From IMG/VR virus record IMGVR_UViG_2698536480_000008: a stretch of 15,191 nucleotides of DNA, one strand, 5' to 3'. A program made the position numbers and the translations under genes. How positions within the stretch are numbered: position 1 is the first letter of the stretch; each line of letters starts with the position of its first letter. This DNA comes from a virus. Lineage: Duplodnaviria > Heunggongvirae > Uroviricota > Caudoviricetes. Positions 1 to 15,191 of the stretch are shown here, piece by piece. The notes under the pieces are model-generated. The model saw nothing but the letters and a program-made list of their open reading frames with translations. It did not search any database and was not told where the DNA came from.

Positions 1-156
1 TTACTCCCCAAGTTCGTAAGCTGTGAAGACAGCGACCTCCGTCTGGTCGGTTCGGATTCGTACCTCGCAGAGGTCTTTCCTCGTTACCAGTACCGTCACT
101 ATAACGGTTAAACAGATGACGATCAGGGCGACTAACATCGCCTTTTGCTGCTTCAT
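1..156 (-). CDS. hok: Hok/Gef-family type I toxin, 51 aa (HokD/HokC-like); an in-frame upstream extension to 213 gives a 70-aa mok-like ORF
   Basis: Minus-strand ORF ending at the TAA at 3..1. Translation from the internal ATG (156..154) is MKQQKAMLVALIVICLTVIVTVLVTRKDLCEVRIRTDQTEVAVFTAYELGE: a single transmembrane helix plus the conserved RKDLCEV.R motif of Hok/Gef toxins, very close to HokD/RelF as I remember it. Paralogue assignment is uncertain. Confidence 0.75.
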   Translation of the reverse strand: MKQQKAMLVALIVICLTVIVTVLVTRKDLCEVRIRTDQTEVAVFTAYELGE

Positions 157-415
157 AGCCTGCTTCTCCTTGCCTTTCGGCACGTAAGAGGCTAACCTAC
201 ATGTGCAAAGCATGAAATTGGCCTCAGATTAATGTTAAGCGTCTTGCCGGATGCGTAATGTTAACTGGGGCTTTTCTCTATCTGCCTTTGATGTTCATGC
301 CCGAGGCAGATAGCCTCAAGTATCCGCAGCTATTTGTCTGCTGTTACCACCTACCTGCGCCAATCACTGACTCTACAAAGATCTATCCGCGATAACATTT
401 TGAGTTTAAGAACTT

Positions 416-444
416 TTGCGTACGCACCAAAAGATGCATATACT
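416..444 (+). promoter_or_regulatory. Candidate sigma70 promoter (TTGCGT, 17-nt spacer, TATACT) for the ORF1-ORF2 operon
   Basis: -35 TTGCGT at 416-421, 17-nt spacer, -10 TATACT at 439-444, about 40 nt upstream of a GGAG ribosome-binding site and the ATG at 486. Found by eye; AT-rich DNA yields chance matches. Confidence 0.4.
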
Positions 445-485
445 AGACTAGTCATAGTTCTAATCTGCTTGATTATGGAGTCAGG

Positions 486-1544
486 ATGAGTTTCCTTTCT
501 GAACAAGACGTACAAAATTTAGTCATTAATAAAATGATCTTTCACGTTGTAGGTAAGAATCTTGAAGCACCGACACTTCTCAAAGAAATAAAACCAGTTC
601 AGCATGTGGATTTTTTTCTTGAACGTATCAAATCTTCACTGAAAGGAAATCTTTTCACTTTTCTGGAGAATTCAAATACCGAAAGAATCCTGCGTATCAT
701 TAGAGATAAAGCAGATGCTGAAGCTAATTGTTTTACAGAACAATCGAAGCTACTGGCCAGTGATTTTCAGTCACACCATTCTAGCGGTAACACGAGTATG
801 GGATGCTTTTTCTTATTTGAATTGGTTTCAGATAAGGAAAAATTCTATGCAATTATAAAATACGATAATGAAGATGTGGTTCGTTATGTTCTTGACGAAA
901 AGTTATCTGAAGAACAAATGCCTACTTTAGAAAGATTTCATGAAACTTTCGTAAAAAAAGCTGAGGCAATGCAAAAAATAGCGTTAATTCAACTTGATCC
1001 AAGTGGGAAAGGCGGGAAAGTTATTGTAAAAGACAGGAGTAAAAGAACCAATATTTCAGGATATTTTAAAGGCTTCTTAAATGTTAAAAGAGTCAACTCT
1101 GAAATTGAACTTTGCAATAAGCTTATTGATGCGCTGAAAATAACCTTCAAAAGGCATAAAGAATTATTGCCAGAGTCAATTCAAAAAAGCGGCGTAAATA
1201 AAATATATGAAGTTTTAAGCAGAGCTGATTTCGAATATAATCCTGAAGATGCTTCTCCGTTATTGACCAGCATTTTTGGGCCGTTAGATGAAAAATCACC
1301 AATTCTCAACACATTCAAAACTCAAACAAAAAATGCTGGTATTGAAGGCGAATCCTTTACTATAAAAGCAGATGGCATTCATAAACCACCAAGACGAAAA
1401 ATTGAAACTGCAGAAAGTGTAGTAATTAGTTATAATGAAGATGACCGTCCAGAAATAAGAAACTTAGATGATGGGCGAAAACAAATTATTGTTACTACTG
1501 CGAGGATTATTACTGATGACATCGATACTTCAAAAAATCGATGA
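486..1544 (+). CDS. Hypothetical soluble protein, 352 aa; possible distant NA37/NdpA(YejK)-like nucleoid-associated DNA-binding fold; first gene of the candidate cargo operon
   Basis: ATG at 486 preceded by GGAG (477-480); uninterrupted 352 codons in ~35% GC DNA; no hydrophobic segments. Local resemblance to YejK as remembered (GCFFLFELV vs GGFVLFCHY; GYFKGFL vs DFFMDFL; N-terminal I.H.. pattern). The 3' end overlaps ORF2 by 29 nt. Confidence 0.7.
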   Translation: MSFLSEQDVQNLVINKMIFHVVGKNLEAPTLLKEIKPVQHVDFFLERIKSSLKGNLFTFLENSNTERILRIIRDKADAEANCFTEQSKLLASDFQSHHSSGNTSMGCFFLFELVSDKEKFYAIIKYDNEDVVRYVLDEKLSEEQMPTLERFHETFVKKAEAMQKIALIQLDPSGKGGKVIVKDRSKRTNISGYFKGFLNVKRVNSEIELCNKLIDALKITFKRHKELLPESIQKSGVNKIYEVLSRADFEYNPEDASPLLTSIFGPLDEKSPILNTFKTQTKNAGIEGESFTIKADGIHKPPRRKIETAESVVISYNEDDRPEIRNLDDGRKQIIVTTARIITDDIDTSKNR

Positions 1545-2949
1545 GTCTATACAGGCGTCAAGGAAAGACCCTGAATTTTTGGCATCAGAATCAATAAAAA
1601 ATGATTCTGCGCGCGTTCTAATTTCTGCCAAAATGGACAAAGATGCACTCATTCTTTGGCAGTACGTTTACGAAAACGTACCAAATTGGATTGAAATTAC
1701 TGTTAAAGATGACTGTAATGATGAAGTAAAACCATCGTCATGCAGTGAAGGTGATAAACTTAACATTACGCTAAAATGCATTGCATTCGAAAATAACAGG
1801 TATATTTTTACGCTCGAAGGGTGGAATGTTTTTCTACACAATGATGATTTAGTATCAATAACCAATAAAGTGAATATTCTCGGTTTGAAACATGGATTTG
1901 AAACTTTAGGATATTCTGTTGAGCCATGGAACCATGCTCCAGAAAAAATTGAACCTAATGAAACCGTACGAACTTCAATCAATTTACAGAGCTACGTTAA
2001 ATTCTATTCTAGTGAGTTCATGCCTGCATCTGATATAGCTCCTTGGGTACTTTATAAAATGCCTGAGGCAGAGGACAACTTTTTCAAAAAATGGTTACAA
2101 GTTTCCTGCAATATGCTTTGTCGCACTCTCGTTAATGAATTATTAGCAGATGAAAAGAAATCAATTTGTTTAACTGGAAAGCCACCAAAAAAATTAATTT
2201 ATGGAGATCCAGACATTCTGCTTTCCGACTATTCAGTTTTACAAACTGTAATAAACTGGATCTTTATTGAGGGCAATGAGATTGAACTCAAACATACTTT
2301 CTTCACAAGTGAGTTAGCACGAGAATGGCCAGAGTATGTATCCTTCTGTGAGGGTTTACCAAAAAAACTCCCTATGGCCTTTGAGTCAGCAAAATTACTA
2401 TATAAGGCCCACATTCGCGCTAGCAGCAGAGAGACTATTAAATCTCTGTCCGATCTAAGGAAAACCTTAGCTGAAGACACGCAAAAAATAATAAGTCAGT
2501 CTAAAGACATCACATCCGCTCTTTGGAAAGATCTGGCTCTGGTTATAAGTCTATTTGCAATAAAATATGCGCTAGACGCATCAAAGATTAATATAACCAA
2601 TAACATATTCCCATATATGTTCTTCGCGTTATCTATATATATTTTTATATCTCAGGTTACAACTCTCTTCATAAATAAAAATTACTTTAAGATACTTGAT
2701 AATACTAGGCTAGTCTGGAGAGATAAACTATATGGTTTTCTTGATGATACTGACTATGAGAATCTTGCAGTCACACCATTAAGAGAGGCATACAAAGCTT
2801 ATCAGATTATAGCCACATTCGTTGTGATTCTGACTTTGCTGATTTCATTTATAATGATCATATTAGGATTCTCAATGCTTGATGAACATGCTACGAATGC
2901 AATTACCTCTTGGCTCAGTTCTCACTTAATCAATAGTTACTGTAGTTAA
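1516..2949 (+). CDS. Hypothetical membrane protein, 477 aa: ~360-aa N-terminal soluble domain plus two to three C-terminal transmembrane helices; candidate effector
   Basis: ATG at 1516 with GAGGA (1502-1506) 9 nt upstream, overlapping the ORF1 stop (translational coupling). The six-frame track begins at 1468 but that start has no ribosome-binding site. Strongly hydrophobic segments NIFPYMFFALSIYIFISQVTTLFI and YQIIATFVVILTLLISFIMIILGFSML, plus a weaker LALVISLFAIKYAL. No recognisable catalytic motif. Confidence 0.7.
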   Translation: MTSILQKIDESIQASRKDPEFLASESIKNDSARVLISAKMDKDALILWQYVYENVPNWIEITVKDDCNDEVKPSSCSEGDKLNITLKCIAFENNRYIFTLEGWNVFLHNDDLVSITNKVNILGLKHGFETLGYSVEPWNHAPEKIEPNETVRTSINLQSYVKFYSSEFMPASDIAPWVLYKMPEAEDNFFKKWLQVSCNMLCRTLVNELLADEKKSICLTGKPPKKLIYGDPDILLSDYSVLQTVINWIFIEGNEIELKHTFFTSELAREWPEYVSFCEGLPKKLPMAFESAKLLYKAHIRASSRETIKSLSDLRKTLAEDTQKIISQSKDITSALWKDLALVISLFAIKYALDASKINITNNIFPYMFFALSIYIFISQVTTLFINKNYFKILDNTRLVWRDKLYGFLDDTDYENLAVTPLREAYKAYQIIATFVVILTLLISFIMIILGFSMLDEHATNAITSWLSSHLINSYCS

Positions 2950-2976
2950 TTTAAGGCGAGAGAAACTCGCCTTAAA
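2950..2976. terminator. GC-rich stem-loop between the convergent ORF2 and Q-like gene stops; possible bidirectional terminator or RNA-stability hairpin, non-canonical
   Basis: tttAAGGCGAG-agaaa-CTCGCCTTaaa: an 8-11 bp perfect stem with a 5-nt loop, flanked by T3 upstream and A6 downstream on the plus strand. Neither transcript gets a proper U-tract immediately 3' of the stem, so intrinsic termination is uncertain. Confidence 0.35.
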
Positions 2977-2979
2977 AAA

Positions 2980-3498
2980 TCAACGGTAATAGATACAACC
3001 TGCAATAAATCCCATTGCCATTTGCATTTTTTTCCTTATTTTACCATCTGAACATTCGTTTATCTTAGCTAAACAACGCAATGAAACTCCCATAACAAAA
3101 TGAGCGATAATTAACTCATAGTCATCTATCCTATATTGTTTAAGCCTCAACATGCAGGTATCAATTATACCCCCTTCATCATTGCTGCACTGACGACGTG
3201 ATTTTTTACCATGAGGAACAACATTTTTATATTTATCAGCTATTTCCTGCCAATCAATAGAACTATTTTCAGCTACAGCCCAGGCTCCCCAACCGTCCAA
3301 AATATCATATATATTAGCATTGCTATCTACCTGTTTTTTATATTCTTTTTTGAAGCGCGCAAGAAGCATCCTAGCCATCGTTATTATTTCTATACTTGTA
3401 ACTGATTCATAAGCATCAGGAGAAATAATTCTCCCATCACTTAATGCCCCATCACTAAGATTTGCTATTTCCAATAATCGTTCTTTAGTTATTTCCAT
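2980..3498 (-). CDS. Phage antitermination protein Q homologue (Q82/Q933W-type, Phage_antitermQ-like C-terminal domain) with a ~60-aa N-terminal extension
   Basis: Minus-strand ORF. The ATG at 3498..3496 has GGAG 6 nt upstream; the track start at 3510 is a GTG. The C-terminal ~115 aa carry motifs I recognise from Q of Stx phages: WGAWA, SRRQC..DEGGIIDTCMLRLK, Y.LI..HFVMG.S, CSDGKI.K. The gene is AT-rich (~35% GC), unlike the backbone. Confidence 0.55.
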   Translation of the reverse strand: MEITKERLLEIANLSDGALSDGRIISPDAYESVTSIEIITMARMLLARFKKEYKKQVDSNANIYDILDGWGAWAVAENSSIDWQEIADKYKNVVPHGKKSRRQCSNDEGGIIDTCMLRLKQYRIDDYELIIAHFVMGVSLRCLAKINECSDGKIRKKMQMAMGFIAGCIYYR

Positions 3499-3658
3499 TA
3501 TTATCTCCACCGCCTTTTCGGGCGGCCTCCTGATGATTTGAGAGTGCAGGAATTCCTCCGATTAAGGACTCTATTTTATTCACAGTGCTGAATTTAATTA
3601 TTCAGATTTGGATTATGCTTTCTCTTTCACTTCACCAAGTTCCGATTATTAATTTGGC

Positions 3659-4081
3659 TCACAACAGCACCTCTTGAAAGTTTCCCCGATAAAACGCCAG
3701 TACACGCTGCATAACTTCTCTTTTACGGCACTCACTACAAATTATATTATGACGCCTGTCGTAACGACGTATTTCTCCGTCAGATAACGAGCAGATAAGG
3801 TCAGGATCAACCATAACCGGTTCCTTCGACTTTGCACTCGAGAGTTTTTTGCTGGCGTTTTGCCAGTCTTTACGTGCCTGCTCAGACGGGAATAACCCGT
3901 AGCCAGAGTTGTATACGTAACCACTCGAAACCAGCTCTTTGGCGAGAATACTTATCAGATATCTGGTTGCCCCTGTTTTAGCTTCCAGTTGTCGTAACGT
4001 CTCTCGCTCACTCTGGCGTACGAGATCAACAATCTGCCCTTTAATTTTTTCTCGCTCTTCCTGTGTTAATACTTTTGCCAT
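3659..4081 (-). CDS. Hypothetical prophage protein, 140 aa, with a Cys/His-containing C-terminus
   Basis: ATG at 4081..4079 preceded by a strong GGGGAGGG ribosome-binding site; the track start at 4147 has none. Sits 16 nt downstream of the preceding gene on the same strand. No motif recognised. Confidence 0.5.
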   Translation of the reverse strand: MAKVLTQEEREKIKGQIVDLVRQSERETLRQLEAKTGATRYLISILAKELVSSGYVYNSGYGLFPSEQARKDWQNASKKLSSAKSKEPVMVDPDLICSLSDGEIRRYDRRHNIICSECRKREVMQRVLAFYRGNFQEVLL

Positions 4082-4097
4082 AAGCCCTCCCCTAGAA

Positions 4098-4859
4098 TCA
4101 CTTTTCCGACACAATACGACTGGAGGAATCGACAATCTGACGGACAATATCCTGGTGCTTGTTCAACTCACGCAGCGCGGCGCAGACACGCTCCCACTTC
4201 TGGACATGATTTTTCGCCCGACGCAGTTCGCGGTTTGCCATATGCAGTGATGGTAAAACCAGGTCATCCGCTCGCGTTTCAGTAAACGATGGCAGCGACT
4301 GCACAATGTCCGCCACAGTTTCTGTTTTAATATCTTCCTGTGTTGCAGCCTCCTGTACTGGTAACGCAACACCTGCGGTCTGAGGAAAGGCCTTACCATC
4401 AGTTTCCGCTACCGATGCTGCTTTCGGCTCTGCTGGTAAATTATCGCCCGGTATGCAGTAACGAAATTTACCGCCCTGATTTACGCGAATCAGACGACCT
4501 TTGCTGATTGCCATTGCCAGCGTTGAAGCCACTTTGCGTGATGTGGTACCAAACAATGTAGCCAGCTCATCAGCCGTTTGTGGTCCTCGTTGTTCAATCG
4601 TCGCGGTTAAATCGCACTCTGAGATTTTCGCTACTGTTGCTGTGGTGATTTCTTCCGGCAGTTCTGCCTGCGCTGGCTGTTCCTGCTGAACATTGTTATC
4701 AGCCACACGCCAGGTGTACGCGCTTTTATCAACAAAACCAGCCTTTTTCAGTTCCCATAGTTCGTTCAGCACTTCTTCACGACTGATATCAAGTCGCGCA
4801 GCAAGTTCTATGGATGTGGCTTTTCCCATTGCTTTCAGTGCGTCAAAAACAGTCTCCAT
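4098..4859 (-). CDS. Hypothetical prophage protein, 254 aa; possibly a full-length counterpart of the YdaW-type protein that follows ydaV in Rac
   Basis: ATG at 4859..4857 with a GGGAG ribosome-binding site, 22 nt downstream of the ydaV stop. N-terminus [43 protein letters not shown] looks like a winged-helix domain. Family assignment from memory is uncertain. Confidence 0.55.
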
Positions 4860-4881
4860 TAAATTTTTCTCCCGGTAAAAA

Positions 4882-5628
4882 TTACTTCGCAATTCCTGGC
4901 TGGACGACATTCGGACGCCAGCTCTCCCAGTTAAAATTCACCCATCGCCCGCCGTTCATGGTCATGCGATCCATAATCCGCTCGCCGAGCAATGTTTTCA
5001 TGGCCTCATAGTTCAGGTTTGTCAGCATCCCCACGCTGCGCATCGACGCTGTCCGGCGATCAACAATCTGGTACAGTACCACCTGCTCGTTTTTCGTCTC
5101 GCGCTGAATGCCAATTTCATCAAGAACCAGCAGATCCACTTCGCACAGTTCCCGCAAAAATTTTTCGCCTGACTGCCCATCGTCATAGCTGGCGTGCAGG
5201 GCACTCATAACATCAGCCACGGTAACCACAATCACTGTCTGACCGTCTTTCAGCAGGCGATTCCCGATAGCTGCCGCTAAGTGGTTCTTCCCGGTACCAG
5301 GTTTTCCGCTGAACGCAAAATTTGTACACCCGGTCATCAGTTCATCAGCGATGGATTTCGCCTGACTCAACGCGTATCGCTGCCCTTCGTTCTGCACCTG
5401 GTAATTCGAAAACGAGCATTTGCGGTGCAATGGCTGGATGCCAGAGCGATTCAGAATTTTTTCCACCCGCAACTGACGATTCTGACGGTTGATCTCCTCA
5501 CAACGTTTCTGGCCTTCGGAAAGTTGCCACTCGCGCCACTCCGCTACCGTCTTGAATGGCGCGGTTACATGTGACGGGGCCAGTCTGCGGATACGTTCAA
5601 GAACATCGCCTGTCGCAATATTTTTCAT
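4882..5628 (-). CDS. ydaV: DnaC/IstB-like AAA+ replication helicase-loader protein, 248 aa
   Basis: Walker A-like [15 protein letters not shown] and Walker B LLVLDEIG. Length and position after the 285-aa replication protein match Rac ydaV. Confidence 0.85.
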
Positions 5629-5634
5629 GGTCAG

Positions 5635-6492
5635 TTACCCCCTGAAGCCTGGCGGGATCGCACTATCCGGTAACGAGACGGTGTTAACCTGTCGGAGTAA
5701 CGTCTCAGGTCGAACACCTTTCGGCGCGAACAAGCCCTGGTATTCATTGGCGATGCTGTGTCGAATCACCTGCTCAGGTGAAAAACCCTGCTGGCGGAAT
5801 TTTTCCAGCTCCCGTATCGCCCCGTTAGCGCCCTGCTCCGTTCGAATCGGTTTTCGCAATGCCTGGCGAAATTCAACCCACTCACGCCAAAGCGAGACAG
5901 AAATCCAGTTCGGCAAAGTAATATCCAGAGGGTCAAACTTTTTGACACCTCGATTCCCCCGGGGGGGATTTAGGGGGGGATCTGTTTTTAGATCTTTATC
6001 TGTATCTTTATTAGTTGCCTTTGTGTTGACATCATGTTCAAACACCACTTCAACATCTGTTTGAACACCTGTTAAATTTCTCTCTTGTTTTGTTTGAACA
6101 TCTGCTTCCTTTCTGCTTCTTCTGGCCTGAACAGATGCTTTTCCTGCGGCTGATTTTTTGGTTAATTTTTCCCTGACTGATGCCAGATCTTCCTCAATCC
6201 GAAGATGCACCCATTCCTCGCCGTTATCGCAAAAAAACTCCTGCAAGGATGGTTCAACATCAGCCCATCGCTCGTTAGTCAGACGGGCAATTTTTGCCAG
6301 CCTGTTTTTAGGTATTGGCTTTCCTGTTTGCCAGTAATTGAACATCAGCAACAAATACGCACCATGCTCCTCTGCTGACAAATGCATGGTGTCAGCCAGG
6401 TAATCAGCTATGTACAGTTGCATGTATGGTAATGCGGCCATAATTGCCCCGTATGATGCTGCCCGGTGGCTTAGAATAAGCACAAACAGCAT
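5635..6492 (-). CDS. ydaU: Rac prophage replication-initiation-like protein (YdaU/DUF1376 type), 285 aa
   Basis: 285-codon ORF immediately upstream of ydaV on the same strand, with a 6-nt gap. Length and synteny match K-12 YdaU. The annotated start at 6492 has no obvious ribosome-binding site; an internal ATG at 6441 (MAALPYMQLY) is an alternative. Confidence 0.8.
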   Translation of the reverse strand: MLFVLILSHRAASYGAIMAALPYMQLYIADYLADTMHLSAEEHGAYLLLMFNYWQTGKPIPKNRLAKIARLTNERWADVEPSLQEFFCDNGEEWVHLRIEEDLASVREKLTKKSAAGKASVQARRSRKEADVQTKQERNLTGVQTDVEVVFEHDVNTKATNKDTDKDLKTDPPLNPPRGNRGVKKFDPLDITLPNWISVSLWREWVEFRQALRKPIRTEQGANGAIRELEKFRQQGFSPEQVIRHSIANEYQGLFAPKGVRPETLLRQVNTVSLPDSAIPPGFRG

Positions 6493-6504
6493 GGAAACTT
6501 TTGC

Positions 6505-6630
6505 TTAATGAACAATGACAGAATCGTCGGAAGAACCGCCGCCGCTGAAATGCGCTTTCCGGTAAACGGCTTGGACTGCATCATCATGCGCATCAATTGC
6601 CGTACTTAACGCTTCCTGCGCCGCCAGTAT
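6505..6630 (-). pseudogene. ydaT: 3' remnant of ydaT (last ~40 codons) without a start codon, left by a ydaS-ydaT deletion
   Basis: Minus-strand frame ending at the TAA at 6507..6505 translates to ...LAAQEALSTAIDAHDDAVQAVYRKAHFSGGGSSDDSVIVH*, matching the YdaT C-terminus as I remember it. Upstream of about 6630 the frame runs into the ydaS ORF in another frame. Confidence 0.45.
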
Positions 6631-6826
6631 CAGGACGAAGTTCTTCGCACAGAACCTCACCTCTTGTTGCACGTTCAATTGCTGGACATCTCTCGGCAGG
6701 CAATTGACGTACCCCTTTGATCCATTGATTTACGCTTGGAGGTGATACACCTAAAAGCCTAGCCATTGCTGATTGCCCACCGACAACAGCACAAGCTTGC
6801 TTGAATGAATAGTTCTCTTTTTTCAT
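6593..6826 (-). CDS. ydaS: Cro-like helix-turn-helix regulator, 77 aa, probably C-terminally altered by a deletion
   Basis: ATG at 6826..6824 with a GGAG ribosome-binding site. MKKENYSFKQACAVVGGQSAMARLLGVSPPSVNQWIKGVRQLPAERCPAIERATRG is a Cro/CI-type HTH, divergent from racR. K-12 YdaS is ~98 aa by memory; here it ends early in ...TGGAGSVKYGN. Confidence 0.7.
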   Translation of the reverse strand: MKKENYSFKQACAVVGGQSAMARLLGVSPPSVNQWIKGVRQLPAERCPAIERATRGEVLCEELRPDTGGAGSVKYGN

Positions 6827-6949
6827 CGAATGAACTCCAAAAACACACAGAAATATTAGGCGACGCCTAACGCAATTGTCAATAGGCTGTGCCTAATGCG
6901 GTAAGGGTAGGGATTGCCTAATGTAATGCGCATAGGAGAATATTAAGCA
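6827..6949. promoter_or_regulatory. Divergent ydaS/racR promoter-operator region with TTAGGC-type palindromes
   Basis: Perfect 15-bp palindrome TTAGGCGACGCCTAA (6855-6869), inverted repeat TAGGCTGTGCCTAA (6883-6896), a further GCCTAA half-site (6916-6921), and the 13-bp motif ATTGTCAATAGGC (6875-6887). Lies between the divergent start codons of a repressor/Cro pair. Confidence 0.55.
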
Positions 6950-7426
6950 ATGCTTAGTGGTAAAGACTTAGGCCGAGCGATAGAGCAGGCCATTAACAAA
7001 AAAATCGCATCGGGATCCGTCAAATCAAAGGCGGAGGTCGCACGCCACTTCAAAGTCCAACCACCATCAATTTATGACTGGATTAAGAAAGGCTCTATAA
7101 GTAAAGATAAACTTCCAGAATTATGGCGTTTCTTTTCTGATGTTGTTGGTCCAGAGCATTGGGGGCTTAACGAATACCCCATACCAACCCCCACCAATTC
7201 AGATACAAAAAGTGAACTTTTAGATATAAACAACCTTTATCAAGCAGCCTCTGATGAAATAAGAGCGATTGTAGCTTTCCTGTTATCTGGAAATGCTACA
7301 GAACCAGATTGGGTTGACCACGATGTTCGCGCCTACATAGCAGCGATGGAAATGAAAGTGGGTAAGTATCTGAAAGCTCTAGAATCTGAACGGAAAAGCC
7401 AGAACATCACAAAAACTGGAACTTAA
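6950..7426 (+). CDS. racR: Rac prophage repressor, 158 aa
   Basis: ATG at 6950 with an AGGAG ribosome-binding site (6934-6938); 158 aa with an N-terminal HTH (KAEVARHFKVQPPSIYDWIKKG). Divergent from the Cro-like gene; length matches RacR. Confidence 0.85.
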   Translation: MLSGKDLGRAIEQAINKKIASGSVKSKAEVARHFKVQPPSIYDWIKKGSISKDKLPELWRFFSDVVGPEHWGLNEYPIPTPTNSDTKSELLDINNLYQAASDEIRAIVAFLLSGNATEPDWVDHDVRAYIAAMEMKVGKYLKALESERKSQNITKTGT

Positions 7427-7499
7427 ACTTATATGGTCTGACGGAAAACTCCTGGATTCCGTTATTTAACCCCCCCATCACTTTCTGCTGTCGCCATCA

Positions 7500-7560
7500 C
7501 CTATTAGGTTACGCTCAAAACATTAGGCATAGCCTATTGACAATCAATTAGGCATTACCT
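7500..7560. promoter_or_regulatory. Second operator-like cluster downstream of racR and upstream of ydaG, sharing motifs with the ydaS/racR operators
   Basis: TTAGGCATAGCCTA inverted repeat (7523-7536), TTAGGC at 7549-7554, TTAGGT at 7505-7510, and GCCTATTGACAAT (7532-7544), which is the exact reverse complement of the 13-mer at 6875-6887. Confidence 0.35.
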
Positions 7561-7734
7561 ATAGTTCCAGCATACCACCCACCCCGCCCCACAGAACGCC
7601 GGGCAATACTTCGAGTTACCAGGCAGTGGTAAGGGGTTAAGTAGCCAGCCCGAGGCGTATGAACATGACGGCGGGATTCAAATTTTGCAGTGCAGCAGTT
7701 AGTTCCGCCACCCGGCGTTAAGGGGAGAGATAAG

Positions 7735-7869
7735 ATGGTGCATTACGAAGTAGTTCAGTATTTGATGGATTGTTGCGGTATCACTTACAACCAGGCTGTG
7801 CAGGCTTTACGCAGCAACGACTGGGATCTCTGGCAGGCAGAAGTCGCTATACGTAGCAACAAGATGTGA
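7735..7869 (+). CDS. ydaG: Small Rac prophage protein, 44 aa
   Basis: ATG at 7735 with a GGGGAGAG ribosome-binding site; MVHYEVVQYLMDCCGITYNQAVQALRSNDWDLWQAEVAIRSNKM. Below the ORF-track size cutoff; position (racR-proximal) and length fit ydaG. Confidence 0.6.
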   Translation: MVHYEVVQYLMDCCGITYNQAVQALRSNDWDLWQAEVAIRSNKM

Positions 7870-7879
7870 GATTCGCAAA

Positions 7880-8035
7880 ATGCAAAAAATCGACCTCGGC
7901 AACAACGAATCCCTGGTGTGCGGCGTGTTCCCCAACCAGGATGGAACGTTCACTGCCATGACGTATACCAAAAGCAAAACATTTAAAACCGAAACTGGTG
8001 CGCGCCGATGGTTGGAGAAGCACACAGTAAGCTAA
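7880..8035 (+). CDS. ydaF: Small Rac prophage protein, 51 aa
   Basis: ATG at 7880; MQKIDLGNNESLVCGVFPNQDGTFTAMTYTKSKTFKTETGARRWLEKHTVS. Its stop overlaps the convergent sieB stop. Position (sieB-proximal) and length fit ydaF. Confidence 0.6.
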   Translation: MQKIDLGNNESLVCGVFPNQDGTFTAMTYTKSKTFKTETGARRWLEKHTVS

Positions 8036-8520
8036 CGATTAAAACGTCTACTCCTGCTGTTCCAGAATAACTTCATAAAATGGGAGTATTTTTCGGTGAC
8101 GAGATAATAAGAACAGTTTGCGCTATCACTCTGATGTTGAATGATGCCCTTCCGTTCTAATTTTTTCATAACCGGGTTACGGCAAGGAGAAGTGATAATA
8201 AGATTTCCTGTTTTAAGGAAATCTTTAAATACAGCGATTTCTTTCTCAGATAAACGAAGCAATACTCGTTGCTCTGGTAGTAATGAATAATGCTTTTGAA
8301 TATGTGCTCGCAATCTTGAGAAGGAAATGGCGACCACGAAAGAAAAGGCAAAAACGATAATCTGAAAGAGCCAAGGTATTTCAGTATAAGCATTGAATGC
8401 GACAGTAAACTCTTTCGGTATCAGCCAGAGAGTGAGACCAAAAATGATAATCGTATACATAAGTCTTTCGAGTGGCTCGTTAGCAAAAAGTTTCAACAAT
8501 GGAGTAAATACATCCAACAT
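8032..8520 (-). CDS. sieB: Superinfection exclusion protein B, 162 aa, membrane protein
   Basis: Start at the internal ATG 8520..8518 (MLDVFTPLLKLFANEPLERLMYTIIIFGLTLWLIPKEF...), with hydrophobic helices. Length and sequence match Rac SieB as remembered. The 203-aa track ORF is an unsupported upstream extension. Confidence 0.85.
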   Translation of the reverse strand: MLDVFTPLLKLFANEPLERLMYTIIIFGLTLWLIPKEFTVAFNAYTEIPWLFQIIVFAFSFVVAISFSRLRAHIQKHYSLLPEQRVLLRLSEKEIAVFKDFLKTGNLIITSPCRNPVMKKLERKGIIQHQSDSANCSYYLVTEKYSHFMKLFWNSRSRRFNR

Positions 8521-8961
8521 ATCAATAACTCTCAACTGTAAGGGTATTGAAATGTTAACACAAGCTCTCGCTGTAGGGGTATAGCCGAGACCACCGAAGC
8601 CCGGAGGTGGTGAAATAAAACCGGGCACAACACGAAGGCGCATTTCCGATATCCATAAAGAGTCGGTCTTGTCTGTTAAATTTAAATGGTGGGAGTGCGC
8701 CTCCGGTTGTAAATAACGACATTGCTGTGTGTAGTCCTGGCGGCATCAGTTTTTTTCTTGAAGTTCGGCTGATGTCCGCCCTTTTTAAAGTGAATTTTGT
8801 GATGCGGTGAATGCGGCTAAGCGCACGTGGCACAGTTAAAAGTCATGTTAGTCCTTATTGGTTTGGGTGGGAAAGCCGACTGTAATTGTTAACTGGTTGC
8901 AGTCACCTGGAGGCACCAGACACCGCATCAACAAAGTTCATTTGTAAAAATGGAGATAATT

Positions 8962-9183
8962 ATGATTGCACATCACTTCGGAACTGATGAAATACCACGT
9001 CAGTGTGTGACTCCTGGCGATTATGTTCTTCATGAAGGCCGGACATATATTGCCTCGGCAAACAATATTAAAAAGCGAAAACTATATATTCGTAACCTGA
9101 CCACAAAAACATGCATTACTGACCGCATGATTAAAGTCTTCCTCGGTCGTGATGGTTTACCTGTAAAGGCGGAGTCATGGTGA
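8962..9183 (+). CDS. kilR: Rac prophage killing protein KilR (FtsZ inhibitor), 73 aa
   Basis: ATG at 8962 with GGAG 6 nt upstream; [73 protein letters not shown]. Divergent from sieB, as in Rac. Confidence 0.8.
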
Positions 9184-9353
9184 TGACTAAGAAAATAAAA
9201 TGTGCTTACCACCTTTGCAAAAAAGACGTTGAAGAAAGCAAAGCTATTGAAAGAATGCTTCACTTCATGCACGGGATTTTATCAAAAGACGAACCGAGAA
9301 AATATTGCAGTGAAGCTTGTGCCGAAAAAGACCAGATGGCACATGAACTTTAA
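9183..9353 (+). CDS. ydaE: Small Rac prophage protein YdaE, 56 aa, Cys-rich
   Basis: The ATG at 9183 overlaps the kilR TGA by 1 nt (ATGA); [56 protein letters not shown]. Not in the ORF track because it is under 60 aa. Confidence 0.65.
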   Translation: MTKKIKCAYHLCKKDVEESKAIERMLHFMHGILSKDEPRKYCSEACAEKDQMAHEL

Positions 9354-9427
9354 TTAATTGACTATTCGAAACTGAATTTATGCCAGAAATGGCAGGTATT
9401 CGCTCAACCTTAATTAAGGAGAAAAAC

Positions 9428-9703
9428 ATGATTACCAATTATGAAACCACTGTTGTAACTACCGATGACATTGTTCACGAGGTGAATCTGGAAGGAAAGC
9501 GCATTGGCTACGTAATTAAAACAGAAAATAAAGAAACCCCATTCACTGTGGTTGATATCGATGGTCCATCAGGCAACGTAAAAACACTTGATGAAGGTGT
9601 CAAAAAAATGTGCCTGGTGCATATCGGAAAGAATCTGCCCGCAGAAAAAAAAGCCGAATTTCTGGCAACTCTAATTGCAATGAAATTAAAAGGTGAAATC
9701 TGA
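9428..9703 (+). CDS. racC: Rac prophage protein RacC, 91 aa
   Basis: ATG at 9428 with an AAGGAG ribosome-binding site (9416-9421); MITNYETTVVTTDDIVHEVNLEGKRIGYVIKTENKE... Sits immediately upstream of recE. Confidence 0.8.
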   Translation: MITNYETTVVTTDDIVHEVNLEGKRIGYVIKTENKETPFTVVDIDGPSGNVKTLDEGVKKMCLVHIGKNLPAEKKAEFLATLIAMKLKGEI

Positions 9704-9708
9704 AAGAA

Positions 9709-9733
9709 ATAGCCTGCGTATGGCGCAGGCTAT
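9709..9733 (+). other. Perfect 10-bp-stem hairpin in the racC-recE intergenic region
   Basis: ATAGCCTGCG-tatgg-CGCAGGCTAT starting 6 nt after the racC stop. No U-tract follows, so it is not a canonical intrinsic terminator. Confidence 0.3.
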
Positions 9734-9804
9734 GAACAGTGTGTATCCGGCAAGATCATTCACTGAACAAAACGAATTTTAATCTGAGTTGAGGTTAAAA
9801 AACA

Positions 9805-12405
9805 ATGAGCACAAAACCACTCTTCCTGTTACGGAAAGCGAAAAAATCATCCGGTGAACCTGACGTCGTCCTGTGGGCAAGCAACGATTTTGAATCGACC
9901 TGTGCCACTCTGGACTACCTGATCGTTAAGTCAGGTAAAAAACTGAGCAGCTATTTTAAAGCTGTTGCCACGAATTTTCCTGTCGTTAATGACCTGCCCG
10001 CTGAAGGTGAGATCGATTTTACCTGGAGTGAACGCTATCAACTCAGCAAAGACTCCATGACATGGGAACTAAAACCGGGAGCAGCACCAGACAACGCTCA
10101 CTATCAAGGCAATACCAACGTCAACGGCGAAGACATGACTGAGATTGAGGAGAATATGCTACTCCCAATTTCTGGCCAGGAACTGCCCATTCGTTGGCTT
10201 GCTCAACACGGCAGCGAAAAACCGGTAACGCACGTTTCACGCGACGGACTCCAGGCATTACACATTGCTCGGGCTGAAGAACTACCGGCTGTTACTGCCC
10301 TGGCTGTTTCCCACAAAACCAGCCTGCTCGACCCGCTGGAAATTCGCGAACTCCACAAACTGGTTCGTGACACTGACAAAGTTTTCCCTAATCCTGGTAA
10401 TTCAAACCTGGGACTGATAACTGCTTTTTTCGAAGCATACCTGAACGCTGACTACACCGATCGAGGAGTGCTGACAAAAGAGTGGATGAAGGGTAATCGT
10501 GTTTCACACATCACTCGCACGGCTTCCGGTGCTAATGCTGGCGGCGGAAACCTCACCGATCGCGGCGAAGGTTTCGTACACGATCTGACGTCACTGGCGC
10601 GCGACGTAGCCACTGGCGTACTGGCCCGTTCAATGGATCTGGACATCTATAACCTTCATCCGGCACACGCTAAACGCATTGAGGAAATTATCGCTGAAAA
10701 TAAACCGCCCTTTTCTGTTTTCCGCGACAAATTCATCACCATGCCTGGCGGGCTGGATTATTCCCGCGCCATCGTGGTTGCGTCCGTAAAAGAAGCACCA
10801 ATTGGGATCGAGGTCATCCCCGCGCACGTCACTGAATATCTGAACAAAGTACTGACTGAAACCGATCATGCCAACCCTGATCCGGAAATCGTGGATATTG
10901 CCTGCGGTCGCTCCTCTGCCCCGATGCCGCAGCGAGTAACAGAAGAAGGAAAACAGGATGATGAAGAAAAACCGCAACCATCTGGAACAACGGCAGTTGA
11001 ACAGGGAGAGGCTGAAACAATGGAACCGGACGCAACTGAACATCATCAGGACACGCAGCCGCTGGATGCTCAGTCACAGGTAAATTCTGTTGATGCGAAA
11101 TATCAGGAACTGCGGGCAGAACTCCATGAAGCCCGGAAAAACATTCCATCAAAAAATCCTGTCGATGCCGATAAATTGCTTGCTGCATCACGTGGTGAAT
11201 TTGTTGACGGAATTAGCGACCCGAACGATCCGAAATGGGTAAAGGGGATCCAGACTCGCGATTGTGTGTACCAGAACCAGCCAGAAACGGAAAAAACCAG
11301 CCCAGATATGAATCAACCTGAGCCAGTAGTGCAACAGGAACCGGAAATAGCCTGCAATGCCTGCGGCCAGACTGGCGGGGATAACTGCCCTGACTGTGGT
11401 GCGGTGATGGGCGACGCAACATACTAGGAAACATTCGATGAAGAGAGTCAGGTTGAAGCTAAGGAAAATGATCCGGAGGAAATGGAAGGCGCTGAACATC
11501 CGCACAATGAGAATGCTGGCAGCGATCCGCATCGCGATTGCAGTGATGAAACTGGCGAAGTCGCAGATCCCGTAATCGTAGAAGACATAGAGCCAGGTAT
11601 TTATTACGGAATTTCGAATGAGAATTACCACGCGGGTCCCGGTATCAGTAAGTCTCAGCTCGATGACATTGCTGATACTCCGGCACTATATTTGTGGCGT
11701 AAAAATGCCCCTGTGGACACCACAAAGACAAAAACGCTCGATTTAGGAACTGCTTTCCACTGCCGGGTACTTGAACCGGAAGAATTCAGTAACCGCTTTA
11801 TCGTAGCACCTGAATTTAACCGCCGTACAAACGCCGGAAAAGAAGAAGAGAAAGCGTTTCTGATGGAATGCGCAAGCACAGGAAAAACGGTTATCACTGC
11901 GGAAGAAGGCCGGAAAATTGAACTCATGTATCAAAGCGTTATGGCTTTGCCGCTGGGGCAATGGCTTGTTGAAAGCGCCGGACACGCTGAATCATCAATT
12001 TACTGGGAAGATCCTGAAACAGGAATTTTGTGTCGGTGCCGTCCGGACAAAATTATCCCTGAATTTCACTGGATCATGGACGTGAAAACTACGGCGGATA
12101 TTCAACGATTCAAAACCGCTTATTACGACTACCGCTATCACGTTCAGGATGCATTCTACAGTGACGGTTATGAAGCACAGTTTGGAGTGCAGCCAACTTT
12201 CGTTTTTCTGGTTGCCAGCACAACTATTGAATGCGGACGTTATCCGGTTGAAATTTTCATGATGGGCGAAGAAGCAAAACTGGCAGGTCAACAGGAATAT
12301 CACCGCAATCTGCGAACCCTGTCTGACTGCCTGAATACCGATGAATGGCCAGCTATTAAGACATTATCACTGCCCCGCTGGGCTAAGGAATATGCAAATG
12401 ACTAA
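9805..12405 (+). pseudogene. recE: recE (exonuclease VIII) interrupted by an in-frame amber codon at codon 541 (TAG 11425-11427); otherwise a full-length 866-codon frame
   Basis: The 540-aa ORF (9805-11427) and the 307-aa ORF (11482-12405) are in the same frame, separated only by the TAG and 18 sense codons ([18 protein letters not shown]); 540+1+18+307 = 866, the RecE length. The downstream part holds the RecE nuclease domain and ends in ATGACTAA, overlapping the recT start. Confidence 0.85.
11482..12405 (+). CDS. recE: Possible C-terminal RecE fragment (307 aa, complete exonuclease domain) if translation reinitiates or the amber is suppressed
   Basis: In-frame ATG at 11482, but GGAGGA sits only 1 nt upstream, so initiation is doubtful. 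The fragment covers the C-terminal region known to suffice for RecE nuclease activity. Confidence 0.3.
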
Positions 12406-13207
12406 GCAACCACCAATCGCAAAAGCCGATCTGCAAAAAACTCAGGGAAACCGTGCACCAGCAGCAGTTAAAAATAGCGACGTGATTAGTTTTATTAACC
12501 AGCCATCAATGAAAGAGCAACTGGCAGCAGCTCTTCCACGCCATATGACGGCTGAACGTATGATCCGTATCGCCACCACAGAAATTCGTAAAGTTCCGGC
12601 GTTAGGAAACTGTGACACTATGAGTTTTGTCAGTGCGATCGTACAGTGTTCACAGCTCGGACTTGAGCCAGGTAGCGCCCTCGGTCATGCATATTTACTG
12701 CCTTTTGGTAATAAAAACGAAAAGAGCGGTAAAAAGAACGTTCAGCTAATCATTGGCTATCGCGGCATGATTGATCTGGCTCGCCGTTCTGGTCAAATCG
12801 CCAGCCTGTCAGCCCGTGTTGTCCGTGAAGGTGACGAGTTTAGCTTCGAATTTGGCCTTGATGAAAAGTTAATACACCGCCCGGGAGAAAACGAAGATGC
12901 CCCGGTTACCCACGTCTATGCTGTCGCAAGACTGAAAGACGGAGGTACTCAGTTTGAAGTTATGACGCGCAAACAGATTGAGCTGGTGCGCAGCCTGAGT
13001 AAAGCTGGTAATAACGGGCCGTGGGTAACTCACTGGGAAGAAATGGCAAAGAAAACGGCTATTCGTCGCCTGTTCAAATATCTGCCCGTATCAATTGAGA
13101 TCCAGCGTGCAGTATCAATGGATGAAAAGGAACCACTGACAATCGATCCTGCAGATTCCTCTGTATTAACCGGGGAATACAGTGTAATCGATAATTCAGA
13201 GGAATAA
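12398..13207 (+). CDS. recT: RecT single-strand annealing recombinase, 269 aa
   Basis: ATG at 12398 overlapping the recE stop; [35 protein letters not shown]... matches RecT. The track start at 12341 is an upstream extension. Confidence 0.9.
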
Positions 13208-13263
13208 TTCAGCCTGGCGGTGTAATGCACCGCCAACTTGAAATATTTTTTATGAGAAAAATT

Positions 13264-13458
13264 ATGAGATATGACAATGTTAAACCATGTCCATTTTGTG
13301 GTTGTCCATCAGTAACGGTGAAAGCCATTTCAGGATATTACCGAGCGAAGTGTAACGGATGCGAATCCCGAACCGGTTATGGTGGAAGTGAAAAAGAAGC
13401 ACTCGAAAGATGGAATAAACGAACCACTGGAAATAATAATGGAGGTGTTCATGTATAA
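13264..13458 (+). CDS. ralR: RalR (Lar) restriction-alleviation protein / type I toxin DNase, 64 aa
   Basis: MRYDNVKPCPFCGCPSVTVKAISGYYRAKCNGCESRTGYGGSEKEALERWNKRTTGNNNGGVHV from the ATG at 13264; Cys4 zinc-ribbon pattern; located between recT and ydaC. Confidence 0.8.
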   Translation: MRYDNVKPCPFCGCPSVTVKAISGYYRAKCNGCESRTGYGGSEKEALERWNKRTTGNNNGGVHV

Positions 13459-13660
13459 AATTACCGCCACTATTGAAAAGGAAGGTGGCACTCCTACTAA
13501 CTGGACAAGATATTCAAAATCTAAACTAACGAAATCAGAATGCGAAAAAATGCTCTCAGGTAAAAAAGAAGCAGGCGTTTCCAGAGAGCAGAAAGTAAAA
13601 CTGATAAATTTTAATTGCGCGAAACTTCAGTCCTCGAGAATTGCATTGTATTCAAATTAA
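13451..13660 (+). CDS. ydaC: Rac prophage protein YdaC, 69 aa
   Basis: ATG at 13451 with a GGAGGT ribosome-binding site (13441-13446), overlapping the ralR 3' end by 8 nt; MYKITATIEKEGGTPTNWTRYSKSKLTKSECEKMLSGKKEAGVSREQKVKLINFNCAKLQSSRIALYSN. Confidence 0.75.
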   Translation: MYKITATIEKEGGTPTNWTRYSKSKLTKSECEKMLSGKKEAGVSREQKVKLINFNCAKLQSSRIALYSN

Positions 13661-13671
13661 AACTTCATAGC

Positions 13672-13687
13672 TGATTATTAATAATCA
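13672..13687. promoter_or_regulatory. Perfect 16-bp palindrome TGATTATTAATAATCA upstream of xisR/intR
   Basis: Read directly; lies in the 78-bp gap between ydaC and xisR, about 50 bp upstream of the xisR start. Candidate protein-binding site controlling excision/integration genes. Confidence 0.3.
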
Positions 13688-13738
13688 ACATCGGGCGTCA
13701 ATTTCAGTCTAACATTGGCGCCTGCCAGAGGTGATGCG

Positions 13739-13954
13739 ATGGCACAAGTAATCTTTAATGAAGAGTGGATGGTTGAATACGGCCTGATGCTTCGCACTGG
13801 TCTGGGGGCCAGACAAATTGAAGCATACCGCCAGAACTGTTGGGTGGAGGGCTTCCACTTCAAACGAGTATCTCCTTTAGGTAAGCCAGACAGCAAACGA
13901 GGGATTATCTGGTACAACTATCCAAAGATAAATCAGTTTATCAAAGACTCATGA
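13739..13954 (+). CDS. xisR: Excisionase-like protein (XisR/YdaQ), 71 aa
   Basis: ATG at 13739 with an AGAGG ribosome-binding site; [71 protein letters not shown]. Immediately upstream of the integrase, with the stop 1 nt before the intR ATG. Confidence 0.8.
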
Positions 13955-13955
13955 T

Positions 13956-15191
13956 ATGTCTAAATTACCAACAGGTGTCGAGATTAGAGGTAGATACATT
14001 CGCATCTGGTTCATGTTTCGAGGAAAACGATGTCGGGAAACATTAAAAGGCTGGGAGATTACAAACAGTAATATTAAAAAGGCCGGAAATTTAAGAGCGC
14101 TGATAGTTCATGAAATAAACTCCGGTGAATTTGAGTATTTAAGACGTTTTCCCCAGTCCAGCACTGGGGCAAAAATGGTGACAACGAGAGTCATAAAAAC
14201 GTTCGGAGAGCTTTGTGATATCTGGACAAAAATTAAAGAGACAGAGTTAACAACAAACACAATGAAGAAAACGAAATCACAATTAAAAACACTCAGAATA
14301 ATAATTTGTGAAAGTACCCCGATATCACATATTCGTTATAGCGATATCTTAAACTACCGGAATGAACTGCTGCATGGAGAAACGCTTTACCTGGATAATC
14401 CAAGATCCAACAAAAAAGGAAGAACCGTGCGCACAGTTGATAACTATATCGCCCTGCTCTGTTCGCTGTTGCGTTTTGCGTATCAGTCGGGATTTATATC
14501 AACCAAACCATTTGAAGGAGTAAAAAAATTACAGCGAAACAGAATAAAGCCTGATCCGTTATCTAAAACAGAATTCAATGCATTAATGGAAAGTGAAAAA
14601 GGACAGAGCCAGAACTTGTGGAAATTTGCCGTTTACTCAGGACTTCGTCACGGGGAACTGGCAGCTCTGGCGTGGGAGGATGTGGATCTCGAAAAGGGAA
14701 TAGTGAATGTCAGAAGAAACCTGACGATACTTGATATGTTCGGTCCCCCAAAAACAAATGCCGGGATCCGAACAGTAACACTACTGCAGCCTGCTCTTGA
14801 AGCACTGAAGGAGCAATACAAACTGACCGGGCATCATCGCAAAAGCGAAATCACCTTTTATCATCGGGAGTACGGCAGAACCGAAAAGCAAAAACTGCAT
14901 TTTGTTTTCATGCCCAGGGTGTGTAACGGAAAACAAAAACCTTATTACTCGGTAAGCAGTTTGGGGGCAAGGTGGAATGCAGCAGTAAAACGTGCTGGTA
15001 TTCGCCGCCGTAATCCGTACCATACGCGGCATACTTTTGCCTGCTGGCTGTTGACGGCAGGAGCGAACCCGGCATTTATAGCCAGCCAAATGGGGCATGA
15101 AACTGCGCAGATGGTGTATGAAATTTACGGTATGTGGATTGATGACATGAACGACGAACAGATAGCCATGTTGAATGCGCGGTTATCGTAG
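13956..15191 (+). CDS. intR: Tyrosine site-specific integrase, 411 aa
   Basis: Full ORF with catalytic-domain motifs (RHGELAALAWEDVDL; HTRHTFACWLLTAG; YEIYG). Length and sequence match Rac IntR. The window ends at its stop codon, so the attachment site lies outside. Confidence 0.9.
   Translation: MSKLPTGVEIRGRYIRIWFMFRGKRCRETLKGWEITNSNIKKAGNLRALIVHEINSGEFEYLRRFPQSSTGAKMVTTRVIKTFGELCDIWTKIKETELTTNTMKKTKSQLKTLRIIICESTPISHIRYSDILNYRNELLHGETLYLDNPRSNKKGRTVRTVDNYIALLCSLLRFAYQSGFISTKPFEGVKKLQRNRIKPDPLSKTEFNALMESEKGQSQNLWKFAVYSGLRHGELAALAWEDVDLEKGIVNVRRNLTILDMFGPPKTNAGIRTVTLLQPALEALKEQYKLTGHHRKSEITFYHREYGRTEKQKLHFVFMPRVCNGKQKPYYSVSSLGARWNAAVKRAGIRRRNPYHTRHTFACWLLTAGANPAFIASQMGHETAQMVYEIYGMWIDDMNDEQIAMLNARLS

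What the first reader, a model, noticed from the sequence alone, without database searches (positions are those of the whole stretch)
1..400. hok/mok type I toxin locus at the window edge, adjacent to the cargo operon
A Hok-family toxin (51 aa) with an in-frame 70-codon upstream extension (mok-like, ATG at 213) lies on the minus strand. By the known organisation of hok/sok loci, a short antisense Sok RNA should be encoded on the plus strand across the mok start (roughly 195-280). A possible plus-strand promoter is TTGCCT (170-175), 17-nt spacer, TAACCT (193-198). I could not delimit Sok or its terminator. Hok/Sok loci can themselves exclude phage, so this toxin beside the new operon is consistent with a small defence island.
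Basis: partly seen in the sequence, partly recalled or inferred. Interest (0 to 1): 0.45.

Follow-up and report, generated by a model that had tools for sequence, protein, structure and literature searches.

The report
Prophage hok/sok toxin locus, toxin side damaged
This is an ordinary, already known kind of small toxin/antisense-RNA cassette (hok/mok/sok, closest to hokW-sokW of Shiga-toxin phages) in a Rac-like E. coli prophage; its antitoxin RNA gene looks intact, but its toxin promoter and mRNA 5' end carry changes that probably weaken or silence the toxin.

Summary
Window 1-156 (-) encodes a 51-aa Hok toxin (Pfam HOK_GEF, 2.6e-21; PHROG "MokW-like", 3e-30). Positions 1-213 (-) are the in-frame 70-codon mok frame. 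Positions 151-325 (-) match the Rfam hok-leader model (99 bits against a cut-off of 59).

Positions 1-334 are 92-96% identical to phage hok loci, including the tested hokW-sokW of 933W/Sp5. Annotated sokW and K-12 sokC both map to a plus-strand RNA starting at 205 and ending at 275-281.

The toxin side is abnormal:
- The hok -10 box is ACAAAT where 72 of 74 phage relatives have TAnnnT.
- The mRNA 5' (tac) element is GGAUAC instead of GGGUGC, with no compensating change.
- In plasmid R1, equivalent single changes abolish hok transcription or translation.

This allele occurs only with the neighbouring two-gene operon: 29 of 5,426 complete E. coli genomes, 4 viral contigs, and none of the species-representative genomes.

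Verdict: a known hok/sok locus with Sok intact and hok probably attenuated. The hok cassette is a common part of this phage region next to a variable slot, and I found no evidence that it defends against phage. Interest is low.

The parts
1..156 (-). hok coding sequence (51 aa plus the stop codon at 1-3)
   Evidence: ORF list. Pfam HOK_GEF 2.6e-21. PHROG 251 3.4e-30. RefSeq calls the identical gene WP_197731663.1 'Hok/Gef family protein'. No residue is unique to this allele among the relatives.
1..213 (-). mok reading frame: 70 codons in frame with hok, 19 of them upstream of the hok ATG
   Evidence: ORF list. It maps exactly onto mokW of 933W and mokC of K-12.
151..325 (-). hok mRNA leader, from the inferred +1 at 325 to the hok start; contains tac, ucb, the Sok target, and the mok and hok ribosome-binding sites
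   Evidence: Rfam RF01794 full-length match, 99.4 bits. The model matches the hok strand in every locus tested, K-12 included. The +1 is inferred from alignment to the R1 hok mRNA 5' end.
314..325 (-). tac element, GGAUACUUGAGG; positions 3 and 5 are A where relatives have G
   Evidence: Tabulation: 67 of 74 relatives have GGGTGC and none has GGATAC. cmscan flags the non-canonical pairs. The 5'-domain energy is -18 to -19 kcal/mol, against -26 to -29.5 in relatives.
267..273 (-). AAGCCCC, the partner of tac in the tac stem (ucb/anti-SD side); unchanged, so the tac changes are uncompensated
   Evidence: Rfam consensus structure and alignment; constrained folds.
222..225 (-). GAGG, the likely mok Shine-Dalgarno, 8 nt before the mok ATG; lies inside the Sok-complementary stretch
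   Evidence: Read from the sequence. Predicted paired in the full-length fold.
170..198 (+). Sok promoter: TTGCCT (170-175), 17 nt, TAACCT (193-198)
   Evidence: Identical in 933W, HannyBb and pSTEC1024_3, and in 51 of the 77 IMG/VR loci that could be read there. Best plus-strand site in my PWM scan. The generic consensus scan missed it at 8 of 12 matches.
205..279 (+). Sok antisense RNA: 5' end at 205, 3' end between 275 and 281, so about 71-77 nt
   Evidence: Maps from the annotated sokW (71 nt) and sokC. Folds as a 5' single-stranded tail plus a long hairpin, z -3.85. The consensus structure over 16 Sok sequences keeps the hairpin. Expression was not tested.
220..275 (+). Sok terminator hairpin (220-271) followed by UUUU (272-275)
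   Evidence: Folds. It carries an 18-nt apical extension relative to K-12 sokC; the aligned R1 Sok is shorter there too.
332..363 (-). degenerate hok promoter: ACAAAT at -12..-7 (337..332) and TTGGCG (363..358) 20 nt upstream
   Evidence: Relatives have TAGAAT, TAGTAT, TAAGAT or TATAAT at -12..-7 with a 16-17-nt spacer. The best PWM score within 60 nt upstream is 0.8, against 6-13 in the six loci compared. BLAST homology to phage loci stops at 334.

Best explanation
Window 1-~334, plus about 60 nt of 3' UTR beyond the left edge, is a hok/mok/sok type I toxin-antitoxin cassette of the hokW-sokW subgroup. It sits in the nin/Q region of a Rac-like lambdoid prophage of E. coli. The family mechanism comes from plasmid R1 work and is not shown here. 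A stable hok mRNA is held closed by pairing of its 5' tac element with the 3' fbi element. Slow 3' trimming lets tac pair with ucb instead, which frees the mok ribosome-binding site, and mok translation then drives hok translation. The short-lived Sok RNA pairs with the mok start region and the duplex is cut by RNase III. In this allele the Sok side (promoter, 5' tail, terminator hairpin) and both reading frames are intact. The hok side has lineage-specific lesions: the -10 box is ACAAAT (C at -11, A at -12) with a 20-nt spacer, and the tac element has two uncompensated G-to-A changes. I therefore think the toxin is poorly transcribed and poorly activatable. The locus would be an attenuated or silent hok with a still-expressed Sok, comparable in outcome to the inactive K-12 chromosomal copies although not in the kind of lesion. 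Membership of the family by descent: about 0.97. Attenuation: about 0.55-0.6, inferred.
For: Identity:
- Pfam, PHROG and Rfam hits.
- 92-96% identity to annotated hokW/mokW/sokW and other phage or plasmid loci.
- sokW and sokC map to 205-275/281.
- The Sok fold is conserved.

Prophage context: intR, ralR/RalA, recET, racR, ydaSTUV and a Q-family gene in the window, and lysis and head genes beyond it.

Lesions:
- In 74 IMG/VR relatives the -12..-7 hexamer is TAnnnT in 72, and the 5' end is GGGTGC in 67. None has ACAAAT or GGATAC.
- The best promoter score upstream of +1 is 0.8, against 6-13 in the six loci compared.
- The 5'-domain tac-stem energy is -17.9 to -19.0 kcal/mol, against -26 to -29.5.
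- The tac/fbi closure probability is 0-0.6 at positions 1-6, against about 1.0 in 933W, HannyBb and pSTEC1024_3. L012 and L013, which share this 3' UTR, lose only pair 3. The full-length minimum free energy is -137, against -148 to -159.
- The Rfam score is 99 bits, against 104-120 for close relatives.

Experimental precedent in R1: -10 substitutions A-11C/G, T-12C and T-7C abolish toxicity. Any substitution at G4, C5 or T6 of the mRNA abolishes toxicity, and G4A drastically lowers Hok protein (PMC9841398). Window A5 aligns with R1 G4.

Further decay in the same lineage:
- Strain 13E0767 has an extra tac change, C6 to G, and scores 87 bits in Rfam.
- The closest Hok alleles (L008-L010, L014) carry IS186 in the 3' hairpin.
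- L011 also has A at tac position 5.
Against: No expression data exist for this allele; every functional statement is by analogy.
- Other minus-strand promoter-like sites exist (-10 TAAACT at 408..403, score 7.4; TAGAGT at 375..370, 6.8; GATACT at 324..319, 5.6). No canonical terminator separates hok from the upstream Q-family gene, so hok could still be transcribed, with a changed 5' end.
- The full-length fold still closes the 5' and 3' ends through UUGAGG/CCUCAA.
- Hok, mok, both ribosome-binding sites and the protective 3' stem-loop are intact.
- R1 is a distant relative (HokW and Hok are 44% identical, PMC8621323), so single-nucleotide effects may not transfer.
- The 28 genomes with an identical copy of 290-349 give no information on selection.
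- The fbi and 3' UTR are outside the window and were read from matching genomes only.
Confidence: 0.6

Rival explanations
1. Fully functional hokW-sokW-like system. hok is transcribed from a weak or alternative promoter, or by phage read-through. The altered tac is tolerated, and Hok is released when Sok disappears on prophage induction (aiding lysis and phage release as in Sp5), on loss of the prophage, or on transcription shut-off by an infecting phage.
For: Coding frames, ribosome-binding sites, the Sok target and the 3' stem-loop are intact. The 5'/3' closure is still predicted. Alternative promoter-like sites exist. hokW-sokW at 92% identity is a working TA that raises Sp5 release about two-fold (PMC8621323). 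R1 hok is toxic from a single chromosomal copy (PMC9841398).
Against: C at -11 and A at -12 of the only conserved promoter position. There are two uncompensated tac mismatches, at or next to positions where every single substitution kills R1 hok. A further tac hit is present in 13E0767. Transcripts from the alternative promoters would carry 38-71 extra 5' nucleotides or would lack tac.
Confidence: 0.3
2. hok/sok is a working partner of the neighbouring two-gene operon in a small defence island. For example, Hok would be a second effector, or hok/sok and the operon would be co-regulated from the shared 160-bp divergent region.
For: There is strict co-occurrence. This hok allele is found only with the operon: 29 of 5,426 E. 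coli genomes and 4 of 4 IMG/VR contigs, with none in the species-representative genomes. The operon has the architecture of type II PANGU defence systems. R1 hok/sok on a high-copy plasmid modestly reduces T4 plating (as cited in PMC8621323).
Against: The co-occurrence is equally explained by one recent recombinant prophage lineage, since the copies are nearly identical. hok cassettes sit next to 26 unrelated upstream contexts. No PADLOC model matches Hok. The toxin side looks damaged. The published PANGU systems are described as two-gene operons that were tested as such in E. coli.
Confidence: 0.05

Closest known systems
hokW-mokW-sokW of Stx2 phages 933W and Sp5 (VT2-Sakai)
   Same: 92% DNA identity over window 1-334. 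The layout is the same: a 51-aa Hok, an in-frame 70-codon mok, and a plus-strand Sok starting 8 nt inside mok. The Sok promoter hexamers and terminator hairpin are identical. Both lie in lambdoid prophages. This relative is experimentally a type I TA (PMC8621323).
   Different: The window has ACAAAT instead of TAGAAT at the hok -10, GGAUAC instead of GGGUGC at the mRNA 5' end, and GCAGCC instead of GCACCC in fbi (read from matching genomes). The Sok 5' tail differs (GCAAAGCAUGAAAUUGG against GUUCAGCAUGGAUUGAG), and there are 8 amino-acid differences in Hok.
hok/sok (parB) of plasmid R1
   Same: It has the same set of elements in the same order: promoter, tac, ucb, Sok target with the mok start, hok, 3' stem-loop, fbi. 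The same Rfam leader model matches it at 88.9 bits. The mechanism is taken from this system (PMC9841398).
   Different: Only distant sequence similarity (HokW and R1 Hok are 44% identical, PMC8621323). The aligned R1 Sok is 64 nt, against about 71-77 nt here. It is plasmid-borne and has a working -10 box, TATGAT.
Chromosomal hok loci of E. coli K-12 (hokC/mokC/sokC; hokD in the Qin prophage)
   Same: Same subfamily: HokD differs from the window Hok at 5 residues, mokC is in frame, and sokC maps to window 205-281. They are the standard examples of hok loci that are not functional TA systems (my own knowledge of Pedersen & Gerdes 1999; not read here).
   Different: The K-12 lesions are structural. 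In the record, IS186 ends 19 nt after the hokC stop, and hokD lacks the whole leader and Sok region and follows relBE. Here the lesions are point changes in the -10 box and tac, and the 3' UTR hairpin that IS186 targets is intact.

Membership tests
hok/sok type I toxin-antitoxin family (membership by descent) | Small (~50 aa) hydrophobic Hok/Gef toxin | tested here: met
   Pfam PF01848 75.4 bits against a cut-off of 22. PHROG 251 E 3.4e-30. The NCBIfam Hok and HokA models match below their cut-offs.
hok/sok type I toxin-antitoxin family (membership by descent) | Overlapping mok leader frame that starts upstream of hok | tested here: met
   The 70-codon ORF at 1-213 (-) is co-linear with the annotated mokW and mokC.
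hok/sok type I toxin-antitoxin family (membership by descent) | Conserved hok mRNA leader sequence and structure | tested here: met
   Rfam RF01794, full-length match at 151-325 (-), 99.4 bits against a cut-off of 59.
hok/sok type I toxin-antitoxin family (membership by descent) | Cis-antisense Sok gene across the mok start, with its own promoter and terminator | tested here: met
   Promoter at 170-198, start at 205, hairpin at 220-271 plus a U-run. It maps from the annotated sokW and sokC. This is sequence-level evidence only; the transcript was not observed.
Functionally intact hok/sok system | hok promoter with a TAnnnT -10 box 6 nt before +1 | tested here: not met
   ACAAAT at 337..332. 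72 of 74 relatives have TAnnnT. PWM score 0.8 against 6-13. In R1, A-11C/G and T-12C abolish function.
Functionally intact hok/sok system | tac element able to form the tac stem with ucb in the trimmed mRNA | tested here: inconclusive
   5 of 7 pairs remain, with A3xC and A5xC mismatches. The 5'-domain fold is 8-10 kcal/mol weaker than in relatives. The functional threshold for this subgroup is unknown.
Functionally intact hok/sok system | tac-fbi long-range pairing that closes the full-length mRNA | tested here: inconclusive
   fbi is outside the window. In S42, 13E0767 and L089 it reads CCTCAACGCAGCC. UUGAGG/CCUCAA pairs with probability 0.8-0.96 (0.29 for the outermost G12-C pair), and the terminal six positions with 0-0.6.
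Functionally intact hok/sok system | [quoted passage not shown] | tested here: met
   GCGGGGAGAAATCCCCGC is intact in the matching genomes, which lie outside the window. The requirement is known from R1.
Functionally intact hok/sok system | Toxicity of Hok and neutralisation by Sok | not testable with these tools
   Needs genetics. This has been shown for hokW-sokW only (PMC8621323).
Type II PANGU defence system (considered for the neighbouring operon, because of the 'defence island' claim) | YejK-like nucleoid-associated protein encoded with a partner that has a C-terminal transmembrane domain | tested here: met
   Gene 1 matches Pfam NA37 at 1.2e-12. Gene 2 has hydrophobic segments near residues 368 and 425-457. 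The architecture is as described in bioRxiv 10.64898/2026.04.06.716658.
Type II PANGU defence system (considered for the neighbouring operon, because of the 'defence island' claim) | Sequence or fold homology to Pag2A/Pag2B (acidic DNA-mimic domain) and anti-phage activity | not tested
The N-terminal 330 aa have 48 D+E against 39 K+R, which is only mildly acidic. PADLOC v2 gives no hit.

The most novel reading that the evidence does not exclude
The damaged hok leader and the neighbouring PANGU-like operon always travel together (29 of 29 genomes, 4 of 4 viral contigs, nowhere else). This could reflect re-wiring rather than decay. One version: hok is now transcribed with a new 5' end from the shared divergent control region, so that Hok release is tied to the operon's regulation. 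Another version: the locus is kept as a Sok-only module, which neutralises incoming phages or plasmids whose hok has the same Sok-recognition sequence (for example pSTEC1024_3 or L075) and whose read-through enters the operon.
Probability: 0.05. Interest if true: 0.5.

Novelty: already known. Interest (0 to 1): 0.15.

Why it matters
It matters little beyond correct annotation. hok/mok/sok cassettes are common in lambdoid prophages, one close relative (hokW-sokW) has been characterised, and RefSeq already names this gene. Two things are useful for the wider scan. First, the hok locus should not be counted as evidence that the neighbouring operon lies in a defence island. Second, this allele is a natural example of point-mutation decay at the positions (-11/-12 of the promoter and tac) that deep mutagenesis of R1 hok identified as essential. 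If the attenuation were confirmed, it would add a small data point on how type I toxins are silenced while their antisense RNA persists.

Tried and rejected
- The generic promoter/terminator scan of 1-520 found nothing. Its thresholds exclude the conserved Sok promoter (8 of 12 matches) and long-loop hairpins, so I used my own PWM scan (approximate matrix) and folding instead.
- Thermodynamic prediction of the trimmed mRNA was not robust. For most relatives it gave the known metastable 5' hairpin rather than the tac stem, so I compared the isolated 5' domain and draw no conclusion from whole-molecule folds of the trimmed form.
- Covariation adds little to the Sok hairpin: only 2 of 20 pairs show compensatory changes, because the phage-type loci are too similar.
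- I searched for the GGATAC variant elsewhere, in case it marked a separate natural hok lineage. There were no hits in 185,579 representative genomes with two patterns, and the only viral-contig hits were the 4 that carry the operon.
- No complete E. coli genome matches the whole window without a gap. The best hits are 99.9% identical in two pieces, so the 3' UTR had to be read from S42, 13E0767 and L089.
- The plus-strand ORFs in 1-500 (54, 45 and 51 aa) have no support and overlap conserved RNA elements. I treat them as chance.
- PADLOC and NCBIfam gave nothing decisive for Hok or the operon.
- I considered that 335-375 is a diverged remnant of the HannyBb-type promoter region (shared ATTGGCG...AGGTA). 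The similarity is too short to separate this from a recombination junction.

Full report
**What is there**

The minus strand of window 1-213 holds a 70-codon ORF. Its internal ATG at 156 gives a 51-aa hydrophobic peptide, and the stop codon is the first three bases of the window.
- The peptide matches Pfam HOK_GEF (75.4 bits, cut-off 22, E 2.6e-21) and PHROG 251 "MokW-like host killing" (E 3.4e-30).
- Rfam RF01794 matches 151-325 over its full length (99.4 bits, cut-off 59).
- That Rfam match is on the minus strand. The same is true in every locus I tested, including K-12, where sokC is annotated on the opposite strand. The Rfam "sok" model therefore describes the hok mRNA leader, and Sok is the reverse complement of part of it.

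**Source and context**

The window is the left arm of a Rac-like prophage of E. coli inserted next to ttcA.
- It contains intR, xisR, ralR with its RalA RNA (Rfam, 223 bits), recT/recE, kilR, sieB, racR, ydaSTUV and a Q-family antiterminator. A divergent two-gene operon follows, and then hok.
- DUF1367/1364/1133 genes, lysis genes and head genes lie beyond the left edge.
- Positions 1-480 are 100% identical in 29 complete E. coli genomes.
- Positions 1-334 are 92-96% identical to hok loci of many phages and some plasmids. These include 933W and VT2-Sakai, whose records annotate hokW, mokW and a 71-nt sokW.

**Delimiting Sok**

The annotated sokW maps to window 205-275, and the annotated K-12 sokC maps to 205-281.
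- The start at G205 lies 7 nt after TAACCT (193-198), which sits 17 nt after TTGCCT (170-175).
- The hexamers are identical in 933W, HannyBb and pSTEC1024_3, and in 51 of the 77 IMG/VR loci that could be read there. The rest mostly have the variant TTGACC with CAATCT or TAATCT.
- It is the best plus-strand site in my approximate PWM scan. The generic scan misses it at 8 of 12 matches.
- The RNA folds as a single-stranded 5' tail of about 15 nt, a long hairpin at 220-271 and UUUU(CUCU). The z-score is -3.85 against shuffles.
- Sixteen Sok sequences, including sokC and R1 Sok, share this shape, although with little covariation.
- The 5' tail is the most variable part among loci. It covers the mok start codon (211-213) and reaches the likely mok Shine-Dalgarno (222-225).

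**The toxin side is not like its relatives**

I compared 933W, HannyBb, pSTEC1024_3, K-12 hokC and hokD, an R1-type plasmid locus and 80 IMG/VR loci.
- Promoter. Of the 74 IMG/VR loci that have a leader, 72 carry a TAnnnT hexamer (56 of them TAGAAT) exactly 6 nt before the mRNA start, with a -35-like TTGCGG or TTGGCG 16-17 nt upstream. The window has ACAAAT (337..332) with TTGGCG 20 nt upstream.
- Promoter score. The best PWM score within 60 nt of +1 is 0.8, against 6-13 in the six loci compared. BLAST homology to the phage loci ends at 334, inside this hexamer.
- tac element. 67 of 74 relatives begin GGGUGCUUGAGG. The window begins GGAUACUUGAGG, and no relative has that.
- No compensation. 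The partner AAGCCCC (267-273) is unchanged, so two pairs of the tac stem are broken (cmscan flags them). The 5' domain folds at -17.9 to -19.0 kcal/mol, against -26 to -29.5.

**The 3' partner**

The fbi element lies outside the window. In S42, 13E0767 and a metagenomic viral contig that share the window sequence, it reads CCTCAACGCAGCC, 47-59 nt after the hok stop.
- The 390-nt S42 stretch folds with its 5' and 3' ends paired (z -4.97).
- For the 385-nt mRNA ending at fbi, the terminal six positions pair with probability 0-0.6. In 933W, HannyBb and pSTEC1024_3 they pair with probability about 1.0. L012 and L013, which share this 3' UTR, lose only pair 3.
- The fold is 10-20 kcal/mol weaker than in relatives.

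**Why these changes probably matter**

Deep mutagenesis of R1 hok at single copy (PMC9841398) gave three relevant results.
- The -10 substitutions A-11C/G, T-12C and T-7C abolish toxicity, and T-12C abolishes the transcript.
- Every substitution at mRNA positions G4, C5 and T6 abolishes toxicity.
- G4A leaves the mRNA present but drastically lowers Hok protein, which the authors attribute to a destabilised tac stem.

In the alignment, window A5 corresponds to R1 G4, and the window has C at -11 and A at -12. This is an inference by analogy across a distant relative, not a measurement.

**Signs of decay in the same lineage**

- 13E0767 has a further tac change, C6 to G, and a lower Rfam score (87 bits).
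- The nearest Hok alleles (L008-L010, L014) carry an IS186 end inside the 3' hairpin, at the same site as K-12 hokC.
- L011 also has A at tac position 5.
- By contrast, no residue of the window Hok is unique to it, and the 3' stem-loop is intact.

**What keeps the active-toxin rival alive**

- Other minus-strand promoter-like sites exist at 408..403, 375..370 and 324..319.
- There is no canonical terminator between the Q-family gene and the antisense of the operon. The only feature there is a hairpin without a U-tract at 2950-2976.
- The closely related hokW-sokW is a working TA. Its Sok disappears on prophage induction, Hok then reaches the inner membrane, and phage release doubles (PMC8621323).
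- Transcripts from the alternative sites would, however, carry 38-71 extra 5' nucleotides or lack tac.

**The "defence island" idea**

- The hok allele and the operon are strictly linked: 29 of 5,426 genomes, 4 of 4 viral contigs, and none of the 185,579 species-representative genomes. The copies are nearly identical, so one recent recombinant lineage explains this.
- Across 74 phage loci, hok abuts 26 unrelated upstream contexts. hok is a common module next to a variable slot.
- Hok has no PADLOC hit.
- The published phage-exclusion effect of R1 hok/sok is modest and came from a high-copy plasmid (quoted in PMC8621323).

**The neighbouring operon**

The operon encodes a YejK/NA37-like protein plus a protein with C-terminal hydrophobic segments. 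This is the architecture of the type II PANGU abortive-infection systems recently described in a preprint (bioRxiv 10.64898/2026.04.06.716658). I could not compare sequences.

**Verdict**

The locus is a known kind (hokW-sokW type) and is already annotated in RefSeq. The antitoxin side is intact. The toxin side is probably attenuated (about 0.55-0.6). No evidence ties it functionally to the neighbouring operon. Interest is low.

Noticed in passing
window 486-2949 (+), with a likely promoter TTGCGT-17-TATACT at 416-444: This is the two-gene 'cargo' operon. Gene 1 is a YejK/NA37-like nucleoid-associated protein (Pfam 1.2e-12). Gene 2 has no family hit but has C-terminal hydrophobic segments. The architecture matches the type II PANGU abortive-infection systems (Pag2A sensor plus Pag2B membrane effector) of a 2026 preprint. 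The operon is present in only 29-30 of 5,426 complete E. coli genomes, always in this prophage slot.
   Followed up: partly
L008-L010 and L014, just 3' of hok; K-12 L003 1-332: An IS186 end (CATAAGCGCTAACTTAAGGGTTG...) is inserted inside the GGGGAGAAATCCCC hairpin downstream of hok in four viral-contig loci. K-12 hokC has IS186 at the same site. This looks like recurrent insertion into the same GC hairpin, and the hairpin is intact in the window-type prophages.
   Followed up: partly
L088 (E. coli 13E0767), corresponding to window 320 and 202: This otherwise near-identical prophage has a further tac substitution (mRNA C6 to G) and a synonymous change in mok. Its Rfam leader score drops to 87 bits.
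   Followed up: yes
window 13457-13635 (-): RalA antitoxin RNA of the RalR/RalA type I system (Rfam RF02694, 223 bits, full length). This is a second type I TA in the same prophage arm.
   Followed up: no
window 2950-2976: An 11-bp hairpin, TTTAAGGCGAG-AGAAA-CTCGCCTTAAA, lies between the convergent operon gene 2 and the Q-family antiterminator gene. It has no U-tract on either strand, so it is not a canonical terminator in either direction.
   Followed up: no
window 151-325 (-), and L003 502-654 (-): The Rfam family RF01794, named 'sok antitoxin', matches the hok-sense strand in all loci tested, including K-12, where sokC is annotated on the other strand. The model describes the hok leader, not the Sok RNA itself.
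   Followed up: yes
window 205-220 (+), and the equivalent positions in L008-L087: The single-stranded 5' tail of Sok (the mok start region on the other strand) is the most variable stretch among otherwise 90-96% identical loci, with at least ten variants. The window variant GCAAAGCAUGAAAUUGG is shared with pSTEC1024_3, L032, L060, L061 and L075. This is consistent with diversification of Sok-target specificity.
   Followed up: partly
window 9805-12405 compared with NZ_CP020107.1 and S42: The window is about 410-420 bp shorter than the best-matching genomes across the recE region. recE is one 2,601-bp gene in S42, but the window shows ORFs of 540 and 307 aa. This suggests a deletion or disruption of recE in the window's source.
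   Followed up: no

Follow-up and report, generated by a model that had tools for sequence, protein, structure and literature searches.

RexAB of phage lambda is a prophage-borne two-gene exclusion module made of a soluble DNA-binding protein and a membrane protein, and in Kiwa the membrane protein is regarded as the sensor. The closest described systems, however, are operons that encode a nucleoid-associated protein (NAP) together with a transmembrane protein. PANGU operons of this kind guard E. coli against T4 and both genes are required (bioRxiv 10.64898/2026.04.06.716658). In PANGU type II (Pag2A/Pag2B), a YejK-like NAP and a transmembrane effector were found by experiment to act through abortive infection; Pag2B has a transmembrane domain at its C-terminus and, in the cytoplasm, an acidic N-terminal "DMK" domain, which is described as a DNA mimic that binds the NAP (KD of 19 nM for Pag2A and the Pag2B N-domain). 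Upon T4 infection Pag2A leaves the nucleoid, and T4 escapes type II through denA mutations. Toxicity was seen neither with one gene alone nor with both together, and PagA is an activator, not an antitoxin. The introduction of the same study describes the housekeeping YejK family as a chromosome-architecture protein, and the way in which the NAP activates the membrane effector of type II is stated there as unresolved. To count as PANGU, a YejK-like NAP had to reach 300 aa and an HMM E value below 1e-10, and operon genes had to lie less than 40 bp apart (bioRxiv 10.64898/2026.04.06.716658). Another such pair, DS-1, was reported from DefensePredictor; it comprises DS-1A (WP_000355468.1) and DS-1B (WP_000150292.1), a YejK-domain protein and a transmembrane protein, and was validated as an anti-phage system in MG1655 with its native promoter (PMC13092281).

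Here we describe a gene pair in a window of 15,191 nucleotides that is probably, by analogy with these systems, a two-gene abortive-infection system of the NAP sensor and effector class (PANGU-like, with type II architecture), carried as cargo by a Rac-like prophage.

Organization and products of the ORF1/ORF2 cassette

The two genes lie on the plus strand. ORF1 (486 to 1544, 352 aa; PGAP WP_001586997.1) encodes a YejK-like protein, and ORF2 (1516 to 2949, 477 aa; PGAP WP_046788432.1, "hypothetical") encodes its putative partner or effector. The coordinates and sizes given in a first-pass annotation, 486-1544 (352 aa) for ORF1 and a reading frame ending at 2949 for ORF2, were both recovered. 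The longest reading frame for ORF2 starts at 1468 and would encode 493 aa, and PGAP places the start at the ATG at 1516 (477 aa), which agrees with the N-terminus of 41 aligned ORF2 homologues (consensus MxSILxKI). Potential ribosome-binding sites precede both starts as had been proposed, GGAG at 477-480 for ORF1 and GAGG at 1502-1505 upstream of the ORF2 ATG. The 29-nt overlap of the two genes (1516 to 1544, plus strand) could likewise be read in the sequence and runs to the ORF1 stop codon (1542-1544). Relatives from E. coli/Citrobacter and from Methylomonas have an overlap of the same 29 nt, the one from Sphingomonas has 32 nt, and some overlap is kept in all relatives. The arrangement is consistent with translational coupling.

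In contrast to these features, the sigma70-like promoter that the first-pass annotation had assigned to the operon could not be substantiated. The best candidate found by eye, TTGCGT-17-TATACT at 416-444, matches at only 3/6 and 5/6 positions and was not among the sites called by a promoter scan, which placed none upstream of ORF1 at threshold; promoter-like sites in the region (11) were no more common than expected from shuffled sequences (11.5). Between the convergent stops of ORF2 and the Q gene is a hairpin (2953 to 2973, on neither strand in particular) of the form AAGGCGAG-agaaa-CTCGCCTT. Since a T-run was sought downstream of the stem on both strands and none was found, this is not a canonical terminator, and a terminator scan made no call there.

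By profile match and predicted fold, ORF1 is a YejK-family NAP. It matched Pfam NA37 with an E value of 1.2e-12 and 48.3 bits (cut-off of 24.6), residues 18-335 aligning to model positions 1-316 of 325, and PF04245 was present in all 79 ORF1 homologues but one partial. The AlphaFold2 (AF2) model (pLDDT 83) had E. coli YejK (9be2) as its top Foldseek match in the PDB (E of 5.3e-8, probability 1.00), and this was the sole match at E <= 0.001. The TM score of this alignment was just 0.39-0.41, consistent with differing domain orientations. ORF1 is thus related in Pfam family and fold to E. coli YejK, with which it has ~15% identity; YejK is a stand-alone chromosomal housekeeping gene, whereas ORF1 invariably comes together with ORF2 and is found on mobile DNA. 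Hydropathy analysis detected no hydrophobic segments in ORF1, in line with its earlier description as soluble. In PHROGs, ORF1 falls in phrog_1974 ("unknown function"). By analogy with PagA, ORF1 is presumed to be the DNA-bound sensor of the pair.

ORF2 is predicted to begin with an acidic alpha/beta domain (residues ~1-250), which leads through a highly conserved juxtamembrane stretch of helices (~250-340) into a helical membrane module at the C-terminus. The C-terminal transmembrane helices proposed previously were found by hydropathy as hydrophobic helices at ~365-388 and ~430-455, and in the AF2 model (pLDDT 86.7, pTM 0.70) these hydrophobic cores sit in long helices at 364-404 and 411-454. 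The first 300 residues carry a net charge of -12, and the corresponding region is net negative in 52 of 52 ORF2 family members (median of -11), although negative charge of this kind is weak evidence for DNA mimicry because it is common among cytoplasmic proteins.

The first-pass annotation had proposed profile and structure searches for both proteins, and these gave an identity for ORF1 only. Pfam placed ORF1 in a family (NA37), neither Pfam nor PADLOC placed ORF2 in one, and with Foldseek ORF1 led to YejK 9be2 and ORF2 to no specific PDB fold. Profile searches of NCBIfam also yielded no family for ORF2, with nothing above sub-threshold noise; PHROGs had no match for ORF2, PADLOC 2.0 had none for ORF1, ORF2 or the Q-family protein, and a PDB sequence search with the family profiles returned none for ORF1 or ORF2. 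The ORF2 family nonetheless comprises 662 clusters at 50% identity. One candidate relation, a CBASS-type Saf_2TM domain in ORF2, was rejected: the match reached 14 bits (cut-off of 29.5) and was present in 1 of 41 family members, and we therefore took it to be a chance match.

Prophage setting and conservation of the pair

The cassette lies between hok/sok and a Q-family antiterminator gene of the Rac prophage, as the earlier placement had it. On its left are the hok toxin gene (1-156, minus strand; PGAP Hok/Gef) and the sok/hok leader (151-325, minus strand; Rfam sok RF01794, 99.4 bits). On its right, convergent with ORF2 and outside the two-gene system, is the Q-family gene (2980 to 3510, minus strand; 176 aa by reading frame, 172 aa in PGAP; Pfam Phage_antitermQ, E of 1.3e-33), after which the PGAP gene order continues through ydaV/U/T/S, racR, recET and intR. 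A related Q gene is present in 416 genomes. The cassette is antisense to the early-right operon of the prophage, which runs in the direction from ydaS to Q. Its low GC content, ~35% against a backbone of ~48-50%, was confirmed: ORF1 is 33.7% and ORF2 35.1% GC, and the region 400-3600 is 34.9% GC compared with 48.2% for 3659-8000 and 48.5% for 1-400.

The AT-rich block extends over the convergent Q gene as well (34.8% GC), a feature that the first-pass annotation did not mention.

Comparison with a related E. coli prophage (L008) defined the limits of the cassette. Homology of L008 to the window stops at 335 and restarts at 3010, so that the left edge of the cassette and the untranslated region upstream of ORF1, with the presumed promoter, occupy 336 to 485 (plus strand), and the right edge of the swappable segment is at ~3009, within the 3' end of the Q gene. 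The hok/sok flank (1 to 325) forms the conserved left side of the slot and is 90.8% identical to the hokD flank of L008. In the same hok-Q slot, L008 carries a DUF6731 (RexA-like) gene and a weakly RexB-like gene, on the same strand as ORF1/ORF2 and with similar GC content. The ORF1/ORF2 cassette is thus allelic with a RexAB-like cassette.

Conservation of the pair was surveyed in species-representative genomes, in which ORF2 homologues marked 67 loci. At every one of them (67/67), a gene of the ORF1 family is located directly upstream on the same strand and is predicted to overlap the ORF2 homologue. ORF1 and ORF2 are therefore an obligate, strictly co-inherited unit, which answers whether homologues of the two genes co-occur in other genomes. 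Pairwise identities of the two proteins were highly correlated (r = 0.95, a value reached in 0 of 999 Mantel permutations), a correlation that also follows from shared ancestry alone. Mean identity within the family is 38% for ORF1 and 30% for ORF2, and members of several bacterial orders, down to ~22-25% identity in the best tblastn segment, still have the pair with its junction. Proteobacteria account for hundreds of clusters at the 50% identity level, and the family also reaches Acidobacteriota, in one genome or more.

The pairs are located in prophages, in a temperate phage (near a CI/Cro gene), on plasmids and in integrase islands, and some are in chromosomal islands with no phage or plasmid genes nearby. 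The largest neighboring reading frames include integrases, N6_Mtase/MmeI, Mrr_cat, AAA_15/AAA_21, AbiJ_NTD3, PLDc_2, RES, Fic and DUF4917, and MazE/PIN toxin-antitoxin genes are among the neighbors in other genomes. Some of the neighbors carry domains typical of restriction-modification, Abi or toxin-antitoxin genes, and most neighbors across the 67 loci have no defense label.

Comparison with described defense systems

By its published description, PANGU type II is among the systems closest to the cassette: both are bicistronic and combine a YejK-like NAP of ~350 aa with a partner that is acidic at the N-terminus and transmembrane at the C-terminus, and both are present in E. coli, have spread horizontally across phyla and occur near defense genes. 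ORF1, at 352 aa and an E value of 1.2e-12 (with Pfam NA37 rather than the authors' HMM), falls within the limits used for PANGU NAPs, the 29-nt overlap and the overlap at all 67 loci fall within those for operon spacing, and hydropathy and the confident model both give ORF2 the C-terminal transmembrane segment of type II. ORF1/ORF2 may be the experimentally tested PANGU-Ecu operon itself, a "Cluster 2" homologue or a separate NAP and transmembrane cluster.

The cassette resembles DS-1 in the order of a NAP gene followed by a transmembrane gene in a single transcription unit of E. coli. DS-1A also matches Pfam NA37, and DS-1B has an acidic N-terminus (net charge of -9 over residues 1-260) and a hydrophobic C-terminal end, as does ORF2. 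DS-1A differs from ORF1, however, in an N-terminal zinc-ribbon extension, its NA37 match beginning at residue 64 (after CxxC...CxxC) rather than at residue 18, and the DS-1 genes are 2 nt apart whereas ORF1 and ORF2 overlap by 29 nt. Beyond the common Pfam family, no relation of ORF1 to DS-1A was detected (BLASTP E of 3.5, hhalign 0.3%) and none of ORF2 to DS-1B (BLASTP E of 0.21; hhalign 0.24% for family against single sequence and 0.46% for family against family). Membership in DS-1 by homology was dropped on the basis of these sequence and profile-profile comparisons of both proteins.

The ORF1 protein itself, WP_001586997.1, is listed in DefensePredictor Table S10 as a predicted defense gene; its log-odds of 8.42 exceed the strict cut-off of 4, and the overall validation rate of DefensePredictor was 45% (PMC13092281). 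A literature look-up of both WP accessions gave no mention in main texts and returned the DefensePredictor supplements only. The designation of the pair as an undescribed module of unknown function accordingly no longer holds: ORF1 belongs to a Pfam family and is in Table S10, and defense by YejK-like and transmembrane pairs has been published. Because it matches the PANGU type II and DS-1 class, the cassette is probably real but not of an undescribed kind.

The failure of the first-pass annotation to assign the proteins to Kiwa, Rex or CBASS effectors was upheld by the PADLOC and Pfam searches. RexA and RexB of PADLOC gave no match at E <= 1 for either protein, and DUF6731 was absent in the Pfam search. 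The likeness to RexAB is one of arrangement, a two-gene prophage module with a RexAB-like pair in the same slot of a related prophage; the difference lies in the proteins, ORF1 being NA37 and not DUF6731 and ORF2 being a 477-aa protein with a large soluble domain in place of the small polytopic RexB. With Kiwa, the cassette shares the concept of a membrane protein (KwaA) and a DNA-binding partner (KwaB), but the sensor is the membrane protein there and presumably the NAP here. Identity with Kiwa was rejected, since PADLOC gave no KwaA or KwaB match and the KwaB structure 9mtn_K, third among the structural matches of ORF1, was not significant (E of 0.07, TM score of 0.23).

Alternative explanations and proposed mode of action

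That the pair acts in defense, with a soluble sensor and a membrane partner, gains indirect support from the YejK family of ORF1, co-inheritance, carriage on mobile DNA, the presence of some defense-type neighbors and the RexAB-like use of the slot. Several of these observations bear on other explanations as well. The pair could instead serve the mobile element; for example, a NAP with a membrane anchor might tether, compact or silence the DNA of the element and in this way govern whether the prophage is maintained or induced, or act on superinfection at the stage of DNA entry. The architectural role of housekeeping YejK in the chromosome and the occurrence of the pair on plasmids and phages would fit such a role, and because the cassette is antisense to the early-right operon it could be tied to prophage regulation. 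Nevertheless, we consider a role of this kind unlikely, as the pair is also found in chromosomal islands without adjacent phage or plasmid genes, a RexAB-like exclusion pair takes the same place in L008, and two independent NAP and transmembrane systems were protective when cloned alone in E. coli.

Somewhat less probable still is a toxin-antitoxin-like addiction module, in which ORF1 would restrain a membrane toxin, ORF2, and the element would be stabilized without any sensing of phage. In its favor are the overlapping two-gene layout with one membrane protein, the adjacent hok/sok locus, a textbook case of post-segregational killing, and toxin-antitoxin neighbors in other genomes (MazE/PIN; RES, Fic). 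Against it, proteins of 352 and 477 aa are large compared with typical toxin-antitoxin components, and PANGU genes are non-toxic singly or paired, with PagA activating. The greater conservation of ORF1 than of ORF2 (38% versus 30% mean identity) also agrees better with a sensor whose cellular ligand is constrained than with a fast-evolving antitoxin. Finally, the prophage in the window is damaged, ydaT/ydaS having lost 415 bp to a deletion and recE carrying a nonsense codon, and in other strains the pair is interrupted by IS5 or truncated by IS1, so that the cassette might be decaying cargo of a defective prophage with no present function in this strain. This we regard as very improbable, given that both reading frames are intact here and identical to copies in other strains, that the exact ORF1 and ORF2 proteins are present on 815 and 638 public contigs, respectively, and that pair and junction are kept down to ~22-25% identity across several bacterial orders.

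For the preferred reading, an abortive-infection system of the NAP sensor and effector class, a mode of action can be outlined by analogy with PANGU type II, from which we infer the defense activity of ORF1/ORF2, its trigger, the interaction of the two proteins and the effect on the membrane. In a healthy cell, the YejK-like ORF1 would reside on the host chromosome. A phage that breaks down the host nucleoid would set ORF1 free to bind ORF2 at its acidic N-terminal domain in the cytoplasm, whereupon the helical membrane module of ORF2 would compromise the membrane, stopping both the infected cell and the phage.

More tentatively, and with a good deal less confidence than in the class assignment, we note that the ORF2 family, whose N-terminal alpha/beta domain matched no PDB fold, might be a third effector lineage for YejK-like sensors, homologous to neither Pag2B nor DS-1B, and might represent a new PANGU-like subtype of independent origin. 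In that case, the interval from hok to Q in Rac/lambdoid prophages would serve specifically for the exchange of exclusion cassettes that combine a DNA-binding sensor with a membrane effector, either RexAB-like or NAP and transmembrane, which are perhaps switched off by the antisense early-right transcript during prophage induction.

The swap with a RexAB-like pair points to a compact cargo slot in lambdoid prophages, framed by conserved hok/sok and Q sequences; it is easily searched and could be mined for more exclusion systems. The fold of ORF2 is confidently predicted yet unmatched, and a second or third unrelated transmembrane partner would help to tell general principles from family-specific ones. 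If active, the cassette would add a widespread effector family to the defenses that sense nucleoid integrity, and cryptic Rac-type prophages would supply such defenses to ~0.5% of complete E. coli genomes.

Gene structure and protein families

Both genes of the proposed two-gene layout were found by ORF calling on the + strand, ORF1 at 486-1544 (352 aa) and ORF2 ending at 2949, for which the longest form begins at 1468 (493 aa) and the preferred form at ATG 1516 (477 aa). The latter is the PGAP start, is preceded by GAGG at 1502-1505 and agrees with the N-terminus common to 41 aligned ORF2 homologues; given this start, the two reading frames share 29 nt, as claimed in the first-pass annotation. 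The low GC content described there was also evident (33.7% in ORF1 and 35.1% in ORF2 versus ~48% in the flanks), and the AT-rich block takes in the convergent Q-family antiterminator gene as well (2980-3510, - strand, 34.8% GC). The claimed promoter was not upheld: TTGCGT-17-TATACT (416-444) fits at only 3 of 6 and 5 of 6 positions and is absent from the list returned by a promoter scan, in which promoter-like sites in the cassette region were no commoner than in shuffled sequences. A GC-rich hairpin (2953-2973) of 8 bp, or 11 bp if flanking T/A pairs are added, separates the stop codons of the convergent ORF2 and Q genes. Sequence inspection and a terminator scan found no T-run 3' of its stem in either direction, and since the T-run precedes the stem whichever strand is read, this hairpin does not qualify as a canonical intrinsic terminator of either gene.

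ORF1 matches the whole Pfam NA37 model (37-kDa nucleoid-associated protein, YejK/NdpA) above the curated cut-off and is labeled 'nucleoid-associated protein' by PGAP. The sole significant PDB match of its AF2 model (pLDDT 83) was E. coli YejK (9be2; E 5.3e-8, ~15% identity), so that ORF1 has an identifiable family. Hydropathy analysis revealed no hydrophobic segment in ORF1, in agreement with its description as soluble. The close ORF1 family occupies largely the same taxa as the ORF2 family and is more highly conserved.

No family was found for ORF2 in Pfam, NCBIfam, PHROGs or PADLOC. A reading as Saf_2TM was rejected, the match being weak and a one-off (1 of 41 relatives). Two clear hydrophobic cores lie near the C-terminus, where membrane segments had been proposed. 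The confident AF2 model (pLDDT 86.7, pTM 0.70) comprises an alpha/beta domain (~1-250) and helices at 277-302, 305-355, 364-404, 411-454 and 457-476, and it returned no specific PDB match. The juxtamembrane region (~250-340) is the most conserved stretch of the protein; acidic charge is kept in the N-domain of 52/52 family members and is not a specific feature. ORF2 relatives form 101 clusters (27-84% identity, ~465-500 aa), all labeled 'hypothetical', and an exhaustive profile search gives a family of 662 clusters at 50% identity; cluster-based counts need care, since the protein collection files the unrelated ORF1 and ORF2 in one 90%-identity cluster (386 members), presumably through a fused or partial gene call spanning the 29-nt overlap.

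Pairing and mobility

An NA37 gene lies immediately upstream of the ORF2 relative in E. coli/Citrobacter (42%), Methylomonas (36%) and Sphingomonas (32%), with gene overlaps of 29-32 nt. Co-occurrence of the pair elsewhere, a check suggested at the outset, was complete: a scan of species-representative genomes yielded 67 loci with an ORF2 homologue, and at 67/67 an ORF1-family ORF immediately precedes and overlaps that homologue on the same strand. The hosts are Enterobacterales, Methylococcales, Rhizobiales, Sphingomonadales, Acetobacteraceae, Pseudomonas, Burkholderiales and one Terriglobus. Pairwise identities of the A and B proteins are strongly correlated (r = 0.95; 0/999 Mantel permutations as high), which fits inheritance of the pair as a unit, although part of the correlation comes from shared ancestry by itself.

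The pair is also found in a temperate Thiobacimonas phage, close to the CI/Cro gene, and on ten plasmids, and it adjoins integrases. The largest ORFs flanking it include integrases, N6_Mtase/MmeI, Mrr_cat, AAA_15/AAA_21, SMC_N, AbiJ_NTD3, PLDc_2, RES, Fic, DUF4917, IS1, IstB and RepB, and many further neighbors carry no labels of that sort. Judged from this genomic distribution, ORF1 and ORF2 are an obligate, mobile unit.

In Sphingomonas (L006/L007, ~10000-15100), the gene cluster directly following the pair codes for an RNase_T-like exonuclease, a Multi_ubiq protein, a DUF6791-ThiF protein and two proteins lacking annotation, and it may be a ubiquitin-like conjugation defense system.

The hok-Q interval of the Rac prophage

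PGAP annotation identifies the window as Rac prophage, bearing out both this setting and the hok (1-156, - strand) and Q neighbors named in the first-pass annotation. Rfam matches to the sok/hok leader (151-325, - strand, 99 bits) and the RalA antitoxin sRNA (13457-13635, - strand, 223 bits) indicate two type I toxin-antitoxin loci in the window besides the cassette. Past the Q gene the order is DUF977, DUF1627, ydaV/U/T/S, racR, sieB, kilR, recET, ralR, xisR and intR. In the full prophage the Q-family gene lies apart from the lysis genes, with hok, DUF1367, DUF1364 and a DUF1133 protein between Q and essD/rrrD. Relative to the Rac prophage of strain 13E0767, to which it is elsewhere 99.9% identical, the window is short of 415 bp at ~6625-6629; the lost segment comprises the bulk of ydaT and all sequence as far as the ydaS (cro-like) start, indicating that the early/immunity region of this copy is damaged. 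In addition, recE (9805-12405) has an in-frame TAG at codon 541 (11425-11427; CAG in strain 13E0767), which shortens the frame to 540 aa and leaves a possible restart ORF of 307 aa (11482-12405).

The cassette is rare in E. coli (29-30 of 5,426 complete genomes), nearly clonal (all at least 99.8% identical) and adjacent to the same Q gene in every case. In NZ_CM146015.1 (H20) one copy is interrupted by an IS5-like element of the ISKpn26 family, located inside the pair-bearing stretch that matches window 440-2980, and an IS1-associated deletion in NZ_CM143909.1 (H45) has left only the last ~470 nt of ORF2 and removed the late region too. The related prophage of strain E1620 (L008) matches the window in its flanks (hok/sok, 90.8% identity; Q, 88%) and carries a 1.7-kb + strand cassette of similarly low GC (36%; L008 3287-5006) in place of window 336-3009. 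Its first gene encodes a DUF6731 protein (Pfam E 2.2e-12), a domain coupled with the DefenseFinder label RexAB~RexA in DefensePredictor Table S5 (PMC13092281), and its second a protein of 159 aa that weakly matches RexB (PADLOC E 0.0015). This clean swap between conserved flanks indicates that the hok-Q interval is an exchange slot in which ORF1 and ORF2 are allelic to a Rex-like exclusion pair, and from these sequences the interval seems to accommodate exclusion systems as cargo. Both cassettes are antisense to the early-right operon (ydaS to Q direction).

Relation to published systems and likely function

PANGU systems are two-gene operons encoding a YejK-like nucleoid-associated protein and an effector; in type II, Pag2A is joined by Pag2B, a transmembrane protein whose N-terminal 'DMK' domain is acidic (Li et al., bioRxiv 10.64898/2026.04.06.716658). 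According to the same study, an E. coli type II operon acts by abortive infection against T4 only when both genes are present, Pag2A has a KD of 19 nM for the N-domain of Pag2B and leaves the nucleoid on infection, denA mutations are a T4 escape route, and the route by which Pag2A activates Pag2B was left open. ORF1 and ORF2 resemble type II PANGU in architecture as judged by its published description, sequence comparison having been made with DS-1 only, a zinc-ribbon-YejK protein plus transmembrane protein validated by DeWeirdt et al. (PMC13092281). Similarity to the DS-1 proteins was undetectable, save for the NA37 family common to the A proteins, and a family-against-family comparison of ORF2 with DS-1B gave a 0.46% probability, indicating at least two unrelated transmembrane partner families for YejK-like proteins in Enterobacteriaceae. 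WP_001586997.1, which is exactly ORF1, appears in Table S10 as a predicted defense gene (log-odds 8.42, strict cut-off 4; PMC13092281).

A PANGU-like abortive-infection system is the best-supported reading of ORF1/ORF2, and the cassette probably functions in defense. The analysis establishes ORF1's family and fold, how ORF2 is laid out, that the genes are obligately paired and mobile, and their allelism with a Rex-like pair; activity in defense, its trigger, binding between the two proteins and action on the membrane are proposed by analogy. Proposals that the pair serves maintenance of its element, constitutes an addiction module or is decaying cargo are less consistent with two independent validations of such protein pairs, with the Rex-like allele in the same slot and with how deeply an intact gene junction is conserved. 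If the pair acts as a PANGU-like system, ORF1 would sit on the nucleoid of a healthy cell and be released by phage-induced genome degradation; released ORF1 would bind the acidic N-domain of ORF2, whose helical membrane module would then harm the membrane. We give these detailed steps less weight than a defense function as such.

The module singled out by the first-pass annotation is therefore a real observation and its defense reading a reasonable one, but 'undescribed' no longer applies, the architecture being covered by two 2026 papers. ORF2 represents a putative effector family with neither a Pfam model nor a specific PDB match, and the pair to which it contributes belongs to a recently described kind, possibly being the same operon as the published one.

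Follow-up and report, generated by a model that had tools for sequence, protein, structure and literature searches.

Why would a prophage carry a gene for a protein that resembles the nucleoid-associated protein (NAP) YejK of Escherichia coli, directly upstream of a gene for a membrane protein? This question is raised by two overlapping genes, ORF1 and ORF2, in a 15,191-nucleotide stretch of DNA from a tailed virus (Caudoviricetes; IMG/VR record IMGVR_UViG_2698536480_000008), the whole of which is referred to here as the window (Table 1). A first-pass annotation, made from the sequence alone, had proposed that ORF1 may be a divergent NA37/NdpA (YejK)-like protein recruited as a sensor. We find the family assignment confirmed, and we consider it probable that ORF1 and ORF2 form a coupled anti-phage module, in which a NAP sensor is joined to a membrane effector as in type II PANGU, and which rides as cargo on low-GC DNA of a Rac-type prophage.

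Table 1. Features of the window that bear on ORF1 and ORF2
Feature	Position	Strand	Remarks
Candidate operon promoter TTGCGT-17 nt-TATACT	417..445	+	Weak; inferred by eye only
Shine-Dalgarno-like GGAG	477..480	+	6 nt 5' of the ORF1 start codon
ORF1	486..1544	+	352 aa; ATG at 486, stop ends at 1544
ORF1/ORF2 overlap	1516..1544	+	29 nt
ORF2	1516..2949	+	477 aa; RefSeq WP_046788432.1, hypothetical
Ren-like protein	3659..4147		Exclusion-type gene
SieB	8032..8643		Exclusion-type gene
Integrase, RecT, RecE, RacR-like repressor, YdaS/Cro			Prophage genes
ydaU, ydaV, DUF1627, DUF977, antiterminator-Q family gene, hok/sok			Further prophage genes

ORF1 is a very divergent member of the NA37/YejK family

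The Pfam profile NA37 (PF04245) matches ORF1 with 48.3 bits, well above its gathering score of 24.6 (E = 1.2e-12), over residues 18-335 of the protein and positions 1-316 of the 325 in the profile. The same family is assigned in precomputed records to 79 of 79 close homologues of ORF1, and the RefSeq entry for ORF1 (WP_001586997.1) bears the PGAP name 'nucleoid-associated protein'. The fold points to the same family. YejK has a novel two-domain fold without other relatives in the PDB (crystal structure 9be2; Schumacher et al. 2024, PMC11229321), and this structure was the only PDB match at E <= 0.001 when a confident AlphaFold2 model of ORF1 (built on 50 homologues, mean pLDDT 85.5) was searched with Foldseek (E = 2.4e-7, probability 1.00). 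The two do not superpose tightly, with a TM-score of only 0.37 and an identity of 13% in the structural alignment; the low TM-score is probably due to the orientation of domains and arms. When profiles of 131 diverse ORF1 relatives and 34 YejK orthologues were compared using hhalign, they aligned over 302 columns (probability 93%, E = 3.3e-7), with ORF1 residues 11-339 lying full-length and collinear on YejK residues 1-318. Likewise, YejK scores 26.3 bits with an HMM of the ORF1 family.

The relationship is a distant one. A pairwise BLASTP comparison of ORF1 with YejK found nothing significant (E = 9.6), because of which the term 'divergent' is accurate. A narrow ORF1 profile aligned to the single YejK sequence reached an hhalign probability of 0.6%, and profile-profile detection of YejK worked only with broad profiles on both sides. 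Similarly, a phmmer search of PDB sequences with ORF1 missed 9be2, which the fold search recovered. We reject a chance resemblance on the statistics of the Pfam, Foldseek, hhalign and HMM comparisons. An orthologue of YejK, on the other hand, is ruled out by the BLASTP result together with the location of ORF1 on low-GC prophage DNA, outside the rplY-yejK-yejL neighbourhood.

The first-pass annotation had reached its family assignment by setting three short motifs of ORF1 against strings of YejK. All three motifs are present in the translation (MIFHVV at 17-22, GCFFLFELV at 106-114 and GYFKGFL at 192-198), and the strings IALHQL, GGFVLFCHY and DFFMDFL that it gave for YejK all occur in the real YejK of E. 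coli K-12. In the columns of the hhalign alignment, the motif pairs fall in register: MIFHVV opposite IALHQL with a shared His, GCFFLFE opposite GGFVLFC with a shared Gly, and GYFKGFL opposite DFFMDFL. The first of these motifs had been written as I.FHVV, a trivial slip for MIFHVV. The proposal that ORF1 is a divergent NA37/YejK-like protein is thus borne out by four independent positive results (Pfam, fold match, hhalign and family HMM). Of the tests that the annotation had named in advance, the hmmscan search with PF04245 and the comparison of an AlphaFold model with a YejK structure gave positive results, and neither of the outcomes that would speak against it, an absence of any NA37/YejK match or a confident match to an unrelated fold, was seen. 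A sequence-only reading of three short motifs therefore recognised a YejK relative of ~13% identity.

Within this family, sequence comparisons place ORF1 in a discrete subfamily. Its family profile recovers just 339 clusters among 1.84 billion representatives. In PHROGs it matches solely phrog_1974, a family of unknown function. No match to ORF1 was found in NCBIfam, nor was any family matched at E <= 10 in PADLOC-DB v2 (2023), which includes Kiwa and other membrane-protein systems. We conclude that ORF1 is a very divergent NA37/YejK-family protein with the two-domain YejK fold.

Basic residues are kept at the positions of the YejK DNA pore

In the crystal structure, YejK has an electropositive pore of 30 angstrom, and the residues R173, R176 and K177 together with R276, R280 and K284 are required for DNA binding; the protein as a whole is acidic (PMC11229321). 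ORF1 has a pI of 6.7, as compared with 4.9 for YejK. The hhalign alignment, whose register at the pore residues is uncertain by 1-2 residues, puts R184 of ORF1 opposite R173 of YejK, a position held by K or R in 91% of the 131 relatives, and R304 of ORF1 opposite K284, within the patch K300-P-P-R303-R304-K305. At least two K/R residues are found within 182-188 in 89% of the 131 relatives, and at least three within 294-305 in 86%. From this alignment, ORF1 appears to keep basic residues at the positions of the YejK DNA pore, and DNA binding is predicted.

YejK dimerises through two arms, the beta6-beta7 hairpin of its N-domain and a C-terminal beta-strand extension, with the latter being the main dimerisation element (PMC11229321). 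Four C-terminal strands at residues 303-335 of the ORF1 model align with YejK residues 291-318, in the C-terminal arm. In the region of the N-domain arm (129-157), the model has low-confidence helices (pLDDT 54-66).

ORF1 and ORF2 are an inseparable pair

We surveyed the pairing of the two genes by scanning for the ORF2 family in one genome per species, which gave 66 loci. In 66/66 of them, the next gene upstream, on the same strand, is of the ORF1 type, and the two reading frames overlap in 65/66, typically by 29-41 nt. Over 63 loci, the pairwise identities of ORF1 and ORF2 are strongly correlated (r = 0.957), a value that none of 999 Mantel permutations reached (0/999); the mean pairwise identity is 36% for ORF1 and 29% for ORF2, so that ORF1 is the more conserved of the two. 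The pair is distributed across the alpha-, beta- and gamma-proteobacteria of the Pseudomonadota. Homologues of the two proteins are found together in genomes that range from Enterobacterales to Methylomonas, Methylobacterium and Sphingomonas, and the 66 loci also include Pseudomonas, Bradyrhizobium, Limnohabitans and one Terriglobus (Acidobacteriota). We conclude that ORF1 and ORF2 constitute an inseparable two-gene module whose members have diverged together.

The overlap of 29 nt in the window makes translational coupling of the two genes likely. We adopted the start of ORF2 placed by PGAP, at whose Met the conserved N-terminus of the family (MxSILxxI) opens; a start at 1468, which gives the longest open reading frame, was dropped in favour of this one, which fits both PGAP and the family N-terminus. 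The hexamers of the candidate operon promoter match the consensus at 3/6 and 5/6 positions, which is below the threshold of our scan. That scan of promoters and terminators detected no consensus promoter 5' of ORF1 and no terminator 3' of ORF2, and its totals were not above the counts in shuffled sequence.

For ORF2, the AlphaFold2 model (pLDDT 89) has an alpha/beta domain at residues ~1-230, then a helical part and, at 305-476, a set of four long helices. Hydropathy indicates two transmembrane-like segments, at 364-382 and 431-449, which are conserved across the family. Residues 1-340 have a net charge of -10 and a pI of 5.2 as calculated from the sequence (family median -9 and 5.29). As modelled, ORF2 thus consists of a soluble N-terminal region (~1-340) and a C-terminal bundle of long helices with two transmembrane-like segments. 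Searches of ORF2 against Pfam, PADLOC (E <= 10), NCBIfam and PHROGs gave no match, and fold searches returned generic helical bundles alone, with no specific relative. A faint similarity to Saf_2TM (E = 0.046) lies far under the Pfam threshold and was discarded.

A proposed nucleoid-associated sensor and membrane effector

Two-gene operons of a YejK-like NAP and an effector were recently described under the name PANGU (Li et al., bioRxiv 10.64898/2026.04.06.716658, April 2026). Type II systems, according to this preprint, consist of the NAP Pag2A and of Pag2B, which has an N-terminal acidic DNA-mimic ('DMK') domain and a C-terminal transmembrane domain. The type II operon of E. coli, PANGU-Ecu, reduces the plating of T4 by 3-4 logs and needs both genes; it behaves as an abortive-infection system, and T4 denA (EndoII) mutants escape it. 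On infection, the type II NAP leaves the nucleoid, and it binds the N-terminal domain of the effector with a KD of 19 nM. In the model given there, the NAP is released when phage nucleases degrade the host chromosome. Neither the single genes nor the pair are toxic in the systems as described, and the role of the NAP is that of an activator. Type I PANGU combines the NAP Pag1A with Pag1B, a GRel toxSAS (bioRxiv 10.64898/2026.04.06.716658).

A second precedent comes from DefensePredictor (Science 2026, PMC13092281), in which DS-1, an E. coli pair of an NA37 protein (WP_000355468.1) and a membrane protein (WP_000150292.1), was found to be protective by experiment. In supplementary file 3 of the same study, WP_001586997.1, that is ORF1, is given as a 'Predicted novel defense gene' with a score of 8.42 (PMC13092281).

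By analogy with these systems, we infer a defence activity for the ORF1-ORF2 locus, with ORF1 as the proposed sensor bound to DNA and ORF2 as the proposed membrane effector. The steps of the mechanism that we consider probable are drawn from the published work on YejK and PANGU. In healthy cells, dimers of ORF1 would encircle chromosomal DNA non-specifically and so be held on the nucleoid. An infecting phage that degrades the host chromosome would release ORF1, and the free protein would bind the N-terminal domain of ORF2 in the cytoplasm, thereby switching on a membrane-damaging activity. The infected lysogen would then die or cease to grow while the phage cycle is still incomplete, and this abortive infection would protect the population that bears the prophage.

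The idea in the first-pass annotation that a DNA-binding protein beside a membrane protein would suggest a nucleic-acid sensing input is supported, with qualifications. A NAP next to a membrane protein matches type II PANGU, and the strict coupling of ORF1 with ORF2 and their mobile and defence-associated contexts fit the idea. However, the NAP as published reports the loss of the intact host chromosome rather than the presence of foreign nucleic acid. A role in sensing for ORF1 itself would follow from its likeness to the published NAPs.

The membrane location predicted for ORF2 could also be explained by superinfection exclusion or another function at the level of the membrane, in which ORF2 would work at the inner membrane (it might, for instance, block the entry of DNA) and ORF1 is its regulator, with no sensing of damage to the chromosome. 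Such a role would suit cargo of a prophage that lies near the exclusion-type SieB and a Ren-like protein, as well as a predicted membrane protein whose fold is unmatched, but it leaves a full-length, DNA-clamp-like partner, conserved at every locus, without a role. Moreover, type II PANGU, as described in the preprint, behaves as abortive infection and is escaped by loss of T4 EndoII, which argues for a trigger after entry. We consider the exclusion reading quite unlikely.

The pair travels as probable mobile defence cargo

The DNA of the window corresponds to the left arm of a Rac-type prophage integrated at ttcA. Its G+C content is ~34% over positions 486-3500 and ~50% in the remainder, and only 29 out of 5426 complete E. 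coli genomes carry the low-GC island as a whole. At this position of the prophage, other strains have unrelated cargo genes of unknown function. These alternative genes matched nothing in PADLOC and Pfam save for DUF1971, and thus gave no sign of a defence hotspot in the slot.

Relatives of the pair are found in a range of other mobile settings. In prophages of Serratia proteamaculans and of two Yersinia enterocolitica strains, the pair sits in antisense orientation, as in the window, with antiterminator Q on one side and the holin/lysis genes on the other. Shiga-toxin genes occupy this slot in other phages. In another lineage from E. coli, with 60% identity, the pair adjoins a P4-type integrase and lies ~60 bp from the Septu genes PtuA/PtuB. 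An Avs5 gene is located ~3.5 kb from the pair in Serratia, and in Methylorubrum the pair adjoins AbiEi/AbiEii and a Fic protein. It resides among integrases and large helicase/PLD genes in Sodalis, and within an integrase island in Enterobacter mori. The Methylomonas locus has an adjacent MazE/PIN pair and is otherwise without a recognisable defence neighbour, and none was recognised at the Rhodoblastus locus. Although not all loci have defence neighbours, the pair behaves in these contexts as mobile defence cargo.

Horizontally acquired DNA of low G+C content is also where a 'foreign' NAP might be expected. Plasmids are known to encode NdpA-type proteins, which may organise or silence DNA. 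ORF1 might accordingly be a protein of this kind that organises or silences the DNA of the prophage or the host, with ORF2 as an accessory membrane protein or tether and no function in defence; the YejK fold with its retained basic residues at the pore positions would agree with this. However, a general NAP needs no obligatory, overlapping membrane partner that diverges together with it (66/66 loci, r = 0.957), and the pair changes its place among cargo slots of prophages, integrase islands and defence islands and is not tied to genes for replication or partition. In addition, operons of a NAP and a transmembrane protein have been published that protect against phage. A DNA-organising role of this kind is therefore unlikely.

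The pair is directly adjoined by a type I toxin-antitoxin locus, hok/sok, and an overlapping gene pair on mobile DNA that includes a membrane-protein gene could itself be an addiction module and so stabilise the prophage, ORF2 being the membrane toxin and ORF1 the antidote. Against this, the NAP systems in the PANGU preprint are described as non-toxic, singly or paired, and their NAP activates the effector rather than acting as an antidote. ORF1 is also far larger than a typical labile antitoxin and, unlike one, is more conserved than its partner (36% against 29%). We regard an addiction module as very unlikely. All three alternatives fit the published phenotypes and the obligate pairing less well than does defence by a sensor and an effector, which we favour.

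Comparison with known systems

YejK and the ORF1 family have in common a conserved His, a conserved Gly and the F-x-x-F-L motif. The ORF1 family differs in its invariant K125 and K164, both of which YejK lacks. Furthermore, YejK is encoded by a housekeeping gene of the chromosome, whereas ORF1 is prophage cargo that is always coupled to a gene for a membrane protein.

Type II PANGU, as outlined in the preprint, is close in layout, being likewise a bicistronic operon from E. coli in which a YejK-like NAP precedes a protein that has a soluble acidic N-terminus and a C-terminal transmembrane region. Both are linked to defence and mobile elements and occur in more than one phylum (here by way of one Acidobacteriota locus). 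This likeness is one of architecture, as described for Pag2A and Pag2B, and the acidity of the ORF2 N-terminus is modest, weaker than would be expected for a DNA-mimic domain as that description has it. With type I PANGU, the pair would share the proposed logic, by which a freed YejK-like clamp activates its partner through a DNA-mimicking domain. The type I effector is described as a soluble alarmone synthetase, in contrast to ORF2, which is predicted to be a membrane protein and in which no toxSAS domain was found with Pfam.

DS-1 is also a two-gene system of E. coli in which an NA37 protein is followed by a protein with a C-terminal transmembrane region. However, the NA37 protein of DS-1 has an N-terminal zinc ribbon and scores 53 bits on the YejK profile, as compared with just 5.3 bits on the HMM of the ORF1 family, and the DS-1 partner, which is unlike ORF2, has an HMM score of -1.7 bits. 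An hhalign comparison of ORF1 and ORF2 with their DS-1 counterparts gave a probability of 0.2% for both. On these values we reject membership of ORF1 and ORF2 in the DS-1 family and assign them to a different lineage.

The pair thus adds a member to a class of systems whose description dates from 2026, and it is possibly the same system that was tested there. The concept of a NAP sensor, the NA37 annotation of ORF1 and its listing as a predicted defence gene are in the public domain, and the present analysis is of value as a confirmation and a catalogue entry, not as a discovery. What it documents is a sensor and an effector that are inherited inseparably, a variable cargo slot beside antiterminator Q in Rac and lambdoid prophages, and an effector without a known fold relative. 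If the proposed mechanism holds, the locus would be a natural, prophage-borne example of those defences in which a clamp that coats the chromosome reports the destruction of the host genome.

More tentatively, and with somewhat more doubt than conviction, we suggest that ORF1 and ORF2 may represent a separate lineage of NAP and membrane effector, distinct from both PANGU-Ecu and DS-1. Such a lineage would be marked by K125 and K164 of its own, by an effector fold without relatives, and by specialisation as cargo of the antiterminator-Q/lysis slot in lambdoid prophages of Enterobacterales. If so, YejK-like clamps would have been recruited to membrane effectors independently, at least two times in E. 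coli alone.

Cargo exchange and flanking genes of the ORF1-ORF2 slot

The prophage position that holds ORF1-ORF2 here, between antiterminator Q/DUF977 and hok/DUF1367, carries cargo unrelated to the pair in E. coli E2348/69 and in strain 2020N21-246-1. Apart from DUF1971, nothing in the slot cargo of these two strains matched PADLOC or Pfam; therefore, these genes are possibly uncharacterised accessory or defence systems. On the hok side, the type I toxin-antitoxin locus next to ORF1 is 94% identical to sokW of Stx phages.

On the opposite side, the antiterminator-Q gene shares the low GC content of the pair, and a Phage_antitermQ gene convergent with ORF2, which can even overlap the ORF2 3' end, is also found in Serratia and Yersinia prophages (L006:12496-12858; L078:12515-12865; L079:4847-5197). 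We therefore suggest that the Q gene and the ORF1-ORF2 pair may travel together; this Q variant is present in 42 E. coli genomes versus 29 with the pair. The inverted repeat in the ORF2-Q gap is followed by an A-run on the plus strand and preceded by a T-run on the minus strand, and an intrinsic-terminator scan scored no terminator at this repeat.

Features of the prophage and of the same slot in other strains (window coordinates unless a locus is named)
Feature	Position	Strand	Remarks
hok/sok type I toxin-antitoxin locus	1-325	-	complete; directly upstream of ORF1
Hok/Mok ORF	1..213	-	part of hok/sok
sok	151-325	-	Rfam, 99.4 bits
Inverted repeat	2953-2973		GC-rich; 8-bp arms, AAGGCGAG-AGAAA-CTCGCCTT; in the 30-nt gap between convergent ORF2 and Q
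Antiterminator Q	2980-3510	-	adjoins ORF1-ORF2
DUF977 protein	3659-4147	-	PHROG 'Ren-like exclusion protein', E 8.9e-43
YdaS/Cro-like ORF	6593..6826	-	77 aa
racR-like gene	6950..7426	+	
SieB	8032-8643	-	Pfam, E 3e-31
recE	9805..12405	+	in-frame stop at 11425-11427
Three-gene set	L077:2733-4883		E2348/69; 363, 142 and 197 aa; oriented as ORF1-ORF2
675-aa protein and small genes	L076:1171-5805		2020N21-246-1

The prophage carrying the pair encodes two further exclusion-type genes, the DUF977/Ren-like gene and SieB. Its immunity region (6593-7426) departs from that of the strain 13E0767 prophage (L001:20276-21617), to which it is nearly identical elsewhere: ydaT is absent, and only the YdaS/Cro-like ORF lies between ydaU and the racR-like gene. 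The stop within recE (…GDATY*ETFDEE…), where 13E0767 encodes Gln, splits the gene in two: 9805..11427 is an Exonuc_VIII N-terminal ORF, and 11482..12405 a DUF3799/PDDEXK ORF.

Relatives of the pair and subfamily residues

In strain YZ_2_2 the operon is broken by an insertion sequence; rather than 2771 bp, the island match (NZ_CM146015.1, 2575596-2579566) covers 3971 bp in two pieces, and an IS5-like ISKpn26 transposase is annotated within it. The Septu PtuA that adjoins the E. coli homologue pair (L008:13303-15840, minus strand) is an 845-aa fusion with an unusual architecture, in which an N6_Mtase domain (Pfam E 4e-42) at the N-terminus precedes the PtuA ATPase.

Within ORF1, K125 (858-860), K164 (975-977) and G106 show no variation across the 131 diverse members of the subfamily (131/131). 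Because the two lysines are invariant in the subfamily and are aligned with Val and Ile in YejK, we consider K125 and K164 candidate subfamily-specific functional residues on the basis of this alignment.

Follow-up and report, generated by a model that had tools for sequence, protein, structure and literature searches.

Two overlapping genes, ORF1 and ORF2, in the window (a stretch of viral DNA of 15,191 nucleotides, IMG/VR record IMGVR_UViG_2698536480_000008) probably constitute a translationally coupled, mobile anti-phage module of type II PANGU-like design, in which a nucleoid-associated protein (NAP) would act as the sensor and a membrane protein as the effector, carried as cargo of a Rac-like prophage. 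ORF1-ORF2 is a horizontally mobile two-gene cassette carried as prophage cargo, and ORF2 ends in a conserved membrane-spanning module. The effector role of ORF2 is supported by its obligate NA37 partner, its location in a cargo slot, the published architecture of PANGU systems, and the listing of ORF1 by DefensePredictor. The cassette is organized as follows:

326..485, plus strand: intergenic region preceding the cassette; it contains a -10-like TATACT (439-444) and, 17 nt further upstream, TTGCGT
486..1544, plus strand: ORF1, 352 aa, a nucleoid-associated protein (NA37) of divergent YejK-like type, proposed as PagA-like sensor
1516..1544, plus strand: out-of-frame overlap of 29 nt between the ORF1 stop and the ORF2 start (sequence, PGAP coordinates)
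1516..2949, plus strand: ORF2, 477 aa, WP_046788432.1, proposed PagB-like membrane effector
2950..2976, no strand assigned: GC-rich hairpin of 11 bp between the convergent ORF2 and Q genes

The ORF2 start at 1516, given by PGAP, is preceded by a Shine-Dalgarno sequence (GAGGA, 1502-1506), and the alignment of homologues begins from the same Met; for ORF1, a Shine-Dalgarno GGAG was read from the sequence at 477-480. The overlap between the two reading frames suggests translational coupling. A putative promoter may be located within 326..485, and in a consensus scan of 150..3700 for promoters and terminators, which gave nothing above shuffles, it was left uncalled. The hairpin at 2950..2976 has an MFE of -15.4 kcal/mol (z=-4.5 vs shuffles); the terminator scan gave no call for it and a canonical U-tract is absent from both strands. 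It is possibly a terminator or an RNA-end stabiliser.

ORF1 matched the Pfam NA37 profile over positions 1-316 of 325 (E=1.2e-12; 48.3 bits, with the cut-off at 24.6) as well as PHROG 1974 (E=4e-8), and corresponds to RefSeq WP_001586997.1, named 'nucleoid-associated protein'. No match to the NCBIfam equivalog of the housekeeping YejK was obtained at E<=0.1, and a PDB sequence search with ORF1 returned nothing below E=0.1. ORF1 is a divergent, mobile NA37 paralogue. Among the rows listed from Table S10 of the DefensePredictor study (Science 2026, PMC13092281), the ORF1 protein WP_001586997.1 appears as a predicted novel defence gene with a log-odds of 8.42, exceeding the strict cut-off of 4 used in that work, and ORF2 was not found among those rows.

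An NA37 gene is situated directly upstream of the ORF2 homologue, overlapping it by 16-40 nt, in all 69 of the 69 species-level loci, which span Pseudomonadota together with one Acidobacteriota genome and one Bacteroidota MAG. The overlapping pair was also identified in Methylomonas, Sphingomonas, Methylobacterium, an E. coli integrase island, and a metagenome contig, as well as on plasmids and in a sequenced temperate phage, and an ORF2 homologue was never found alone in any context inspected, the NA37 partner always being present. The distribution within E. coli is sporadic (30 of 5426 complete genomes, 0.55%), and the cassette has a GC content of ~34%, compared with ~48% in its flanks. Within a Rac-like prophage of E. 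coli, it occupies a cargo slot of variable content, flanked by hok/sok (sok ends at 325) and the Q antiterminator; in a related prophage, another two-gene cargo is found in this slot. Neighbours in the prophage include the exclusion and toxin genes sieB, hok/sok, and ralR; elsewhere, the pair is accompanied by VapBC, a NERD-helicase giant protein, a Multi_ubiq/ThiF cluster, or an SMC-like ATPase. No near-identical copy was detected by Megablast of the cassette against phage and plasmid collections.

The original prediction described the C-terminal part of ORF2 as a module of two strongly hydrophobic helices and a weaker one, typical of membrane-disrupting effectors and preceded by a domain of ~360 aa lacking hydrophobic stretches. 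The segment concerned, 2518..2880, represents aa 335-455 when ORF2 is read from its start at 1516. Both strongly hydrophobic peptides (NIFPYMFFALSIYIFISQVTTLFI at aa 362-385 and YQIIATFVVILTLLISFIMIILGFSML at aa 429-455) and the weaker segment were recovered, as supported by hydropathy, 219 homologues, and AlphaFold2 (AF2) helices. The soluble domain also stands, with no Kyte-Doolittle (KD) window >1.2 before aa 331, although its length is ~336 aa and not ~360 aa, because the earlier count apparently began at an upstream ATG at 1468. The following parts of ORF2 were distinguished:

1516..2343, plus strand: N-terminal domain, aa 1-276, acidic alpha/beta, proposed to be NAP-binding ('DMK'-like)
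2344..2523, plus strand: juxtamembrane stalk, aa 277-336, basic, amphipathic, and helical (AF2 helices 277-303 and 305-355)
2524..2583, plus strand: 'TM1', aa 337-356, WKDLALVISLFAIKYALDAS, a weakly hydrophobic helix
2605..2676, plus strand: TM2, aa 364-387, N-terminal part of AF2 helix 364-404
2677..2799, plus strand: TM2-TM3 hairpin, aa 388-428, a conserved helix-turn-helix of 41 aa
2800..2880, plus strand: TM3, aa 429-455, the strongest membrane helix
2881..2946, plus strand: C-terminal tail, aa 456-477, variable and without K/R

The AF2 model of ORF2 (pLDDT 87, pTM 0.70) contains long helices at 305-355, 364-404, and 411-454. The KD maximum of the protein, 3.07, was compared with 2000 shuffles of its own residues (mean 1.83, 95th percentile 2.37) and is reached in TM3, for which a crude Hessa sum of -5.2 kcal/mol was calculated; TM2 has a maximum of 1.94, and in 95% of the 219 homologues both helices exceed a KD of 1.6. 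The weak segment (aa 335-358) reaches a 19-residue KD maximum of 1.5, exceeds 1.6 in only 11% of the homologues, and gives a crude Hessa sum of ~ +7.7 kcal/mol; therefore, TM1 is not an autonomous transmembrane (TM) helix. It is continuous with the stalk helix 305-355 in the AF2 model, and its W337 and D339 are nearly invariant across homologues. Seven K/R residues precede TM1, one lies in the loop joining TM1 to TM2, seven belong to the 41-aa hairpin, and the tail has none; these counts fit an N-in topology with three spans, which we infer from sequence and which is uncertain because TM1 is too polar and too short for an autonomous membrane helix.

Conservation across the ORF2 family, estimated from 219 homologues, is greatest in the stalk (top-residue frequency 0.55) and in helix 256-275 (0.56). 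The stalk, with a net charge of +4 over aa 277-336, has the consensus LLYKAHIRxGSKETLKSLSDLRKTLAED, and at least 90% of the sequences share its residues A292, K309, L314, R315, and K316. The N-terminal domain carries a net charge of -14 and is negative in 219/219 homologues. The TM2-TM3 hairpin is exactly 41 aa long in nearly all homologues, with ~7 K/R, a consensus WRxKLYGFLDDxDYxxLA in which W401 and P421 are conserved in at least 90%, and an amphipathic character (muH 0.36-0.37); we propose that it lies in the cytoplasm, packed against the stalk. The tail, of low conservation (0.09) and varying from 0 to 79 aa within the family, is proposed to be periplasmic.

In Saf_2TM/Cap14, SLATT, PycTM, Kiwa KwaA, and RexB, a small TM module made of helices is joined to a cytoplasmic portion that serves sensing or ligand binding, and ORF2 shares this general logic without belonging to any of these families. 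The ORF2 family comprises 668 clusters at 50% identity (E<=1e-3), and 101 homologues were all named 'hypothetical'. No family was assigned to ORF2 by Pfam, PADLOC, NCBIfam, or PHROG. In a Pfam scan of 35 aligned family members, matches to Ni_hydr_CYTB (3/35) and Saf_2TM (1/35, 14 bits against a cut-off of 29.5) were sub-threshold and driven by TM composition, and SLATT families were not detected at E<=1. Likewise, the PDB sequence search with the ORF2 profile gave nothing below E=0.1, Foldseek with the full model against the PDB gave nothing at E<=1e-3, and a HEPN-like Rx4-6H motif, sought by eye at the conserved stalk His and Arg residues, was absent. With Saf_2TM below its cut-off and no SLATT, PADLOC, NCBIfam, or PHROG match, the module cannot be called typical of a known membrane-effector family; the effector-like order of domains, a soluble domain followed by a C-terminal TM module, does hold, as does an effector role within an activatable system. 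The Kiwa system (KwaA TM protein with KwaB DUF4868) was discarded as an identity of the pair, as neither protein had a PADLOC match to it at E<=1 and DUF4868 was missing from the Pfam scan.

Another two-gene system validated in E. coli is DS-1, composed of an NA37 protein (WP_000355468.1) and a TM protein (WP_000150292.1) whose TM region was predicted by the authors at aa 269-404 (DefensePredictor, Science 2026, PMC13092281). Like ORF1-ORF2, DS-1 combines a YejK-domain protein with a partner of ~400 aa that has a net-negative soluble N-terminal part (-8) and a C-terminal TM region. However, DS-1B was rejected as a relative of ORF2 (hhalign probability 0.3%, family HMM -0.1 bits by hmmsearch), and DS-1A as a relative of ORF1, with no BLASTP match and only the Pfam NA37 domain class in common. 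In addition, a zinc ribbon is present at the N-terminus of DS-1A but missing from ORF1, and the DS-1 genes do not overlap in the way ORF1 and ORF2 do.

The closest likeness, in published architecture, is with type II PANGU, which consists of the NAP sensor Pag2A and the 'TM protein effector' Pag2B; the latter binds the NAP through an acidic N-domain and has its TM domain at the C-terminus (bioRxiv 10.64898/2026.04.06.716658, April 2026). This system aborts T4 infection upon host DNA degradation and requires both genes, neither of which is toxic alone, and no toxicity occurs without phage; infection at high MOI leads to an abortive-infection-like growth arrest (10.64898/2026.04.06.716658). During infection Pag2A leaves the nucleoid, the Pag2B N-domain binds the NAP at 19 nM, and T4 escapes via mutations in denA (EndoII) (10.64898/2026.04.06.716658). 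Both systems are bicistronic, with a YejK-like NA37 gene first and a partner of acidic N-terminal and C-terminal TM parts, and both have an E. coli example, an inter-phylum and mobile distribution, and defence-linked loci; the present copy differs as prophage cargo of the Rac late-control region. Three features used to recognize type II PANGU are found here, namely a YejK-like (NA37) protein in the operon (ORF1), NAP and effector genes <40 bp apart (the 29-nt overlap), and a C-terminal transmembrane domain on the PagB partner (ORF2, from hydropathy, conservation, and AF2). The same proposed sensor logic applies to type I PANGU (Pag1A NAP and Pag1B GRel toxSAS), in which the NAP freed from a degraded nucleoid binds the acidic DNA-mimic domain of the effector. 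In contrast, the type I effector, an alarmone synthetase, is soluble and carries its DNA-mimic domain at the C-terminus, whereas ORF2 lacks an enzymatic domain and terminates in membrane helices. ORF1-ORF2 thus appears to match the type II architecture, with a putative homology to the tested PANGU-Ecu, and ORF2 would be a genuine immune effector of a kind that is no longer new.

By analogy, the locus could behave like PANGU-Ecu. In the uninfected cell, ORF1 would be located on chromosomal DNA and ORF2 would stay inactive in the inner membrane, its acidic N-domain facing the cytoplasm. Degradation of the host chromosome by a phage nuclease would release ORF1, which could then bind the acidic, DNA-like N-domain of ORF2. 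From there, the highly conserved basic stalk (aa 256-336), together with the conserved cytoplasmic hairpin of 41 aa (aa 388-428), would relay the signal to the membrane module of three helices (aa 337-455), whose rearrangement or oligomerisation would compromise the inner membrane and stop growth and phage production, an abortive infection. Membrane permeabilisation may be the killing step. A more tentative proposal, which we consider rather doubtful, is that the ORF2 family is a lineage of NAP-gated membrane effectors separate from the one tested in PANGU, with TM1 as a conditional-insertion switch and not part of a pre-formed gated pore; TM1, with its invariant W/D, would be held on the cytoplasmic stalk at rest and, upon docking of the NAP on the acidic domain, would insert as a hairpin with TM2. 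If so, NAP sensors would have recruited membrane effectors at least twice, convergently.

Pairs of a membrane protein and a DNA-binding protein can also act with reversed roles, as in Kiwa KwaA/KwaB. Accordingly, ORF2 could be a membrane sensor, for instance of phage attachment or DNA entry, that releases or licenses a NAP effector coating or blocking phage DNA, with no membrane damage. The absence of a pore-family signature in the TM module is in line with this, as is one statement of the preprint wording PagB as a possible 'phage sensor that licenses PagA' (10.64898/2026.04.06.716658). Nevertheless, such a reversal is unlikely: in the same architecture, T4 escapes via denA and Pag2A relocates off the nucleoid (10.64898/2026.04.06.716658), which points to the NAP being the sensor; moreover, there is no PADLOC match to Kiwa, and the type I PagB partner is demonstrably a toxic enzyme (10.64898/2026.04.06.716658). 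It is also quite improbable that ORF2 is a membrane anchor that blocks or kills without permeabilisation, either by dragging NAP-bound DNA fragments to the membrane or through superinfection exclusion at DNA entry. The prophage site adjoining sieB, hok/sok, and ralR, the weakness of TM1, and the location of the highest conservation in cytoplasmic helices instead of TM segments would agree with an anchor, but the phenotype of the same architecture is an abortive-infection-like arrest at high MOI and not exclusion (10.64898/2026.04.06.716658), and the pair is also present outside prophages, on chromosomes and plasmids.

An addiction (toxin-antitoxin) pair, or a housekeeping tether between nucleoid and membrane, would have no role in immunity and is highly improbable. 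A tightly coupled two-gene cassette on mobile elements, here adjoining hok/sok, could be expected of an addiction pair; however, neither gene is toxic alone in the tested type II system (10.64898/2026.04.06.716658), the sporadic distribution (0.55%) and the cargo-slot location argue against housekeeping, and the high DefensePredictor score of ORF1 among the Table S10 rows listed argues against both. Least credible of all, to the point of near dismissal, is that the hydrophobic helices form the buried core of a soluble helical bundle, as TM3 and TM2 consist of 27 and 24 consecutive apolar residues, their hydrophobicity but not their sequence is kept in 95% of the 219 homologues, aromatic or charged belts flank both, and the AlphaFold analysis of the same architecture in the preprint labels this region TM (bioRxiv 10.64898/2026.04.06.716658).

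The preferred reading, a NAP sensor with a membrane effector, opens no new category, as systems of this kind were published in 2026 and ORF1 is already among the listed rows of a published set of predicted defence genes. NAP-based sensing of phage-caused chromosome destruction is nevertheless a very recent concept, and the ORF1-ORF2 locus offers a natural copy in an E. coli prophage, for which the structural model is confident and the family large. The constraint map of ORF2 (stalk aa 256-336, W337/D339, and the 41-aa hairpin with W401/P421) makes the switching-on of Pag2B-type effectors directly testable by mutagenesis. Finally, Rac-type prophages carry NAP and TM systems of this kind at an exchangeable site flanked by hok/sok and Q.

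ORF2, the gene for a putative membrane effector of 477 aa (WP_046788432.1), occupies 1516..2949 on the plus strand and contains the region 2518..2880, to which the original prediction had assigned a C-terminal transmembrane module. The open frame reaches an upstream ATG at 1468; the start was taken as 1516 because PGAP places it there, GAGGA lies 10 nt 5' of this ATG, and 34 homologues align from this Met, so that 2518..2880 corresponds to aa 335-455. The Kyte-Doolittle (KD) maxima over 19 residues were 3.07 (aa 431-449), 1.94 (aa 368-386), and ~1.5 (aa 340-358), corresponding to TM3 (aa 429-455), TM2 (aa 364-387), and TM1 (aa 337-356), respectively. The highest value exceeded the 95th percentile of shuffled sequences (2.37, n = 2000), and no window before aa 331 scored above 1.2. 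Among 219 full-length homologues, TM2 and TM3 each exceeded a KD of 1.6 in 95%, compared with only 11% above the threshold for TM1; the predicted arrangement of two strong helices and a weak one was thus borne out, and both peptides quoted for it were found in ORF2. The sequences of TM2 and TM3 are poorly conserved (top-residue frequency of 0.33-0.36), and hydrophobicity retained without sequence is a signature of lipid-facing helices. This conservation is stronger evidence for membrane helices than hydropathy. By its crude, position-independent Hessa sum of about +7.7 kcal/mol, TM1 is not an autonomous transmembrane segment.

An AlphaFold2 model of ORF2, built from an input alignment of 35 sequences, reached a pLDDT of 87 and a pTM of 0.70, and the N-terminal 276 residues modelled alone reached 93.7 and 0.90. 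The protein is organized as follows:

aa 1-270, alpha/beta domain, net charge -14, pI 4.8
aa 256-336, basic helices (stalk), +4 for 276-336, with the highest conservation in the family
aa 305-355, single continuous helix in the model, the stalk running into the weak TM1
aa 364-404, helix after a short loop in the model, TM2 and an amphipathic extension
aa 411-454, helix after a turn in the model, an amphipathic segment and TM3
C-terminal end, variable tail

The alpha/beta domain is the least conserved structured part, and every one of the 219 homologues has a net negative charge there (median -12). The stalk carries the motifs ELKHTF..ELAREW and LLYKAHIR.GSKETLKSLSDLRKTLAED, with A292, K309, L314, R315, and K316 conserved in at least 90% of the family; W337 and D339, at the start of TM1, are near-invariant. 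In nearly all homologues, exactly 41 aa separate TM2 from TM3, and W401 and P421 are conserved in this segment (the hairpin). An N-in topology with three spans is predicted, and the K/R counts (seven before TM1, one in the TM1-TM2 loop, seven in the hairpin, and none in the tail) agree with it, with the weak TM1 leaving room for doubt. ORF2 matched no family in Pfam, PADLOC, NCBIfam, or PHROG, and the search for a solved structural relative found none. The membrane-effector reading was largely right in spirit, but calling the module typical was an overstatement, as it belongs to no known TM-effector family, and the reading took for granted a membrane-disrupting activity that is still hypothetical.

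The upstream gene, ORF1 (486..1544, plus strand), gave a near full-length match to NA37, the YejK-type nucleoid-associated protein (NAP) family (E = 1.2e-12), and no match to the NCBIfam model of housekeeping YejK, which makes it a divergent paralogue. Its end overlaps the start of ORF2 out of frame by 29 nt (1516..1544). When one genome per species was scanned, an ORF1-like gene lay immediately upstream, on the same strand, in all 69 loci with an ORF2 relative (L013-L081). In the contexts inspected individually, precomputed Pfam calls assigned the upstream gene to NA37. In every one of the 69 loci the NAP stop overlapped the estimated effector start by 16-40 nt, out of frame, the lengths being 16, 19, 28, 31, 37, or 40 nt. 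A coupling overlap of this length is unusual, and its conservation is strict; control of stoichiometry is one example of a possible role.

At 50% identity (E ≤ 1e-3), the ORF2 family falls into 668 clusters. The pair is found mostly in Alpha-, Beta-, and Gammaproteobacteria, in addition to Terriglobus and one Bacteroidetes MAG, and is plasmid-borne in Pantoea, Rhizobium, Methylocystis, Klebsiella, and Enterobacter. A sequenced temperate phage, Thiobacimonas phage vB_ThpS-P1, carries it beside Cro/CI (genes 052/051, L082 437..3011). Its NAP gene is annotated too short, the start having been placed downstream of the likely one by about 100 codons; the conserved MIFHVVG motif is present in the open frame upstream of that start. 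Elsewhere, the neighbours of the pair, at separate loci, include VapBC, a Multi_ubiq/ThiF/RNase_T cluster, an integrase, a 1700-aa NERD-helicase protein, and an SMC-like ATPase. In Sphingomonas (L003-L005, ~8000..13100), RNase_T, three unannotated proteins, a Multi_ubiq protein, and a DUF6791-ThiF (E1-like) protein lie downstream of the pair, a cluster resembling bacterial ubiquitin-like conjugation defence operons.

A Rac-like lambdoid prophage at ttcA of E. coli 13E0767 matches the window with 100% identity. The ORF1-ORF2 cassette has a GC content of ~34%, against ~48% nearby, and is encoded on the other strand from the phage genes, flanked by hok/sok and the antiterminator Q gene. The elements of interest are:

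1..156, minus strand, hok (RefSeq Hok/Gef), part of the hok/sok type I toxin-antitoxin locus (1..325) immediately upstream of the cassette
151..325, minus strand, sok RNA (Rfam RF01794, 99 bits)
2980..3510, minus strand, antiterminator Q gene, low-GC, adjoining the cassette
13457..13635, minus strand, RalA sRNA, the antitoxin of the type I toxin-antitoxin pair ralR/ralA (Rfam RF02694, 223 bits)

The remainder is standard Rac content (ydaSTUV, racR, sieB, kilR, recET, ralR, xis, and int). Of 5426 complete E. coli genomes, 30 carry the cassette; this Q allele, at 99% identity or above, likewise occurs in exactly 30, with ~25 more carrying an allele of 88-90%. On these genome counts, Q and the cassette may travel together as a unit. 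In a related prophage of ATCC 43896, the hokD-Q slot holds a DUF6731 protein (304 aa) and a 159-aa hypothetical protein on the plus strand (L012 4566..5975, equivalent to 326..2949 of the window). The site is thus an exchangeable cargo slot, and this other two-gene cargo is itself a possible, uncharacterised defence candidate. In E. coli YZ_2_2 (NZ_CM146015.1 2575766..2579566), the cassette is split by a ~1.2 kb IS5-like element, ISKpn26, annotated between the NAP gene and a hypothetical gene, constituting a natural knockout.

Two-gene anti-phage operons termed PANGU, composed of a YejK-like NAP (PagA) and an effector (PagB), were described in April 2026 (bioRxiv 10.64898/2026.04.06.716658). 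According to that preprint, an E. coli UPEC example lowered T4 plaques by 3-4 logs, required both genes, showed no toxicity by itself, and acted in an abortive-infection-like manner; in type II (the authors' Cluster 2, spread across phyla), the Pag2B N-domain had a KD of 19 nM for Pag2A, Pag2A-GFP left the nucleoid on infection, and denA (EndoII) mutations allowed T4 to escape. The cassette resembles type II in every architectural feature compared (NA37 gene, tight bicistron, acidic N-domain, and C-terminal TM domain), and may be the very system tested there. This kind of system has thus already been described, and the cassette adds another member.

DefensePredictor (Science 2026, PMC13092281) also validated DS-1, a YejK-domain protein (DS-1A) with a TM protein (DS-1B). 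Its Table S10 lists WP_001586997.1, by RefSeq accession the exact ORF1 protein, under the label 'Predicted novel defense gene'; its mean log-odds is 8.42 (strict cut-off, 4). The cassette is not DS-1: hhalign of ORF2 against DS-1B gave a probability of 0.3%, the 219-sequence ORF2 family HMM scored -0.1 bits against DS-1B, and BLASTP between ORF1 and DS-1A showed no similarity. DS-1B (WP_000150292.1, PMC13092281 Table S8), the effector of DS-1, is laid out broadly as ORF2 is, its N-terminal portion being soluble and acidic (net -8 in DS-1B) and its C-terminal portion a TM region (aa 269-404). Read by eye, the DS-1B TM region has a pair of short hydrophobic segments, then a polar helical insert of ~70 aa, and then one more hydrophobic segment. 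This likeness without sequence similarity reflects either convergence or extreme divergence, and since plan is shared and sequence is not, E. coli holds at least two sequence-unrelated families of NAP and TM effector.

The cassette is probably a NAP-coupled defence pair in which ORF2 serves as the membrane effector. Chromosome-bound ORF1 would be the sensor, freed by phage-induced chromosome degradation to dock onto ORF2, resident in the membrane, at its acidic N-domain. The stalk and the hairpin, both conserved, would relay the signal to the membrane module of three helices, whose rearrangement or oligomerization would collapse the membrane barrier and abort the infection. This putative last step, permeabilization, is put forward more tentatively, at somewhat under an even chance. 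The pattern of conservation fits this model, in that constraint is highest on the transmission elements and the lipid-facing helices are kept only in hydrophobicity; the variable NAP-facing domain also agrees, since co-evolution with its partner would make it so. A reversed, Kiwa-like polarity, in which ORF2 would be the sensor and the NAP the effector, seems unlikely, and slightly more so a role of ORF2 as a non-lytic membrane tether or in superinfection exclusion. That the pair is an addiction module or has a housekeeping role is improbable, and a soluble helical bundle devoid of membrane helices, set against TM2 and TM3, is the least credible of all. For the NAP-coupled defence pair, the analysis provides a residue-level map of an unexplored type II effector, together with its context in a prophage cargo slot.

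Follow-up and report, generated by a model that had tools for sequence, protein, structure and literature searches.

A Q-Type Antiterminator Gene Separated from Its Predicted Binding Site by a Defence-Cassette Slot in a Rac-Type Prophage

Introduction

In the textbook arrangement, a Q antiterminator gene is directly followed by its own promoter, pause site, and terminator. The locus described here raises the question of where a Q protein acts when other genes occupy that place. The window (the whole 15,191-nt stretch of DNA that was analysed, to which all coordinates refer) carries the Q-type gene ORF3 on the minus strand, referred to as the Q strand, and a 2.5-kb cargo operon, ORF1-ORF2, which converges on ORF3 and sits where the Q-dependent promoter normally lies (Table 1).

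Table 1. Coordinates of the features discussed in the text.
Feature	Position	Strand	Remarks
hok/sok module	1-335	-	First unit after the 12-mer on the Q strand; hok ORF 1-156/213; sok/leader 151-325
TAAACT, candidate -10 of a rightward promoter	403-408	-	5 nt after the 12-mer; read from the sequence, weak evidence
GCGTACGCAAAA, predicted ORF3 binding site	414-425	-	Q-binding-element slot; single copy, clade co-variation
Predicted cargo promoter	416-444	+	-35 TTGCGT 416-421, 17-nt spacer, -10 TATACT 439-444; ORF1 ATG at 486
ORF1, cargo gene 1, NA37/YejK-like nucleoid-associated protein	486-1544	+	PF04245, E = 1.2e-12, whole length
ORF2, cargo gene 2, putative membrane effector	1516-2949	+	477 aa (493 aa from the 1468 start); hydrophobic C-terminal helices
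Gap between convergent stops	2950-2979		30 nt; ORF2 stop 2949, ORF3 stop 2980
ORF3, "long Q"	2980-3498	-	172 aa; N-terminal module fused to a Q21/Q933W-family domain
ORF3 N-terminal module	Residues 1-61 (3316-3498)	-	phrog_3323, residues 1-63, E = 3e-14
ORF3 Q21/Q933W-family domain	Residues ~66-172	-	PF06530, phrog_79
Conserved ORF3 leader	3499-3610	-	Palindrome CTGAATAATTAAATTCAG and two hairpins just 5' of the Shine-Dalgarno sequence

The Long Q Protein and Its Gene

ORF3 almost certainly encodes a member of the Q21/Q933W antiterminator family, as this family and those of Q82 and Q-lambda have been defined (bioRxiv 10.1101/651190). The PF06530 profile matches residues 66-173 (E = 1.3e-33; 115.8 bits, with a cut-off of 26), Q21 itself scoring 87.4 bits (E = 9e-25) on the same model. 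The phrog_79 profile, "anti-termination protein Q-like", also matches (E = 5e-33), and the identical 172-aa product is named "antiterminator Q family protein" in RefSeq. Searched against the PDB, a profile of the ORF3 family found Q21 chains as its sole significant match (E = 5e-6), while the pairwise comparison with Q21 yields ~25% identity (E = 0.23). Neither PF06323 (Q82 family) nor PF03589 (Q-lambda family) matched ORF3 at E values up to 0.1. An earlier note on this DNA had described ORF3 as an AT-rich Q-type antiterminator gene with a "Q933W/Q82-like" domain; the PF06530 match and a GC content of 0.349 agree with this description and with the Q933W part of the domain assignment, and its Q82 part has to be dropped.

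Proteins of this type, termed long Q, differ from the short Q proteins of related phages by an N-terminal module that is near-invariant among them. No Pfam model was found for it, and its 61 residues retrieved from 1.84 billion representative sequences only long-Q relatives and three proteins of ~190-206 aa with other C-termini. The small gene upstream of the short Q of Stx1_499 was considered as a counterpart of this module and rejected, the two having no similarity. When genome contigs were searched with the long-Q profile, all loci found were of the short-Q kind and came from other genera. The HTH region is conserved between long and short Q, and the family alignment reveals that the invariant residues outside the HTH (WGAW, GKK..QC..DEG..ID) are all retained in long Q. 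An AlphaFold2 model of ORF3, built from a 46-sequence alignment, had a mean pLDDT of 54, below use for fold comparison.

The gene starts with the ATG at 3498, preceded by a GGAG seven nt upstream; an alternative GTG at 3510 would extend the product to 176 aa. Its GC content contrasts with the 0.45-0.53 of the neighbouring early genes, and long-Q genes keep values of 0.35-0.39 regardless of their cargo. Among complete E. coli genomes, 68 have an intact long Q, and intact copies are found in Salmonella too. ORF3 is itself intact, and long Q is under purifying selection, with dN/dS ranging from 0.16 to 0.39 across six genes.

Genetic Neighborhood of ORF3

The gene order is ydaS-like, ydaU, ydaV, DUF1627, DUF977, and ORF3, then the cargo, and then hok, DUF1367, YbcO, DUF1133, lysis, and terminase genes. 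From ydaU to ORF3 all genes lie on the minus strand. The prophage is intact and of the Rac type, and its rightward early operon ends with ORF3, distal to the replication genes. Its leader is kept in 7/7 aligned long-Q loci, whichever gene precedes it. Homology with other long-Q prophages, which carry different cargo, spans leader and ORF3 (75-91% nucleotide identity) and breaks only at about 2990-3080, that is, at the 3' end of ORF3 and not upstream. Over positions 1-4200, Rfam returned only sok, with no family for the ORF3 leader or for the region of the candidate site discussed below.

The convergence of ORF3 with ORF2-ORF1 across a hairpin-containing gap, another point of the earlier note, is confirmed. 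The gap hairpin has an 11-bp stem (-18.4 and -17.8 kcal/mol on the two strands; z = -6.2 and -5.2), and 0/200 shuffled sequences were as stable. No U-tract follows the stem on either strand, the terminator scan did not call this hairpin, and the promoter scan found no promoter-like match in or beside the gap. Unmodified read-through from the early promoter past such a U-less hairpin could produce antisense RNA over the cargo. Terminators at the Q-cargo junction are mixed in both long-Q and short-Q loci, with no clean difference between the two classes.

The Cargo Operon and Its Promoter

ORF1 and ORF2 share the low GC content of ORF3. The hydrophobic segments of ORF2 were read directly in the sequence, and the protein matches no Pfam or PADLOC family; PADLOC v2 gave no match for ORF1, ORF2, or ORF3. 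Type II PANGU systems (bioRxiv 10.64898/2026.04.06.716658) combine a nucleoid-associated sensor with a transmembrane effector, the YejK/NA37-like sensor sharing an operon with a partner that is anchored in the membrane by its C-terminus. The architecture of ORF1-ORF2, an NA37-like protein and a partner with hydrophobic C-terminal helices, corresponds to this published description, and the pair may be such a system.

The predicted cargo promoter is missed by a consensus promoter scan because its -35 hexamer, TTGCGT, scores only 3/6. Among 46 unique contexts, a TAnnnT hexamer lies 17 nt from TTGCGT in 32 and 18 nt from it in 6, every other spacing being represented by at most 5.

A Single Candidate Binding Site Beyond the Cargo

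No Q-binding element lies in a promoter directly downstream of ORF3, where the 30-nt gap leads straight into ORF2. The only candidate in the window is the 12-mer GCGTACGCAAAA, which occurs once, at 411-425, even when two mismatches are permitted, so no Q site adjoins ORF3. Counted downstream from the ORF3 stop codon, it is reached after 2555 nt, with the cargo in between, in keeping with the claim of the earlier note that the promoter/qut region of this Q gene is displaced. The reverse complement of the 12-mer includes TTGCGT, and the 12-mer overlaps the -35 element of the cargo promoter on the opposite strand.

About 83 of 91 related loci have an exact match to it, once and on the Q strand, at a distance of 644-3765 nt downstream of Q. 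Most of the misses are loci with too little downstream DNA, and an exact copy is also missing from four whose downstream DNA amounts to at least 5 kb. Of 16 loci belonging to further genera of Enterobacterales, 15 have it as well; the chance expectation is ~0.1 copies per megabase. Throughout ~100 relatives, the 12-mer lies beyond the convergent variable cargo, and never between Q and cargo. It marks the edge of the variable segment, inside DNA that is otherwise unalignable, and is exact in 8/8 long-Q contexts. Its core (GCGTACGC) is palindromic, as slot motifs are in general. Two other roles for the 12-mer were rejected: a part of hok/sok, since short-Q loci carry it without hok, and a target of DUF977, since this protein is absent from short-Q phages.

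In short-Q loci, the 12-mer belongs to a classical PR'-terminator unit, where it takes the place of the Q-binding element. A TAnnnT hexamer at +7 after it is common to 72/72 unique contexts, of which 57 have one at +2; a TGTTAAGAGTGG box follows in 75/81, and after the box, in most sequences, an intrinsic terminator. This geometry matches the annotated PR'21, in which the QBE lies in the spacer and is followed by the -10, the SDPE TAAGCTG, and a terminator. Among promoter units that share the box, slot sequences correspond one-to-one to Q clades drawn at 80% identity (GCGTACGC in 21/21, GCGGTCCGC, TACGTACGTA, and others), including clades whose promoter unit abuts Q at 2-43 nt. Slot sequences differ from one Q clade to the next but do not follow the cargo, and a related motif occupies the same slot directly after Q in phages (L095) that have neither cargo nor divergent gene.

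On these grounds, GCGTACGCAAAA is probably the cognate binding site of ORF3. The site would then be displaced rather than lost, and Q-dependent transcription would start beyond ORF1-ORF2. In several Q clades, 0.6-3.8 kb of convergent, rapidly changing cargo regularly comes between Q and its predicted site, which nonetheless continues to co-vary with the protein. DNA sites can accordingly be predicted for many Q proteins that are still uncharacterised.

The surroundings of the site differ in the long-Q class. Across its eight unique contexts, the window included, no positionally fixed -10-like hexamer, pause box, or nearby terminator was found after the 12-mer, so the canonical loading platform is not visibly conserved. 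In the window, the consensus scan found no rightward promoter at the site, and no stable structure was detected in 330-430; the candidate TAAACT could be a chance match in AT-rich DNA.

Genes Downstream of the Site

On the Q strand, the window becomes alignable with other long-Q loci again from 335, with the hok/sok module (hok: PF01848, E = 2.6e-21; sok: Rfam RF01794, 99 bits). The genes co-directional after the 12-mer are hok, DUF1367, YbcO, and DUF1133, with several terminator-like hairpins between hok and DUF1367. DUF1133 is a second Q paralogue, which reaches the PF06530 threshold and has its own adjacent extended -10 and terminator. The lysis genes, which the earlier note had proposed to look for, come only after it, ~4 kb beyond hok. 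In long-Q prophages, hok always accompanies the 12-mer site and a second Q always precedes the lysis genes (with a PF06323 match in L116 and a PF03589 match in L003). Since every long-Q prophage has a second Q for its late genes, these can be switched on without long Q.

A Slot for Defence Cassettes

The DNA between Q and the 12-mer is highly variable, comprising 45 protein clusters in at least 20 cassette types, most of them unannotated. PADLOC identified PD-Lambda-5 A+B, PDC-M53, PDC-S60, PDC-S42, NsnA, and methyltransferases in the slot, and Pfam added GmrSD_N, HEPN, RelA_SpoT, NACHT, and NA37; NA37 proteins, like ORF1, are encoded by four other cassettes at this position. With its conserved flanks, variable content, and known defence genes, the slot is a prophage defence hotspot, and it is apparently recombination at this slot, with its uptake of such cassettes, that has separated Q from the site.

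Published prophage hotspots (2022, PMC9122126; Vassallo et al. 2022, PMC9519451) likewise have conserved flanks, fast exchange of cassettes, and both known and unknown anti-phage systems, and the present slot shares with the latter study PD-Lambda-5, which was experimentally discovered there. Those hotspots, however, belong to another phage group and another position. The present slot, bounded by a regulator gene on one side and the predicted DNA site of that regulator on the other, splits a regulatory pair, and the site doubles as the -35 of the cassette. The layout is shared by hundreds of related phages and marks a defence-gene slot between Q and PR' for which no earlier description was found in the full-text literature covered, which included few subscription journals. 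The simple rule of reading from the Q stop codon to the slot motif of the clade would allow a harvest of uncharacterised defence candidates.

Proposed Mechanism and Alternatives

Since Q acts in trans, its separation from the site need not break the pair. On balance, it is slightly more likely than not that a defence slot has split the Q/12-mer pair and that long Q acts at its site as an antiterminator relay. Upon induction, the RacR-controlled early promoter would express ORF3, which would bind GCGTACGCAAAA and render termination-resistant the RNA polymerase that starts beside it (candidate -10 TAAACT, 408-403). Transcription could then continue beyond the island, crossing hok/sok and the terminator-like hairpins behind it, into DUF1367-YbcO-DUF1133, after which DUF1133, with its adjacent promoter-terminator unit, would switch on the genes for lysis and morphogenesis. 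By occupying the site, ORF3 should also cover the -35 of the cargo promoter and turn down the defence cassette while its own prophage grows lytically. This suggests a direct way for a lytic prophage to switch off its own defence genes.

Taken separately, the proposal that long Q still antiterminates at the 12-mer rather than only binding to it is tentative, falling slightly short of being favoured. Besides the surroundings of the site in long-Q loci and the constant second Q, two observations count against a relay: the palindromic nature of the slot motifs, as opposed to the direct repeat of the solved Q21 site, and a promoter-like TTTACA-16-TATACT directly upstream of DUF1367, which could express this gene and those after it independently. 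More speculative, and somewhat unlikely to hold in full, is a general model in which one contact does two jobs, launching terminator-resistant transcription across the island and silencing the resident defence. Long Q would be the first stage of a possible Q-to-Q cascade in Rac/Qin-type prophages, in the place of lambda N, and the slot a general exchange point for anti-phage cassettes in several Q clades throughout Enterobacterales.

The main alternative, though an unlikely one, is that long Q has become a plain DNA-binding regulator, which binds the 12-mer without loading onto RNA polymerase and shuts the cargo promoter upon induction, the second Q doing all the antitermination. Early transcription would cross the island past the U-less hairpin, and the defence would spare its own phage. 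The sole positionally conserved promoter beside the 12-mer in long-Q loci is indeed the leftward cargo promoter, read in 6/8 contexts, while the rightward -10, pause box, and terminator are seen in 0/8, as against their prevalence in short-Q loci. The palindromic core, which the extra N-terminal module could match by supporting dimeric operator binding, and the constant presence of the second Q point in the same direction. Nevertheless, the invariant residues outside the HTH are retained in long Q, as expected for a polymerase-directed function, and an unmodified polymerase would still meet hok/sok and several terminator-like hairpins before DUF1367. The hairpin after ORF3, without its U-tract, would favour such passage, but the terminator content of the junction does not separate the two classes.

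It is very improbable that the 12-mer has nothing to do with Q and is kept as the -35 of the cargo promoter, together with an upstream T-tract, or as the recombination boundary of the slot. The spacing of TTGCGT and TAnnnT (17-18 nt in 38/46 unique contexts) and the position at the edge of the variable segment would be expected from such roles. A -35 hexamer, however, accounts for six conserved bases and not twelve, the slot sequence follows the Q clade rather than the cargo, a related motif fills the slot of cargo-free phages directly after Q, and in short-Q loci the position relative to -10, box, and terminator is that of the mapped Q21 QBE.

Still harder to sustain is the reading of ORF3 as an orphan, as the earlier note had suggested, or a decaying Q, without present function, that arrived with the AT-rich cargo block. 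In its favour are a GC content as low as that of ORF1-ORF2, the missing adjacent promoter, and the Q paralogue of the late genes. Yet the gene and its leader are common to prophages with unrelated cargo, the break in homology falls at the 3' end of ORF3, long-Q genes are AT-rich whatever the cargo, and intact copies are found in many E. coli genomes and in Salmonella; the purifying selection, the near-invariant N-terminal module, and the exact cognate 12-mer in every long-Q context are also at odds with this reading. The other suggestion of that note, a Q-dependent late promoter directly downstream of ORF3 with transcripts running antisense through ORF2-ORF1 to hok, is scarcely credible: gene order alone favours it, apart from some polymerase perhaps running on past the U-less hairpin, but the 30-nt gap holds neither a promoter-like match nor a copy of the site (at most two mismatches), the site of the relatives never lies between Q and cargo, and transcription from the only candidate, beyond ORF1, would run away from the cargo into hok.

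Comparison with Known Q Systems

ORF3 resembles Q21 of phage 21 (PDB 6P18/6P19/6P1A; OL657228) in its PF06530 domain and in its position at the end of the early-right operon. Short-Q relatives are, in addition, like PR'21 in having the site in the promoter spacer, a -10, a TAAG-type sigma-dependent pause element, and a terminator within ~50 nt. However, the Q21 site is a direct repeat, ATTGAGCA AATGAGCA, which starts 15 nt after the Q stop (the -35 hexamer 7 nt after it), whereas the predicted ORF3 site is palindromic in its core and separated from its Q gene by 2.55 kb containing convergent genes. The extra 61-aa module is a further difference of ORF3, which is followed by hok and a second Q instead of lysis genes.

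The Q933W-type proteins of Stx2 phages (Stx2_112808, LC567830) belong to the same family, with 40% identity to the ORF3 domain. Their Q-PR' units have the box TGTTAAGAGTGGTTAC and the terminator in common with short-Q relatives, and a related slot motif, GCGGTCCGCAAAA. Unlike at the ORF3 locus, the promoter unit is located ~15-40 nt after Q, the methylase, tRNA, stx2, and lysis genes are co-directional, and no cargo separates Q from the site.

With regard to the succession of steps, the proposed relay is comparable to the N-then-Q cascade of lambda, where two antitermination steps precede the late genes, although the first factor here would be a DNA-loaded Q-type protein and not the RNA-loaded N. 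Similarly, transcription convergent on Q may restrain it in the lysogen, as with the antisense promoter paQ inside the lambda Q gene, but here it would come from the cargo operon and not from a CII-dependent promoter.

Also comparable are short-Q phages with the identical 12-mer, such as the Stx1a phage Stx1_499, mEp460, and prophages of Klebsiella and Enterobacter, whose Q proteins are 55-60% identical to the ORF3 domain. These phages also hold convergent variable cargo between Q and the site, with TTGCGT as the cargo -35. In contrast to the ORF3 locus, they have neither N-terminal module nor hok, and they keep the -10, pause box, and terminator. In the annotated examples examined (L012 and L013), their unit is immediately followed by stx1 or by other genes of the late region. 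The slot also bears on Stx1 phages, in which it lies between Q and PR'-stx1.

ORF3 Is a Fusion Protein of the Q21/Q933W Family

The window covers the early half of an E. coli prophage of the Rac type. Strain 13E0767, which shares 99.9% identity with the first 4,200 bases of the window, carries the complete element, integrated adjoining ttcA. The rightward early genes are on the minus strand and are transcribed from a YdaS/Cro-like gene through ydaU, ydaV, DUF1627, and DUF977 to ORF3, the Q-type gene. In 13E0767 the region between ydaU and racR holds ydaS and ydaT and is ~420 nt longer, and recE is intact.

ORF3 has a good ribosome-binding site and a GC content of 0.349. In profile searches, its residues 66–173 match PF06530 (E 1.3e-33, versus 9e-25 for the phage 21 Q protein) and neither the Q-lambda (PF03589) nor the Q82 family models, while Q21 (6P18, 6JNX) is the sole significant solved structure for the profile of ORF3 relatives (E 5e-6). 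Since PF06530 represents the Q21/Q933W family, separate from the other two (Yin, Kaelber, Ebright; bioRxiv 10.1101/651190), the 'Q933W-like' label given to this domain in the earlier note is right, and the 'Q82-like' one is wrong.

The first 61 residues constitute an extra module (phrog_3323, E 2e-14), which is nearly invariant among 18 such fusions (long Q; 170–185 aa) from E. coli and Salmonella, and the only other proteins found to have it are a few whose C-termini are unrelated. Three proteins of ~190–206 aa (P0072, P0075, and P0076) hold a phrog_3323-like module fused to unrelated C-terminal regions; the long-Q consensus of the module is ERL.EIA.L....LS.G.II.PDAY..V.S.EI...AR.LLA. The majority of ORF3 relatives lack this module (short Q; ~115 aa, 55–60% identity to the ORF3 domain), and are carried by Stx1a phages, mEp460, and many enterobacterial prophages. 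Of 5,426 complete E. coli genomes, 68 carry long Q and 484 a member of the wider clade; long Q is under purifying selection (dN/dS 0.16–0.39). The leader upstream of ORF3 is kept in all long-Q loci whatever gene precedes; it holds the palindrome CTGAATAATTAAATTCAG and two hairpins directly before the ribosome-binding site, and has no match in Rfam.

Features of the window and of related loci
Feature	Location	Strand	Remarks
ORF3	2980–3498	-	long Q
ORF3 leader	3499–3610	-	~110 nt
ORF1-ORF2 cargo	486–2949	+	
Predicted cargo promoter	TTGCGT 416–421; TATACT 439–444	+	17-nt spacing; then GGAG and ORF1 ATG 486
12-mer (predicted ORF3 site)	425–414	-	
15-mer common with Stx1_499	425–411	-	
TAAACT	408–403	-	candidate -10 only
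hok/sok module	past ORF1-ORF2	-	family and RNA matches
hok promoter -10	336–347	-	ACAAAT
YdaS/Cro-like ORF	6493–6950		single ORF, 77 aa, between ydaU and racR
In-frame stop in recE	11425–11427	+	..DATY*ETFDEE..; leaves 540-aa and 307-aa ORFs
DUF1133 second Q	L001 (same prophage beyond the window) 17990–18652		~1.9 kb beyond hok; also in Salmonella; reaches PF06530 threshold (26.1 bits)
Second Q, Qin-like prophages			Q-lambda-family protein
Second Q, another prophage			Q82-family protein
Stx1_499 convergent genes	L012 4373–6480		three hypothetical genes

A Predicted Q-Binding Element beyond the Cargo

The stop codons of ORF3 and ORF2, on opposite strands, are 30 nt apart, and the gap folds into a hairpin of about -18 kcal/mol, a stability reached by no shuffle, with no U-tract following it on either strand. 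ORF2 forms with the NA37/YejK-like ORF1 an operon convergent with ORF3, and hok/sok lies beyond, so that the layout described in the earlier note is correct.

In the Stx1a phage Stx1_499, convergent genes also lie directly after a short Q, and behind them, upstream of stx1, there is an exact 15-mer in common with the window. Its 12-nt core, GCGTACGCAAAA, occurs only once in the window, also when two mismatches are permitted. Among 91 loci bearing a Q of the ORF3 clade, the 12-mer occurs exactly once in ~83, always on the Q strand and 644–3765 nt downstream of Q; most of the remaining loci have too little downstream DNA, and no exact copy is present in four that have 5 kb or more of sequence after Q. 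Of 16 additional loci, which come from Enterobacter, Citrobacter, Erwinia, Lonsdalea, Providencia, and other genera, 15 show the same pattern. In pairwise comparisons of the window with other long-Q prophages, homology extends through DUF977, the leader, and ORF3 to ~2990–3080, is gone over the cargo, and is back at 335 with hok/sok, the 12-mer being an island of identity amid otherwise non-aligning DNA. The 12-mer is predicted to be the Q-binding element (QBE).

The annotated record of phage 21 provides a template for this position. There, a -35 hexamer is followed by two 8-bp Q-binding subsites filling the spacer, the -10 hexamer, and the transcription start, after which come a sigma-dependent pause element (TAAGCTG) and a terminator within 50 nt. 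Short-Q loci are arranged in the same way, the 12-mer taking the place of the QBE: TAnnnT is located at +7 from it in 72/72 unique contexts and at +2 in 57/72, the box TGTTAAGAGTGG follows in 75/81, and most sequences also show an intrinsic terminator. Hok accompanies the site in none of these short-Q contexts, whereas it lies within 420 nt of it in seven of the eight unique long-Q contexts, which all lack the box. Long-Q loci also lack a positionally fixed -10-like hexamer after the site.

Scanning IMG/VR with the TGTTAAGAGTGG box recovered promoter units from several Q clades (loci L119–L237), in which the slot preceding the box is filled by GCGTACGC, GCGGTCCGC, TACGTACGTA, TACGATCGTA, TTCGTTACGAA, TGTTATAACA, GCGCTACGC, GGAATTCC, or GCGGGCCGC. 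Each cluster of Q proteins at 80% identity has one slot type or close variants of one, as in the case of GCGTACGC (21/21). Each of these motifs belongs to a single Q clade and is made up of a palindromic core with an A/T tract after it. The promoter unit adjoins Q (2–43 nt) in some clades, such as that of the 933W-like Stx2 phage Stx2_112808, and lies 0.6–3 kb from it in others, both states being found for the GCGGTCCGC type. Cargo between Q and the unit is present in several clades: ~1.67 kb for TACGTACGTA, 0.6–3 kb for TACGATCGTA/TACAATCGTA, ~0.75 kb for TGTTATAACA, and also in some GCGGTCCGC loci. For a cognate site, one would expect just this kind of DNA element, which follows its protein clade over kilobases of unrelated sequence.

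The complement of the 12-mer on the other strand is TTTTGCGTACGC, and TAnnnT is found 17 nt after its TTGCGT in 32 of 46 unique contexts and 18 nt after it in six, other spacings accounting for at most five each. As the window holds TATACT at the prevalent distance, the predicted Q site overlaps the -35 of the putative cargo promoter, and Q bound there would be expected to hinder this promoter.

The Cargo Slot as a Defence Hotspot

The interval between Q and the site is a defence hotspot, comprising 45 protein clusters and at least 20 cassette types. Its genes are nearly all convergent with Q, and the last one usually stops less than ~40 nt from the Q stop. Defence matches include PD-Lambda-5 A+B, PDC-M53, PDC-S60, PDC-S42, and NsnA; methyltransferases that have a GmrSD-like or ParB-like partner, HEPN, RelA_SpoT, and NACHT proteins, and several pairs of NA37 and membrane proteins are also present. 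ORF1 and ORF2, the latter with C-terminal membrane helices, have no match in PADLOC v2 and, compared by architecture alone, resemble type II PANGU, a defence system with a NAP sensor and a TM effector (bioRxiv 10.64898/2026.04.06.716658). Four other NA37 cassettes are found in this slot at other loci, and in one of these the partner is a RelA_SpoT protein (type I-like).

In Stx1_499, the convergent genes separate Q from the PR'-tR' unit preceding stx1, which places the cargo slot within the regulatory path to Shiga toxin 1. Insertion sequences strike the slot repeatedly (H2, L002, L007): one strain has a copy of ISKpn26 within the 1–4200 region, a DUF6731 cassette holds an IS3-family element, and an IS1-associated deletion extends from inside ORF2 to the tail-fibre genes, leaving ORF3 intact.

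Proposed Mechanism

In every long-Q prophage, a second Q immediately precedes the lysis genes. DUF1133 is followed within ~100 nt by TGcTATGCT (an extended -10) and a strong terminator, and this appears to be the genuine late Q-PR'-tR' unit, placed in front of the tolA-like and lysis genes. The stretch from hok to DUF1367 contains several terminator-like hairpins.

The model tentatively favoured from these sequences is a relay. Upon induction, ORF3 would be produced from the early operon and bind the 12-mer, and polymerase starting beside the site would become resistant to termination, proceeding past hok and the terminators into DUF1367-YbcO-DUF1133; the second Q would then open the late operon, while the occupied site would damp the cargo promoter. 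The main rival, in which long Q now only binds the site and represses the cargo promoter, fits both the presence of a second Q and the absence of pause box and terminator from long-Q loci. Against it stand the family-invariant residues outside the HTH, all of them kept in long Q, and the several terminators still to be passed; it is given a somewhat lower probability than the relay, itself rated a little under even. The two possibilities raised in the earlier note find no support: antisense late transcription through ORF2-ORF1, because every relative has the site on the far side of the cargo, and an orphan Q brought by the AT-rich block, because the conserved flank includes ORF3 together with its leader, a high AT content is common to long-Q genes whatever the cargo, the gene is under selection, and the site is retained.

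Taken singly, the Q-family protein, the defence hotspot, and the hok/sok module are of known kinds. No description of the Q/cassette/site arrangement was found in the literature searched, an incomplete set, and a prior description is possible; what sets it apart is that a cassette slot separates Q from its site, that this site doubles as the cassette -35, and that the long-Q fusion is followed downstream by a second Q.

Other long-Q loci have TAGAAT or TAAAAT as the -10 of the hok promoter; given the divergent hexamer of the window, hok may rely more on upstream transcription in this prophage.

Follow-up and report, generated by a model that had tools for sequence, protein, structure and literature searches.

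We propose that the two clusters of TTAGGC-type palindromes lying on either side of racR represent the right and left operators of the Rac prophage immunity region, in a lambda-type layout in which one promoter (PR) is directed toward ydaS and a second (PL) toward ydaG-ydaF; we assign this reading a probability of about 85%. The window, by which we mean the whole 15,191-nt stretch of DNA that was analysed, covers the Rac prophage immunity region of E. coli, running in the opposite direction to the K-12 map. The upstream (right) half of the arrangement is already published, the racR-ydaS operators reported previously agreeing in both motif and coordinates with the sites described here upstream of racR (PMC5700373, PMC9638921), whereas the downstream half appears to be unreported for Rac, yet is fully expected. 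The RacR papers PMC5700373 and PMC9638921 make no mention of sites downstream of racR, and in the literature searched, with its partial coverage of the older work on racR and kil, we found no explicit earlier description of Rac left operators.

Gene layout and operator-like sites

Genes were assigned using the list of open reading frames, the RefSeq annotation of matching genomes and Pfam:

4882-5628, minus strand: ydaV
5635-6492, minus strand: ydaU
6593-6826, minus strand: ydaS, Cro-like, with an altered 3' end (Pfam YdaS_toxin, E=1.6e-28; P22_Cro, E=1.7e-9)
6950-7426, plus strand: racR, the prophage repressor, 158 aa (from the list of open reading frames; racR in RefSeq genomes)
7735-7869, plus strand: ydaG, 44 aa, the first gene after PL (open reading frame and translation)
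7880-8035, plus strand: ydaF, the second gene after PL (Pfam DUF1391, E=1.9e-28)
8032-8643, minus strand: sieB

The sole gene between the left and right operator clusters is racR, whose product here is 100% identical to the E. coli K-12-type RacR; a comparison of this protein with PDB chains gave no match at E up to 1. Mapping against a K-12-like Rac identified a 420-bp deletion in this copy of the prophage, which takes out most of ydaT, so that what is left of ydaT, its 3' end, now follows directly on the 5' part of ydaS. The undeleted ydaS-ydaT form is found in all top-ranked complete E. coli genomes among the matches listed.

A preliminary description of this DNA had drawn attention to operator-like palindromes flanking racR on both sides. 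These conform to a 15-bp pattern, TTAGGC-N3-GCCTAA, and are gathered in two clusters, one at 6856-6921 upstream of racR and the other at 7523-7562 downstream of it. Together with two weaker elements, one over the racR start codon and one just ahead of the downstream cluster, the sites are (palindromic, without strand):

6856-6870: right operator nearest ydaS, TTAGGCGACGCCTAA, a perfect palindrome with 0 mismatches, overlapping the PR -10 box and spacer
6882-6896: second right operator, ATAGGCTGTGCCTAA, 1 mismatch, its end base being the first base of the PR -35 hexamer
6907-6921: third right operator, GTAGGGATTGCCTAA, 2 mismatches, in the racR promoter region and inside the published RacR-protected region
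6943-6957: weak operator over the racR start codon, TTAAGCAATGCTTAG, 3 mismatches, published in PMC9638921
7498-7518: candidate weak third left operator, with CACCTA/TTAGGT half-sites and then a poor right half, 3 mismatches
7523-7537: left operator on the -35 side, TTAGGCATAGCCTAT, 1 mismatch, its last T being the first base of the PL -35 hexamer
7548-7562: left operator on the -10 side, TTAGGCATTACCTAT, 2 mismatches, overlapping the PL -10 box

The second right operator lies 26 bp from the one nearest ydaS, an architecture that is kept in all homologues examined, and the two left operators are 25 bp apart. The weak operator at the racR start codon is followed by a lone TTAGGC half-site at 6968-6973, and relatives possess a better-matching operator at the start codon, TTAGGCAATGCTTAG. 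Measured between the -35-side operators the two clusters are separated by 641 bp, and between the -10-side operators by 692 bp, which agrees with the figure of about 650 bp in the preliminary description. The individual elements listed in that description are likewise exactly placed (TAGGCTGTGCCTAA at 6883-6896, GCCTAA at 6916-6921, ATTGTCAATAGGC at 6875-6887, TTAGGCATAGCCTA at 7523-7536 and GCCTATTGACAAT at 7532-7544), except that TTAGGCGACGCCTAA had been put at 6855-6869, off by one from its actual position of 6856-6870; the downstream operator at 7548-7562 had been overlooked. The standing of the element at 7498-7518 as a third left operator is uncertain from its sequence: the O157 variant, 87% identical, retains its block CCATCACCTATTAGGT although the preceding 30 nt diverge, but the element is kept only among close E. 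coli variants and is not found in distant genera.

A chance origin of the palindromes was ruled out by comparison with 1000 dinucleotide-preserving shuffles of the window. Allowing up to two mismatches, five sites are present (starting at 6856, 6882, 6907, 7523 and 7548), against a shuffle mean of 0.50 and a maximum of 3, with none of the 1000 shuffles reaching five; at up to one mismatch the count is three against 0.02 expected, and three pairs of neighbouring sites fall within 24-27 bp of each other (the actual spacing being 25-26 bp) against 0.001 expected. A motif scan of the kind proposed at the outset recovered no further operator site with up to two mismatches elsewhere in the 15,191 bases, and the pattern is thus clean for this part of Rac. 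When the 15-mer TTAGGCNNNGCCTAA is used as the query at up to three mismatches, 10 matches are obtained against 5.6 expected, a number reached by 18 of 200 shuffles and not significant alone; the same applies to the number of 13-mer matches at up to two mismatches.

Outward promoters and their distribution among relatives

The 13-bp motif shared by the two clusters, GCCTATTGACAAT, occurs exactly twice in the window (minus strand, 6875-6887; plus strand, 7532-7544); that its two copies are in opposite orientation had been noticed in the preliminary description. It is composed of the right half of an operator (GCCTA) joined to a perfect -35 hexamer (TTGACA), and it is inverted between the two sides because PR and PL fire outward from racR. 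A promoter scan of positions 6400-8200 returned exactly two promoters, one per cluster, both of which use the TTGACA of the 13-mer. These promoters, and the untranslated block that follows PL, are:

6853-6882, minus strand: PR (PydaS) promoter, -35 TTGACA at 6882..6877, 18-nt spacer, -10 TAATAT at 6858..6853, directed toward ydaS
7537-7565, plus strand: PL promoter, -35 TTGACA at 7537-7542, 17-nt spacer, -10 TATAGT at 7560-7565, directed toward ydaG
7568-7726, plus strand: conserved untranslated leader of the early-left transcript, about 155 nt, belonging to the flanking module and not to the immunity module

The boxes of PydaS had already been mapped by primer extension and by mutagenesis of the -10 element (PMC9638921); those of PL are predicted from their match to 11 of the 12 sigma-70 consensus positions. 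Read with transcription, the PR unit (TTAGGCACAGCCTATTGACAATTGCGTTAGGCGTCGCCTAATAT) and the PL unit (TTAGGCATAGCCTATTGACAATCAATTAGGCATTACCTATAGT) can be aligned over about 47 nt, with 21 of the first 22 nt identical and the PR spacer longer by one base. Both units have the same internal organization, with one operator ending on the first base of the -35 hexamer and the other covering the -10 box. The inverted repeats downstream of racR are accordingly of the same type as the right operator, are situated beyond the repressor gene and overlap a predicted sigma-70 promoter aimed away from racR into the early-left genes.

The E. coli O157:H7 lineage, E. ruysiae, Mixta, Morganella, Proteus and Achromobacter all have repressors whose N-terminal domain is of the RacR type. 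The O157:H7 version constitutes a second E. coli lineage with 87% DNA identity; the repressors of Mixta, Morganella and Proteus share 57-62% protein identity with RacR and that of Achromobacter 75% over the first 77 residues, giving a range of 57-75% for the repressors of the aligned loci overall. In each of these a left unit is present shortly past the stop codon of the repressor, comprising a 15-bp site, TTGAC(A/T), about 5 nt and a second 15-bp site that overlaps a -10 box of the form TAATAT, TATAGT or TACTAT. We aligned seven loci (E. coli, E. coli O157, E. ruysiae, Mixta, Morganella, Proteus and Achromobacter) and observed that, past a conserved stretch at the racR stop codon, nearly all the invariant columns fall within 7524-7565 (TAGGC, GCCTATTGAC, TAGG and CCTA), the remaining intergenic DNA between racR and the ydaG side being unalignable between genera. 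The half-site columns of 7523-7537 are invariant in the seven aligned loci (six genera), with the same sites in phage KpF5, and the position and spacing of 7548-7562 are the same in every homologue having the left operator pair. The expectation that the downstream motifs would be conserved in related prophages is therefore borne out, in that they are kept beside RacR-type repressors across genera while the flanks differ, the left unit persisting beyond the similarity of its flanking DNA. As a separate observation, the roughly 20 nt directly after the racR stop codon are also kept across genera.

Two of these relatives depart from the Rac layout around an otherwise similar left unit. In the Klebsiella phage KpF5 a cargo gene and an intrinsic terminator intervene, which places the left pair 1.4 kb past the repressor gene and 1.9 kb from the right cluster, the unit being otherwise the same. 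The Achromobacter repressor joins a DNA-binding domain of the RacR type to a Peptidase_S24 domain (E=1.2e-13), and the TTAGGC motif is nevertheless present at both clusters; this fusion to a self-cleavage domain marks it as a classical SOS-type repressor. Counting against the proposed reading, the left pair was not seen within the flank examined in Klebsiella sp. R390 and Pigmentiphaga, and the sites are only degenerate in two Pseudomonas phages whose DNA-binding domain is 52% identical. The distance between the clusters in different relatives is 641, 639, 614, 591, 629, 1211 or 1914 bp, and these values were not informative about helical phasing.

We then examined a set of 121 prophage loci that share the block 7568-7726 and have at least 1.4 kb of upstream sequence. 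A homologue of RacR is encoded in 23 of the 121, and in all 23 TTAGGC-type sites are present at both the left and the right positions, with the proximal site of one locus having 3 mismatches. Among the 98 loci without a RacR homologue none has TTAGGC-type sites at either position; instead, promoters and operators of about 15 other types are found in them, and in every type distinct palindromes surround a -35-like hexamer at the same position. This is illustrated by one locus (L003) in which the ydaT side and the ydaG-ydaF-sieB-kilR flank are as in Rac, whereas the repressor and Cro are different, and an AGTACAT-type repeat is found both between the repressor and Cro and just before the leader. 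The operator sequence thus changes with the repressor type, and such operator swaps are the behaviour that would be expected, judging from these sequences, of an immunity module bounded by both operator sets.

Proposed repressor control of the early-left genes

Previous studies have established much of the behaviour of the right cluster, in which three GCCTAA/TTAGGC repeats were noted and binding of RacR was demonstrated by EMSA and ChIP-qPCR (PMC5700373). DNase I footprinting with RacR yielded the consensus T/ATAGGC-n3-GCCTAT/A, the ydaST promoter region being protected first (PMC9638921); later papers count four inverted repeats (PMC11014345, PMC11879457). RacR is supported as an octamer by size exclusion, and its regulon, ydaFG included, is stated not to have been characterised in detail (PMC11014345). 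When RacR falls, ydaG, ydaF, kilR, ydaE, racC and recE go up 40-70-fold or more (PMC6765115, PMC11014345, bioRxiv 10.64898/2026.09.06.749655), with ydaF being derepressed about 40-fold when racR expression falls (PMC6765115). The excision genes also rise strongly at low RacR in three transcriptome data sets. Repression of kil by racR is said to have been described by Conter et al. in 1996. That the rac recombination genes undergo zygotic induction was already known in 1973 (cited in PMC5917428).

The proposal in the preliminary description that a single repressor controls both the ydaS promoter and a second promoter toward ydaG-ydaF finds support from several directions. The predicted sites bracket PL; the PL unit is a near copy of the published ydaS unit; it is kept beside RacR-type repressors and gives way to other palindromes where the repressor is of another type; and ydaG, ydaF, kilR, ydaE, racC and recE rise on loss of RacR in the published transcriptomes. 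Part of this derepression of the left genes could be indirect, via YdaS/YdaT or through excision of the prophage.

We envisage that PL would drive ydaG-ydaF and then kilR-ydaE-racC-recE-recT on the plus strand. PL would be occluded by RacR dimers occupying both left sites in a cooperative manner, as they would at the right cluster. Each promoter lies between two 15-bp sites of the RacR type with centres 25-26 bp apart. The sites abut the -35 hexamer and cover the -10 box, and therefore a bound pair of RacR dimers would exclude RNA polymerase; occlusion of PL is in turn predicted to keep the ydaG-ydaF-kilR-racC-recE-recT side silent. YdaS may use the left sites too. We infer direct binding of RacR at 7523-7562, cooperative pairwise binding and a possible bridging of the two clusters by a RacR oligomer. 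Left operators on a near-consensus PL would directly explain the 40-70-fold derepression of ydaG, ydaF, kilR, racC and recE, and would probably explain that of the excision genes too. In recent studies of RacR the racR-ydaS intergenic region has been taken to be the entire switch, and we predict that with reporter or in vitro constructs from which the left cluster is absent half of the system goes unseen. Set against this reading, cells without ydaS-ydaT survive deletion of racR even with kilR still present (PMC5700373), and therefore full derepression of PL is not lethal by itself. Rho-dependent termination is reported in this region (PMC4150792); it may limit the expression of kilR and may explain why derepression of PL is tolerated. 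It could also be that the output of PL is modest.

The sites downstream of racR might be mainly targets of the Cro-like YdaS, which would turn PL down after induction. The helix-turn-helix regions of RacR and YdaS are alike, including the recognition helix PPS(I/V)xxWIK (41% identity over 29 aa, E=8e-6). Repression by YdaS has been reported for its own promoter, not for racR (PMC9638921), and the left promoter of CP-933P responds to PaaR2 as well as to YdaS, the YdaS of that prophage acting on both promoters (PMC8630535). Pointing the other way, the motif tracks the RacR-type DNA-binding domain perfectly and fits the footprinted RacR consensus; as ydaS-type genes accompany most RacR-type repressors, the motif association cannot separate RacR from YdaS. 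We regard a predominant role for YdaS as a credible if doubtful option, and on our analysis the RacR and YdaS readings of the left sites are not mutually exclusive: in lambda, CI and Cro share operators.

A different emphasis would make the downstream cluster mainly a loop anchor for a RacR oligomer, allowing tighter repression of ydaS and tuning of racR, with local repression of PL being secondary. RacR is reported to be octameric (PMC11014345), like lambda CI and PaaR2, and the clusters are 641-692 bp apart with racR alone between them. However, in every relative examined a near-consensus promoter has its -35 and -10 boxes overlapped by the two downstream sites, as direct occlusion needs, and the distance between the clusters is not conserved (591 to 1914 bp). 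Furthermore, the published racR-ydaS constructs, used for reporter and in vitro work, apparently do not contain the left cluster (the published EMSA substrate covered -186 to +85 only) and ydaS was still efficiently repressed. We accordingly consider it unlikely that anchoring a loop is the main function of the downstream cluster.

Returning to the lambda-type reading, looping between OL and OR in Rac, raised as a possibility in the preliminary description, is plausible in itself, its support being the reported RacR octamer; the variable distance between the clusters speaks neither for nor against a loop. In the bridged state a single nucleoprotein complex would set the expression from PR, PL and racR. 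We put forward only tentatively the joint proposal that a RacR octamer bridges the two clusters about 0.65 kb apart, with racR inside the loop, and that the leader represents an undescribed cis-acting RNA module of the early-left transcript. With both clusters delineated, octamer looping becomes testable with simple constructs.

Two further explanations seem to us highly improbable. One is that the palindromes act in RNA, as hairpins or as terminators of, for instance, racR or antisense transcripts, and not as protein sites. It draws on two weak hairpin and T-run candidates in a terminator scan (6871..6855 and 7536..7524, minus strand) and on the lack of an evident strong intrinsic terminator between racR and PL; we rejected it, since such candidates are no commoner than in shuffles (2 against 2.5 expected), each stem is short at 5-7 pairs, the letters of the half-sites do not vary across genera while the 3-nt spacer varies freely, a pattern of protein recognition and not of compensatory pairing, and RacR footprints on this motif upstream of racR. 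The other is that Rac, as a defective prophage, retains downstream of racR a duplicate of the right operator-promoter that has lost its function and is decaying. This would suit the cryptic state of Rac and the ydaS-ydaT deletion in this copy, but the unit is intact in the functional or induced phages KpF5 and vB_EcoS-683R6 and across six genera, the left-operon genes respond to RacR depletion in K-12, and the zygotic induction mentioned above points the same way.

Comparable switches and the early-left leader

The closest general parallel is lambda, where, as in Rac, the repressor gene lies between two operator clusters (OL/PL and OR/PR), each overlapping an outward early promoter, with a Cro-like gene on the PR side and genes for recombination, kil and excision on the PL side. 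In both, several similar inverted repeats are set about 2.4 helical turns apart, the spacing being 25-26 bp in Rac and 23-24 bp in lambda. The operators of Rac are 15 bp long (TTAGGC-N3-GCCTAA) as against 17 bp in lambda, the clear left sites number two in Rac and three in lambda, and the clusters of Rac are about 0.65 kb apart, unlike those of lambda, which are separated by about 2.3 kb. Unlike lambda, Rac has neither rex genes nor an N gene, and RacR, in contrast to lambda CI, is without an S24 self-cleavage domain and is not SOS-cleavable. YdaS is moreover reported not to repress racR (PMC9638921), a further difference from lambda.

Two prophages of E. coli provide nearer comparisons. The dicA-dicC switch of Qin is like that of Rac in having a short non-cleavable repressor in a cryptic prophage of E. 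coli K-12, and its operators are found between dicA and dicC and also between dicA and the left promoter dicBp (PMC10448788). The conserved leader found after PL in Rac also follows the left promoter of Qin-type phages, whereas the repressor family and the operator sequence are different and the downstream genes are ydfABC-dicF-dicB in place of ydaG-ydaF-kilR. The PaaR2/YdaS switch of CP-933P shares with Rac a divergent ydaS-ydaT pair; the -35 and -10 boxes of its left promoter, PL933P, are identical to those of its PR, the operators OL1-3 are like those at PR, the repressor is octameric with looping proposed, and PL933P is regulated by both PaaR2 and YdaS (PMC8630535). CP-933P differs from Rac in its operator motif, which consists of GTTTAGTAA-type repeats, in possessing a toxin-antitoxin pair between the repressor and the left promoter, where Rac has none, and in that its left promoter has been tested with reporters (PMC8630535), while PL of Rac is predicted from the sequence. 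The general understanding of lambdoid switches is unchanged by the arrangement proposed here.

The leader after PL is highly conserved. Megablast matches start abruptly at 7571-7575, just past the PL -10 box (in matches H13 and H14), which marks a mosaic junction, and the block 7568-7726 is common to thousands of E. coli prophages. It follows the approximately 15 other promoter/operator types described above, with 76-99% identity among those prophages. A search of Rfam with the leader returned no family at E up to 1, and comparison by blastn-short with the put regions of HK022 (immunity region) gave only short matches at chance level (best E=0.08); on sequence similarity we rejected the leader as an antiterminator RNA of the HK022 put type. 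Its minimum-energy fold is only modestly better than those of shuffles (z = -2.06), and its long-range helix between ACGCCGGG and CCCGGCGU is interrupted by an A-G mismatch when the majority sequence is taken over 91 variants; we therefore claim no structure for it. The leader might control the early-left operon by acting, for example, as a loading site for Rho, or by covering the ribosome-binding site with its C-rich 5' end.

A conserved leader downstream of PL

The interval between PL, the left promoter directed towards ydaG, and the first gene that follows it is occupied by a non-coding element:

Window 7568-7726: leader, about 155 nt long, that separates the -10 box of PL from the ribosome-binding site of ydaG

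This leader is retained with 76-99% identity across thousands of E. coli prophages and in several phages, including Evi, Tritos and the vB_EcoS series. It is preceded by about 15 unrelated promoter/operator types, and the first genes after it likewise differ. Its 5' end is rich in C and poor in G (GC skew of -0.55), its 3' end carries a conserved AAGGGGA ribosome-binding site, and structure prediction yields weak folds only. A search of the leader against Rfam returned no match, and its comparison with the put element of HK022 revealed no similarity. As candidate roles we consider that the leader might load Rho, act in antitermination, or use its C-rich tract to mask the ribosome-binding site.

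Elsewhere in the window, Rfam models matched four regions:

8726-8781 (+): DicF-like sequence ahead of kilR, whose 39 bits fall short of the 48-bit gathering score (E=1.3e-5)
8783-8969 (+): weak STnc100 match following the DicF-like sequence (28 against 47 bits)
13457-13635 (-): RalA antitoxin RNA (223 bits)
151-325 (-): sok-type antitoxin RNA (99 bits)

Deletions and point differences around ydaS, ydaT and racR

Relative to K-12-type Rac, the window has undergone a 420-bp deletion (junction at 6625-6629), which removes approximately the last 31 codons of ydaS and the first 99 codons of ydaT, and leaves the ydaS reading frame with a new end of 11 unrelated residues. The deletion is flanked by the short imperfect repeats CCAGTAAT and CCAGTCAATAT, and the top-ranked complete E. 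coli genomes (the 12 best listed) all cover its junction with two separate matches. As ydaS and ydaT, the genes lost in this deletion, are reported to be toxic, their loss would render racR dispensable. A further Rac variant (L022; IMGVR_UViG_2617270941_000003, around 4504-4652) bears its own deletion, in which the 3' end of ydaT (window ~6563) has come to adjoin the PL leader midway along its length (window ~7631). The junction shows a GGTAA microhomology, and ydaT, ydaS, racR, PL and the operator sets on both sides of racR are deleted. In L051, another of the comparison loci, the interval from ydaT to the PL leader has yet another length.

Point differences from K-12-type Rac are few in window 6625-8700. 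A G in place of A at 6900 turns AGTAAG, the published -10 box of the PracR2 promoter, into GGTAAG; the remaining differences lie at 6627, on the deletion junction itself, and at 7051 and 7381, both of which are silent changes in racR.

DNA-binding domains, fusions and neighbors of RacR-type repressors

RacR (6950-7426) and YdaS (6593-6826) contain similar helix-turn-helix segments (41% identity over 29 amino acids, E=8e-6) with PPS(I/V)xxWIK in common, a similarity that fits with related half-sites being read by both proteins. Two RacR-type repressor genes code for a long C-terminal part:

Achromobacter locus (L012), 1501-2598
Pigmentiphaga locus (L013), 1501-2406

Their DNA-binding domains are 74-75% identical to RacR over 77 amino acids, and the Achromobacter protein also gives a weak match to the Pfam YdaS_toxin family. 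The C-terminal part of the Achromobacter protein is a Peptidase_S24 self-cleavage domain; the combination of RacR-type DNA-binding domain, operators and YdaS-type Cro is thus found with a LexA-like sensor domain as well as with a non-cleavable one. In Klebsiella phage KpF5 (L143, 2149-3412), two features intervene between the RacR-type repressor gene and its left operator-promoter: a DUF450 gene, and a clear intrinsic terminator made up of CCCGC-TTAT-GCGGG with a T-run after it. They hold the position of rexAB in lambda.

The end of racR itself harbors a stretch of about 20 nt, TAAACTTATATGGTCTGACGG, running from the stop codon onward (within window 7424-7462), which is kept in Mixta, Morganella, Proteus and Klebsiella despite a mere 57-62% identity of the repressor proteins. 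It is followed by a second feature:

Window 7441-7462: small hairpin, ACGGAA...TTCCGT

The O157 variant has this hairpin altered on both arms (ACGGGAA...TTCCCGT). The element as a whole (7424-7462) could be linked to the terminator that PMC4150792 names timm or trac.

What the first reader, a model, noticed from the sequence alone, without database searches (positions are those of the whole stretch)
11425..11427. recE carries an in-frame amber (TAG) codon at position 541 of an otherwise intact 866-codon frame
The two track ORFs, the stop and the 18 bridging codons sum exactly to the 866 aa of RecE, so this is one point nonsense lesion rather than two genes. I recall K-12 RecE as having Gln here (GDATYQETFDEE), which would make it a single CAG-to-TAG change that a supE (glnV) amber suppressor host would read through to wild type; the residue identity is from memory. 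The complete C-terminal exonuclease domain lies downstream of the stop, adjacent to an intact recT.
Basis: partly seen in the sequence, partly recalled or inferred. Interest (0 to 1): 0.6.

Follow-up and report, generated by a model that had tools for sequence, protein, structure and literature searches.

The report
Amber-stop recE pseudogene, Dcm hotspot
The recombination gene recE of a dormant Rac prophage in an E. coli isolate is cut short by a single C-to-T change at a methylated CCAGG site, a textbook mutation hotspot, so this is an ordinary, recently broken gene and not a new mechanism.

Summary
Window 9805-12405 (+) is recE (exonuclease VIII) of a Rac prophage: 866 codons with one in-frame TAG at codon 541 (11425-11427). 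K-12 MG1655 and all near relatives have CAG (Gln) there, so it is a single C-to-T change.

The ancestral sequence is CCAGG, a Dcm methylation site, and the mutated base is the inner, 5-methylated C. This is the classic 5-methylcytosine deamination amber hotspot described for lacI.

The window is 100% identical to NCBI draft contig LOOD01000041.1. Four near-identical haplotypes differ from it in recE only at this base, so the change is recent and private.

The same TAG occurs on two other recE haplotypes (strain UTAK-6 and one metagenome contig). Each of these is closer to a CAG allele than to another TAG allele, which points to recurrent mutation.

The allele is rare: 1 of 1798 complete E. coli genomes and 0 of 113 independently sampled loci. 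It is therefore not a conserved recoding signal.

All 32 other Dcm sites in the window are unchanged, which argues against a nanopore-type artefact, but reads could not be checked.

The nuclease domain, a possible restart codon (Met560) and recT are intact downstream. The finding is ordinary and of low interest.

The parts
9805..12405 (+). recE (exodeoxyribonuclease VIII) of the Rac prophage, 866 codons, now a pseudogene through one internal amber codon
   Evidence: Translation. It is 99.8% identical and collinear with K-12 recE, annotated 'recE: exodeoxyribonuclease VIII'.
11425..11427 (+). In-frame TAG (amber) at codon 541, derived from CAG (Gln) by C->T at 11425
11424..11428 (.). Decayed Dcm site: CTAGG in the window, CCAGG in all close relatives; the changed base is the inner, 5-methylated cytosine
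   Evidence: Sequence context. It is the only one of 33 Dcm sites that differs from the Logan assembly L019.
9805..11427 (+). Residual N-terminal ORF (540 aa + TAG). It contains the Pfam Exonuc_VIII N-terminal domain (residues 2-178 = 9808-10338) and the rest of the N-terminal region of unknown function
   Evidence: The N-terminus is described as dispensable and of unknown function in PMC11611040 and PMC13048471.
11475..11484 (+). GGAGG (11475-11479) + AA + ATG (11482, codon 560). This is the only in-frame ATG/GTG/TTG between the TAG and codon 620 and a possible restart site. The Shine-Dalgarno-like match is strong but the 2-nt spacing is poor
   Evidence: duplex with the anti-SD -9.5 kcal/mol, against -6.3 for the native recE start and -6.0 for recT.
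11482..12405 (+). Downstream ORF Met560-Asp866 (307 aa) holding the complete PD-(D/E)XK nuclease domain
   Evidence: Pfam PF12684 at residues 56-291 of this ORF. PDB 3H4R ('Exodeoxyribonuclease 8') matches window 11617-12402 with E = 7.6e-182. The nuclease domain is given as residues 564-866 in PMC11611040.
12398..13207 (+). recT, intact. Its ATG overlaps the recE stop (ATGACTAA), and its protein is identical to K-12 RecT

Best explanation
A real, recent, single-base nonsense mutation has turned recE of a resident Rac prophage into a pseudogene. The mutated base is the inner cytosine of a Dcm site (CCAGG). Dcm methylates this cytosine at C5. Spontaneous deamination of 5-methylcytosine gives thymine, and a T:G mismatch that escapes very-short-patch (Vsr) repair is fixed as C->T. 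Because the site is in frame as tac-CAG-gaa, the result is CAG -> TAG. Translation of full-length RecE stops after residue 540, leaving an N-terminal fragment without nuclease. The nuclease domain (about 564-866) and recT remain intact downstream. They could at best be expressed by inefficient restart at Met560, or by rare or suppressor-mediated readthrough inserting Gln. recET in Rac is normally silent, so the loss is probably neutral. What is shown: the lesion, its ancestral state, its Dcm context, its recency, its rarity and its recurrence. What is inferred: methylation and deamination as the chemical cause, neutrality, and any restart.
For: (1) CAG in K-12 and in the nearest complete genome, TAG here. 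The context is CATACCAGGAA -> CATACTAGGAA. (2) The window is 100% identical to GCA_001575385.1 contig LOOD01000041.1 (L017). L014, L015 and L016 are identical to window 5636-15191 except for base 11425, and L019 differs at 3 of 14,935 bases including 11425. Within recE, four haplotypes are at distance 0 once the site is ignored. (3) TAG541 also occurs in UTAK-6, where RefSeq annotates recE as a pseudogene with an internal stop, and in the metagenome contig L013. Each TAG haplotype is closer to a CAG haplotype (0, 2 and 4 differences) than to another TAG haplotype (6, 13 and 15). (4) L013 carries a second amber at codon 74 (TGG->TAG), also at the methylated position of a Dcm site, on the other strand. 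(5) Only 4 of 314 possible nonsense substitutions in recE lie at Dcm 5mC positions, yet 4 of the 6 nonsense occurrences seen are there. (6) Across 93 distinct full-length recE sequences, 8 of 18 Dcm 5mC positions carry the expected transition against 99 of 1268 other C/G positions (Fisher p = 3.9e-5). In the subset sampled without regard to lesions the figures are 5 of 18 against 94 of 1268, p = 0.009. (7) The classical precedent is that lacI amber hotspots are C->T at the second C of CCAGG (Coulondre et al. 1978, as reviewed in PMC12606429). (8) The allele is rare: 1 of 1798 complete genomes carrying this segment, 0 of 113 metagenome/IMG-VR loci and no exact match in the metagenome scan.
Against: No reads are available, so a consensus error at this one base cannot be excluded. 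Dcm activity and methylation of this site in the source strain were not and cannot be tested from the window. The three-origin inference could instead reflect transfer of a short tract (less than about 340 bp shared with UTAK-6). Silence of recET in this strain is extrapolated from K-12.
Confidence: 0.82

Rival explanations
1. The TAG is a sequencing or assembly artefact. Dcm-methylated CCWGG sites are the main source of systematic consensus errors in older nanopore basecalls, so the true sequence would be CAG and recE would be intact.
For: Dcm motifs account for up to 95% of ONT-versus-Illumina discrepancies according to work cited in PMC8106442. One assembly fetched here (L004, GCA_020555995.1) shows such errors at more than 12 Dcm sites, including a 1-nt deletion in this very CCAGG. 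No reads could be inspected.
Against: In the window, 32 of 33 Dcm sites are identical to the independent Logan assembly L019. There are no indels against L014-L016 over 9.5 kb. An artefact-prone assembly changes many sites, and in L004 the changes are CCWGG->CCSGG, not C->T. The same TAG is in a SPAdes-named metagenome contig (L013).
Confidence: 0.1
2. The lesion is not a null. Ribosomes terminating at UAG541, or initiating de novo, start again at Met560 (GGAGG-AA-ATG, 55 nt downstream). This would produce a 307-aa protein equal to the minimal active exonuclease VIII domain, which with RecT would still support recombination once the operon is derepressed.
For: Met560 is the only in-frame start before the nuclease domain and has a strong SD-like GGAGG. 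[quoted passage not shown] The N-terminus is described as dispensable (PMC13048471). Gene callers report this 307-aa ORF as a separate gene in 92 blocks of the collection, behind many different upstream lesions.
Against: The SD-to-ATG spacing of 2 nt is far below the usual optimum, which is established knowledge. No expression data exist. Premature termination may cause Rho polarity and lose translational coupling to recT. The operon is normally silent.
Confidence: 0.2
3. The three TAG541 alleles share a single origin and were spread between Rac prophages by homologous recombination, and did not arise independently at a hotspot.
For: Rac prophages are mosaic and recombine. The tract shared around the TAG without differences is up to about 1.2 kb with L013 and about 340 bp with UTAK-6.
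Against: Each TAG allele has a closer CAG relative than TAG relative. The window's allele sits on a haplotype otherwise identical to four CAG haplotypes. The site is one of only 4 Dcm positions in recE able to give an amber, and Dcm positions are enriched for transitions in the gene as a whole.
Confidence: 0.12
4. The amber codon is read through because the host carries a Gln-inserting amber suppressor (a supE/glnV44-like allele), or it is a conserved programmed readthrough site.
For: UAG derived from CAG would be restored to wild type by a Gln suppressor.
Against: The TAG is not conserved: 1 of 1798 genomes and 0 of 113 loci. sieB in the same window ends in TAG as an ordinary stop. Natural isolates are not expected to carry supE. 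Nothing in the window bears on tRNA genes.
Confidence: 0.03

Closest known systems
recE (b1350) / exonuclease VIII of the E. coli K-12 Rac prophage, with recT
   Same: Same locus, same length (866 codons) and same gene order from racR to intR. Identity is 99.8% at nucleotide level, with 2 amino-acid differences plus the stop. RecT is identical.
   Different: Codon 541 is TAG instead of CAG. The prophage arm to the left of ydaV is the non-K-12 version (nucleoid-associated protein, antiterminator Q), and 420 bp of ydaS/ydaT are missing.
lacI amber hotspots at CCAGG (Coulondre, Miller, Farabaugh & Gilbert 1978): 5-methylcytosine deamination at Dcm sites
   Same: The same motif, the same base (second C), the same substitution (C->T) and the same outcome (CAG -> TAG amber). 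It recurs in independent lineages.
   Different: Seen here as a natural polymorphism in a prophage gene and not in a selected laboratory mutant collection. Methylation of the site was not measured.
recE pseudogene of E. coli UTAK-6 (NZ_CP157151, locus ABH545_RS14435, 'internal stop')
   Same: An identical TAG at codon 541, already flagged as a pseudogene by RefSeq annotation.
   Different: A different Rac variant, with 13 other differences in recE. Its recT is also frameshifted and its ralR is interrupted.
Truncated RecE constructs used in recombineering (nuclease domain only)
   Same: The ORF left downstream of the stop (Met560-866) covers the domain that is sufficient for exonuclease VIII function.
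   Different: Here it has no promoter or proven ribosome-binding site of its own. Full-length RecE, which is better at linear-linear recombination, cannot be made.

Membership tests
RecE / exodeoxyribonuclease VIII (Rac prophage) | N-terminal Exonuc_VIII domain (PF06630) and C-terminal PD-(D/E)XK nuclease domain (PF12684; PDB 3H4R) | tested here: met
   PF06630 E = 2.4e-98 in the 540-aa part. PF12684 E = 4.5e-29 in the 307-aa part. 3H4R E = 7.6e-182.
RecE / exodeoxyribonuclease VIII (Rac prophage) | Orthologous position: racC-recE-recT-ralR-rcbA-xisR-intR next to ttcA | tested here: met
   Collinear with the K-12 and 13E0767 annotation; L017 shows the same flanks.
RecE / exodeoxyribonuclease VIII (Rac prophage) | Uninterrupted 866-codon reading frame (a functional gene, not a pseudogene) | tested here: not met
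   TAG at codon 541. It is recE by descent but a pseudogene by structure.
Dcm-site 5-methylcytosine deamination hotspot mutation | Ancestral sequence is CCWGG, and the change is C->T at the inner C (or G->A at the inner G) | tested here: met
   CCAGG in L001, L002, L014-L016, L018 and L019; CTAGG in the window.
Dcm-site 5-methylcytosine deamination hotspot mutation | Recurrence in independent lineages, and an excess of such transitions at Dcm positions | tested here: met
   Three haplotypes carry TAG541, each nearest to a CAG allele. Transitions at Dcm positions: 8/18 against 99/1268 elsewhere (p = 3.9e-5), and 5/18 against 94/1268 (p = 0.009) in the unbiased subset.
Dcm-site 5-methylcytosine deamination hotspot mutation | The host has an active Dcm methyltransferase and the site is methylated | not testable with these tools
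   dcm/vsr lie outside the window, and no methylation data are available.
supE-suppressible amber allele | UAG derived from a Gln codon, so that Gln insertion restores the wild type | tested here: met
   CAG -> TAG.
supE-suppressible amber allele | The host carries an amber suppressor tRNA | not testable with these tools
   glnV is not in the window or in the 16.8 kb fetched from the source contig.
Programmed stop-codon readthrough / recoding | The stop codon is conserved among relatives | tested here: not met
   1 of 1798 complete genomes and 0 of 113 sampled loci.
Nanopore Dcm basecalling artefact | Many Dcm sites and homopolymers affected in the same assembly | tested here: not met
   32 of 33 Dcm sites are unchanged and there are no indels against near-identical assemblies. 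Contrast L004. Reads were not available, so a single-site error is not excluded.

The most novel reading that the evidence does not exclude
The Dcm site at codon 541 sits 23 codons before the nuclease-domain boundary and 19 codons before a GGAGG-preceded ATG. It might act as a recurrent mutational switch that splits RecE into a free N-terminal protein of unknown function (a Gam-like anti-RecBCD role has been suggested) and a separately initiated minimal exonuclease. The split form would then be selected in some lineages and would not be neutral decay.
Probability: 0.04. Interest if true: 0.45.

Novelty: already known. Interest (0 to 1): 0.13.

Why it matters
It matters little beyond annotation. 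This recE should be labelled a pseudogene (internal stop), and the strain should not be assumed to have a full-length RecET pathway. The case is a clean natural illustration of the Dcm/5-methylcytosine amber hotspot: the same nonsense codon has arisen repeatedly in a prophage gene. It is also a reminder that CCWGG sites are both true mutation hotspots and sequencing-error hotspots, so single differences there deserve a check against the reads.

Tried and rejected
(1) An exact-product look-up of the 540-aa fragment found nothing on record. The source was found instead through the 77-aa YdaS' ORF.

(2) An exact 36-mer scan of the metagenome contigs for the TAG allele gave 0 hits.

(3) Searching papers for the accession LOOD00000000 gave nothing, so the strain identity is unknown.

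(4) The first RecE literature search was swamped by 'receptor' matches. It was repeated with whole-word matching.

(5) The IS5-recE junction of L006 was searched in 5426 complete genomes. No genome has it, and this side issue was dropped.

(6) Programmed readthrough or recoding was considered and rejected because the stop is not conserved.

(7) Systematic nanopore error was considered and rejected as the main explanation because all other Dcm sites are intact.

(8) No protein-database homology search, structure prediction or RNA search was run. The gene is 99.8% identical to a characterised one, so they could not change the verdict.

Full report
**1. The observation**

Window 9805-12405 (+) translates as 866 codons plus TAA, with a single internal stop, TAG, at codon 541 (11425-11427). 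The mechanical ORF list shows 9805-11427 (540 aa) and 11482-12405 (307 aa) in the same frame.

**2. Identity of the gene and of the lesion**

- Megablast against 5426 complete E. coli genomes finds full-length matches at 99.8-99.9%, all annotated recE / exodeoxyribonuclease VIII followed by recT.
- The annotated K-12 MG1655 region (L001) and the closest complete genome, 13E0767 (L002), place the gene in a Rac prophage with the order racR ... kilR, ydaE, racC, recE, recT, ralR, rcbA, xisR, intR, ttcA.
- An ungapped comparison shows 4 differences from K-12 recE and 2 from 13E0767. In both cases one of them is C->T at 11425, CAG (Gln541) -> TAG.
- The K-12 peptide is ...GDATYQETFDEE....

**3. The context explains the mutation**

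- All relatives read CATACCAGGAA and the window reads CATACTAGGAA. CCAGG is a Dcm site, and the changed base is its inner cytosine, the one that Dcm methylates.
- C->T at the second C of CCAGG producing CAG->TAG is exactly the amber hotspot found in lacI by Coulondre et al. (1978). It was the first evidence for deamination of 5-methylcytosine as a source of hotspots (reviewed in PMC12606429).
- recE has nine ancestral Dcm sites. Only four of their methylated positions can give a stop (codons 74, 125, 150, 541), out of 314 possible nonsense substitutions in the gene.

**4. Recency and source**

- Through the unusual 77-aa YdaS' ORF of the window I found contigs with the same prophage variant.
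- The window is 100% identical over all 15,191 bases to NCBI draft GCA_001575385.1, contig LOOD01000041.1 (L017), where no product is called across recE.
- Three other assemblies (L014-L016) are identical to window 5636-15191 except for base 11425. A Logan assembly (L019) differs at 3 of 14,935 bases, including 11425.
- Within recE, four haplotypes are at distance zero once the site is ignored.
- The exact 540-aa product is not on record anywhere in the gene-position collection.
- The TAG is therefore a recent, private, derived change on a common haplotype.

**5. Frequency and recurrence**

- A 61-mer centred on the TAG matches exactly in only 1 of 1798 complete genomes that carry this segment. 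The other 1797 are below 99% identity, and all the listed near-matches carry one mismatch (98.4%).
- That one genome is UTAK-6, where RefSeq already annotates recE as a pseudogene with an 'internal stop'.
- A look-up of the downstream 307-aa ORF found a metagenome contig (L013) with the same TAG.
- I then collected 160 further recE loci from metagenomes and IMG/VR. None of the 113 full-length ungapped sequences among them has TAG541.
- The three TAG haplotypes differ from each other at 6, 13 and 15 other positions in recE. Each has a CAG haplotype at 0, 2 or 4 differences. Three independent origins is the most parsimonious reading, although transfer of a short tract cannot be excluded.
- L013 has a second amber at codon 74 (TGG->TAG), at the methylated position of another Dcm site on the other strand.
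- Of the six nonsense occurrences seen, four are at Dcm 5mC positions. The other two are TGG->TGA at codons 74 and 720.
- Over 93 distinct sequences, 8 of 18 Dcm 5mC positions carry the expected transition, against 99 of 1268 other C/G positions (p = 3.9e-5). In the subset that was not chosen because of lesions the figures are 5 of 18 against 94 of 1268 (p = 0.009). The unmethylated outer positions show 2 of 18.

**6. Artefact check**

- Dcm sites are also the main source of systematic nanopore consensus errors (PMC8106442).
- One fetched assembly (L004) shows what that looks like: CCWGG->CCSGG or 1-nt indels at more than a dozen Dcm sites, including a deletion in this very site, with many broken genes.
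- The window shows nothing of the kind. 32 of 33 Dcm sites are identical to L019, and there are no indels against L014-L016.
- I could not inspect reads, so a single-base consensus error remains possible. I put it at about 10%.

**7. Consequences**

- *Domains.* The 540-aa fragment contains the Pfam Exonuc_VIII N-terminal domain (residues 2-178). The PD-(D/E)XK nuclease domain (PF12684) and the crystallised fragment (3H4R, matching window 11617-12402) are wholly downstream.
- *Possible restart.* The only in-frame start codon between the TAG and codon 620 is ATG at codon 560 (11482). It is preceded by GGAGG with only 2 nt of spacing. Restart there is conceivable but unproven.
- *recT.* RecT is identical to the K-12 protein and its ATG overlaps the recE stop. 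Premature termination may therefore reduce recT translation through loss of coupling or through polarity; this is an inference.
- *Selection.* From established knowledge (the sbcA literature, for example Kushner et al. 1974, cited), recET in Rac is not expressed unless it is activated. The loss is therefore probably neutral.
- *TAG as a stop.* sieB in the same window ends in TAG, so TAG is an ordinary stop here.

**8. Verdict**

The mechanism is a textbook Dcm-hotspot amber mutation in a cryptic-prophage gene. The same allele is already flagged as a pseudogene in a RefSeq genome. Nothing about it is new in kind, and interest is low.

Noticed in passing
window 6593-6826 (junction at 6629/6630): Relative to K-12 and 13E0767, 420 bp are missing (L002 6406-6825). 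The missing stretch covers the first ~99 codons of ydaT, the intergenic spacer and the last 100 nt of ydaS, leaving a 77-aa YdaS' ORF. racR next door is intact. This ydaT-less variant is common: the 77-aa product occurs in 87 blocks of the collection. That is notable because ydaS/ydaT are the toxic genes that make racR essential in K-12.
   Followed up: partly
L013 (ENA ERZ18534451 NODE_1405), positions corresponding to window 10025 and 11425: A metagenome contig carries two amber codons in recE (codon 74 TGG->TAG and codon 541 CAG->TAG). Both are transitions at the methylated position of Dcm sites, on opposite strands.
   Followed up: yes
L004 (GCA_020555995.1, JACWBB010000002.1), whole Rac region: More than a dozen CCWGG sites read CCCGG/CCGGG or carry 1-nt indels, including a 1-nt deletion in the CCAGG of recE codon 541. 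Neighbouring genes (dbpA, dgcM) are split into pieces. This looks like uncorrected nanopore Dcm basecalling errors in a public assembly.
   Followed up: partly
L006, L007, L008 (Logan contigs), junctions at about window 11455-11462: Three assemblies join unrelated DNA to recE within about 25 nt upstream of Met560. L006 has an IS5 end at the CTAA target 11458-11461, L007 has the reverse complement of the 5S rRNA 5' end, and L008 has a sequence ending in TTGACA. These could be insertions or rearrangements that leave or drive only the nuclease-domain ORF, or they could be assembly edges. The IS5 junction is absent from 5426 complete genomes.
   Followed up: partly
window 12398-12405: The recT start codon overlaps the recE stop (ATGACTAA), an arrangement typical of translational coupling. 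The longest mechanical ORF for recT (12341-13207, 288 aa) is longer than the annotated 269-aa gene.
   Followed up: no
L003 (UTAK-6, NZ_CP157151) 10410-14064: In the only complete genome sharing TAG541, recT is also frameshifted by a 1-nt insertion and ralR has an internal stop. This indicates either broad decay of that Rac copy or assembly errors.
   Followed up: no
window 8032-8643 (-): The sieB frame is open for 203 codons from an upstream ATG, whereas K-12 annotation gives 162 aa. Gene callers disagree between loci (203 aa in L004, L012, L013 and L019; 162 aa in L014-L018).
   Followed up: no
L133 and L170 (IMG/VR proviruses): Other natural nonsense alleles of recE occur: codon 74 TGG->TGA (the outer G of the same Dcm site) and codon 720 TGG->TGA inside the nuclease domain. 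recE is thus broken in several independent ways in the population.
   Followed up: partly
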